Of a DNA stretch of 64,000 nucleotides, positions 1 to 64,000 are shown in pieces. Below the pieces are notes generated by a model, which was not told the DNA's origin, searched no databases, and saw nothing but the letters and a program-made list of their open reading frames with translations. Position 1 is the stretch's first letter. Every line of letters begins with the position of its first letter. This DNA comes from Zygnema circumcarinatum SAG 698-1b (lineage: Eukaryota > Plantae > Zygnematophyceae): positions 2,159,580-2,223,579 of the forward strand of contig CM074819.1 of assembly GCA_037447605.1 (NCBI GenBank). Direction: 5' to 3'. The position numbers and the translations under genes are program-made.

Positions 1-525
1 CATTTAATGAATCATGCTTTTTTTAAAGCACTTTTATTCTTAAGTGCAGGTGCCGTAATTCATGCTATGTCAGACGAGCAGGATATGCGTAAAATGGGAG
101 GACTTGCTAGTGTATTACCCTTTACATATGCTATGATGCTTATTGGTAGTTTGTCTTTGATAGGATTTCCTTTTTTGACTGGATTTTACTCGAAGGATGT
201 GATATTGGAACTAGCTTATGCTAAATATACCATCAGCGGAAACTTTGCTTTTTGGTTGGGAAGTATCTCGGTTTTGTTTACATCGTACTATTCATTTCGT
301 TTATTGTTTGCCACTTTTTTGGGGCCAATAAATGCATTTAAACGCGATGTTGCTGCATGTCATGATGCTCCTCTTCTAATAGCTATTCCTTTAATAATGT
401 TAGCTTTTGGTAGTATTTTCGTAGGTTATTTAGCTAAAGATATGATGATAGGGTTAGGTAGCACTTTTTGGGCTAACTCTTTATTTATATTACCACAAAA
501 TGAGCTTCTTTGCGAGTCAGAATTT
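1..525 (+). pseudogene. nad5: Mitochondrial NADH dehydrogenase subunit 5 fragment, probably a nuclear insertion (NUMT)
   Basis: Frame 1 reads [35 protein letters not shown]...[13 protein letters not shown]...[12 protein letters not shown]...ESEF, matching the plant/algal mitochondrial Nad5 core. It is AT-rich and breaks off at TAA (526-528), well before the normal C-terminus. Nuclear-type CT repeats follow from about 688. Confidence 0.9.
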
Positions 526-687
526 TAAGGCGTTGGCGGTGTAGAGCTTCTTTCCTCAGCGCGCCCTGCGAGCTTTGTTCGCTTGTTTCACGGTGAAAGC
601 ATTTTAGCACCTTAGGCGTTTTCTTTCGTACACGGATTTAGGCACAAATTATAACAGAACATGATTTTTGGAAAAAGCTGCTTACTT

Positions 688-1188
688 ACTCACTCCCTCA
701 CTCTCCCACTCTTCCACTCTCTCTCTCTCTCTCCCACTCACTTTCTCTCTCTGCCTTGTTCTCTTCTCTATTCTCTCGCTCTTTCCCTCACCCTCCTTTT
801 CTCTCCTTGTTCTATTCTGTCTTCTTGACGACCTCTTGAGCTCCCATCTCTCTCCCCCCCCCCCCCACTCTCTCTCTCTCCTTCACTCTCTTTCTCCCCC
901 ATCTCGTCTCCCAGTTCTCCTCTCTCACTTTAAATCTTCCTCAACCTGCGTCCTCTCCCTCTATTCTCTCTTCTCTCCTTTTCACTCTTGCCCTCAACCC
1001 CTCTCCCTCCCCCCTCTCCCTCTCTCACTCTCTCTCTCTCTCTCTCTCCCTCTCTGTGCCAAACTGACACATCATTGTTTGCTTTTCCTCCTTTACTACC
1101 TCCCTTTTTACTTTCAGTATTTTCCTTTCTCACTCCCTCACTCTCCCACTCTCCCCCTCCCCCCTGCACGCTCTCTTTATCGTATGTC

Positions 1189-1227
<39 letters not shown>

Positions 1228-1250
1228 TCTCTCCCCCTCTTTCTCTCTCT
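688..1250. repeat. CT-rich low-complexity / (CT)n microsatellite block
   Basis: Almost pure C/T sequence with (CT)n runs. It produces spurious Leu/Ser/Pro ORFs. Confidence 0.9.
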
Positions 1251-2252
1251 GAATTTTAGTACTTACTGACCTCTTTTTTAGCACTACTAAAAACTCGACA
1301 CGCCTTAATGCCATCATCAAAGAGGGAGAAAGTGGCATTGGACTCACGATGGCGATGATGCCATCAAATGTCCATGGACGAAATTGGCATAATGGGAAAC
1401 CACGAGGAACTGGGCGCAAAGGACCTGAAAGGCGTTCAGTGCCGAACAGCTTTTCAAAACTTGAGGGGAAGTTACTCACAAAGAAAACCGTAGTTCTGCC
1501 ACTGGTTAGAAAGGGTGGGGACTTGACGACCAGCATCAACCATTTCCACATTGTAAAGGTCAGCGGCGTAGAATGGATGCACGCTATTTAGTAGGGGGAG
1601 TTAGACTTAGCCCGGAGCGTACTAAATTCCCGAATTTAGTATACTAAAAGTCAAAAGTTTCGTGTCGCCGTATCCAGCCGTACCGAGATGCAGACCTAGC
1701 CGATGCTTAATTCGCCCTACACGCTTACTAAATTGATTTGGCCATGCATTAAAACTGACTTTTCCTGGTGTGAACAAGTTGAAGATTGCATCACGGCTCT
1801 TTTCGTTTATTCTTTCAAAAAAAAATAAGGATCATCATTTTCAACCCTCCCTTTCCTCCCTCCCCCCCCTCGTCTCCCTCCAGCTTAGCTGCTGTTTCCC
1901 GTGAAGAGGATTTTAGAAAACGTCATCATTGAACACAAACCCACCATGCTAATACATAATTTAGAATGACACACGAGCGGTTCAAATTCTCCGCCTGAGT
2001 TCACCTCTCAAACTTCAACGTTTACTGTTCGGCGGGCCACCATCATGAAAACTTATTACAATAATATAGCACTGTTGTGGTCATATGCTTTAGAGACCCA
2101 AAGTTCAAAAAAGATGCGCAAATTCCTCCTCATAATGGCCCAAAATGTGCTCCGAAGACAACCAACCAACTAACAAGCCAACCAACCAACCAAACGAACG
2201 GGCCAACCAACCAATCTGAGCCATCCATCCATCCATGGGTCCATTGGTTGGT

Positions 2253-2561
2253 CTAAGGATCTCTCGCAGGCGGAGGGTTCGGGCGGCGCGGAGGCGGCCG
2301 TACAGGGGGAGGGCGGCGAGGCGGAGGCCGCTTGGAAGGAGGGGGGCGGCGGGGAGNNNNNNNNNNGGAAGGGAGGGAAGGAGGGAGGAAGGGAGGGAGG
2401 GAGGGAGGGCGGCGGGGAGGAGGGCGCCGAGAAGGAGGGGGGCGGCGGGGAGGAGGGCGGCGGGTAGGGGGAGGCGGAGCCGCTGCACGACCGCAAAGTA
2501 GAGTATCAGAGCACTACTACAGAATGAGTTGGCAATGGCACAGTTCTAGAGGACGAGCAAG

Positions 2562-2610
<49 letters not shown>

Positions 2611-5600
2611 TGTACTATCGCTACATCGAAATCAAACAAGAAATGATTGAAATTGAGATTTTTCGAAAAATGATATGCTGGTGTGTTCGAAGAAAGCTGT
2701 GCACCAGGTTGAAGAGCATCATTTCTAAGTCTGCATTGTGATTACATTTCAAGGCTGTCGGACAGACTTAGGAATTTTCAAACATTCAAGCAGAGCACGT
2801 TTCAAGTCTGTCTGCCATTACGCTTACCCCATGAACTTGAGATCCCAGTCACACGTGTGAGTTTCTTGATAGAGTAACTTACCGGGCCACGAGCTCGCAA
2901 AGTTCCACGTCTCAATCAATTGCAAATTGTAGCAGGACCCTGTAGCGGCAGTGAAGCCAATGAATGCCGAGTCGACGTTCGCACACGTACTGCAATTGGA
3001 CGGTTGAAGAATTGAGCACAATGACTTGGTGTAGGTCAAGCGAGGAGCCGTATAATCATTCACATAGATAGACCAAAGGCTCGTTTGGCTGTTGTATTTC
3101 ACCCAAGCGTATTTTACATCGTATGAGTAAAAGGCACCGTCGTATTCGTAGAAGGTGTTACGACTGGACACCACTGAAGTCAGGCGAGATGTAATGGTCG
3201 TGGCGTTGAAGTCCATGAGTATGCCAACATGTTCCCCCGGAGGATCATTTAACTCTTCATTTGGGTATGTGTCAAATTCTATGGCAATTGAGCCCACTTT
3301 CGGGGAAGCTGTGTAGGTAAACGCAAGGGTGTCACCACTGCCTGTTCCAAAGCTCGCCAGATCCGCATTGGAGGGAACGATGACGAATGTGAAGCCGGAA
3401 CCATTACATTTACTATGCCCAGGATTCTCTCCGATCAGGAACGAAAAGTTAGTCTCAAAAGAGGCTGCTTGGCAACCCCCACCCGCTTTTCGCGTCAACG
3501 TGACAGGAGACCGATAAAGTGCAACCCCCGCTTCCTCTTCTTGAGCATCCGTAAGTACCAAATTTGCATCATAATCAATTGTTGCACTGCCTTGCAAAAT
3601 GAGTGGAGTGCTACTTGAGGAGGAGAAGGCTGCCGGGGTGGTGAGAGCTGCATCACAAAGTGGCGGAATATCAAGAGTTGCGAATGTGGAATATTCAAAG
3701 CGTGTAAATAACGCAAGCATGACCAGCTTGAAACATATAGACACGTTCACAGGCATGGTCAGCACTTATGATAGAAATTTAGGCATCCCATCTGAGTTTC
3801 ATCATGAAGTGGCACGTAATTGGTGAAGGAACATGTGTGACGTCAAACTTGCTTAATCCACAAACTCTAAAAGCATGACATGACGACTGAGGAGAGAACA
3901 GTTCCCTTACGGGGAGGAGCTGGAGGGGACGGGGGCACCTTGTATGCTGCAAACGACAAAACCTGGCAACAGTTTAAATGAGAGGATTACATTTACAAAG
4001 ATGAGATGTTCCTCGTAAAGTGATCATAACAATTTTCAGTGCTGGCACGAGTAAAAGACAAACAGCAACCCATTCGACCGTAAATCACGGTGCTTTGAAG
4101 AGTACTTTCGAGCATCGCTATCCATCTATGGGCAAACATACGACTGCAAGCAGCAAATGGACTCTGATAAAGAGACCGAGTGGAGATGGGGGAGTTGGCA
4201 ACGCACCCGTCCAGTTGCTCTCAAAGCTCCACGACAAAATCTGATGAGCATCATAGCAATATGACGTTGCAGCGGTGAATCCAACGAAAGCCGACGTTAC
4301 GTTGACACAGTCCGAACAGTTGGGTGGCCGAAGGATGCTGCAAAGGGACTTGTTGTAACGGAGAACATGATACGCAGGTTTGCTGTCTTCATTGCTCAAG
4401 AACACTGACCACTGGCTGGTATCACCGTTGTATTCCACCCATGCATACTTCGTCGATGACAAGTCGAAAAGAAGGGGCGTAAATTCAGATAAGATAGTCG
4501 TGAAATCCAGGTTTTCAAGTATTCGAACCTGTCTTGGATCAGGCCAACTGTGGGGTGTTATGGTCGTGGGAAATGCGACTGCTATGGAACCAACCTTGCC
4601 ATATCCTCCGTACGAGTACCCGAGGCTCCCGGCCATGTTTACTGACCCAATCTTGCTCAAGTCCGCATTGGAAGCAACAATAGTAAAAGTAAGGCCCTCT
4701 CCGTCACAGAAAGTATAGTTGTTGGAAATGAGAAACGAAAACCTCGCCTTAAAAGAAGCTGCTTGGCAACCTCCAGTTGCCTTTCGGAGCAAGGTCACCT
4801 GAGCTGGATGGAATGCATTGCCATTTTTCTCCGAGTGAATCCCCGTAAGCTGCAGCCTGCTGCCAACGATTGATGCGTTGCCTTGCATGATGGGAGGTTG
4901 GCTGGTGTTGAACCCAACATAGGTGAAGGCTGTCGGAGGAGTGAGTAATGCATCACCAAATAATCCAGAAGATCGGAAATAAGTGGACGAGCAATGCATC
5001 TGTTTCGTAGCTGGAAGAAGGGAGAGTACTGAATGGAACTAATCCACTTGGGAAGAGCTTTCTGTGAGACATTCCAGCTTGGAATCATTCACAAAAATCC
5101 GAATGACGATTGGTTAAGCAGTCGGAAAGGAAACGGTCGAGGAGAAAAAAAAAGCACAGCAGTGTTGTTTTAGAAGCACAGTTCTGTAGTGGTTTCAGAT
5201 GGAGACAAGAGAGTGGGAGGGAAAGGCGGGAGAGGGAGGGAGAGGGAAGTACAAAGTACATTGATCCAGGAGACTATCGCTCACACTGTATTTACTATGT
5301 TAGAAGGACTGACAACACCAAATCTACGGCACTCCGAACTCCCATTGCACACTACTTCCAGCCTTGCGACCTCCCTTGCCTCCATCACTTCACTACAAAC
5401 TCAGCAGAAGCAGCAGCCACACATCAATCTCTACCACATTTGCCAGCCCAAAACTGTGACCTTGACCTTCCTTCTTTTGCATTCGCAGTCGTTGCAGCTA
5501 GGCAATAAGGCGACGGCCATGCACTGCGGCACGTACGAGAGAGGGTGGGCAAGGTCCGTACGTGGAGAGAGAGCAGCCGCGCCCACAAGCGCAGCGCAGA

Positions 5601-5631
5601 GGAGGAGCGCGCTCGCGAGAGCCGTGGCCAT
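2253..5631 (-). CDS. Predicted 4-exon secreted protein: signal peptide + two tandem L-type (legume) lectin domains + Arg/Pro-rich tail
   Basis: Exons 5631-5562 (MATALASALLLCAALVGAAALSP), 5010-4207 (lectin A), 3647-2883 (lectin B) and 2482-2253 (RRPPP repeats, TAG at 2255-2253). All three introns are GT-AG and phase 1, and the internal exon lengths (804, 765) keep frame. A 10-N gap at 2357-2366 lies in the last exon. Confidence 0.7.
2883..3647 (-). CDS. L-type lectin domain B (exon)
   Basis: Motifs LQGSA, SFETNFSFLI, GSGFTFVIVP, IAIEFDTYPN..NDPPGEHVGI, YAWVKYN and AFIGFTAATG..IETWNF are the legume lectin fold signature. Confidence 0.92.
4207..5010 (-). CDS. L-type lectin domain A (exon), metal-ligand motif degenerate
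   Basis: Motifs MQGNA, SFKARFSFLI, GEGLTFTIV, YAWVEYNG and AFVGFTAAT..ILSWSF. Clearly paralogous to domain B. Confidence 0.88.
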
Positions 5632-5703
5632 GGCTGCCGCCCCTTCGCCCGCCTTCCTTCCTTCCTTCCCTCCCACCCTGCCGTCACGGGGTTTTTAGGG
5701 TTT

Positions 5704-6143
5704 TGTAGCGTAACGCTACAGCGTGACCCTGGAGGCGTACTGATAGTGATACTATGCCTATCCCTTCATCTCAGCGCCTAGCGGATAGGTTAGGACGTTG
5801 CCAAGACCGCGGGGGTCTTGGGCTCGATCCTTGTGGCGTGCAAAGGATCTCTTTTGGATCGTACTGGTCGTCCGTACAGGTGTACGGACGCACCGACATA
5901 CGGATCCCGCGGCCAGAGATTNNNNNNNNNNCCGCCACGCGGCGGGCTCTGATTGGGCAGTCCCGCTCCCGGTCCTCCATGCTGGTAGGGGGTTCGAAGG
6001 GGGGAGCTTAAGGGGGCTGCGCCCGGATGGGGGACCATCCGAGCTCTTTGTACCAGCATTGAGCTCACGCTCCTCTCTCTCTCTCTCTTCCTCTCTTGAC
6101 ACTTAGACTCTCAGAGCAGCCTGCCAGGGGGCAGGTTGTTACA
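5704..6143 (+). repeat. Putative 5' LTR
   Basis: Starts TGTA (5704) and ends TACA (6143) immediately before the PBS. The 5' boundary is inferred only from TG..CA termini because the second LTR is not visible. Contains a 10-N gap. Confidence 0.55.
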
Positions 6144-6144
6144 T

Positions 6145-6156
6145 TGGTATCAGAGC
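6145..6156 (+). other. Primer binding site complementary to initiator tRNA-Met
   Basis: TGGTATCAGAGC, 1 nt after the LTR-terminal CA. Confidence 0.88.
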
Positions 6157-8953
6157 CGAGTTTAGAGCCTCGGGAATTTCTTTGGGAGGAGAGACCCGCC
6201 GCGCCAGCTGTGGTCATACCCGGCAGCGGCGGCGGGGCGTGGCGCCACTCACCTACGCTACCCAGGCCGGGAGGAAGGCGTGAACTGTAAGCGCGGAGCA
6301 GGAAGCAGGCCGGCGGCCCATGGACCACGAGCGCATTTTAGAGCCCACCTCGGCTGCCCTTCTTCTTCCCGCGAGGGCGAACTCAGCGACCAGCAACACC
6401 CGGAAGAGCGCCGATGCGCCCGCGAGGCGGCAGCGCCTCCACCTGGCGCCCCGACAGAAGGCCGAGCTGCCCTTACGTGGCGGCAGGCTACCCGGTAGTA
6501 TGAAATTGCCATCCCGTAGATGGGGATGAAGTCCCTCCACGCCCGGCCGGAGGCAGTATGAATAAAAGCTTTTCATGGCCCAGAGGAAGCTGGCTTTCAG
6601 GATGGCGGCAGAAGCCAGGGCCGCTGCGTTCCAGCAGGCGTGGAAGCCTCCTCAGCGAGATCTTTAGTAGGGCGGCAGGTAGCGAGGACCCCTCCCCCTC
6701 CCGTACTGGTAAGCCCACAACCCCTCCTCTGTAGCATTTGCTGATCTGATAGAAGCACTCTAGGGGAAATAAGGAGCTGCAGCGCCGTAGGTGTGCAAGG
6801 ACCCTACCGCCGTCCGGTACCTCTACAGCGTGGGCGTGGAATCCACCGAAGCGGCTCCGGCGAGGCTGGGAGCTCCCGCCCAGCGCTGGCCCCACTTCTC
6901 CTTGGCGGGAGCAGCAGCGGCCGTTCCTTTGAAGGAGGTGGCGGACGCCCAGGCGGCGAAATCCACCGGCTGAATGCTTGTTAGCGGGCAGGCGGCCCCA
7001 TTGAGAGTCGCCCGGTAACTGCGAGACCCTCCCGAGAAATGAGAATTACTCCGATCTCTTATGGGGGGATGCGGCGCATACCGACTGCCCAGTGATCATT
7101 GATTTAGAGGCAGTCGCGTGGGTACCTGTGTGTGCTGCAATGCACTCCGATCAATGGGTGAACTGCTTCACCGCTTTGAGGCGTGGCATGGGCGTCTATG
7201 CGGCCGCAAAAGTTGATGTCGGCAAGACTTTGAAGAAGTTGAGGTCAGAATTTCTCAAACGCGCTGGCATCCACGGATCGGTGCTGTTGCGCGCGGGACG
7301 GGTTCGATGGCTCATCGCAGGACATTCCTCTCGGGAATTGCGTGCGGCGACTTCAATTACCAAGTTCCCACCTGGACCCGAAGAATTCTTCTTCCGGTTC
7401 AGCCATGGATTGAAGCCGTACGTTCGGAAACAGCTTCGGCTGAATCCTCGTACCTTGGAACCTTGGGGACCTATGGATGATGAGGCGATGTTTGCGGTAC
7501 TTGATCCAATGGCCCGGCGTTAGCGCTGCAATTAGTGCGGGGCCTTCCGTCAGCGTGCGGACTTACGGTGAAACGGCCCGCTGTATGGCTGGTGCGCCGA
7601 GGCGTACGACCCTAAAGGGAAATAGCAGAAATTTCCTTCTCTCACAGCCAGCGGCACCACTTTGACCCCGCAGCCGCCAAAACTTGCTCCACGGGGAGAT
7701 GGGAAACTTCTTGTGGCGAGGAAAACAAGTGTTTAGTTGCGGGGAAAGTGGGGGCATGGAGTCTTATATTTGCCCGTCTTTTCGAAGGATAGGAGGGGAA
7801 AGGGCGTGAGGAAGCGGCTCCCCACCCGGCTGACTTAGGGTCTCTGGCTGGTGGGCCGGCCGATGGGGGCGGTGGCGGTGGGCTGCCCGTCAGCAGTGTG
7901 GGAATGTTGTATTCCAAGGCCGGATGGCGTTCTTAAGTGATTGGGGAGTTTTGAATCATTGTTTGTGTCGCGTCCATTCCTGTGGCGATTATTCATTGCC
8001 GCTGTATGCTTGTGGCTCCAACGGCATTTCGAATCTTTGTCTTGATGAAAAGAATAGCATGTCGTTATCTTGAATACTGTAGGCTGATGATGCCTTAGTG
8101 CCTTTGTGCATTGATGCCGCTAGCTTCTTTAGCGGTCCGAAAGACCGTATGCTGATCTGCAGTCACTAACTCCCCACCAACGCGTGGCGGTGAAGGCTTA
8201 TCCCGCGAGGCCGAGTGGAAAGTGGTAAAGCTTTGGAAGAAGGGCTTCTCCCTTCTTAGGTGGGTGATTGGAGCTCCCACCAGTGCGCTGGTGAAGTCCC
8301 CTCATTCCCTTGTGTGGAGAATTTGCGTCCTCCGCGCACCAAATGTGCTACGATTATTTTTCCGCGTGGCCCATGCGTCGCGATGACCTTCCAAGGTTGA
8401 CCGGCGGGCACTTTCCGGCGTTAAGCCTGGCTGGACAGCTGGTCTTGGGGCGCTAATTTTGTTAGCCTTGACCTTTGTCGAGCTGTAGGGTTTGCAGTCC
8501 GACCTCGTCAGATAGTGTAACTTTGGGGATGGGCCTTAGCGGCCAGATTTCTGGTAGCGTCAGCGTGAAATTGAAGATTCAGTCTTACTCCGGGGTGGTC
8601 AACTGCTTGTTGACGTTATTAGCCCCAGGAACAGACTTGATCTTGGGAAGCAAATGGCTGACGCTTATGGGCGCTCAGTTAGATTTTGTTGTCCCTAATT
8701 GCGTCCTCCGCAGTGAAGGAAGACGCATGACTCTGCAACCAGGCACTCCTTCGGGACCAGCCTCGTCGCGGTCATCTTTGTCGTTTTGTGCTGCGCCATG
8801 TCTGATTGGGCAAAGCATTAAAGCAGTAGCATCTTGTTTATGAATTGCAAATCATGGCTGACAGCAGAAGCGGCTCATGGCAGGGGACGGGGAGTGTAAG
8901 CTTAACCAACTGCGGGTGAAAGCAATGCCAAGCCCCATCCCCAGCGTATTGTT

Positions 8954-9823
8954 TTGACCCTTGTTGAAGCGTTTGAGGATGTATTCCCAGACGATCTGCC
9001 AAGGGGTCTGCCTCCAGCCAGAGGGGTGGGGCATACCATACCCCTTGAGCCAGAACAGAAACCTCCTTGGAGGCCTATCTATAGGCTTAGTCCGAAGGAG
9101 ACTGAGGAGATGCGAAAGCAACTCGCTAACCTGCGTGAGAAGGGCTGGATTGAGCCCAGCCAGAGTCCCTTTGGGGCTCCCATCCTCTTCGTTGGTAAGA
9201 AGGATGGGTCTTTGCGAATGTGCATCGATTATCGAGCACTCAATAAGATCACGGTAAAGAACAGGTTTGCTTTACCGCGCATAGATGATCTTCTGGACCG
9301 TCTGCAAGGGGCGAAGGTGTTCACCTCGCTCGACCTTGCGCAGGGGTACCATCAGATCCGTGTCACGGATGCTGATGTTCCTAAGACGGCATTTCGGACG
9401 CCGATTGGTCACTTCCAGTACAAGGTGCTACCTTTTGGACTGACCAACGCTCCGGCTACATTCCAAGCTGTGATGAACGAAATGTTCGTCGGCATGGATG
9501 AGTTTGTCCTTGTCTACCTGGATGATATCCTGGTATTCAGCAAGACGGACGCTGAACATCTTGTGCATGTACGCAAAGTGTTCGAGGTGTTGCGAAAACA
9601 CACGTTTTATGCCAAGCGAAAGAAGTGTAACCGTACAACGAGAGTTGTTGTATCTTGGGCATATCTTGAACGATCAGGGACTGAAACCTGATCCAGCCAA
9701 GGTGTCTGCTGTAAAGACATGGGCTGTACCGGCTGATCTTCATCAGTTGCGGTCTTTTCTTGGATTTGCGAATTATTTTTATTAAGTTTATCCAAGGCTT
9801 TAGTAAGTTAGTAACACCTCTTA
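8954..9823 (+). pseudogene. Reverse transcriptase of the gypsy element (frameshifted)
   Basis: YLDD catalytic motif present. A frameshift near 9625-9640 separates AKRKKC from ELLYLGHIL, and a further disruption precedes FIQGFSKLVTPL. Confidence 0.9.
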
Positions 9824-9923
9824 NNNNNNNNNNNNNNNNNNNNNNNNNNNNNNNNNNNNNNNNNNNNNNNNNNNNNNNNNNNNNNNNNNNNNNNNNNNNN
9901 NNNNNNNNNNNNNNNNNNNNNNN
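9824..9923. other. 100-N scaffold gap
   Basis: N run. The left side is retroelement pol and the right side is a JMJ20 exon, so sequence of unknown length is missing. Confidence 0.98.
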
Positions 9924-12900
9924 TGGCGAGGAAGGACAAAAAATCTGAAAAATTCATCCCTGCACAGCCGAGTAGAAAAATTAAAAACTAGAGGGCGAGA
10001 GAGGAGGCGCGAGAGAAAGAAAAGAGAGGCGAGAAGGGGGAGGGGGAGAGGGGAGGGGGAGGGTGAGAGGAAGGGACAGGGGGGGGGGGGAGGAAAGGGA
10101 GAGAGGAGGGGGAGGAGGGAGAAATTAAGATAAAAAGGTGAGGATTTACCAGAATTCGCTCGAAGGTTCCGCTGGCAGAGTTCTTCAAAGTCGTCGGCGA
10201 TGTTTCGAATGTCAGCAATGGCCGCCTCCGCCTCTGCGTAGTCTTCTCGCAGCAGCCTCCACTGTGTTGCGAAAAAGAGAGAGACGGAGGGAGAGAGATA
10301 TGGGAGAGGAAGGGGAGGGAGGGGTCACGCGGGACTTATGGAGTGAGAGAGAGAGGCGGGAGAGTGGGGGAGAGAGCAAGAGCGAGAGAGAAACTATTTG
10401 AACAGTGGGTACGAGTAAGACGAGCATGAGATAGCAGATTCTAACCAACTCAAAGGATAAACAGAAACAGGCGAACAAATCGAGGTTAGGGTTTCGTTCG
10501 AACCGTCCAATGAATGTTGCACGCATTCAGCCAATTGTGGTTGATTGAAATTGTGTCTTCCTGCAAATATAGAAACGGAAACAAAAAAAAAAGTAAAAAG
10601 TAAGAAAAAGTAGACAATCGAAGTGGGTAGTCAGAATAGGACGACCAGGTATCAGACCCTCTTCTCCACCTTCTCCAAAAGTTACTATAAAAGTCATACT
10701 CATAACTTATAAGCTCTCTCTCAGTTACTAAAAGTTACTATGTTACTTGACAAAAAGGTATTCATTCAGCATTAGGGCATTGGAGCATTTTGTGATCGAC
10801 CATGTTCATGACTTGATGATACCATCCACTTGGAACAAAAATGACCTCCTTTTCCTCCTGAATACATTCAAGCCATTCAGTCTGCAACCACAAAAAGAAG
10901 AAATAAACAAATAAGGTTCAATGTTTGTAGTAGAATAGGAAAGAAAAGGAAAGGAAAGGAATCAATTACCATAGAGCCGATACCAGCCCACAAACAACGG
11001 TCAACTGAACTGTCTGGAGACATGGAAGGGGCAGTCAGACGCTAAGTTCGTCGTAGTCTATCAATAGCATCACTGAGAGAGAGAGAGAGAAAGAGAAGGG
11101 AGATAAGGGAGGTTCAATTTCTGAAATTCCGTAAAACTAAAAGCAATTTCCTTTTTGCAAACAGTAAGTTTGAGATAATACCTCATGGAAACGCGGGAAC
11201 TGCGAAGATGGAACGGCGCTTTCTATGTTATAGACAGTTCTCTGGGAGTATCTGCAAAGTTCAAATCTTTGCAAAGAATAAATGGATAAAACATGCTCTA
11301 TCAACATCAACAAGCTTCTTTCAACTTTCTTATAGACTCACCTCCATGGCCCGAGCAAAAAATCCTCAAATTCTTAAACAATCGGAACCCTAAGCTCAGC
11401 AAGCACATATAAAGGGAAGGGAGAAAGAGGAGTGCAGGGGAGAAATAATTTCCGCTCCATACAATTTAAGCCTTTTCTTCCTCTTCCCCCGCCCTCTCCC
11501 TTTCCCTCTCCCTCTCCAACCCCCCCCCTCCCTCCCCCATCCTCTTTTAATATTTTAGACGTACTTGTGGAAGAGGAGAGGGGTCTTCTCCGGAGGGAGA
11601 AGAAGCCAACGCTTTCGACCGCATACATTGGCCGACCAACTGAACGACCGTAAAACATCCGCATGTAACGGGGTCCATGTGCCTGCTCCTCCATAAACCT
11701 TCCTTTAGGGAGGGAGGGAGGGAGGGAGGGAGGGAGATACTTCATTACTTGGGTTTCGTAGTTTTAGGTTAAAGATTTGAAATTTTAGCGGCTATTTTGG
11801 TTTCAAGAAATTAGGTTTTCATAGAACTAGGTTCATGATTACATCCTCACACAGTCGATTATGCATTCAATGAAGTTCAAAATTGGGTCACGTAATAATA
11901 TGAAATAAACAAAGATATATCGAGCGAGAGAGAACGAAAACGCAGTGGAATCAAAATTTGGGTGGAAAATTTTGATTTAAAATTAAAATTTGGGTAGAGA
12001 AAATTGATTACCTTTCGGACCCATATACACGAACCGATAGTCCGAACACCCTTCTGATTCGCTATTATTTTTTTCCTCTCCCTCATCGTGATCAGAATAC
12101 TCATTGAGCCAATCTTGAGAGAAGAAAGACGGAGTCGTGTACGCTTTATATTCGGGATATTCCTGAGCAGCATAAAATACCGCTCAAAAGATTAGTCTTA
12201 TGCAATATATGATTACAGTACCACTCAGCTTTGTAAACAGCCGAGAATACGGCCTGATAGAGGGAAAGAATGCAATGGAGAGGGGGAGAGGGGGGGAGAG
12301 AGAGAGAGATATGGGTTGAAGTATACAAGGAGAGAGAGGGGTGGGGGAAAGAGAGAGGTAGAGCGAGAGAGGGGAAAGGGAGGTAGAACACGGGAGGGAA
12401 GACAGAGTAGTAGAGAGTGAGAAGGACGCAGACAGGGCGAAGAGAGAGAGGAACAGGACGTGAAAGGAGGGGAGAGAGAGAGAGTATAGAGAGAGGGGAT
12501 GAAAAGAGGAGTATGGAGAGAGGTGGGGAAGAAAGGTACCTTCACAAAGTGCCAATCCTTCAAGTAGAGAAGTCTGCCATCACGATCATCACTCCCAGTG
12601 GACTGTCTCCATGCATTCAGTTCTTCCCAGTAAACAATAAATTCAGAAACCTTCATAGAAATTCGCTTCTGGTCAGTGAACTCCTGCTCGCCGCAGTCAG
12701 CCACCTGCAATGCAACCCCTGCAAGAAAGTTCAGATAAAAAAATTCAATTAAATGGCTTAATGCAAAAGAAAATTCGCCTCTAATCTCTGGAACTGTTCC
12801 CCCCTGCCCATCCCCTTCATCTCTCTTCACTCTCTTTCGCGCTTTAGTGAAGCGGGGAGGGAGAGAGAGGGAGAGAAAGAGTGAGAGAGAAGGGGGGGAG

Positions 12901-13333
12901 AGCGGGGAGAGAGAGAGGTAGGGGGAGAGAGAGAGGTCGTGGGAGAGAGAGAGGTCGTGGGAGAGAGAGAGGTAGGGGGAGAGAGAGAGGTAGGGGGAGA
13001 GAGAGAGGTAGGGGGGGAGAGAGGTGTAGGGGGAGAGAGGGAGGTAGGGGGAGAGAGAGGCCGAGCACAGGCCTGCACGTGTGAGGCTCCAAATTGCTCC
13101 CTGATGCGCTCCAGCGCTGGCCCGCCCCCTTCTGCCCGCCAGTCCCTCACAGCGCGCCACGTGTCCATCAGCCCCGTCAGCACCACGGGGCGGTTGCCCG
13201 CCATAAAGCGCCGCAGGAACTCCCCCGAAGGCAGGGCGCGCCCGTCGACACGTGGAACGCTCCCAGCCACTCTCAAGGTACAGGCATGGCAGTGGGGAGG
13301 GAGGGGAGGAAGGTCTCGGGCATGTGCATCCAT
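9924..13333 (-). CDS. JMJ20: JmjC-domain 2OG/Fe(II) oxygenase, JMJD4/JMJ20 family (multi-exon, 3' end runs into gap)
   Basis: Spliced exons give NRPVVLTGLMDTW / VADCGEQEFTDQKR..LYLKDWHFVK / EYPEYKAYTTP..SDYRFVYMGPKG / TWTPLHADVLRSFSWSANVCGRKRW / TVYNIE..FPRFHE / WLECIQ..IFVPSGWYHQV / EDTISINHNW / DYAEAEAAIADIR..DDFEELCQRNL / GMNFSDFL. Fe ligands HxD...H are intact. Confidence 0.93.
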
Positions 13334-13526
13334 CCTCTCCCTCTCCCTCTCCCTCCTCTCCCTCTCCCTCTCCCTCCTATCCCTCTCCCTCTCCCTCCTA
13401 TCCCTCTCCCTCTCCCTCTCCCTCTCCCTCTCCCTCTCCCTCACTTTCTCCCTCTCCCTCTCCCTCTCCCTCTCCCTCTCTCTCCGCTCCCTTTCCTCTA
13501 CCACACCCTACACCCTCCACCCTCCA

Positions 13527-13566
13527 CCCTAAACCCTAAATCTTAAACCCTAATTCCTAAACCCTC
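13527..13566. repeat. Degenerate telomere-like (CCCTAAA) / telo-box tract
   Basis: CCCTAAACCCTAAATCTTAAACCCTAATTCCTAAACCCT in the JMJ20/ZCCHC8 divergent spacer. Confidence 0.6.
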
Positions 13567-14030
13567 CAACCCTCGAGTGTGAGCTCGAGTCGAGATCCTC
13601 CAATGCGACGCGCCACGTAGGACGTTTGGTCCGCGTGGCGACTTCCCATTGGAGCACGCTTGCCTTTTAGGAGGAGGATGGCCCTTAGCCCTAACTCCGA
13701 CCTCCCACAACTTTAAGCGAAGAGCCAATCCAGGGGTACCACGTGTGCATACTTGCTGACATGGCAGGATGTGATTAGTCACGTCAGACAGTGCGCTCAA
13801 TGGAGCTCCGTCCTTTACGTCGTCGCCTTCTCTGAGCTGCATCCATGGATGGGCATGGATGCATGCATGCGTCCATGATCTCATACCTTTAATAGCCGAG
13901 CGCTTATCTTTCTTCATCTTAATCTGAAAGCAATTCCATTTTTTTATCCCGGATTCCAACTCTTACATCGTCCTATATTAAAAATCTCGTCGTGAAATTC
14001 GCAACTTTGCTTTCTTCGTCGTTCGCTGAA

Positions 14031-14789
14031 ATGGCAGAAAGCAAATGCTCTCAGAGGAAGCGAAGGGGTGACTTTCAGGGGTTCCCAGACGGCCCAAAAG
14101 TCGAAGTATGCTATGAAAGTCTCTCCAGGTAAAGGAGTAGCAGCGGCCCCCTTCCCTCTCTCCCTATCTATCTCTCTCTCTCCCTCTCTCTAACTTCCCC
14201 CCCCCCTTATCCCTCCCTCTCTCTCTCCCTCTCTTTTTCCCCTCACACACATACTCGTTCTCTCAGACATGAATGCACTTGTTGATGCTTACAGATTAGG
14301 AGGTAGCATTCAAGTGCTTTGGGCTGCGAGACAGCTGTTCCTTGGCATTAAAGACTTACCTTATCTCCTCTCTCTCTCTCTTTCTCTCTCTCTCGCTCTC
14401 TCTCTCTCGCTGTGTCTGGCAGACAGAGCAGGAGAAAGCTTCAGGAGGCGCTGCAAGGCTGGGCCAGCTGGCAGGCTCAGCAGCTCTCTCAAACTGACCC
14501 TTCGGTATTTCTGCAGCTCCCGTTTGTTCTGACTTTGCCAATGTTTATTTAATGGAATATTTTATTCAATGCGCTTCGGCATAGCTCATGTTCTGCCTTA
14601 ATTGTGAGCTTTCCATGATCAGTACATGCGTTAGAGTTCGCGGGGGTAATCACCTTCACGGAAACGTATTGCTGCAACTTCCGCTGCAGGTGCTCTCGTC
14701 GGACATTTTGGAAAATGGAATCGATGTTTTTCGACCATCCCTTCTCAAAATATCTGAACCGGACACTTCTTTGCTGGTGAGGAACATGG

Positions 14790-14827
<38 letters not shown>

Positions 14828-17301
14828 ACCTCACTTCCCCCCCCTCTCTCTCCCCCTTCCTCTTTCATGGGGGCTTGCACGCACACACAGTGTCTGCATC
14901 GCATCACCTATGAGCATTCGTTGAAGACTTAGGAAAGGCAGTGGTTTCTGAGGATATGCTATTTTCGATGGTTCTGCTTCACTACCTGATATTGACTTTG
15001 TCCTGTCAGTGACAGTGGTTTCTTTTTTGCAGCCAGTTTGGGTGGACATTCCTCGCGCAAAGAGGGTACGATCAAATGGCATTGCTCGAGAAAATGGAGA
15101 TGCTCAAGAGAGTCGGACTCTGGAAGATAATCTTAATCTTAATCTTTTCGCTTCTGGACACTTGGAAAATGGAGATGTGAAGGAGGAGACTGTGAACAGC
15201 ACCGTCAAAAGTATCTACACACTTTTCAACAAGAGTTACGAACTGGAAAATGATATTCCTCGTTTCGATCGGTGTATGGAAACTCTGAAGAGCCAACTTG
15301 AGTCTTCTGTAGCACAAGATATTGGAGTCAGGTCAGAAACACTATCATCTATTAACCACTATCAACCACTTATACCCTGAAGAAGGTGATGTTCTCTTCA
15401 GGATACTTTTGGGTTTTCAGAAACGTTGCAGGATGCCGATGATGTCAATATTGATGTTGAATTTGATTTTCCAAAACTGCAGAGTTTCCCATCCTTCAAG
15501 ATGCTTCAACTGTGGGTCGTACAATCATAGCATGAGGGAGTGCTCTCACCCGAGAGATGCGGCAGCCATATCCGCAGCTCGGGACGAGCAGGAGCAGCGG
15601 AGAGGGGGTCCATCGTCCTCCTTTGGGAGATATCATAAGGAGCAAAAAAGCACTGCTCGATTGCTTCACTTTCATGACATACAGAGAGGAAATTTGGAAG
15701 CTCAAACTCGAGAAGCTCTCGGACTACGGGTGCGTTCACATTGATGAATGGTCTATAGAAAGTCTGAGGTTTAATGGATGAAGGGGCCCTTCTTTTACGT
15801 AGTTGCAGTCGTTGTTGGGTGCGATGAGTCAGAATTAGGGTTTGAGAATGCCATGTGGCAGAGAGGTTTTCTAGCAAGTGTAAGTTTTATGAAGGATTGG
15901 AGTGTTGGAAGACTCAGAGATTTTGAAAGGATTGTAGCTGAGATTGACTTTAGGGTGAGAAGGGAGGTCACTAACTTCAAAGGCTCAATGGCAGGAAGCG
16001 GAGCCACCTCCATGGATGGCTCGAATGCGTGAGCTTGGACTTCCTCCTGATTATGTGGAAGCAGGTAAGAGCTGCATGCATGCAGATTATTTCAAGAACT
16101 CAGTTTGTGTGAATGACATTTTCTCTTTAGATTCAATAGATTCATAGAGTTTAACTCTGACCAGAAAGTCTGACGATGATTCCTGCTAGTCGACAGCTTG
16201 TCATCAGAAGCTTGACTCCATGGACAGTTGGCAATGCAGATGAAGATGGAGAAGATTTCATTCAGATCATTGATGATGTTGGGATTGAGAGCGAGAAAGA
16301 TGGAGAGAGAGACGGAGGGACAGATGGAGTGAGAGTGTTTGGAAGAGATGGAGATAGTGAGGAGGGACAGATAGAGCTTTTGGAGGATGGAGAGTTGCCA
16401 GAGTTTAACTTTCAGCACTTAGAAAGCCTAAAGATGGGTCCTTGTCGACAGCTTCCCAACAGATATGTTAAGATTTTGAGCATGAAAGATGGAGAGGGAG
16501 ACAGAGAGACAGATGGTGGGACTGAGGGAGGGAGAGAGGAGGGGGAGATCATAGAGTCGTTGGAGGATGGAGAACTGCCAGAGTTTAATTTTGAGAACTT
16601 AGAAAACCCAAAACTAGTTCCGCTACTTGTCTATAGTTTGCCAGCAGATGGTTAACTCATCGGCCTTTGGCGATGCAGATGAAGATGAAGAAGATTCCAT
16701 TCAAATCGTCGATGATGTTGGGATTGAGAGCACGAAAGATGTGGAGAGAGACGGAGGGACGGATGGAGGGAGAGAGGGAGGGAGGGAGGAAGAGAGAGAG
16801 GAGGGACAGATGGATCCCTTGGAGGATGGAGAATTCCCACCTTCTCCAGAAAGACCCTTACCTCTTGAGAGACTTCCAAGAAGTGATCATGGAATCCTTT
16901 CTCTTCCGAACGATTCGAGCAGAGGACTGCATTCAGGTGGTGTACGGCAACCAGGTTTTTCTGACCAACGAAATTGGACTTGGGATCTTGGAGGAGGAAA
17001 TGCAGCCACATTTTGGCAGAACGGTTGGACTTACAAAGACACAAATTCAATGAACATGGGACTTTCAACGCATTACTCAACAGGTGGTAGTGGAATACGA
17101 GCTCCCTTACCTTCCTCTCAACTCCTACATTCTCCCCCTCTACCTGCAACTCCCCCTCCCCCTCTACCTCTCCAGTCACCTCCGCCTCCTCCTCCCCCTC
17201 CACCTCTAACTCCTTCATCCCCCACTCCCCCTCCCCCTAACCCTAACCCTAGCCCTAACCATACTGAGGAGGACTACTTAGACATGGATCTTTCCCCTTG
17301 A
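14031..17301 (+). CDS. ZCCHC8: ZCCHC8-like zinc-knuckle/PSP protein (NEXT complex subunit family), multi-exon
   Basis: Exons give PKVEVCYESLSR / RKLQEALQGWASWQAQ / SRCFNCGSYNHSMRECSHPRD (CCHC) / LEAQTREALGLR-EAEPPPWMARMRELGLPPDY (PSP domain), plus a Pro-rich C-terminus. Confidence 0.85.
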
Positions 17302-17950
17302 ACTGAGTAGCCGTTTCAGGTTTCTTTAGCCCTTGGAGATTTTTGCTGTTAATAGTATCTGAATCGGTTATTCCCCACGTTTATAATATGTAAGGTGCAA
17401 TTAGTCCTTTATAGGAAGTCGTATGGACAGTTAGATGCAAGGAAAGAGGTGGCAGAAATTTCATTTTCTTTGGTTTGGTCCATCAATTTGTAGCACGGTA
17501 TTGCCAAAATAGGCTTTACAGGTGCGAATAATGTCATCCTTTACATTGACCTTTAGTTTTCTTTTCTTTTTTTGTTTGCTGCCCTAATTCATCACTCTTA
17601 TTCGCCACAGGGAGGGCTCTGCCAACCTGACAACTGAATCAAATGATTTGATAATGTACAACCGTGACCAGTTTTCTTATTTGGAAAAGTAGAAACGCAA
17701 AGTTTCTAGTGGCTTGCCGTCCTTCAAAGACTACTCGGTGCACATCAAAACAAACCTTCCTACAAATGCTGCAACCAAATCTCATAGAAATATACAAAAA
17801 TTGCAAGGAAAACTGTTGGGTCATCAGCAGTAGCTACACGTGCCAAGCGCCATATACAGTCGATAGAAGCTGCTCGAGATGAAACGTGCTCGATCAGAAC
17901 CCGAGGTACAATCTGAACCGTTGATCAGATATCCCTTTTCCCGCAGCCGT

Positions 17951-20900
17951 TCAGAGATCACTTGGAATTTGAAGCCGATCCCAATTCGTAATCATGGGCT
18001 GCAGTTGTGATAATTTGTCATACATTCCGAGCAGCCCGCCGGTGTGAATGAACAGAACTCGGCGTCCCTCCCATTCAGTCGGTGCACGGGCCATGTCTTC
18101 CAACATCCCCTTCAATGCCTTGCCACTGCCAAAAATTCAGAAACAAAAAAACGAAGGGGAGGAAAAATTAACAAGGTAAGAAAAGCAACTAGAATTTCCA
18201 TGGTTTTACTTACACCAATGTTCCGCAAGGTAGGTCGGCAGCTATGGCTTCATTCCCGTTGAAGGCAAAACCCCTTAAACGGTAAGCGAGCTCAAGGCAT
18301 GGCCCAAGCAATTTGACAGTTGAAAATTCAATGCACCAATTCAATAGGGGTTTCAGTTTCAAACTTAGAAAAGTTTCGTACGTTTGTAGTTCATAATCAA
18401 AATGAAAAGTACTTCCTTTAAATAAACTTCATATCCGGTTGTCTTTTGAAGTCTGGAAACCCCTCCTGCAAAGAATCCTTCAGTCCCACTGATGTGATTA
18501 AGTTGTGCCTCTACCCACTCACCTGTACACAGGATCGAGCACAATCCCGGTCGCTGCTGCGATGCTTCGGACAAGCTCCAACTCCTCCGCTGTGCTGATA
18601 GCGTAGCCTGATCCCTTGGCCTGTGAAAGTAGCCAGTTTCATCAGTTTCAGTTTCAGTTTCAGTTTATAAACAGCAGTTTCAGCTATATGAGTACAAAAT
18701 AGAACATGGGCTTGCCCCAAGTCATACTGAAAGAGAGCAACTTTTGATTGCTAGATGCACATCACAGAGTTCATTCAAGCAATTTGAACAAACGTTTATC
18801 TATAGGATTGGACATATAGGTGTCTCTAATCAGTTCTTTGCTGCAGGGAGGGACCTGTACCCTTTCAATTGGTATGACTCTGCAGTAAGTGAACCAGGAC
18901 TTACATTCACCATTGTTAGAATATCTCTTGAAGAAAGACCTGCATGGAAGCCATCTAAAAGGTTCTGCACGTAGTCGTAGAAGTAATCCGGATCATCGCA
19001 CACGCCATATGCATGCACCTGAGGAGATGTAGAAAAGTATTCCAATGAATCAAGTTGAATTGTACGTAACAAGCCCCCCCTCCCCCTCCAGCATGAAAAT
19101 TGAAGGATGTTTCTCCATGAACAATAAATACCTTTGCTTTAATGCTGCTTAGGTGAGATGCAAGAGCCAATCCCGCAGTTGTCCCTCCACTGGCCCACCA
19201 ATGAAAGCCCGCCACTCTCAGAGAGTATCCAAAGTAAGAAATGAGGGCGAAAGAATACATGCAAAGATTTCTATGTATGTTTGCAAAGTAAACCGCAAGT
19301 TAGGGGGGACAGCGGAAGGCCCCACTGATGAGAGTTCCTTTCTATACAGCAGTCACAATTATGTATTTTGTTAAATTTTGTAAGACGTAGCAAGCAACGA
19401 AGTAAAGTAGACTTTGAAAGGCATTTGAATGAGTTGATAGAATGAGATAACCAACCTTCCACATGCCATGACAATGTCGTCAAATCGGAGGGCGCCATCT
19501 GTCTCTCCATTCTGGAACTGCAGCTCCAACTCGCGGATTGCCTCAACATAGCCCCTGGTCCATGTTTACATCCAATAACAAGATAGTATTACTACAGGAG
19601 GGGTGCATATGGTCAAACATGAAACAATGGTCAGGGTGAAAGTCGGTAGAGCGAGAGAGAGGGAAGGAAGGGAGAGAGGGGGGGAGGCAGAGAGGGAGGA
19701 AAGACTTTAAGTGGTTCACATTTTCAAATAGTTGGAGAGGCTTCACCCACCACGAACCCAAGGAGTTTGAACCTCCCACTGGAATGACATATGGTCGTCG
19801 TCCTTCCGCCCTCAGTTTACTTTCCAAGATTTCACCAAGCTTCTGCGACCGCATTGAGAAACAAACTGGTCTAAGCGCCTTTATCTTTGCCTTCGTCATG
19901 TGTTACCCCTTAAACAGCGTTCACACAAGGAGGAATGCAAGCGCGACTTTCACCAGCAAATGCAGCTAACATTGCTGGAAATGCATGCTCTAGTTATTGT
20001 AAGAAGCTGAGATCCGGTTGTGGTAAACACAGGAAGCGGGCGAGAGAAAGCACGTTACCACGCTGCCATGGAGCATATACTCTTCTTTAGAAACTAGGCT
20101 GATGTGTGCTCCCACCATACGTTCTACAAGCAAGTTTCCAACGAGGCCCGGGTCCTGATCCACTAGGGTCTGCCGACAACAGTAGAAACAAACACGACGA
20201 GATTCAGAAACACAGAAGTTTCTCCCTACAAAATACAAGCGATTATCTTCACCTTTCTGCAAGCCTTTATGAGGGAGTGAAAAGTGTGAGGCGGGTGAGG
20301 GAGGGAGTGCGATAGTGAGGGTGGGAGTGGGCGGGTCACGGAGGGAGTGGGAGGGCGAGGGAGGGATGGGAAGAGTGAGGAAGGGAGTGCGAGGGTCAGG
20401 GAAGGAGTGGGAGGGTGAGGGGAAAGACAGTGGGAGAGGGAGCGGGAGGGTGAGGACGAGACTGGACGGGAGACGGTGGGAGAGGAGAGGAATATCTCAC
20501 CTTGTTTGTTCGCAAAATGAGGAAGGTGTCAAGACCAGCATAGCGTGCCGCCACAGCAGTTGCTCTGCAATGATTGCTTTGGATCCCACCGATTGTGATC
20601 ACACAATCCGCCCCCTCCTTTTTGGCGGCTGCCAACAAAAACTCCAACTTGCGGACTTTGTTTCCACTCAGTTGCATTCCTGTTAGGTCATCTCTCTGCA
20701 AGATAGGCCACGATTTGTAATTCTGGAGTCAACCCAGTGAAAGTTAAGTTCAGTATAGCTGCTATTAAAAAAAACACCCACTTTCTTTAAATGGTTTCTC
20801 TATCAAGAAAAAAAGGGGGGGATCCAGATGAAAGCTAGAAAAAACCAGCTCCTACAGATTAACGCAAACATGGCCCACCTTGATGAAGACCTGCGTCCCC

Positions 20901-21520
20901 GCAGGTAAGCCCGGCAGATTCCATCTGTGGATAGGAGTGGGGAACTGCTGACACGAAACGAAAAAAGCATAGGCTTATAAATACTGCATACGAATAAAAA
21001 TTCTGAGTTTGCTGACACGTTTCTGGTTGTAAGGTGTTTTTAGAGTGTCGTTGCCTCCATAAGTTGCTGCGATGATATGCTCACAAAGTGATTGCCGACT
21101 CACATTGCCCAAACAAATAATGTTCTGAGGAACAGGTTCCAATGCGGAGGCCCATTCAGGAGGAGCGTAAGGTCTGACTGAAAGCATTTGTCTCTTGACA
21201 CCTGCAACATCCTGTTCTTTCTGTTGCAGTGCTGCTGTCTTCTCCTCCTTCAAAACAGAGCCTGAGCCTCCCATACTCAGCAAATTTGTGCAAATTAAGG
21301 ACGAACCAGTCCGTGACAGGCTGTTAGAGAACGATTCGCTGAATTTGTCGACGAAGCAGAGGCTCTTGCGAACCAAAGAAGGGCAAAGAAACGAAGAAAA
21401 AGCAGCCTTTTCATTCAGGTAAGCGCAAGGAGGCGTCAATATTCTCTCGTGAGAGGAATCGAGAGAGCGTAATCGAGCAGACTGTTGAATGAGAGCTCCT
21501 TGCAAGACGGAGGCAGCCAT
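17951..21520 (-). CDS. DCD: D-cysteine desulfhydrase (PLP enzyme) with N-terminal organellar transit peptide, multi-exon
   Basis: [71 protein letters not shown]. Ser in DPVYSGK and Thr in HTGG are the D-Cys desulfhydrase residues; true ACC deaminases have Glu and Leu. Confidence 0.93.
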
Positions 21521-21605
21521 GGACTGCAGAGGGAGGCGGGGGCCGACAATGGGAGAGTCAGGGAGGGACTACGGAAACTCCTATTACTGCACAGGAGTTT
21601 ATACC

Positions 21606-21677
21606 GTACTGTGTCGTACAGTTTCATAGGATGCCGTACCGTACGATATTACTAAAAATGTACTTATAAATTCGTAC
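21606..21677. promoter_or_regulatory. Cluster of six GTAC cores (candidate SBP/SPL sites) in the DCD/MED4 divergent promoter
   Basis: GTAC at 21606, 21616, 21636, 21641, 21660, 21674. Confidence 0.45.
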
Positions 21678-22073
21678 GGGACCTTTTTCGAGCATCAAAA
21701 AGAGGCGTTCCGTCGCGTCGCGCGCCTTGCGAGGGTCGGCTGCGAACCCCGCCGGGCCCGTCCTCAGATTAGGGTTTGGCTCGCTGCATGCAGGATGCAC
21801 AGGGGGTATCTCGTGAGGAAGGAGAAACAAATGGGTGAAGAAGATAGTGGAAGATGATGGGAGTGATTGCGAGTTGAATATGGGAGAGATTTAAGAGTTT
21901 GTAGAGAGCCGGGATGGACCAATGAAAGGTAGGATGGGGGAGAAAGGATAAGACGAGGCGTGGGAGACGGTGGGACGTCAAAGAACGAAAGACGCGGCTG
22001 CATTTCAGTCTTTTTCTTATCCTCCTTCTGAGCAAAGTCATCCCCTATTGAAGACTCGCTTCTACCATCTCCC

Positions 22074-23994
22074 ATGGCTGCTTCTGGGATGATCTCTTCT
22101 CCGGAACCTTTTCTGGCCCCTTCAAGCCAGCGCCCTTCCCCTTTCCCTCGCCCCTCTCCCTCTCCTGCGCCTTCAGGGCTTCTGCAGGAGTCAGTTCGAG
22201 GCCCTGCAACCTCAAAATCTTCACTCCTGAGTCTCCCTCCAAGGAGAAGAGCAGAAGCCCTCTTGCTGGACATGGCGGGCCTCTGTGGGAGAATCTTGGA
22301 ACTGACACGTGGTAGTCAGGCGGAAGGGAGGGCTGTTTCTTCTTTCTCACAAAAGCAAGGCGTTGGGCAGCAGTTTCTGGCAGGGGCGGTGGTGCCGCCG
22401 GAGGGAAGGAGCGCCACGGGCGTGAGGGAGCTTCTCAGCATTCTGGAAGCGCACCAATCCCTTCTATCAGAGTCTATCGCGGAAGTCCAGGAGCTTCAGG
22501 TGAGGATATATTTTGGCAGTATTCCCGCAGGGTTTTCGGGTATTTGGGGCTCTTTTAAGTTTATAATATTTGTAGATTCACAACGGACATGTGCTCTCGA
22601 AGTTCACATCATTATCTCAAACCTGTAGATTCATGAAGTTTCAGCAGCCCATAAAAAAGTCGAATTAGCAATCTGGGCTCGGGCTCTGGATGGACCTTCT
22701 GGTCAAGGACTGTGAATACAATTTGAGTTTGTGGTGTTAACGCAGAAAAAGCTGCTTTCTTTCTCACTCGGTGGCTTAGAAAGTAGAGATCCTAAAACCC
22801 CTCGAGGAATATGCAGGGTGGAAAACGGGAGAGGGCTCATCTCATCTCACGAACAAGTGAAACTTCAGCAGCGCTTCGCCAGTTTGCAAAACGACTTCGA
22901 GATTCTCAACTTCTCCTGGAGGGCACTTTGGATGATTATCAAGAGTACAAGCACTTAAGGAAAAGGAAAAGCACTGAGGAAACGACAGTCGAGCGTTCTG
23001 AAGGGAGCCATGGAAGTCCTGTACAGAGTGATTTAGATACACAGGAAAAGGAGTGCTCAGGGCGCTCAACAGTCGACGTTCAAGACCTCATCGCTTATGC
23101 TCACAAAATTAGCTACACCACTTTTGCACCTCCTGAATTTGCCCAGGGATTAGGGTTGATGGGAGTCCTGCCTCCTGCTCCGCAGGATGAGCAAATGAGA
23201 GCATCAGCACTTTATCATTTCACAGATGAAGAGCTTGGTGTTCCCAAACCTCCAGAACCATCTGCAGATGAACCTACTTCTGAAGCAAAGGAAGCTCTGA
23301 TTGCTCCCAAGCAGGAGTCAGGATTTCCTCCTCCTCCATCCATGGCTGCAGGTGGTCCTCCTTCAGCTTCCCTAACAACGTCAATCAAGAAAGAAGGAGC
23401 TGCTCCCTTACCACCACCACCACCTCCTGGATGGAAACCCGGTGATCCAATTACTCTTCCTCCCCCTCCTCCTGGGTGGAAACCGGGTGACCCCATCCCC
23501 TTACCCCCCATGGCCGGCCATCCTACTGCTGCTCCCCCTGGTCACCCTGCAGGTGCTCCTAGACCTGCAGGTCCACCAGCTGCTCCTTCCTTCCAAGTTC
23601 GACATGTCGAGGTGAGAGCTTTCTTTTCGAGTTAACTTTCTCTCTAAGGTCCCTTTCTATTTGAAGTCCAGGAATTGGTAATGCTGGTGCATGGGCGATT
23701 CTTGTGTCTCTGTTTGCTTGCTTGCTTGCTTGTCTAAAACCAAGCAGAATGGCTTGCTCAGAAGGGGATAGGTAAGAAGTTGTTTGTTGAAGATCATTAT
23801 GTGCTAGAAATCGTAGTTAGTTAGAGCCTTTTGTTTGTGGAAATCACAGAATGCAGGAAGAATGTTCCATCCTTGCTTTCAAGCATAAGATAAACACATG
23901 TTTTGTTTTTCTTCATCTCTGGCAGCTCGACTTGAATCCGGAGCTGGAAGACTCGGACAGCGATTACAGTGGTTCATCGGATGAAGAGGATTAG
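22074..23994 (+). CDS. MED4: Mediator subunit 4 (3 exons; start could be the later ATG near 22272)
   Basis: DLIAYAHKISYTTFAPPEF, LPPAPQDEQMRASALY, PPPPPGWKPG x2, QVRHVE|LDLNP...DYSGSSDEED*. Confidence 0.92.
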
Positions 23995-25571
23995 GGTTCG
24001 AGTTGGACGGAAATCTTATGGAGGGAGTGGGAGAGGGATCACCTTATCCTCACTTTCGGCTTCCCTTTTGCTTCTTGCTTCGTCTTTCTTTACCTTGATG
24101 TGGAGGATTTCTTTACTGGCTACCTTTCCCCCTTTGTAATGGACGGCATCCTATTGAGTTCAACTCAATTGTTTCAATTTCAGCTCAGTGTAAAATTGTA
24201 AATCCAGTTGCGGTTCCAGTTTCAGTTTCAGTTCTGTTGTATTCGGCCTTCACAGCGTAGAATGGATGGTAGTGATCGACTGCCAATGAACATAGATATG
24301 GTGTTGACATGCTTGTTGTCAAGGTTGAGACGAAACAAAAACATATGAAACGTTATCTGACGGAAAAAAAAGCCGCATCGGCACGTTTAGCAGGGTCTAG
24401 GGTGCATACATTGTCGCCAAATCTATAAGCAAGAATACTCTTTTTCACCTCTTCGCTCGTCTCCTACCCGTTTCTCTCCCACTCCCACCTTTCCCTCACC
24501 CTCCTCCCTTCCCCTTGCTTCCCCACTCTCCCCTCTCCACCCCTCCCCCTCTCCCCCCCCCTCCACCCTCTCCCCTCCCTTCCCCACTCCTCCCTCTCCA
24601 GCCCCCTCCCCCCTTTCTCCCCCCCTCCCCCCTCTCCCCCTCTCTCCCCATCCCCCCTCTCTCCCCCCCCCCCCCAATCCTCCGTTACAGAGTTTTTCTT
24701 ACAAACAAAATCGAAAAGCCATCACGATTTCCATCAGATATAACAAATGATTTGATTGATAGTAAAAAAGAAAAAGGTAGGCTGATGATAGCTGACGAAT
24801 ATGCGGCTAACCGGTCAGCTTTCATGGTTGTAATGTGATGTCCTCACGCCGTAGGCGCTTTTCTATGCAACAAAATTACAGTTTTTTCAACAATAATGGT
24901 GATTTTAAACCGCCAAATTGTGCCAGAACATTGAAATAAATGCATGGAATATATAATAATGAATAATGCAAGGGAGGTGGTGCCAATGGCCCTCCTATAA
25001 ACCCTCCGCCTACCAAACGGAAACCCTAAAGAGACTGTACATGGTGTCATTTTGTACTCTGAGATTGAAGACCTGAAAAAAAGTAACCTCAATTCTCTGC
25101 TTCGTGTTCTTCCTAAATGCAGTCCAAGGTAGGACTTAGTTTGCTGCAATTAAACCATTCATAATATAGCTGACTGCCCTGTTCAACGAAGCACCCAGGT
25201 TGGTTCTATGAGCCTCTCGGTCTCCCAGTTTCTCCCCCTCCTCAACCAACAGCGAACTTGAGAGGCTACCTCCTCTCATTCCTCTCACACTCTCATCACA
25301 CTACCGCCTGCTCTCCCACTCTCCTCCTTCCCTCTCCTTCTCATTCTCCTTCTTCTTCTCACTTCTTCTTCTCTCTCCTTCTTCTTCTTCTTTTCCTTCT
25401 CCTTCATCTTCTTCGCTTCTTCTTCTCTCTCCTTCTTCTTCTTCTTCTTCTCCTTCTTCTTCTTCTCTCCTTCTTCTCCTCTTCTCTCTTTCTCGCCCCC
25501 CACTCCCACTGCCTCTCCACTCTCCTTCCCAGCTCCCTTTCCCTCCCCCCCCACACCACCCCCTTCTCCAC

Positions 25572-27020
25572 TCAGACTCGCATTAAAGTACAAGTACTAA
25601 ACCACCGAGTCACCAGCCCCATTTGTGGAGGATTCAACTTCTTCCACCCCTCCTTCCTCCCCACATCCTGCATGTACATGCATGGCCCGGCCATCAGTTT
25701 TCCAATTCTTCCGTTAAACGGAAGTCTCGCAGCCCACGCTTCATGTGCATCCGCTGCATTTGGGTCTTCCCCTCCCACCAAAAAAACTTTACTTTCAAAC
25801 CCAGCAAGGGAAACAGCTCCCATAAACCCTGTCGTAGGAAGGGGCCCCACATTCTCCCATACTTCCTCCTTCCCATCATATATTCTGAGCTGATATGTTC
25901 TATCCACATTCAAGGAGGGAGCTGCATCCAAAAGATAGAGTCTGTTGCTCCTTGAATCTAACCGAGTATAGAACGGCGGACTCGTATTTGAAGGGAAAAA
26001 ATGTTCCTCTGTAGACCACTTTCCACTCACCGGATCATATACATCTGCAAGCCCCTTCGCCCATGAGCTTCTCACATAGAACTTTCCGTTCACAGTTGCT
26101 CCCTGACATTCTAAAGCCGGCATTCTCTCCGAATCCCAGGGCATATCTGCAATTTCTTTCCAGCAATCTTTCTCTAAGTCATAGATTTCTGCAGAATGGA
26201 GCGAATCATGAGCATAATTGAACCCAGCTCGCAGCCCTCCTGCAATGTACAGCTTATTTCCAATCACTGCACTCGCAAACCGGTCTCTCGGAGTCAACAT
26301 TTTCGCCCCTTTGGTCGCTTTCCCAGTCAAAAAATCATATCTCCAAATCTCTCCGGTCGGAATAAACCGGTCAAATTCATCTGAAGGATATGCCCCTCCG
26401 CAAAATATAAGAGTGCTCCCAATTGCAATTAGCCGAGTACAGGGCGATATCTTATTACTGAAAGGGAGGCAACCCAAATCATGCCAAGTTTCACCTTCAA
26501 TTTGAAAAACCCACAAATGGGCGAAAATTTCCTGCGACCCTAAAGAAGCCCACTCAAGCGCACATAGAAAGGCCTCTTCAGTTCCTGTCAGGTGTCGCGT
26601 GCGCAGGAGCTCTCCGCTGTCTGCCACGTGTCGCCATCTCCTGCAGACGCTCCGAAGCTTCTGGAAGCTTCCAAGAGGGACACGTGCCAGGCAGAGAGTG
26701 GAGAGATCGTCCGATGGAATGCCCGGAATGAGCTCGGACGAGTCATGGGAGAGGGGAGGAGGGGAGGGAGGGAGATGAGAGGGAGGGCGAGAGGGAGGGA
26801 GGTGGGAGGAGGAGGAGGAGGATGGGAGAGGGCGAGGGAGAGAGGCGGGAGCATTGCTTGAGGCGCAAGTAGGCGTTTTGGAGTTCGGAGATTTGAGGGT
26901 TTTTAGGGTTTTTTTTGGGAAGCAGTGGATGAGGGGAGCCTTTGGAGAGTGGGCAATTGGGTCAAGAGAGGAAGGGGAGGAGGTGGGGCCAGCTTTAGGT
27001 TTGCTTGGTTTGGAGCCCAT
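25572..27020 (-). CDS. F-box/Kelch-repeat protein (single exon, 482 aa)
   Basis: F-box LIPGIPSDDLSTLCLARVP..LRSVCRRW followed by Kelch repeats (LIFCGG, KLYIAGG..SAEIYD..W, KFYV, KVFLVGG). The N-terminus MGSKPSK resembles a myristoylation motif. Confidence 0.92.
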   Translation of the reverse strand: MGSKPSKPKAGPTSSPSSLDPIAHSPKAPLIHCFPKKTLKTLKSPNSKTPTCASSNAPASLPRPLPSSSSSSHLPPSRPPSHLPPSPPPLSHDSSELIPGIPSDDLSTLCLARVPLGSFQKLRSVCRRWRHVADSGELLRTRHLTGTEEAFLCALEWASLGSQEIFAHLWVFQIEGETWHDLGCLPFSNKISPCTRLIAIGSTLIFCGGAYPSDEFDRFIPTGEIWRYDFLTGKATKGAKMLTPRDRFASAVIGNKLYIAGGLRAGFNYAHDSLHSAEIYDLEKDCWKEIADMPWDSERMPALECQGATVNGKFYVRSSWAKGLADVYDPVSGKWSTEEHFFPSNTSPPFYTRLDSRSNRLYLLDAAPSLNVDRTYQLRIYDGKEEVWENVGPLPTTGFMGAVSLAGFESKVFLVGGEDPNAADAHEAWAARLPFNGRIGKLMAGPCMYMQDVGRKEGWKKLNPPQMGLVTRWFSTCTLMRV

Positions 27021-27709
27021 GGCGGCAGAGGAAGCTTCTTATCTCCTCTCTCTACTTCCTGCTCTCTCTCCTCTCTCACTTCCCTTTATCTTCTGGTTCT
27101 TACATACTTCACTCTCCCACTCTCTCTCTCTGACTCTCTTCCTCACTCCCTCAGCCTCACTCTCTCTCCCTCTCTCTCTTCCTCTCTCTCCCTCACACTC
27201 TCTCACTCCCTCGCTCACTCTCTCCCTCCCTCTCTCAATCTATCTCCCTCAATCTCTCCCTCAATCTCTCCCTCAATCTCTTCCTCCCTCTCTTTCACAC
27301 TCTCTCCACTGATTTCCAATTCCAGCTCTCTCTCAGTTCTCTCCCTCAGTCCTCTCCATCTCCCTCTCCCTACACTGCCTCTCCCGCTCCCTCTCCCTCT
27401 CTCCCACTCCCTTTCCCTGCCGCTTAACTTCCTGCCCCATCTCCTCCCTCTCGCTCGTATCGAGTGAAGCGGACGCCCGCTTCATGTTGGGGCCAGGTTT
27501 GTAATATTTCCTTTTAAAAAAAAGCAACCGAAGAATTTCTTTCCTTCCCATATGCCCTCGACAAAGCTCCTCTCCTTCTGCCCGGACCACTGGGCAAGGA
27601 AATAAGCGAATCCTCGACGCCCACGTGGGTTTTAGATGGCTGCCCAAGACGACAAATTCTCCATGTAATGCTTTCATATTTTGCCCGATACCTCAGGGAA
27701 GATGATTGG

Positions 27710-28178
27710 CCAATCATGGGTGACCACGTGGACGTTTACTTCTGTATCTGGTCTCCAAACTGTGCGCCGTCAGCCGACCGTCACTATCAGCCAATGCGAC
27801 GTCGTCCCCTGGACACTACCTGCACGAGAGAGACCGGTAACTGCACGTCGCAGCCCACGACGGCCAATGCGTAGCCGCCACGTAGCCAGATCGTCGACGT
27901 GAGCGATCGGTATCCGCACGTGAATCCCATCCAGCTAATATGTATCCGCCACGTGTTCACGTCCTTCACTAGTATCCGCACGTCGCAGCCCGAGCAGCCA
28001 ATGCGTCTCCGCCACGTGGTCACGACCTTCACGGAAGAGATCGATACCCGCACACCGCAGCCCGACCGGTCGTTTTAACGAGGCGGGCCCTCATTCATGG
28101 CCGGTCACCGGCCACGGGCGGGGCCCCCTGTAGTTCACGCTACAGCTAGGAAACATCCAGTAATAATGGGCCACGTCA
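27710..28178. promoter_or_regulatory. Three exact ERSE motifs (CCAAT-N9-CCACG) plus a UPRE-like CCACGTCA
   Basis: ERSE at 27710-27728, 27864-27882 and 27998-28016. CCACGTCATC at 28171-28180. Confidence 0.5.
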
Positions 28179-29714
28179 TCAAAGTTGTGTATCTGGCAAA
28201 TTCCCATTGGTGATGGTAGACTGTAGCGCGCAGAAATGGCCCAGAATGGAGCTGAGCTGGAGAATGTATCCCCCCGTAGACGACAAAAAATGAAAAGGTT
28301 TTTCTCGCGCCAATCACGCGCGAGGGCATCGAAAGAATCGGATCCGTATCTGTGCCACTAAAATTACTGTCATTCGATTCACGACAAAATGTACAAAAAA
28401 AACAACTGCGAGATTTGTAGAGCCAATCGCATAGTGCCAGATAAGCAATTTGCGAAATTTTATATGAGCTCAAATATCCTTAAGATATGATGGACAAAAT
28501 AATTTTGTCGATTAAGCTAACACACGGAGAATTTTGTTTTTTAGTGGGACGCATTAGATGATGACAAAAGCCAATTGTACGAATATATTGTCGTTTCTGT
28601 CATCGCGTTTGGCCTTCTTGGACTATCAGCCAATCACAGTGCTGTGACCTTTCAGGCTTGCTAGCTTCAAAGTAAAAAGCGTACATCACAACTTTTTCTT
28701 TCTATGGTTATTTTACCGTGATGCGTACGTATTTCTCCCAGATATATCCTCTAAATTATCCCACAATGCTGGGAGCCACACCCCATTTGCACCCAAACGG
28801 GTGCAAGTATAAAGTTTGCAAACTTAACCTTCATCAATTTCAAAAGGGTCGAATGGTTTTTATGCCACGCGGGGCAGTCGCTGCCCCGCGCCGTATGGAC
28901 ATCAAGACATATGGTCGACAAAATTTCTGGACCCATCCCATAGGGTTGGCTTCTGGCCGACCCTCCATGCACGTGAAACTGAAAGTATAATTGTCGTGGA
29001 ACTGCAACTGGGTCAGAATGTTACAGACCAAAAATTGTATATGGAACCGCACTGGAACTGGGACTGGAACTGGAACAGCGTGTGTCATAACTCATAAAGG
29101 TCATGTTCACGTTACAGACCGAGAACTGGACGTGGAATTAGATTAGAACTGGAACTGGAACAACATGTATATGAACTGGATTTTATCACCGTTATAGACC
29201 CAAAACAGAACATGGAACCGCGTTGGAACTGGAACTGGAACTGGCATTCGTAAATCTACAATCCATTTCAGTGAAACCTCGATCACAAGTCCTCCCTAAA
29301 GCCAAACCCCGGTCCCTTCCGGCTCCAACGGCAACTATTTTTTTCGTACCTTCATCCGTACGATCTGAACCCATTGTTTTTGGCCCTCCCCCACCGTTTG
29401 CAGCTTCCTGCACACTGCGGTGGTAGGGGCTCTCCAGGGTTCAAGGACACCCTTGGATCGGAGCCTTCCTTCCACCTTGTGCAGGCATTCAGGATTTTTA
29501 GGGTTTTGAAGCTCTGGCTTTCTTCTTCCTGAGGGCTTCCTCCTCCTCTTCCAAGCAGCAGCCATGGCGGCCTCTTTGGCGCCTCTGCAACCGTTATGCA
29601 GGTCCTGAACTTTTTTCCTTTACAGCTTCAGGCTGCTTCAACTTGCAAGGGACTCCATTCTGGGCCGAAAAAAAACGGAGTTTGAGTTCGAGGGGGAGTT
29701 CAGGAGCCGCATCC

Positions 29715-35138
<5,424 letters not shown>

Positions 35139-37051
35139 AGGACTGAACAGCGCGGTGCCCCTAAACTTTAAGTTAGGGTTATTTTTGGTCCCCTTAGAGC
35201 CCCCCCAGAGTGCTCTTATTATTGGAATTTGGGAAGCTGCATATGCCGACTTCCAGCGATGGAAAAAACACAGAGTTTTGGATGTAATAAGGGTGATTTT
35301 GGCCTTCTGTTTGGCGCCGCAATCTAAGAAAGGCCTTCAGAGAGATTTGTCATGTCATGTTATTGAGTTTCATGTTGAACAAGGGCCAAAAAATAGGAAG
35401 GAACTCTTCAGAAGGAATATTTCCTGCACAGTGAGGACAGGGGAATTATTGAACCTGAAGCTGTTCCTGCATCTGTTGAGAAGATAGGGTTAAAAAAAAT
35501 AGGTCGGAGGAGCATAGGACTGAGGACATGGGCGAGAGAAAGTCAGAAATTCCTTTGAACTCAGCTCCGAATCTGAATTTGAAGGAAGATTTGAATCCAA
35601 CGGAGAATTCTGAAAGGCAGTTTTTCATAACTGGAGAGGGGTAAGCTGCAATATCTGCAGCCGCAACGGAGACAAGCAATAATAATGATTTACGAAACGC
35701 GGAACTGATAACAGATTGCCACATGTGAAAGCTGTAGTTGTAGAGCGTATTCTGAAGGTTTCTGAGCTGCAGGAATCCCAAGTGTCTGCCAGGGGAAGTC
35801 TGGCAGAAAACTTGGTGGAAATTTCGTCTGCTTGCGTTGTGGCTACATATGTGGAAGAAAATTTGAACAGTTACAGTCCAGTTGCAGACAATTTTCGCAT
35901 GGAGACAGTAGGGAATCACGGAACAGTGTCATGGATACGTCAGGCTCTGCAATGACACGGAACTGTTGAAGCCATCAAAGTCTACGAGGGAGGGAGGGCT
36001 TGGGGTCAGCCATGGCTGCTGTGAAGGCGGTTCTGCCGGATGAAGATTTATGACTCTGACGCATTCAATCTTGTTAAAGTCACAAGCTTAGTATCAACCC
36101 CAACACGCAATTAAGGAAATATGTCATACCTACCTGCCTATAGAGTTTCACTTTTTTAAGATCGCTGCGTGTTATACCCTGCAATGCAATGCAGTGAGTG
36201 ATTCCAATGAACTGGCAGGGCACAGCAGTCTGTTCCTCAGGCTGTTTCTGAAGGGTTTTACATGTTAGGGTTTTGGACATTATACCGTGGGCTTTCGGTC
36301 GGAACTGAGCCATTCACACATCATCAACGTTGTTTTGGCACCACCGCATTGACCTTCACTTTCTATCCAGCATTGGTTTGCACGACCTTGAGCATGGCGC
36401 GTTGGCTTGCTCGCATGCCATGTGTTGTTGTTCATGCCCATGTTGTTGTTGCACATGGATGCTGGCTGCTTGCATGCACCCATGCCGTCCGTCATGATCA
36501 CAATGCCTTCACATTCCTTCCAATTTGTTGTGTACGTGGATGTGGTTGCATGCTCATGCGTATGCCTGTGTGTGTGCGCACATACATGCATTGATCTCAT
36601 AATGGCGATGCCATCCAATGTCCATGGACACAACAACAACATGGTTGGAGAACCATGCATGTCCATGTGTCCATGTGCCCTCTCATGTTGTAGATGTTGT
36701 GGAGCACAATCTCAACGGTACAACAGCACATGTGTGCGCATAGTGACGCATGTAGCCAGTAAAAGCCCCCACCACATGGACGGCCTCTCAAGCGTGCGCT
36801 TACGCTATCCGGCGGCCACACCGCACATCGCACGTGCACGAATTGTCACATGTGACGCAGCACTATCACTGCCTCCAGGGAGCCCTCTGTCCGTCGGATC
36901 GTCCACCTCGACGGCCGCGATGAGCTCCGCCGTGCTTGGAACGCGTGGAGATTTCAGGATCTGGATAGCGCCTGGTAGGCCCACACAGACGCTCCCAGCG
37001 CGCCACGTGTCCACCCAAGCGTCGCACGGCATTCACTGATCGCTGGAGCCG

Positions 37052-37165
37052 TGCGACGTGCTTGCGACGCGTGTGCGACGCCAGGCGACGCGTGTGCGAC
37101 GTTCCTGCGACCCATGCGACATGCGTGCGACGACCCTGCGACGTTAATGCGACGCCTGTGCGACG
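37052..37165 (+). repeat. Array of 11 TGCGACG-type motifs with about 11-bp period
   Basis: GCGAC starts at 37053, 37064, 37075, 37085, 37096, 37107, 37116, 37127, 37138, 37149, 37160. The spacers differ from each other. Confidence 0.9.
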
Positions 37166-37302
37166 GTCCTGCAGGCGCCTTTTGAGGGCCTCGGGAGAGC
37201 TCTTTGTGCTATTTGCTACGAGGGAGGAAGGTAAAGGGGAGGCGGTCTGTCAGAGTCAAAGTCAGAGTCTGCTTTCACTTTTGCATTCAAACGCAACGCG
37301 AG

Positions 37303-39611
37303 ATGGCGTACTGGGATATGAGAATGGTCTTCGCTCCCAAGGGCAGCCCTGCAGGCGCCGCTGCGAAAGCAGGCTCTGCGGGATCCCTTTGGAGCAGGTT
37401 CTTTGGGCGGCCTGCCCCTGCGGTGGTGCCGATCGTTCCGCGCGATGTAAGGGAGAGGCTCGCCTTCCGGTTCCATACTCTTGATTTTGCTGCACCAACG
37501 CCTTTTCGCCACGTGGCGCAGCAAGAGCAGGAGGTGGCGACCGTTCCGAGCGATGTAAAGGAGAGGCTTGCCTTCCGGTTCGATATTCCTTCTTTTGCTG
37601 CACCAACGTCCGCTGAGCAGGAGGTGGCGACCGTTCCGAGCGATGTAAGGGAGAGGCTCGCCTTCCGGTTCGATATTCCTTCTTTTGCTGCACCAACGTC
37701 CGTTGAGCAGGAGGTGGCGACCGTTCCGAGCGATATAAGGGAGAGGCTCGCCTTCCGGTTCGATATTCCTTCGTTTGCTGCACCAACGTCCGCTGAAACG
37801 GCCGCTGAAAAGGAGGAGGTCGCTAAAAAGGAGGGATTGTGGCGAAAACAAAGGCAAGAGAACAAGGCGATCAGGGATCGCTGTACTTCCATGGCGAGAC
37901 AGGTACAGTCTCTCTTTTATCTCCTCTCTCTCTCTCTCTCTCTCTCTCTACTTGATTGTTAAACGACTCTGTAAGAAATGGAGAGAGAATCTCACCATGC
38001 TTCCAATGAGAGCTCGCCATGTGCTCCTAATAATGTGCTGCTTGCTTTAACTGTGATATCCGGACCGTAGATACATTTGTTGTGACATTCGTGATTCTGA
38101 TAATAGAGATCCTCATCGTGATGGTTTTCTCTCAGATTATTTTTTTTTTTTTGATTATTATTATTTTTTTTTTCATTTTTTTTTTTTTCATTTTTCATCT
38201 CTCTTTGTTATGTTGCGCATTGAACAGCTGGAGGAAAACTCGAAGCAGTTGATGAAGCTGGAGCAGGAGAAGAGAAGCCTGACTAGCAGGGCTGGAGAGA
38301 TGGAGGCTCACATTGCTGAGCGGGAGGATGTACTGAACAGAAAGAGGCAGGCGGAGCATCAGGCGGCGGAATTTAGTGCAACTGAACAGAGAGCGCGTGA
38401 GGTTATTGGTTTAAAGTGGAAAGCTGTGCATGACATAGAGGCGGAGGCGAAGAGACTCAAGGTGTCAATGGAGGAGCGTATGAGGAAACAGGTTGAATTG
38501 AAGGCAAATATTGTCAAGGTGAGCTTCTTGGAGCTATGATTGATCTGTTCACGTACAGAAAAGTGTTGAAAGAGAGTGGACCTCTTTCCTTTCACTATTA
38601 TATTGAATTATCGGCTACTTGTTTCATGTGGTTTTTGGAATGCTGAATTTGTAGTCTTTGTTTGATGCGAAGAGATCGATACAATGGTTATGTATGTGCT
38701 GGGATGTGCCGAGATGAGATGATGTGTATTTATGATGGTGTGATGATGATGATGTTGATGACGGTGATGGTGTTAATGTTGATGTTGATGTTGATGTTGA
38801 ACTTGATGTGTTCTCACAGGTGTGTGAGAAGGCAAAGAAGGCGAGGAGTTCTAATTTGCACCTACGGCTGAAGAGAAAGTACCTTTCCGACAACATGCAG
38901 GGGATGGAGGAAGAGAGGGAGGAGCTGAACGGTGAGGTTGTCAATTTGGAGCAGAAGAGGCTGCGCTTGATGACGGAAATTGAGACTTTCAAGAAACAGA
39001 ATGCAGAGCGGGCAAATGTTCGATCCCCTTTACCAGTTAGGGTAAAGGTTGAGCAGGAGGTAGGCGTTGGTGTGGGAGAGGCCCCTGCCAAGGGAAGGGA
39101 GAGCCAGGTGCCTTCACTCTCACCTCCACATGTGAGAGTGAAGGTAGAGCCGGGATGTGAGGGAGAGGGAGAGGTCACTACCGCGGCAAGGGGTGGGCAG
39201 TTACCTTCACTTGTGAGGGTGAAGGCAGAGCCTGGACTCGAGAGAGAGAGGGAGGTTACTACCAAGGGGAGTAGGGAGGGGCAGGTACCTCCATTGGTGA
39301 GAGTAAAGGTAGAGCCTGAAATTGGTGTTGAAGTGGGAGCAGTCCCTGCCAGGGGACAGGAGGGCAAGGTATTAGCACCTGTGAGAGTGAAAGAAGAACC
39401 AGGACTCGAGAGAGAGGAAGGAATGACTACCAAGGAAGTGAAGCGAGAGGAAGGAGCTGTGGAGGCTCCCATGGGCCTGAAGAGGCGCTTTCCTCATGGA
39501 TCAACTCAAGAGAGTACCCAGAAGAGGTCAAAGAAGAGTTCCAAGAAGAGTTCAAAGAAGAGTTCAAAGAAGAGTTCAAAGCAGGTCAGCGAGCGACCGC
39601 ATGAAGTCTGA
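37303..39611 (+). CDS. Orphan protein (about 560 aa): 30-aa tandem repeats, coiled coil, repeated V-K-x-E motifs, basic KKSS tail
   Basis: Exons 37303-37902 (600 nt), 38228-38518 (291 nt) and 38820-39611 (792 nt). All are multiples of 3 and joined by phase-0 GT-AG introns. No recognisable family. Confidence 0.7.
37435..37794 (+). repeat. 90-bp coding tandem repeat (3 full copies + 1 diverged partial copy)
   Basis: Units start at 37525, 37615 and 37705 and encode EQEVATVPSD[V/I][K/R]ERLAFRFDIPSFAAPTS[A/V]. Confidence 0.95.
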
Positions 39612-40618
39612 TTGAAGGAAGCCACTCACTGGTACAAGTCAAGGCTTTCTGAATAGAAAATTTGTGATAAGTGATTTATTTTTTGGATCACCTGCAACGA
39701 GGCGTTGCAATATTTCAGAGGCTCATTGTACAGAAGTTTGTTTGTCGGTTGGTCTGTCTGTTTTAGCTTTTTCAGATTTTTAGGGCATTGGGGAGCTGGC
39801 CATTTTTGGTGGTTCCAATAAGACAGGTGTCTGAGGTGTTTCAGAGATTAGGAAGCTTCAAACATGCACTTTTTGGCCCTTTTGTTGGTTGAGAGTGAGC
39901 TTTGTGTGTGAGTTGCATGTGGACGATGATGAGGATCATCGTCATTATAATCGTGATGATAACTTTGCTGACTGTTGATGCTGGTGATGATGATGTGAGT
40001 ATGACCTGAATCACTTTGCATCGGGTCGCTCACTTTTGTATTTGTGAAAAATTACACCCCATAAACCCAAAAGCCTTGCATTGGCAACCATTGGCGATGG
40101 TTGGAACCAATGGTTTGCTGGCTTTAGTCAGGCACCGTGCAAACTGTTAGCCACGAAGCCTTCACCAGATGATTAACCAAACGGTCGAGGCCTTTTCTGT
40201 GCCCTGGCTGGGTTTCGTCAGTCACCGCCTCGGCCAAATGGGTAGCCACGAGGCATCGCAAAAAGTACAGGAAACACCCTCCGAACATGGAACTCGCAGT
40301 TCCAATTCCAGCCCCGGTCCCAGTTGTGGTCGCAGTTCCAGTTCCAGTAGCAGTTAAGTTTTATCTAATTAGCAGTTACTTTGAAGAAATCCTTCCAGAA
40401 AAATATAAGACGATTAAAGCGATTTTAGTTTTACTTCTAGTTTTATTCGCTGTTCTAGTTGCAGTTACAGTTCTAGTCCCAGCTCCATTTCCAGTGCTAG
40501 TTCCAGGGCCAGTTCCAGTAACAGTTGCAGTTCCAGTCGCAGGTCCTTCCAGTACAGTAATGGACAACAATCACAGTAACTGGACATTCATGGAACCGTT
40601 CCACGGCCCTTCAAGATC

Positions 40619-40840
40619 CACGTGCTGACGTGGCGCCCTCAGGAGGACCAAATCCCGCAATCCGCCCTTGGTGCCAGCGCGCGCTGAAAGGGGCCTCCAT
40701 CCGACCGTCCATTTCCAGCCGCTCGACAATCGGACAGTCCATATTGGCCCATATCTTCGGGAGGCTGATCGGCCCCGCCACGTGGTAGCCTCACAATGGC
40801 ACGTCACCGATAGGGAATTCTGCAACCGTTTTCTACGTCA
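40619..40840. promoter_or_regulatory. ACGT-core (G-box/ABRE-like) cluster upstream of the H+-PPase gene
   Basis: CACGTG 40619, TGACGTGG 40626, CCACGTGG about 40778, ACGTCA about 40801 and 40835. Confidence 0.35.
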
Positions 40841-41147
40841 TAAAATAGAATCAGTACTCCAAGTTACTGTTTCCGTGTCACGGTTTGAAAACGTGCGAGG
40901 TAGTGGTTCTGTTGTATTGCAGATTTTTTTGCAAACACGCGTCAGGAGGTAAAAGGGCGAGAGGGCGAAAAAGCGCCGAACGGCGGTCCTGAAGGTCGAG
41001 GGAGGGAGGCTCTTGGAAGCTCTTGGAAGCGCCGTCAAGAAGGAGAGAGAGGTTTTGGAGAGGTTTTGGAGAGGTTTTGGAGGGTAGAGGAGAGGAGGGG
41101 CAGGGTTTGGGAGCGTGAGAGCTGCAAGAGTATCATAGGGTGGGAAT

Positions 41148-44100
41148 ATGGTGGGGGAGGACGCCATGCTGCAGGCTTCGCTGAGTAGCTGGGGAGTGTG
41201 TCTGTTCATTCCCTTCGCTGCAATAGTGGGCATTTGCTTTGCTTTGTATCAGTATACCATCGTGTCGAAGGTGCAGGTTCGAGGTCCTTCCTCGGATGGC
41301 GGATATCAGCTGGTTGAAGACGGTGTGGCGGATTCTGAGGTGATCCAGAAGGTTGCTGATATTCAGGACGCTGTGTCTGAAGGTGCGTTTGGGGGGAAAG
41401 TAGTGTCTCATAATAGTCTGTTATTTTTTCTCAATAAGTCTTTGGTTCAGTCTTGCATGCGCGGTCGCTTGGTTTGTCCTTTCGTCCTTTTTGCTTACCT
41501 TCTTCAAGAATGTCCGTTATTGGAGGATGTTTTTTAAAGGTCTTATTAAGTGTGATTGGCATATGAAAAATAGCTTGCAGGTGATTTCTTAAGATTTTTT
41601 ACTCTGGAACTACACAAGGAAACTTGCCTTTTGTGTTTAATAATGAGCACTCGTGCTTTTTCTTGTGACAGGTGCTACTTCCTTTCTCTACACGGAGTAC
41701 AGGTATCTGGCCGTATTTATGGGAGTCTTCAGCATCGTCATCTTCTTGTTCTTGGGATCCGTGGAGAACTTTAGCTCAGCCTCTTTGGCTGATGGAGCTT
41801 TCAGCACCATCGCCTTCATCCTCGGTGCTGTGACCAGCACACTCTCTGGCTTCCTCGGAATGAAGATTGCCACATGTGAGTCTCCCACTCGCCTTTTTTA
41901 ATTTATGCTTCATCGCTACTGTTATTTTGTGACTAAGCTGAAGTTCTTCATGTCCATTTGAAGTGCCTACATGAAGTTCAGTCGGTAGGTTTCTGTTTAA
42001 TCTTATTGAATTTCTCTTCGATTGCCTTATCCTGCAGATGCAAATGCCCGCACTACCCTGGAGGCAAGGAAGGGAATCAAGCCTGCATTTGTCGTGGCTT
42101 TCCGCTCTGGTTCAGTCATGGGCTTCCTTCTGGCAGCAAATGGCCTAATCGTCCTTTTCTTCACCATTCTTTTCTTCAAGCTTTACTACGGCGATAACTG
42201 GGAAGGCTTGTACGAGGCGATAGCCGGCTATGGACTTGGTGGAAGCTCTGTGGCCCTTTTTGGCCGTGTAGGCGGTGGCATCTACACAAAGGCGGCTGAT
42301 GTTGGAGCTGATTTGGTCGGGAAAATAGAGCAGGGAATCCCAGAAGATGACCCTCGCAATCCTGCGGTAAGTTCGTGGTCTTTCGTTGCATTCATGTTTT
42401 TTTTGTGGAAATCCATGTAATGTGATCAAAGCGCAGTTTTCTCCTCGTGCATGCACAGAAGATGATGGTGATTTTTCTGCCTTAGATGTTGAAAATACTG
42501 GGCTTCTAAAGATAAGCCAGTTCATGTAAGTCAATTCATCACGTGAATTTTCTCTTGCGGCTGATTAATTCTGATTAATATTTTTTTCTTCATTTTTTTT
42601 TGTGCCATTTTGTATCATATTACGATTTCTTAACGTCTTATTCTGATTTGTGCAGGTCATTGCAGACAATGTTGGCGATAATGTTGGCGATATTGCTGGC
42701 ATGGGTTCCGATTTGTTTGGATCCTTCGCAGAGTCTACATGTGCCGCTCTTGTCATTTCGTCTCTGTCCTCCTTTGGACAGGAGCACAACTTTACTGCTA
42801 TGTCTTATCCCCTCCTTATTAGCGGCTCCGGAATCTTAGTCTGCCTTGTAACAACTTTCTTTGCGACTGATCTCTCGAACATCAGGGGGAAGGCAGACAT
42901 TGAACCTGCGTTGAAGAAGCAGCTGATTATCTCGACAGTGATCATGACGCCTGTGATCTTCCTTGTGTCATGGCTTGCCTTGCCAAGCGAGTTCACCATC
43001 ACTGTCGTTGGACATGCGGACAAAGTTGTAAAGAACTGGTAAGTGTCAGCCTTTGTTTATGAAGCCTACGTGACTGCGTAGGTGTTATTGCCGGTACTTT
43101 TTTCTAATCGTTTTGGCAGGCATCTTGCAGGCATTTATTTTTTGCAGTGGCGTCCGGTCTTTGGGCCGGTTTGATCATCGGATATGTGACCGAGTACTTT
43201 ACAAGCAATGCTTACACGTGAGTTGCCCAACCCTTTCATTCTGCAGTTACCAACCTTGGGCTTGATGAGAGTTTTTGTTTGAGCTCAAGCAAGGTTTAGA
43301 AGTGGGAGGCATTTTACCTGAAAGCGGCACCATTTAAGTAGCTATAGTGCAGTTTTTGGAGCCTATTTCACTGAAGTATCACTTTTTTTCGTATCGTTAC
43401 TTTTTGCGCAGACCCGTCCAAGATGTGGCTGATTCCTGCAGAACAGGAGCTGCTACAAATATTATTTTTGGACTTGCTCTTGGTTATAAGTCTGTGATCA
43501 TTCCAGTGTTCGCAATCGCTGCTGCTATTTATCTCAGCTTTTCGTTGGCAGCGATGTACGGAATCGCAGTGGCTGCCCTTGGTATGCTTAGCACTCTGGC
43601 CACTGGTTTGGCAATCGATGCCTATGGTCCCATCAGTGACAACGCCGGTGGAATTGCTGAAATGGCGGGCATGGGAGAAGAGATTCGTGAGCGGACCGAT
43701 GCGCTCGATGCGGCAGGGAACACCACCGCAGCTATTGGGAAGGTGTGCAGACAATCTTGTCAAATCGGCGAGTCATCTGCTAGTTAACCAAAGGCCTTCA
43801 TGACATGGCCGTTGAGTTCACGTAGTAGATTACTTGTTGCATTCGGTTGCCTAAGCATTACTGGGATCAAACTATTGGTCACATTCACGAAAGCCACGTC
43901 CCCTGCTTTGATTCCAGACTAAATGAAGTATTGGCTATTATTCGTATTTGCAGATTGGTAGCACAGGGGTTTGCACCTGTTACTTGGTGAAACAATGATT
44001 GTATACTTCCCATTTTTTGGTGCACTGACATTTCCATCTCTGTTTTCAGGGTTTTGCGATTGGATCAGCCGCTCTGGTTTCTCTTGCGCTGTTTGGCGCC

Positions 44101-45129
44101 TATGTGAGCCGCGCAGGGATTGCAAGCGTGGATGTTCTTAATCCTGAGGTATGTGCTCCCATTTTGACGCTAAAGGTACCCTATTTTGGATGTGAAGATG
44201 AGGTGCTTATAATTGCAAAATGATCAAGGCATATTCATTACTTCCATTACCTTAGGCTTTCTGGACACGCATGCATCTGAAGGTAAGCCATACATCACCA
44301 AAATAGGTTCACTAAGCTCACGGCTTTCAGTATCCTTTCATGGATGTGACCAAGCTTGCAGGATTCAAGGTGTGATTTTGTAATTCTTCTTTTGTACAAT
44401 TGCAGGCTTTCATCGGCCTTCTCGTGGGTGCCATGCTGCCTTACTGGTTCTCCGCAATGACAATGAAGAGTGTTGGCAAGGCTGCGCTGGCCATGGTGGA
44501 AGAAGTCCGCCAGCAATTCAGGAACACTCCAGGCCTCATGGAAGGAACAGTGAAACCTGACTACAAGCGATGTGTGGAGATTTCAACTGCGGCGTCCCTC
44601 AAAGAGATGATTGCACCGGGAGCTCTTGTCATGCTGAGCCCCGTGATTGCAGGTGCACTTTAAACTAAGGGCTCGTTTTTCATGTTTCATGTTTAAACTA
44701 TTTTGATCGGTTGCTGAAAGCAGAAGCGAAAGTTTTTTAACTTCCAAAACCATGCGAATTCGCCCTGTCTTTGCAGGGTTCTTTTTTGGAGTCACCACAT
44801 TGGCTGGCCTTTTGGCTGGCGCCCTGGTCTCCGGTGTCCAAATCGCGATTTCCGCCTCCAACACCGGCGGAGCATGGGACAATGCCAAGAAGTTCATCGA
44901 AGCTGGTAACTCTGAAAAGGCCCGGGAACTCGGTCCCAAGGGATCTGATGCGCACAAGGCGGCTGTGATTGGTGATACCGTCGGGGATCCGCTCAAGGAC
45001 ACTTCAGGCCCATCCCTGAACATCCTCATCAAGCTGATGGCTGTGGAATCCCTGGTTTTCGCTCCATTCTTCGCTGCCCACGGAGGGTTCCTGTACACCC
45101 TTGCGGACTACATCTGGGCGCTGTTTTGA
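41148..45129 (+). CDS. AVP1: Vacuolar H+-translocating pyrophosphatase, type I (K+-dependent), multi-exon
   Basis: [34 protein letters not shown]|[49 protein letters not shown]|GFAIGS (Ala/Gly K+-dependent signature), [30 protein letters not shown]. Confidence 0.97.
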
Positions 45130-46055
45130 GTGGTGACCCCTGCTGCCCGGGTTAGCAGTTTTGGCGGTGGGAACCAGCAGTGAAAATCGCAGTTTTGAAG
45201 AACAATGTTTCTTGCTGTCATCCTCGAGAGAGTGTACATCTTGAGCTATGAGTTGGAGGCAGCGCAGCTTTTTTTCACTGTTGGAATTTGGGAGGCGTTC
45301 TGAACCCTGAAGTGAAGCAGACGTCTGATTGGTCTTTTGGGACATCAGAATAACAGATGCGGGGGTCTTGTTATTTGGCGAACATGGATGCATGTGCAGG
45401 TAAATTAGTTAGGTCTCCTTAGTTTCAGTGCTTGGAATAACGGAGTTGTTCTCCTTTCATTTCAGTGCCTGAGATAACAGAGTTGTACGATGGTGACATT
45501 TTCTGCAACGGTAATTTTTGAACGTTTTTCCGGTAATTTCAGTGTCTGCTGGGCATTAATGGAAGTCGGCGTGTGTGTCTACTACCATCGGTACTGTCCC
45601 GCTCTGCTGGTTTTCATTTGTCCTTTCTGCCAAGAGGTGTTTGAGAAGAAGAATTTTCAAGAGTTCTCTTACGATATTGTGCCATTGAGCATCAATATAT
45701 TATGACGAACGCAGGTAGCCAAAAAATGCATGTAAAAAGATTAATGCATCTTCAACTGGGGGCTCTAATGCGAGACCCTTCCAAAATTCTTCTCCTCAAA
45801 ACTCCTCTTTGCAAAATGGAAAAAAGAAAGCTGATCCCTCTGCTTCTTGGAACAGCAGCACCCTCTTCTTAACTTTGATACTAGCAAAGTTTTTTTCCAA
45901 CAGAAGCGAGTTTAACAAAAGAGTTGGTAGCATAAGTGAGTACGCGACGCCTCTTTTTTTTTTTTGAGTAGAGACAACAATCAATATTTCTATGACAGAA
46001 CAACGACTACGGAAATTAAGGAGCTGACAAGGGGCCTAACTCAATGGAAAATTAG

Positions 46056-49000
46056 CTAAAATGAGAGGCCTCCCGAGTCCCTTTTCTGTGACCGACTAAT
46101 CTGAGCAGCAAAAAAGTTGACTGCTCTATCACGGAAACCACTCGAAAGAAAGAAAAAATCATGTGAGATCACCGTTTCTGTGTCAGTGACCACTCCTTGA
46201 CTACCTCCGCCAGCTTCTTTCCTAACCCTAAATTGACTCCCATGAGAAGCAGCACTCCCAGTCTGCCATGGCGGAGAAAAGGTGACAGGACCCCCAGCAC
46301 CGTTTTTCAGCTGCCTTGCAATCACCGATTGGCTATGAGTTGAACTTCCTTGAGCCCCCCCCCCACCGTTCATACTAATAGAGCCCTTAGAGGGCCGCTT
46401 AACTGCTGGGAAGGACTGAAGGAGAGAGTGGGAGCGAGCAGCGGTAGTATGGACAGCGGGAGAGGGAGATGAGGGCCCATTTGAGATGGGCCCTTCCTCT
46501 TCTAGGAAAAGATTTTTTTCTCCATTCAGGTATGAATGGAGCCAAGATAAGGAGAGTCCTTGCTCAACTACACGACAGTTCTGCTCTGACTTGAAACAGG
46601 CAGCCGCCAATGTCCCAAGGAGCGAAGGAGTGAGAGAGGGTTCGATAAAGTAAATGAAGGGAAGATCGATGAGCTTGTGAAGGATAGTGGGGTTCTTCCC
46701 CCATCGTAGAACTGCTTGATTTTGAGAGTGAAGGAGAGAGAAATGGGCGATGAGAAGGAGAGTTTCATTAAGGAGAGACGCAATTCTGTCGCAAGAAGTC
46801 TTCCATTGGATGGTGCAGTGCGAAAGGAGAAAGCTGACCAAGTGGAAAAATTCAACACTTAAGTCCGGTTGCTGGAGGCAGCTTTGCAGCATGGCGAGGT
46901 CTCCGCGAGCAATATTGTTCAAAATTCGCAGAACGGAAGTAGCCACCACCTCAAAATTCGGAGGTAAAGCTTCTGCAGCCTGCACCACATGGCCAAAAAA
47001 AAAGGGGTGGTTCAGCCTCTTTTCCCAGCACTTATGTGCTAGAGTTTTACTACACCCTAGTACAGTTAACAGTGTAAGTCAAACTGACATTTTTGCATCA
47101 TGGAAACGCAAATGTACCTGCTCAGGAGACCCTCGTGGGGGATTGGCTTGCAAAAGGACAGCTGTAAGCAGTGAGGGCAAACCAGCAAGTCCAGTTTCCT
47201 CCATGGCTGCCAACACAGAGGCAGCTGCTCTACTGGCTATAATGGACCCACTACTCCCTGTCAGCTTGCCACCTGGCGCAGTCCCATTGGCCGATACATT
47301 TCCACCTGTCAGAAACTCCCCTCCTTCTGTCCCTATCATGATGGGCTCTGTTTTTTCTGAGAGACTACTGCCACCTGTCAGCTCTTCGGGATGTTTCTCC
47401 ACTGCAAGGAGTAATGCTGCTACTCCCTCCTTCTCTCCAGAAGCTTCTTTTTGACTATTTCCTGCCTTGGATTCCTCCTCCCCATGTTTTGGCTCACCTG
47501 TGGTTTCCAAGCCTCTATTATCTTCTTCAATTTCCACCTTAGGTCTAAGTTGGCTTTCCAAAACCTGCTGGTTTGCAACATTGGCTGTCATACTCTCCAG
47601 CAGATTCAACCCAAGTAGGACAGGGCTCGCCATTGGAGCTCCCTCAACCTGCAAAAGTTCGCACGAGAAGAATCAAACATTCGGTATATCAAGCGCGTGT
47701 AACAAACAAAACAAAACAAACAAAGCAAAAACAAAACAAAACTTCACGACTCCCGAAAACTCTATGAACATGCTTTCACCACTCTCTTACGTTTACCCTC
47801 CCCTCAAATACCTCCTTCCCATCTTTCAATTTCAGTCAGTCGCTCTGATTAGCCATTGTTCTGACTTACATGTGGGCAGTCAAAAATAGCAAACAAGTCT
47901 CGCAGTCTCGGAACAATATCGCAGGCCACCACGAGCTCGAGGAGATCGTCCTGCATCTCTCCAGCTCTCTCCTCCGCCATCGGTTGGCTCAGAATTGCAG
48001 AAACTATCCACATTAAACTTTCAAGAACAATCTTCCCAGCATCTTCCCCTGCACTCATTACACCTCCTCCTACTTCCCCACCTCCTTCTACCACTCCTCC
48101 ACCCTTATCATTAGCAATACCCTCCTCTCCCCCTGCTCCTCCTTTCCTCTCTGCAGAAGCTCGGAGAGTATAAGCACTTTCAGAGAAACTTTCAGGAGAC
48201 TCTTGACTCTCTTTGACCACCTTCAAACTGACTTTGAATTCCCGTCCTTCCTCTCCTTCACTCCCTACAACTGCCCCTTCTCTGGATAGCTGAAGAGCAA
48301 CTCCACCAGTTGTAGTAGCAGCAGAAGTAGCCCCTTTGTTCCCACCTTCCGAACTACTTTCATTTGCTAATCCTCTCAAGCTTAGCCCCCCCCCTGCACT
48401 GCTTGCCGTACTCACACTGCTAAAGTTTTCAAGAGCTATAGCCAGCATGGGAATAAGGGGAGGAAGAAGGTTTCTGGAGACAACAAAGTAGCGGCTGCTG
48501 GGAAGTGTAAGCAGCACTCTTAAGAGACGGAGGAGAGCAGCGGTAATACGAGATGCTTGCGGACGAGAGGTATGAGAAGCAGGAATAGCCGTTGCAAGAT
48601 AGTCAATAAGACCAAGCTGGCGAGCTATAGTCAATTCCAACTCTCTCCCTTCAAGGAACTGCAAAAACAGGAAAGAGATGGTAGGCACTCTGATCAGGGA
48701 GAGAGGATAACGGACCAATCTGCTGGGCTACACAATTACCTGCAATTTGGGGTTTTTAAGGAATGCTTTACAGGAGTGCTTTGGGGTTGCAATTGTGTAC
48801 TTTATGAGGTTAACCTGTCAGGGTGAAAGCGAATAGCATCTAATTCAGAAAAACCCACAGACAAAGTTTTTTTCTCAGATATCTGCAATAGCCCCCCCCC
48901 CCCCACCTTGATGAGCTCAGCCACTGTTCCCTCAGTTGCTGTGAACCCCCCCACTCCCTTTGCTTCCAGTTGTCGTTGAAGCTCGTGCTGCCACCTGGCA

Positions 49001-52000
49001 ATCTTTGAGCGGGCAATTCCCGCCATCCTTCCATTTCCAGCTTTATGTGTTCCATTTCCCCCATCTTGCAACCCCGACTCAACAAATTCAAATTTCCTTG
49101 CAGCCAATCTTTGCCGAATTTTCTTAATCCGCCGCTTTTGAACGACCGGTGCAATTGCTCGCCGATCCTTTTTTCCATCACTTGAGCTGCTCTCTCCACT
49201 CTCTTTTCCCCCACTCTGACCCCTTAACCTTCCTTCAATACTGGAAGACCGCCGCCTGCCACCTGGCGAGCCACGATAGGTCGGATCTGCGGTAGAGGCA
49301 CTTCCGGTGTGCCTCCGTCCAGCCACGTCAGGTGAATCGCAGCGTCTCCGTTCCGTTGCGTCTGACGGAGCAGCTCGTTCACGGATAACGCTCAGATAGA
49401 GTTGCCTTCGTGCTTCACTATGCTGCAGACGCTCAAGGAGACGCTGGGCCATAAGGGCTGCCTCTTCCTGAAAAAGGGAGGGGAGGGAGGGGAGGGNNNN
49501 NNNNNNGAGGGAGGGGAGGGAAGGGAGGGAGGGAGGGAGGAAGGGAGGGAGGGAGGGAGGGACGGATATTTAGAGGTGATTTTTTATCGCTATAATCTCG
49601 TGCTTTTAGAATCTCACATACACGGAGAGAGAGAGAGTGAGAGTTCTGTACCTTCTGGGCTTTCACTCTCTCCTCCTTCTTCCTTGCCGCTTCCAAAGCA
49701 CGAGCCTCTCTTTGCGCAGCTCCCGCTCTCCTCTCCTCCTCCCTGCGGGAGAGAGCCTCCTCCTTCTTCTTCTGAGCTTCAGCAATCTTCTGTTGCCTCT
49801 CTGCTTCAAGCTGCTTTCTCCTCTCCAAAGCTGCCTCTTCTCGGGCACCGTCTTCCCTCTGCTTTTGTCGCAAACTTTGAAGCCGACCGAGTCTGCGAGC
49901 TTCAGAGTTCTGCCAGTTCATAGTAAAATTCAACCAGAAAATAGGTATCACATGAGAATGCCAAAAATGACCACAAAACCTGGTATTGTACCAACATGAA
50001 CTCTCAGAAACTCTAAAATTCCCTTCTCAAGAAACTGCCCTTCTGAAAGCTTCACGCATCAGCAACTTTTTCACTCCTGCAAACCCGTGAATGCAGCTCA
50101 TTCCCCTCTCACGAAAACCCACAAAATTCTCTTGATCTCAAAATTCGAGAGATCTCAAGATCAGGATCGAGATTCTCAAGATTCTTTAACTCAAGATTCT
50201 CAAAATTCTTTAAACCCCACCTTCGGAGCCTTCCTTCACATACCTCCAGCTTCTGCTGTAGGGAGAGTTTCCTATTCTCATCGCTCAGACTCATAATGAA
50301 GCGAACTTCATTCACTTTGCTGCTCTCATCTCCCGCACGGCGAACTCTCTCTGCAAGATGTGCTTCGTGACGCGCGTCACCATCCTGCTGCCTCCTCTGC
50401 ATCCCCTCTCGCAGTCTCCTCCTTCTCACTGCCTGCCATTCACTCACCCTACCACCCTTATACTTTACAATCAGGGGCTAAAGCAGAAACAGCAGAAGAT
50501 TTTGTCTCGTGAGTTGGTGTTTTGGTCTTCTGGTCGATAGGGCAAGTGGGGTTGAATTTCAGGGGCTATAATCACTCACCCTACCACCCCTCTACTTTAC
50601 AATCAGGGGCTAAAGAAGAAACAGCATATGACTTTGTCTCGTGAGTTCGTCTTTGAGGTCGTCTGGTCGATAGGGCAACTGGGGTTGACTTTCAGGGGCT
50701 ATGAACACCTAGATACAGGCAAAAGTGCAAACATCAAATTCTACTTCGTAGCTTGTCACAGGATTGGGATTGAAGCAAATAAGAGTAGAAGCTAATATTT
50801 ACCACAGAAAGCAGAATAACATTAGCTCTCACCTGCGCAATCTCTCTGTAGACCTCTGAAGTCGTTGCTGCCTCTCATCGTTCATCTCCTGCCGCGACCT
50901 CGACGCACGGAGCAACTTTTCATCCACTTCCTGCATCCCTGAGCATTGGGGAAGAGTTTGGCGACGTAAACTTTGAAAGCCGACAACAGCTACTACTCTG
51001 TTCAAGCTTAACATATGCACTCTTTTGCAGCAGATATCTGCAAAAAGCGTTCAGGAATTTATGGGGTTTTTTTCGGGGTTATTATTATGTTTTCTTTCCT
51101 TTTTGGCATACCTTCTGCGTTTCCAAAGGAGTCTTCTTCTTTCTGTTAGGTGACATGAACTTCTCATGCAACCTCTGGAAACTTTCTGCATTTCTCTGCT
51201 TCCGTGCCGAGAAAGAGGAGAGTGCTGTTCTGCTGAGAGGGCCAATCACCCCCTTTCCACTCTTTGGCTGCGTTGTGTTCGCGGCTGCGGCTACCAAAAT
51301 ATCGACCCAACTCTTCTTTTCTCTCCATGGAAGTCCCTTGCCATCGACAAAGGAAGATCCATTAATTTCCTCTACAACAGAACCTGCTGTTAGTTGCTGC
51401 TCTTTACTGACTGCCTCCTTCTCTCCATGACTCTTTGATCCTATATCTCTCTTTCGTCTTGCTTTTGGCTTCTCCTCATTGCATGTGGCTTTAGGTGTTC
51501 CAATTTTCAACTTTACATCACCCACTAGTTGAGATACATCCTGAAGGTCTTCTCCTTTCCTCCTCTCTCCTTCTTCTCCCTCCTCTTCTCCTCCTCTTTT
51601 CGAGCCCTCGCCGCACTTACCAGCATCAACAGAAGCTGAAGACCGGCTTCCACTATTCTCCTCCTTGTTAGCTATTGTATCTACCACATCGCTGCTGCTG
51701 TTTATTTCCAAACTTAACCTCTTCTCCATGCCCGCGTCATCCCCACACCTTTCTTCGTCCATATTAGAATTTTGCTGGAGTTTAGATTCCAAAGCTTCTA
51801 GTTCTTGAACAGTTTGAGATTGTGCACCTAAATCACTCTCCTCTATCTCCCCATTTAGAACCACTCGTCTGCATGCTGTTCCTCCACAGTTTTCAATGTT
51901 TTCTAGGTTTTTTCTCTCATTCTCCTTGTCAAAAAAGACCAATTCATTGTCATCACCATTCACTCTATCCCCTCCTGCTTTGACCTCCTCCTTGACTCCA

Positions 52001-53533
52001 CCTCCAAGACCCCCATTCGCCACTTCCAAGCATAAAGTCATAGTCTCAGTCTCTCCCACTCTTTTCTTGGCTGTATCTCTTCCAACTTCAGGCGAACCTT
52101 CCAGACTTTCTGCATCCTCTCTCGCCTTCCCCACTTGAATTTCTGGACATTTTTCCAATTGGTCTCCCTCCTTCCTCTCACAATTCGTCCCCTTGTCTCT
52201 CTTCCGCTCCTCACCTTTCATACATACATCGCCAGAAATTATTCCATTAGCATAGTTTTGTGCTTCAACATGGTTGGGCTCAGCAATAGATTTGAACTGG
52301 TTCAGCCCAGTATCGGGAGCACTTTGGGAAGACTTGTCTTCTTTTAAAGAGTCGACAATATGTAAAGTCTCCGCATTTGCATCTTCATGCTGAACCTTCG
52401 CAGCTTTTCTTCTCTGCGTTCTCAAAGAGTCCAACTTCTCAGAATATTTTCCCAAATGACGTGTTCGCAAAGCTTGAAGTGAAGCTGAAACCACTGTAGC
52501 TCTCTGTGGCGATCCTGCAATCCGGCGAACCTGTTCACAGAAACGCAGCAAATAACTTATGAACAAAGCGCACAGAAGTGCTACATCAATAAAATTACAA
52601 GGAGTAAATTAACAGCTCACAAGAACTCAAAGATAAGGTACAAAGGTTTCGCAATTTCCATCTATTCAAAAAGGTCAGGGAGATAGAGAGAAGAGGAGGA
52701 TCCCGACGTACTCTAAAGCAAGTTCACGGTATTAAGGATGTGAATCTCACCTCCCACGCAAGCGCCTGCCGCCTTTTCTGCTCCGCAGAAGTAGCGAGCT
52801 TCTTCTCGGCAGCATTCATGGCTGCTTTTGCAGGGCCTTCTGCCTCCCTTTCCAAGTCATCACTAGATCCTAAAGGTGACGACTCCTCCAACTTCTCATG
52901 TGCAGCTACACGCTCCTGTAGCCAAACAAAGAGCACATTTTTGCCAAGCATAAACTATTCAATTTAGCTTGAGCAAAGAGCCCGTCATTAGAACCTTCAC
53001 AACCCTGAACAGCTCACTCTATACCTCTCTCTCCCATGCTGCAAACCAGCACTTATACTTTGAATGACATGAACATTAAATTGGACATGAACATTATTAA
53101 GATCATCATATTCAGTCTTTTTTTTCAGCCGCATCCATACTCTGAGCTCAGAAAAGTCCGCCTCTGCTTCCGCGAGCAGGGTGAGCGCCTCTCCGATGTG
53201 CATTGCATCCGACTCGAGCTCACAGAGAAGGTATATCTCGTCCACTGCCCGCTCCAAGCTGCCGAATAAGTGATCCCAAAGGCGCTGCCGGAAGCTCTCT
53301 CTCCCCTCCGCACTATCAAGCTCCTCCCACTCTTCCCACAGCTGCAGACTCCTTGTCGGCGCGCTATCACCATGGTGCAGTGTCTGCTCGGATGCTCTCC
53401 CTCTAGACTCACTCTCTCGTACTCCTTCCTCTCTTCCTCCTCCTTCTCCTTCTCCTCCTGCTGCTGCTGCTTTCGGAGAAGCTACAAGCTCCGGAGTCTC
53501 TCCGCCCGCTATATCTGCATTCTCCTTCTCCAT
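46056..53533 (-). CDS. SCAPER: SCAPER-like protein (S-phase cyclin A-associated protein in the ER), multi-exon
   Basis: FRQRLWDHLFGSLERAVDEIYLLCELE, LAWEV, LHEKFMSP, EWQAVR..RHEAHL..RRAGDESSKVNEVRFI, KRRIKKIRQRL, LRWGKNPTILHKLIDLPFIYF. Confidence 0.85.
50441..50702. repeat. 132-bp tandem duplication at a SCAPER intron/exon boundary
   Basis: Copies start at 50441 and 50573 (CACTCACCCTACCACCC..TACTTTACAATCAGGGGCTAAAG..TTTGTCTCGTGAGTT..TGGTCGATAGGGCAA..TTTCAGGGGCTAT). Confidence 0.92.
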
Positions 53534-54692
53534 TCTGCATAGGGAAGGAGCGCTGGAACTACATCAAGCTTCAAGCATAGTCGCCTTCCTCCTCTTCCTT
53601 CTCCTCCTCCTCCACCCTGCCATTGCTGAAGTTCTCGCTTGCCCTTGTCCCGTCCATGGCGGATTTTCAAACCATAGTTCTTCAGACCCTAACCCTAACC
53701 CTAATTTTGCCACAAGTTTGGAGTAGAATCGCGGGTCCGTCAATTTTTTTCACAAAAAAAAAAAAAAATCGCAGAATTCGGTTATAGATGTTTTAGGGTT
53801 TTTAGGCTTCTGTCTCCTGAGTTAGTGCTGAAGGTGCCAACCGCTTTGCCGCTTGTCAAGGATCCCACCATTTTCAGCAGGCTGTATATTAAAACTTTAG
53901 AAATTTTCGCTGGTTTTTCATTTTACCTTTAGAGAGGGATGTTCCATTCTTGAAGTTTCGTGAAACAGTTACAAATGAGTCGATGGTGTTAGCTCGTCTT
54001 TGGTGCAATCTCTTTTAGTATCATCGGTGAAGGGAATCCTCAGTGCTTTAGTTACCTGACAGGCAGAACTTCTGACCTTCAATGCTTTCAGCAAGGGATT
54101 GCTGTGCAGAATCATGGCTTGAAAGAAGGCCAACTAATTTCTTTTTATTCTGGTTATTTTAACTAATTCATACCTTCCTTTTGCGCTTCACCAGTTGTCT
54201 GATAAACCAAATGTAGCTGGAAGATGAGATACACAATTCATCTATTGATTTTGTCAAATTGGATGAAGATTACGATTAAGATTGGATTAAGAGGCTCTGG
54301 CGATGCTTCCAGGGTTACATCCGGTATGACCACTTTCAAACTGAGCCGTTTTACCGAGGAGTTTACATTGTCTGATTGTTAGTAGGGTTTTTGTCCATCC
54401 TGCTCAATGGGAGGAAAGGCTGCAACCACACTCTGAAGTTGATTTCAAAGTCAAAAACAAACCAAAGCGGAAACCAAGGGCAAAAGTTCGGCTACAGTTT
54501 TCCATACGACCTGACTAAGAACGAAGCTCTCAGAAAGCTCCAGCGCTAAGCAAATAGGCACTCTTACAGACCAACTCACATAATAAACAGGTTAGAGCTA
54601 AGCAGACTCCCCAGGCTGCACATACAGATACCCAATATTCCACCACCGGCTCAAACCCTACTTTCTGGGTTTTCTAACGGTCCTACAGCCCA

Positions 54693-59363
<4,671 letters not shown>

Positions 59364-59565
59364 GGCTTCCGCTTGCCTCTCCTATATTCCAACACCTGGC
59401 CCTCGCAGCAGGGCCACCACCGGCAGCAGACGGAGTCCTAATTCCCCTCCCCTCCTGCAGCCTCCTCCTCCTCTGAGCTCTACGCTTGCGCATCCATGGC
59501 TGCCTCTCCTCCAAGCTCTCCTCCTTCCAAGATTCCTCCCCTGGCTCAGAAACCAGGAGGGAGTC

Positions 59566-59770
59566 GTACGAACACGTACGAACCAGTACAAAATAGTACA
59601 AGTGTGTCCAAGAATAGTACGAAACTGTACGAACGTGCCCTGCTCGTGGCTGGGCTTCGCCCGGCCACAGGGGCCCCGGGAAAGCCGGGCAATTAGGGCT
59701 GACATGGCGTGCCGAAATGGCTATTATCCACTACAGTACTGTACTGGTGCCGTGCCGTACGCAATTGTAC
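59566..59770. promoter_or_regulatory. Ten GTAC cores, the first six helically phased, in the GGAT/TTC38 divergent promoter
   Basis: GTAC at 59566, 59576, 59586, 59596, 59617, 59627, 59736, 59741, 59757, 59767. Confidence 0.5.
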
Positions 59771-59973
59771 GGTCACCATTCATTTTCTAGTTCAGTTTTA
59801 ACTGGAAATGGTTTTGACTGGATAACGACATTTGGAACGGAGCTGTGCATGTGAAGGGCCGGAGGACCAGTAGGACTGGCACGTGTGGCGTTTGTGACTG
59901 CAGGCAGGCCCTTTGGACTCGCTTCTGGTATTCAACCCGCGTCGAGGGGACCGTGCCTGCTGCACCGCCGGCC

Positions 59974-61632
59974 ATGGGTGAGCAGGAGCAGGAGGCGGAG
60001 GCGGAGGAGGAGGAGGAGGAGGAGGAGGAGGAGGAGGAGGAGGAGGAGGAGGAGAATGAGATGGTGAAGGAGGAGGAGGAGAAGGAGATGGTGAAGGAGA
60101 AGGAGGAGAAGGAGGAGGAGCAGCAGGAGGAGGAGGAGGAGAAGGAGATGGTGAAGGAGAAGGAGGAGAAGGAGGAGGAGCAGCAGGAGGAGGAGGAGGA
60201 GAAGGAGAAGGAGGAGTCGGTGTTGGACTCGCGAGCCATGGCGTGTGTGCGCTCCTCGTCTGCAGCCTGCCTGGCCAACATCGAGGCCTTCGCCCTGGAG
60301 GTTCTGAGCTACGGCGCGGGCGCGGGCGTGGCGTTGGAGGCGGCGGCAGCGGACCCCGAGTGCGTGCTTGCCAACGCCACGGCCGCGAGCTACCTCCTCG
60401 CGTGTCAGCGCGGCCGCCGCCGTCGCCAGGCGGGCCCGTACCTTGACGCGGCGGCAGAGCACCTCGCGAAGGGGACGGAGTATGAGCAGCTCGTGTCTCG
60501 CGCGGTGGCGGCGTGGGCGGCCGCCTCTTGGGAGGAAGCCATGGCGCTGCACCTCCAGTTGGCAGTACGTTTTCCTCGCGACCTGCTCTCAGTGAAGCGT
60601 GGGCAGACGCTGTGCTTCTACTTGGGCCGCAGCCGCGAGATGCTCGACCTTGCGCTGCAAGTGCTGCCCTTCAACCGCGGGCGGCCGTATATGCACGGCC
60701 TGCTAGCCTTCGCGCTGCTCGAGGGGGGCCGGCTAGAGGAGGCCGAGGTCGCAGCGCGTGCGGCAGCGCCCACCGACGTGTGGGCGCAGCACGCGCTTCT
60801 ACATGTACTACACGAGAAGTGCAGCTTCACTGAGGCTTTGCGCGTTTCCTCGCAGTGGGCTCCTTCTTGGAAGCGTTGTGGCCCTTTCTTGTACACCCAC
60901 ATCTGGTGGCACGTGGCGCTCTGCCACTTGGAGCGCGCGCGAGCGGGGGCGGTGGAGGCCGCCCTCACGCTCTACGACACGCACGTCTGGCGGCCAGAAA
61001 AGGGGAACACGAGCAACCCTCTGGTACAGCTAAACGCCGTAGCTTTTCTGTTGAAGCTCGACTTGAGAGGGCATAAGCAGAGCGTTGATGCGCGGCTCAG
61101 CAGTGTGTGCCGGGACTTGGAGGACGAGAAGTCGTGGCATCGGGACCTGCTCCTGGACCTGCTCACCGCCTGGGCGCTCGCTCGCTTCCACGGTCGGCCG
61201 TCCGCGTCCGCAGCGCTTCTGGCCAGCCTTGAGAGCCTATTGCTTGACATGCCATTGGATCGGAGGGAAGCGCTGCAGCCTGTCCTCCTACCAGCGGCGA
61301 GGGCCATGGCTTCATTCGGTGGGGGGGATTATGAGGGGCTTTGCAGACTGCATCCATTCAGCCTTTCTGCGAAACAGCTCAAGCCTGTTGGCGGCTCCAA
61401 CGAGCAGTTGGACATTTTTGAGGAGCTCCTCTGTGTGGCGGCAGTCAGAGCGAAGCAGTGGCAGGAGGCCATGAAGCTTCTGGAGAAGAGAGTGGCGAGC
61501 AGGCCCGAAGTACCGTTCACATGGAGCCTGCTCGAAGATGCCTACGCCGGTTTAGGGTTGCAGGCAAGTGACAGAGCCGAGCAGACCAGGCGGCCCTCTG
61601 AACAGGAGAGGCGGCGCGTCGCTGCAAGCTAG
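59974..61632 (+). CDS. TTC38: TPR repeat protein 38 homolog, intronless, with Glu-rich N-terminal extension
   Basis: EVLSYG..DPECVLAN, RFPRDLLSVKRGQTLCFYLG, YMHGLLAFALLEGG, DVWAQHALLHV, FLYTHIWWHVALCHLE, GGSNEQLDIFEE. ATG is in GCCATGG context. An alternative start lies at about 60238. Confidence 0.88.
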   Translation: MGEQEQEAEAEEEEEEEEEEEEEEEEENEMVKEEEEKEMVKEKEEKEEEQQEEEEEKEMVKEKEEKEEEQQEEEEEKEKEESVLDSRAMACVRSSSAACLANIEAFALEVLSYGAGAGVALEAAAADPECVLANATAASYLLACQRGRRRRQAGPYLDAAAEHLAKGTEYEQLVSRAVAAWAAASWEEAMALHLQLAVRFPRDLLSVKRGQTLCFYLGRSREMLDLALQVLPFNRGRPYMHGLLAFALLEGGRLEEAEVAARAAAPTDVWAQHALLHVLHEKCSFTEALRVSSQWAPSWKRCGPFLYTHIWWHVALCHLERARAGAVEAALTLYDTHVWRPEKGNTSNPLVQLNAVAFLLKLDLRGHKQSVDARLSSVCRDLEDEKSWHRDLLLDLLTAWALARFHGRPSASAALLASLESLLLDMPLDRREALQPVLLPAARAMASFGGGDYEGLCRLHPFSLSAKQLKPVGGSNEQLDIFEELLCVAAVRAKQWQEAMKLLEKRVASRPEVPFTWSLLEDAYAGLGLQASDRAEQTRRPSEQERRRVAAS

Positions 61633-62480
61633 AGCCAAGCGCAGCGCCTTCCGCGGCAATAATGCATCTGTGCCATTCTTTTGCGCAACCTATTTTGCCT
61701 TCCGGAGGAAACGCTTTTGAGAGGGCGGGGCGAAGTTGCCGAGTGGCGATCATTTGCCAAAGTTATTTTTGTGGAAGGGGGTCGCTTCCACCTTTGAACA
61801 AAGGCTCGCAGCTGTACATACTGCATTGAGTAAGTAACAGCGCGCAGGGAGGATTGCTTCTATCGACAGATTGCTTCTATCGACAGCACCCTTCCGTCGC
61901 CCTTCAGTTTTGCCCTCCTCGCTTCTCCGCTCCTTCGGCTCGTAGTTGGTGAACTAGGCGGCCGGCCGGCGGACTTCCGCCGCTCCCTCCCTCCCTCCCT
62001 CCTCCTTCCTCCTCTCGCTGCCTCCTTGAAGCGTTGTTGAGCCTAGAGCCTAGGCGTAGCTTAGCTTTATTCTATTATCCTTAGGTCCTTTGCGACCAGT
62101 TCCTCGTGGTTCCCCACGCTGATTTTGTCAATGTACATCTGATAGCATCGCCATCGTGAGATCAATGTTACATCTTTTGCTTTTTTAAATTGAAAATGGA
62201 TATGGAGTCCTCACAACCAGGGCTTTCTGAATATCAAAGGTGACCTTAATCGGAGCATGTTTGGTACAAACTTATGTAAAGTGCCAAAAAGGAAAGTTCT
62301 ACCTTGTATGGGTAAACCCGGTGTTAATGCAACAAGCTTTGACAAAATATCAATACATTCATTAAGCATTCGACAAAAAAGTGCCAAGTTTATACGAGAG
62401 CACTCTAATCGACCTCTCCGACTTGATAAATTTTTCCCCACACATGATAGGTAGTGAGCCAATCACAGCTCATCATCACC

Positions 62481-63717
62481 TCATTGCAGGTACAAAAACT
62501 TTTGTAGCGATTGAAGAAGGCTTGGCGGCCAATGCCTCGTTTCTGAAACCCATTCTAAATTAGTATACCGCTTGTCGAGCAATGTGGCGAGCGTGAATTG
62601 CTGCTCAGCAGGCCTCAAGGCGTGCTTGTCCGTGTACAGGGCTGCGGCCAATGCAGCATGAACCTCTGCAGGAGACGAACGAGAACCTCGACATCATTCT
62701 GGTTGTGGAGTCAACCTTACACACATGACATGCTTCCTCTCGTCAAATGGCATAAGAACTGCACTGCCAATATGAGATGTCAAAGCATGAATGTGATAAA
62801 CAACCGCCTTCGATGCTGGTGAAACTTGAACTTATCTGCTCACCTGGATAACCCTTCAAGTCAAGGCTCATGTCCTCCATCTCGAGGATTGCCTGTGTCC
62901 GGTCTCCGACCTCATAGAGCATCACTGCTCGGCCCACGCGAGCATATGCGGCAAGAGCGAGGTCCCCATTCTGTTCGACTACCTGAAAGGGAGGGAGGAG
63001 GAGGGAAAGGAGAGAGTGCGTTTGCTTAATGTAGTCCCTTGAAGAAAGCATCGCCCTGCTCTCCTCTCCTGTTCTTTCTCCTGAGCATAACATTCGCATC
63101 TGTAATCTATTCACCATAATCACCACCATAATCTTCAAGTAAACTTACTCCTTTTTCCATTATAGAAGCCTGTAAAATTATTTCAGCTCAGGTACCTGAG
63201 AGAAGAGATCCAACGCTTGAGCATATTTCCCTTCTGCTTGCGCTTCCTTCCCTCTCTCCAACGTTTCAATAGCCCTTGAAACTCTTGATGCGAACGCTTC
63301 ACTGTACGCCCTCTCATCCTCTGAAACCGGATCATATGCATATGCTCTCCTGACAACTTCTGCCCTTTCTCGCATTTCTCCAAACGCAGGAGCTGCAGAA
63401 GAAGCTAACAATGCTGCTCCCACGCAGAGAATAAGAAAGGCAGGTTTTACAGGGCCCTGAGAATCCTCTGAATGCCAACGAGCAGAAGGTACTCGTACTG
63501 AACTTCCAGGCACATTGCTGGCAAGGCAGCCTTTCCCTAAATGCTGCACTCCTGCAGAGAAGAGATTTTTTCTACTGTTTGACAACGGCATGTTTGCTTC
63601 GCGATGTCTAAATTGCAAGGAGGAGCTCATGTTAGGGTGGAGTAAGAGCTTCTTGCTGTGACTAAGTGAAAGAGGCTGGAGTGGTTTCGAGCTTGATATG
63701 GCTGACATTGTTGCCAT
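62481..63717 (-). CDS. Plastid-targeted TPR-like protein (conserved plant family), 3 exons
   Basis: Ser-rich transit-like N-terminus; YDPVSEDERAYSEAFASRVSRAIETLERGK / AYARVGRAVMLYEVGDR..EMED..LKGYPE|VHAALAAALY.DKHA..QFTLATLLD..Y..L.WV..TRHWPPSL. Confidence 0.85.
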
Positions 63718-64000
63718 ACTGCGAAGCAGAAAGAGGTGGAGAGAACGGTCAAGCCGACTGCAGGGCCTGCTTCAAAGCAGTCTCTCGTCCTCTCTAGACA
63801 GCATTTAAAAAAAAATAATAACAAAAAAAATCGAGAGCTGCAGGATAATTTCAATAGAATTGCACGCCAGCGAGATATCACATTTGAGCTCAAAAAATAA
63901 ATAAATTAAGCAACCAGCAGAAGAACTTGGTGAGCCCCTTGCAGGGGCAGAGCACAGGCCTGCAAATTGCAGGAGCTGGTCACAAGTGTTCTCAACATAG

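Follow-up and report, generated by a model that had tools for sequence, protein, structure and literature searches.

The locus analyzed here is an expressed and spliced five-exon gene on the minus strand of Zygnema circumcarinatum SAG 698-1b, which encodes a predicted secreted protein of ~600 residues with two L-type lectin domains in tandem and a cationic, proline-rich tail at the C-terminus. This design is unusual, yet it is a variant of known lectin and proline-rich wall proteins. The gene is located in a window of 64,000 nucleotides (contig CM074819.1), which is the whole stretch of DNA that was analyzed and to which all positions refer. The original prediction of a single protein composed of signal peptide, lectin A, lectin B and tail agrees with one spliced mRNA carrying these parts in this order; the exons, given there as four, number five.

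Gene structure and transcription

Transcript evidence came from spliced contigs of four public sequencing runs (X1, X2, X3 and X6) belonging to three studies, and the joints within these contigs do not prove that all five exons are present on every mRNA molecule. All four joints span introns with GT..AG ends, and the contigs showed deep exons and shallow introns. The coding part of exon 1 (5562..5631, minus strand) starts with the ATG at 5631 and provides 23 residues and one further base (MATALASALLLCAALVGAAALSP) ahead of the donor after 5562. These N-terminal residues are hydrophobic and, judged by eye, signal-peptide-like. Above ~5651, the read depth drops to 0 in three runs. Donor 5562 had been predicted together with an acceptor at 5010; the donor is used, whereas the spliced contigs of X1, X3 and X6 join it to 4929. 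The predicted acceptor thus falls within intron 1 (4930..5561, minus strand, 632 nt, GT..AG), and the 27 residues formerly placed at the N-terminus of lectin A (TKQMHCSS...) are intronic. This intron is retained in a sizeable share of the contigs, with unspliced contigs at 4900-5591 and 4651-5566 showing lower depth.

Exon 2 (4207..4929, minus strand) encodes L-type lectin domain A in 240 whole codons. Between this exon and the next lectin exon, for which a direct 4207/3647 junction had been proposed, lies a micro-exon of 36 nt (exon 3, 3911..3946, minus strand, phase 1 to phase 1), encoding the proline-rich linker A-YKVPPSPPAPP-P between lectin A and lectin B. Both of its joints, 4207|3946 and 3911|3647 (CT..AC ends), were found in 4/4 runs; in X1 they have the identical depth of 472.4, consistent with one contig carrying both. 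L-type lectin domain B is encoded by 254 whole codons of exon 4 (2883..3647, minus strand), which is spliced to exon 5 at the predicted junction 2883/2482, as seen in contigs of X2 and X3 and corroborated by loose contig ends of X1 and X6 that agree with this joint. The coding part of exon 5 (2253..2482, minus strand) holds the Arg/Pro tail and ends with the stop codon at 2253-2255.

The 3' UTR (1960..2252, minus strand) is covered by contigs at 1960-2226 and 1967-2205. Polyadenylation takes place near 1960: an X3 contig ends there in six A residues that are not templated, after which Illumina adapter sequence begins. That the protein has neither a TM segment nor a kinase, as predicted, was borne out by the stop codon, the 3' UTR and the poly(A) site; furthermore, the tail contains no hydrophobic stretch, and a tblastn search with the TM-kinase part of the receptor kinase P0003, described below, gave no match within the window. 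A (ggtt)n-rich stretch in the 3' UTR is common to other transcripts. Contig depths are high, depth being a poor measure of expression, and three further runs under the same species label contained no sequence words of this gene.

The two lectin domains

That both large open reading frames encode lectins, as originally predicted, is supported by Pfam matches to PF00139 with E-values of 2.4e-27 and 6.5e-35 (96.5 bits for A and 121.3 bits for B, gathering cut-off 26.3). Among proteins of solved structure, lectin A matches pea lectin (4e-7) and lectin B matches peanut lectin (6e-14); legume lectins are the best such relatives both by sequence and by fold. Each domain contains six Cys. In addition, lectin A carries seven N-glycosylation sequons, and lectin B has a 12-residue, aromatic-rich loop insertion and a net charge of -12. 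In lectin B, the Ca/Mn motif E-x-D..N..D..H is complete and corresponds residue for residue to EFDTY.N...NDPP..HVGI of peanut lectin. In lectin A, the metal motif is lost (AFPTTITPH..Q) and every metal ligand is missing in the alignments. At the position of the Asp that binds sugar in the legume 'A-D-G' loop and belongs to the Asp/Gly/Asn triad, A has Glu (G-E-G) and B has Ser (G-S-G). Since neither domain keeps this Asp of the canonical monosaccharide triad, sugar binding by either of them is uncertain, and the earlier view of two glycan-binding heads loses its support with the missing metal ligands of A and the replaced Asp in both domains.

The AF2 model of lectin B (pLDDT 80.7, pTM 0.83) predicts the jelly-roll beta-sandwich fold of legume lectins. 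Its best 50 Foldseek matches were all legume-type lectins, including one pro-concanavalin A precursor (E ~1e-14, TM 0.66-0.79). Lectin A and lectin B share about 44-47% identity. The proposed duplication of a lectin exon is corroborated by the finding that A and B are mutual closest relatives (47%) with the same phase-1 donor position and homologous acceptor sequences, and the tandem pair arose by an internal duplication specific to this lineage. No second lectin gene was found elsewhere in the 64-kb window.

Relationship to other lectins and wall proteins

Relatives were sought exhaustively with single exons, rather than the joined spliced protein, as queries. None exceeded 38% identity, so that the search supplied no tailed ortholog for comparison. 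The best-scoring relative, P0003, an algal receptor kinase from a EukProt transcriptome, reached an E-value of 8e-51 at 32-38% identity. A word-index protein search returned two weak matches to lectin B; this thin result means little because the length filter of that search excludes proteins of ~600 residues as well as short Logan fragments.

The architecture had been considered novel. Tandem L-lectin pairs do exist, with two Lectin_legB domains each in P0003, P0013, P0014 and P0026, whereas the Arg/Pro tail stands apart: Arg/Lys-Pro repeats or Pro-rich C-termini were absent from the 150 best relatives, and our literature search found no paper on a tandem L-lectin with an (RRPPP)n tail. In the phylogenetic tree, both domains of P0003 group together (support 99/100), while A and B of the Zygnema gene group with P0008; the tandem pairs of P0003 and of this gene are therefore independent. 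P0154 and P0008 form the nearest lectin clade (89/92).

P0003 resembles the Zygnema protein in its signal peptide, in a Pro-rich segment and in a pair of Lectin_legB domains belonging to the same subtype, but continues with a Ser/Pro stalk, then a TM helix and finally a kinase, whereas the Zygnema protein ends after its Arg/Pro tail. P0154 and P0008 (Logan run SRR8128907) share with it a Pro-rich linker with RPPP motifs immediately before the lectin domain; they differ by an LRR head with an EGF-like part, a single C-terminal lectin and the lack of an Arg/Pro tail. P0003 and P0154, both algal proteins and among the closest relatives, carry their Pro-rich segment ahead of a lectin of the same Cys-marked subtype. 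Compared with legume lectins of PF00139 (peanut 2PEL, pea 2BQP), both domains match the family, and B shares the fold (TM 0.73-0.79) and the full Ca/Mn motif. However, identity is only 20-27%, both domains have another residue in place of the sugar-binding Asp, and A lacks the metal site. Four of the six Cys per domain are conserved in an algal clade, whereas the legume reference does not have them. In contrast to legume lectins, the domains moreover form a tandem, connected by a Pro-rich linker and followed by a tail.

Chimeric lectin/extensin wall proteins, such as the solanaceous hevein-extensin lectins and algal chimeric extensins, likewise combine secreted globular modules of carbohydrate-binding type with an extended proline-rich segment. 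According to a passage in a review (PMC10762512, citing Liu et al. 2016), long chimeric extensins occur in green algae and are absent from land plants. The Zygnema protein differs from such chimeras in its lectin type, in RRPPP instead of Ser-Hyp4 units, in the lack of Tyr cross-link motifs and in the C-terminal position and strongly cationic character of its tail. Extensin Ser-Pro(3-5) repeats are absent from the tail, where Ser precedes Arg/Lys, and the sole S-P-P is in the linker; Tyr cross-link motifs (YxY, VYK) were likewise not found, the tail as written being free of Tyr and the linker containing one. The tail is thus not a classical extensin. The Volvox protein ISG and the pherophorins also combine one or more globular domains with a proline-rich rod; these globular domains are unrelated, however, and belong to the chlorophyte lineage. 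Ertl and colleagues reportedly found in 1992 that the basic C-terminal end of Volvox ISG is important for matrix assembly. Pherophorins possess two globular domains (PMC9818292) with the rod between these heads, whereas here the rod-like segment is C-terminal.

The Arg/Pro tail

The tail is built from a unit of 11 residues (33 nt; TRF period 33) of the form x-RRPPP-RRPPP and ends with ...RRPNPPPARDP before the stop codon. Its 71 written residues include 38 Pro and 18 Arg/Lys versus 1 Asp, with neither Tyr nor Cys, corresponding to ~50% Pro, ~25% Arg/Lys and a net charge of ~+17. The length of the tail is a lower bound of at least ~75 residues, since an assembly gap (2357..2366) of 10 N, a length that is itself an estimate, lies inside the tail exon. 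Next to this gap and likewise within the exon is an (AGGG)n-type microsatellite (2367..2421; TRF period 4), which as written in the assembly reads SLPPFLPPSLPS / ...RPPSLPPFLPPSLPS in the tail. At this repeat the reads were skipped, so that this part of the tail and its true length are unconfirmed. The same microsatellite flanks gaps at 31977 and 49497.

With the gap located inside the exon, and with 55 adjoining bases of microsatellite represented by assembly letters alone, the tail might partly be an artefact of assembly concealing a shift of frame or a premature stop; in addition, none of the three frames is closed by a stop within the C/T-rich stretch. Several observations make this very improbable. 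The RRPPP frame is fixed by the phase-1 splice 2883|2482 and is confirmed by contigs over at least 52 bases into exon 5. As written, both sides of the gap are in this frame, although the length of 10 N is an estimate. From the 3' side, contigs of X1, X2 and X3 enter the gap by 8 letters, with the same codon repeat continuing. Finally, a gap-free and shorter X6 contig, representing an allele or a close paralog, links the end of lectin B in the RRPPP frame to the post-gap tail, from where the window sequence reaches the same stop. The tail of this X6 variant differs in length from the reference.

Proposed function and alternative explanations

We propose, at roughly even odds, that the protein is a lectin of the extracellular matrix, which is held by its cationic tail on polyanions of the wall or mucilage. 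The predicted signal peptide would route the protein to secretion, and the extended polyproline tail, a putative hydroxyproline rod in the original prediction, would bind by charge to polyanions, for example homogalacturonan or an acidic mucilage. The acidic globular part would be displayed outward from the matrix. For extensins, it is established that basic HRGPs bind pectin ionically; for the present tail, we infer a comparable role in wall anchoring. Within the globular part, lectin B is the likelier, putative ligand-binding head, while lectin A would more probably act in spacing, in oligomerisation or in the binding of proteins. A more tentative and rather doubtful extension of this proposal is that the (RRPPP)n tail constitutes a distinct, reusable anchoring module for wall or mucilage, a cationic polyproline rod, in a small family of L-type lectins local to this alga, comprising this gene and the single-lectin transcript of X6, in which variable length would tune the distance between head and matrix.

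Instead of being primarily a matrix component, the protein could serve lectin receptor kinases as a secreted decoy or as their co-factor. It would then correspond to the ectodomain of a tandem L-lectin receptor kinase with the kinase removed, and would bind in the apoplast the ligand of such kinases, possibly not a sugar, while the tail only keeps it near the cell surface. This explanation would fit the best relative P0003, in which a TM segment and a kinase accompany a signal peptide, Pro-rich sequence and two lectins of the same subtype, and the ectodomains of lectin receptor kinases have typically lost the canonical sugar residues. However, the independent origin of the two tandem pairs and the low identity to P0003 argue against a direct connection, and we consider such a role unlikely. 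A defence agglutinin, whose lectins bind microbial surfaces and whose tail acts as a Pro/Arg-rich antimicrobial peptide, either attached or released by proteolysis, appears similarly improbable. The composition of the tail resembles that of PR-39/Bac-type peptides, a difference in tail length such as that of X6 is expected of fast-evolving defence genes, and the high contig depths would be in line with this role, poor measure of expression though they are; yet the likeness is one of composition only, and no processing site was found. Fainter still is the prospect of a sexual adhesion or recognition protein acting in mating-type pairing or conjugation. A secreted, bivalent-looking lectin provides circumstantial evidence for it, strain or allele variation of the kind seen with X6 could suit a role in mating, and the absence of the gene's words from three runs with the same label may indicate that its expression or presence varies with condition or strain. 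Against this, our literature search on Closterium and legume lectins returned nothing relevant. The matrix lectin held by its cationic tail is our preferred reading.

Zygnematophytes are the nearest algal relatives of land plants and, to our knowledge, their wall proteome is almost unstudied. In land plants, the L-type lectin domains known to date belong mainly to free seed lectins or to the ectodomains of receptor kinases. The abundantly detected, predicted secreted tandem lectin on a cationic proline tail represents another use of this domain before or beside the land-plant radiation. The independent tandem duplications in this gene and in the algal receptor kinase illustrate the shuffling of lectin exons in the lineage, and the tail offers a simple module for studying how proteins are retained on pectin or mucilage. 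If the (RRPPP)n segment proved to be a reusable module, it would constitute a new way to tether lectins in streptophyte walls.

Gene structure and expression

From the DNA and its list of open reading frames, a single gene was read on the minus strand, running from approximately 5650 to approximately 1960. Its coding part starts with an ATG (5631) that opens a hydrophobic, signal-peptide-like N-terminus of 23 residues. Two long minus-strand ORFs (4118–4999 and 2824–3765) contain the lectin domains A and B, respectively, and a C/T- and CG-rich minus-strand stretch at 2482–2253, the tail, encodes Arg-Arg-Pro-Pro-Pro repeats in one of its frames and ends with a TAG at 2255–2253. Just upstream of the ATG, a G-rich (GGAA/GGGA)n tract (5641–5685) mirrors the tail-exon microsatellite in inverted orientation, and (GA)n/(TC)n microsatellites occur both within intron 4 (2562–2605) and upstream of the gene (6080–6095).

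Contigs from four public runs of three studies with the same organism label (X1, X2, X3 and, from another study, X6) were placed on positions 1900–5900 of the window. In all four runs they are RNA-like, with deep exons and shallow, nearly empty introns 2, 3 and 4, and all major joints read CT..AC on the plus strand, corresponding to GT..AG on the minus strand. The minus-strand joint 5562/4929 was seen in X1, X3 and X6, 4207/3946 and 3911/3647 in all four runs, and 2883/2482 in X2 and X3, with agreeing loose ends in X1 and X6. These joints give a gene of five exons, and we conclude that this lectin/tail gene is real and expressed.

The original prediction of four exons had placed the donors 5562, 4207 and 2883 and the acceptors 3647 and 2482 correctly. 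Its acceptor of exon 2 at 5010, however, is ruled out by the joint 5562/4929; because the true acceptor is 4929, the 27 residues assigned before lectin A are intronic. The supposed direct splice from lectin A to lectin B had missed a 36-nt micro-exon (3946–3911), which inserts A-YKVPPSPPAPP-P between the two domains and, being phase 1 on both sides, keeps the reading frame. In X1, each of the two micro-exon joints is shown by one contig, at equal depth, as expected if the same contig passes from lectin A via the micro-exon to lectin B. Contigs that keep intron 1 (4930–5561) reach between one third and three quarters of the depth of the spliced ones. Read-through from exon 1 meets a stop (81-aa ORF), so they probably represent unspliced or non-productive RNA. 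Near 5215 and 5479, some contigs run on into unrelated sequence, which suggests a repeat element inside this intron. At the 3′ end, an X3 contig stops at 1960 with six A absent from the genome, followed by Illumina adapter sequence, marking a poly(A) site and a 3′ UTR of approximately 290 nt.

Adjoining this end of the gene, a plus-strand ORF at 7–528 has a match to NADH dehydrogenase subunit 5 (Proton_antipo_M, 9e-18; NADH5_C) and probably represents an insertion or fragment of organelle origin. Elsewhere in the window, we found a retroelement with a reverse transcriptase (8954–9691, plus strand; RVT_1, 2e-36) beside a 100-N gap (9824–9923), a match to Mediator subunit 4 (Med4; 22811–23635, plus strand) and an intron-less ORF of 482 aa with F-box and Kelch repeats (25572–27020, minus strand).

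Reading frame and composition of the tail

From the acceptor at 2482, the tail frame reads A-APPPPT-RRPPP-RRPPP-S-RRPPP-RRPP, and at least 52 of its bases are verified in spliced contigs. Its codons finish exactly at 2367, and the first two bases after the assembly gap complete a codon. Both flanks are in frame across the gap as written (10 N), but ten N is a conventional length and carries no weight as proof. Contigs of X1, X2 and X3 enter the gap by eight letters from the 3′ side, reading ..cgc cct c/ct ccc cgc cgc.. on the coding strand, which is the same RRPPP codon repeat. Of the window's five assembly gaps, three have flanking microsatellites of the (AGGG)n type (2367–2421, 31920–32040 and 49470–49560), a class of repeat that evidently causes breaks in the assembly.

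X6 differs from the window at every variant position, with SNPs at 2989, 3005 and 3360 in lectin B and more in the tail, and is probably another strain. One of its contigs passes without a gap from the final bases of lectin B, by way of a slightly altered exon start (A-T-A-P-P-P-P), into the post-gap sequence in the RRPPP frame. Lectin B is thus read into the RRPPP tail frame, and from the bridged point the post-gap sequence of the window continues to the same stop. The repeat array of X6, joining lectin B directly to the post-gap part, is much shorter than that of the window; this short tail represents either an allele with tail-length polymorphism or a close paralog. At 2199–2356 (loose end 2356), the sole form of the tail and 3′ UTR seen in X6 is a variant with five substitutions and a 4-base deletion. 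In composition, about half of the tail is Pro, with 18 Arg/Lys versus one acidic residue.

Properties of the lectin domains

Both lectin exons match Pfam Lectin_legB (PF00139; E 2.4e-27 for A and 6.5e-35 for B), with an additional sub-threshold match of exon B to PF18483. The two domains share 44% identity (BLASTP, E 2e-61), and no further copies were found in the 64-kb window. An AlphaFold model of B, based on an 11-sequence alignment, reached a pLDDT of 80.7 and a pTM of 0.83, with low confidence only in a B-specific, Tyr- and Phe-rich insertion (residues ~150–170). The top 50 Foldseek hits of this model were all legume-type lectins, one of them a pro-concanavalin A precursor (TM 0.66–0.79). 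By sequence and, from the B model, by fold, A and B are members of the L-type lectin family.

Of the proteins with solved structures, peanut lectin comes nearest to domain B (E 6e-14). The metal loop of B (EFDTY-N---NDPP--HVGI) follows that of peanut lectin almost letter for letter, with every Ca/Mn ligand retained, as well as the Asn that makes an additional sugar contact. Domain A aligns full length with pea lectin (E 4e-7) and has AFPTTITPH-SWPDPRQVRI at this position, with none of the ligands. In legume lectins, the Asp of the 'A-D-G' loop is essential for monosaccharide binding; it is replaced by Ser in B and Glu in A, so the ligand may be something other than a simple sugar. Of the two glycan/peptide-binding heads originally proposed, B thus retains an intact metal site, while A has lost its metal ligands and neither keeps the key Asp. 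Each domain has six Cys; C58, C210, C218 and C221 (B numbering) are near-invariant in an algal clade and absent from the legume reference, which suggests disulfides that legume lectins lack. The net charge is −12 for lectin B and about neutral for lectin A.

Relatives and origin of the tandem pair

A word-index protein search gave two weak matches only, whereas an exhaustive search with lectin B yielded 959 proteins at E<=1e-3, the best with 38% identity; the same protein or a close ortholog was absent from the library searched in this way. The best match, P0003 from an EukProt transcriptome, consists of a signal peptide, a Pro-rich segment, two Lectin_legB domains, a Ser/Pro stalk, a TM helix and a kinase. 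P0013, P0014 and P0026 also have two lectin domains each, and many large proteins among the matches show two to four matched stretches. A tandem pair as such is therefore nothing new. Its combination with an RP-rich tail did not recur: among the best 150 of the 959 matches, none had an Arg/Lys-Pro repeat or a Pro-rich C-terminus.

A maximum-likelihood tree pairs the two P0003 domains with each other (99/100) and places A and B of the window with P0008, another relative (89/92). As A and B are also each other's nearest sequences (47%), the proposed duplication of the lectin exon is borne out, and it is lineage-specific and independent of that in P0003. At DNA level, the acceptor region of exon 4 (gtgatgcag/ctctcacc) has a homologue before lectin A with a change of cag to cat, and splicing there uses an acceptor 18 bases downstream. 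The P0008 cluster is represented at full length by P0154 (Logan run SRR8128907), which carries LRRs and an EGF-like region; RPPP motifs occur in a Pro-rich linker that immediately precedes its lectin. Judged from this layout, a Pro-rich segment preceding the lectin seems ancestral to the clade.

Besides that, several signs of a paralog were observed. Tail and 3′ UTR are several-fold deeper than the rest of the gene in the contigs of the four runs, contigs diverge at 2159 and 2192 in 4/4 runs, and an X6 contig of depth 642 joins a signal-peptide exon (last six bases different) directly to the micro-exon (window 5568 and 3946), bypassing lectin A. All three fit a paralog, and this contig most likely represents a single-lectin paralog rather than exon skipping. 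It points to a basic layout of signal peptide, Pro-rich micro-exon, one lectin and tail, to which the window gene would have added lectin A between signal peptide and micro-exon.

Putative function

The protein comprises a signal-peptide-like start, two L-lectin folds, a short Pro-rich linker and the C-terminal tail. As predicted, TM segment and kinase are lacking: its composition shows neither a TM segment nor a GPI-like hydrophobic end, and a kinase search of the window was blank. A lectin receptor kinase is thereby ruled out, and a kinase-less decoy of such receptors is a rival reading, set beside the best match, P0003, which does carry a kinase. An extensin is ruled out by the lack of Ser-Pro(3-5) repeats and Tyr motifs. 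Searches of the literature for L-lectins with an Arg/Pro tail and for RRPPP repeats in plants or algae found nothing.

Further rivals are a mating adhesin and a defence agglutinin, in which the Pro/Arg-rich tail would be of the antimicrobial type. A less probable rival is a partly artefactual tail: the contig comparison skipped the 55-base (AGGG)n microsatellite at 2367–2421, where the tail letters (...SLPPFLPPSLPS) and the repeat number are those of the assembly as written. The predicted RRPPP frame after lectin B is confirmed by the 2883/2482 splice, the gap-entering contigs and the bridging X6 contig.

Our favoured reading is that of a wall or mucilage tether. In its working, the protein would resemble chimeric lectin/HRGP wall proteins such as solanaceous lectins, algal chimeric extensins and the Volvox proteins composed of a globular part plus a rod (PMC9818292).

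The tail would form an extended, cationic rod of polyproline-II type. In land plants, basic extensins bind pectin ionically, and the rod might bind polyanionic matrix polymers in the same manner. Zygnematophyte walls contain pectic polymers (PMC10762512). Through such binding, the lectin part would be retained on the wall or in the mucilage, with domain B, given its metal site and new aromatic loop, as the likelier binding head and domain A as a non-canonical module. We give roughly even odds to this role of the cationic tail as an ionic tether that may hold the lectin part at the algal wall or mucilage.
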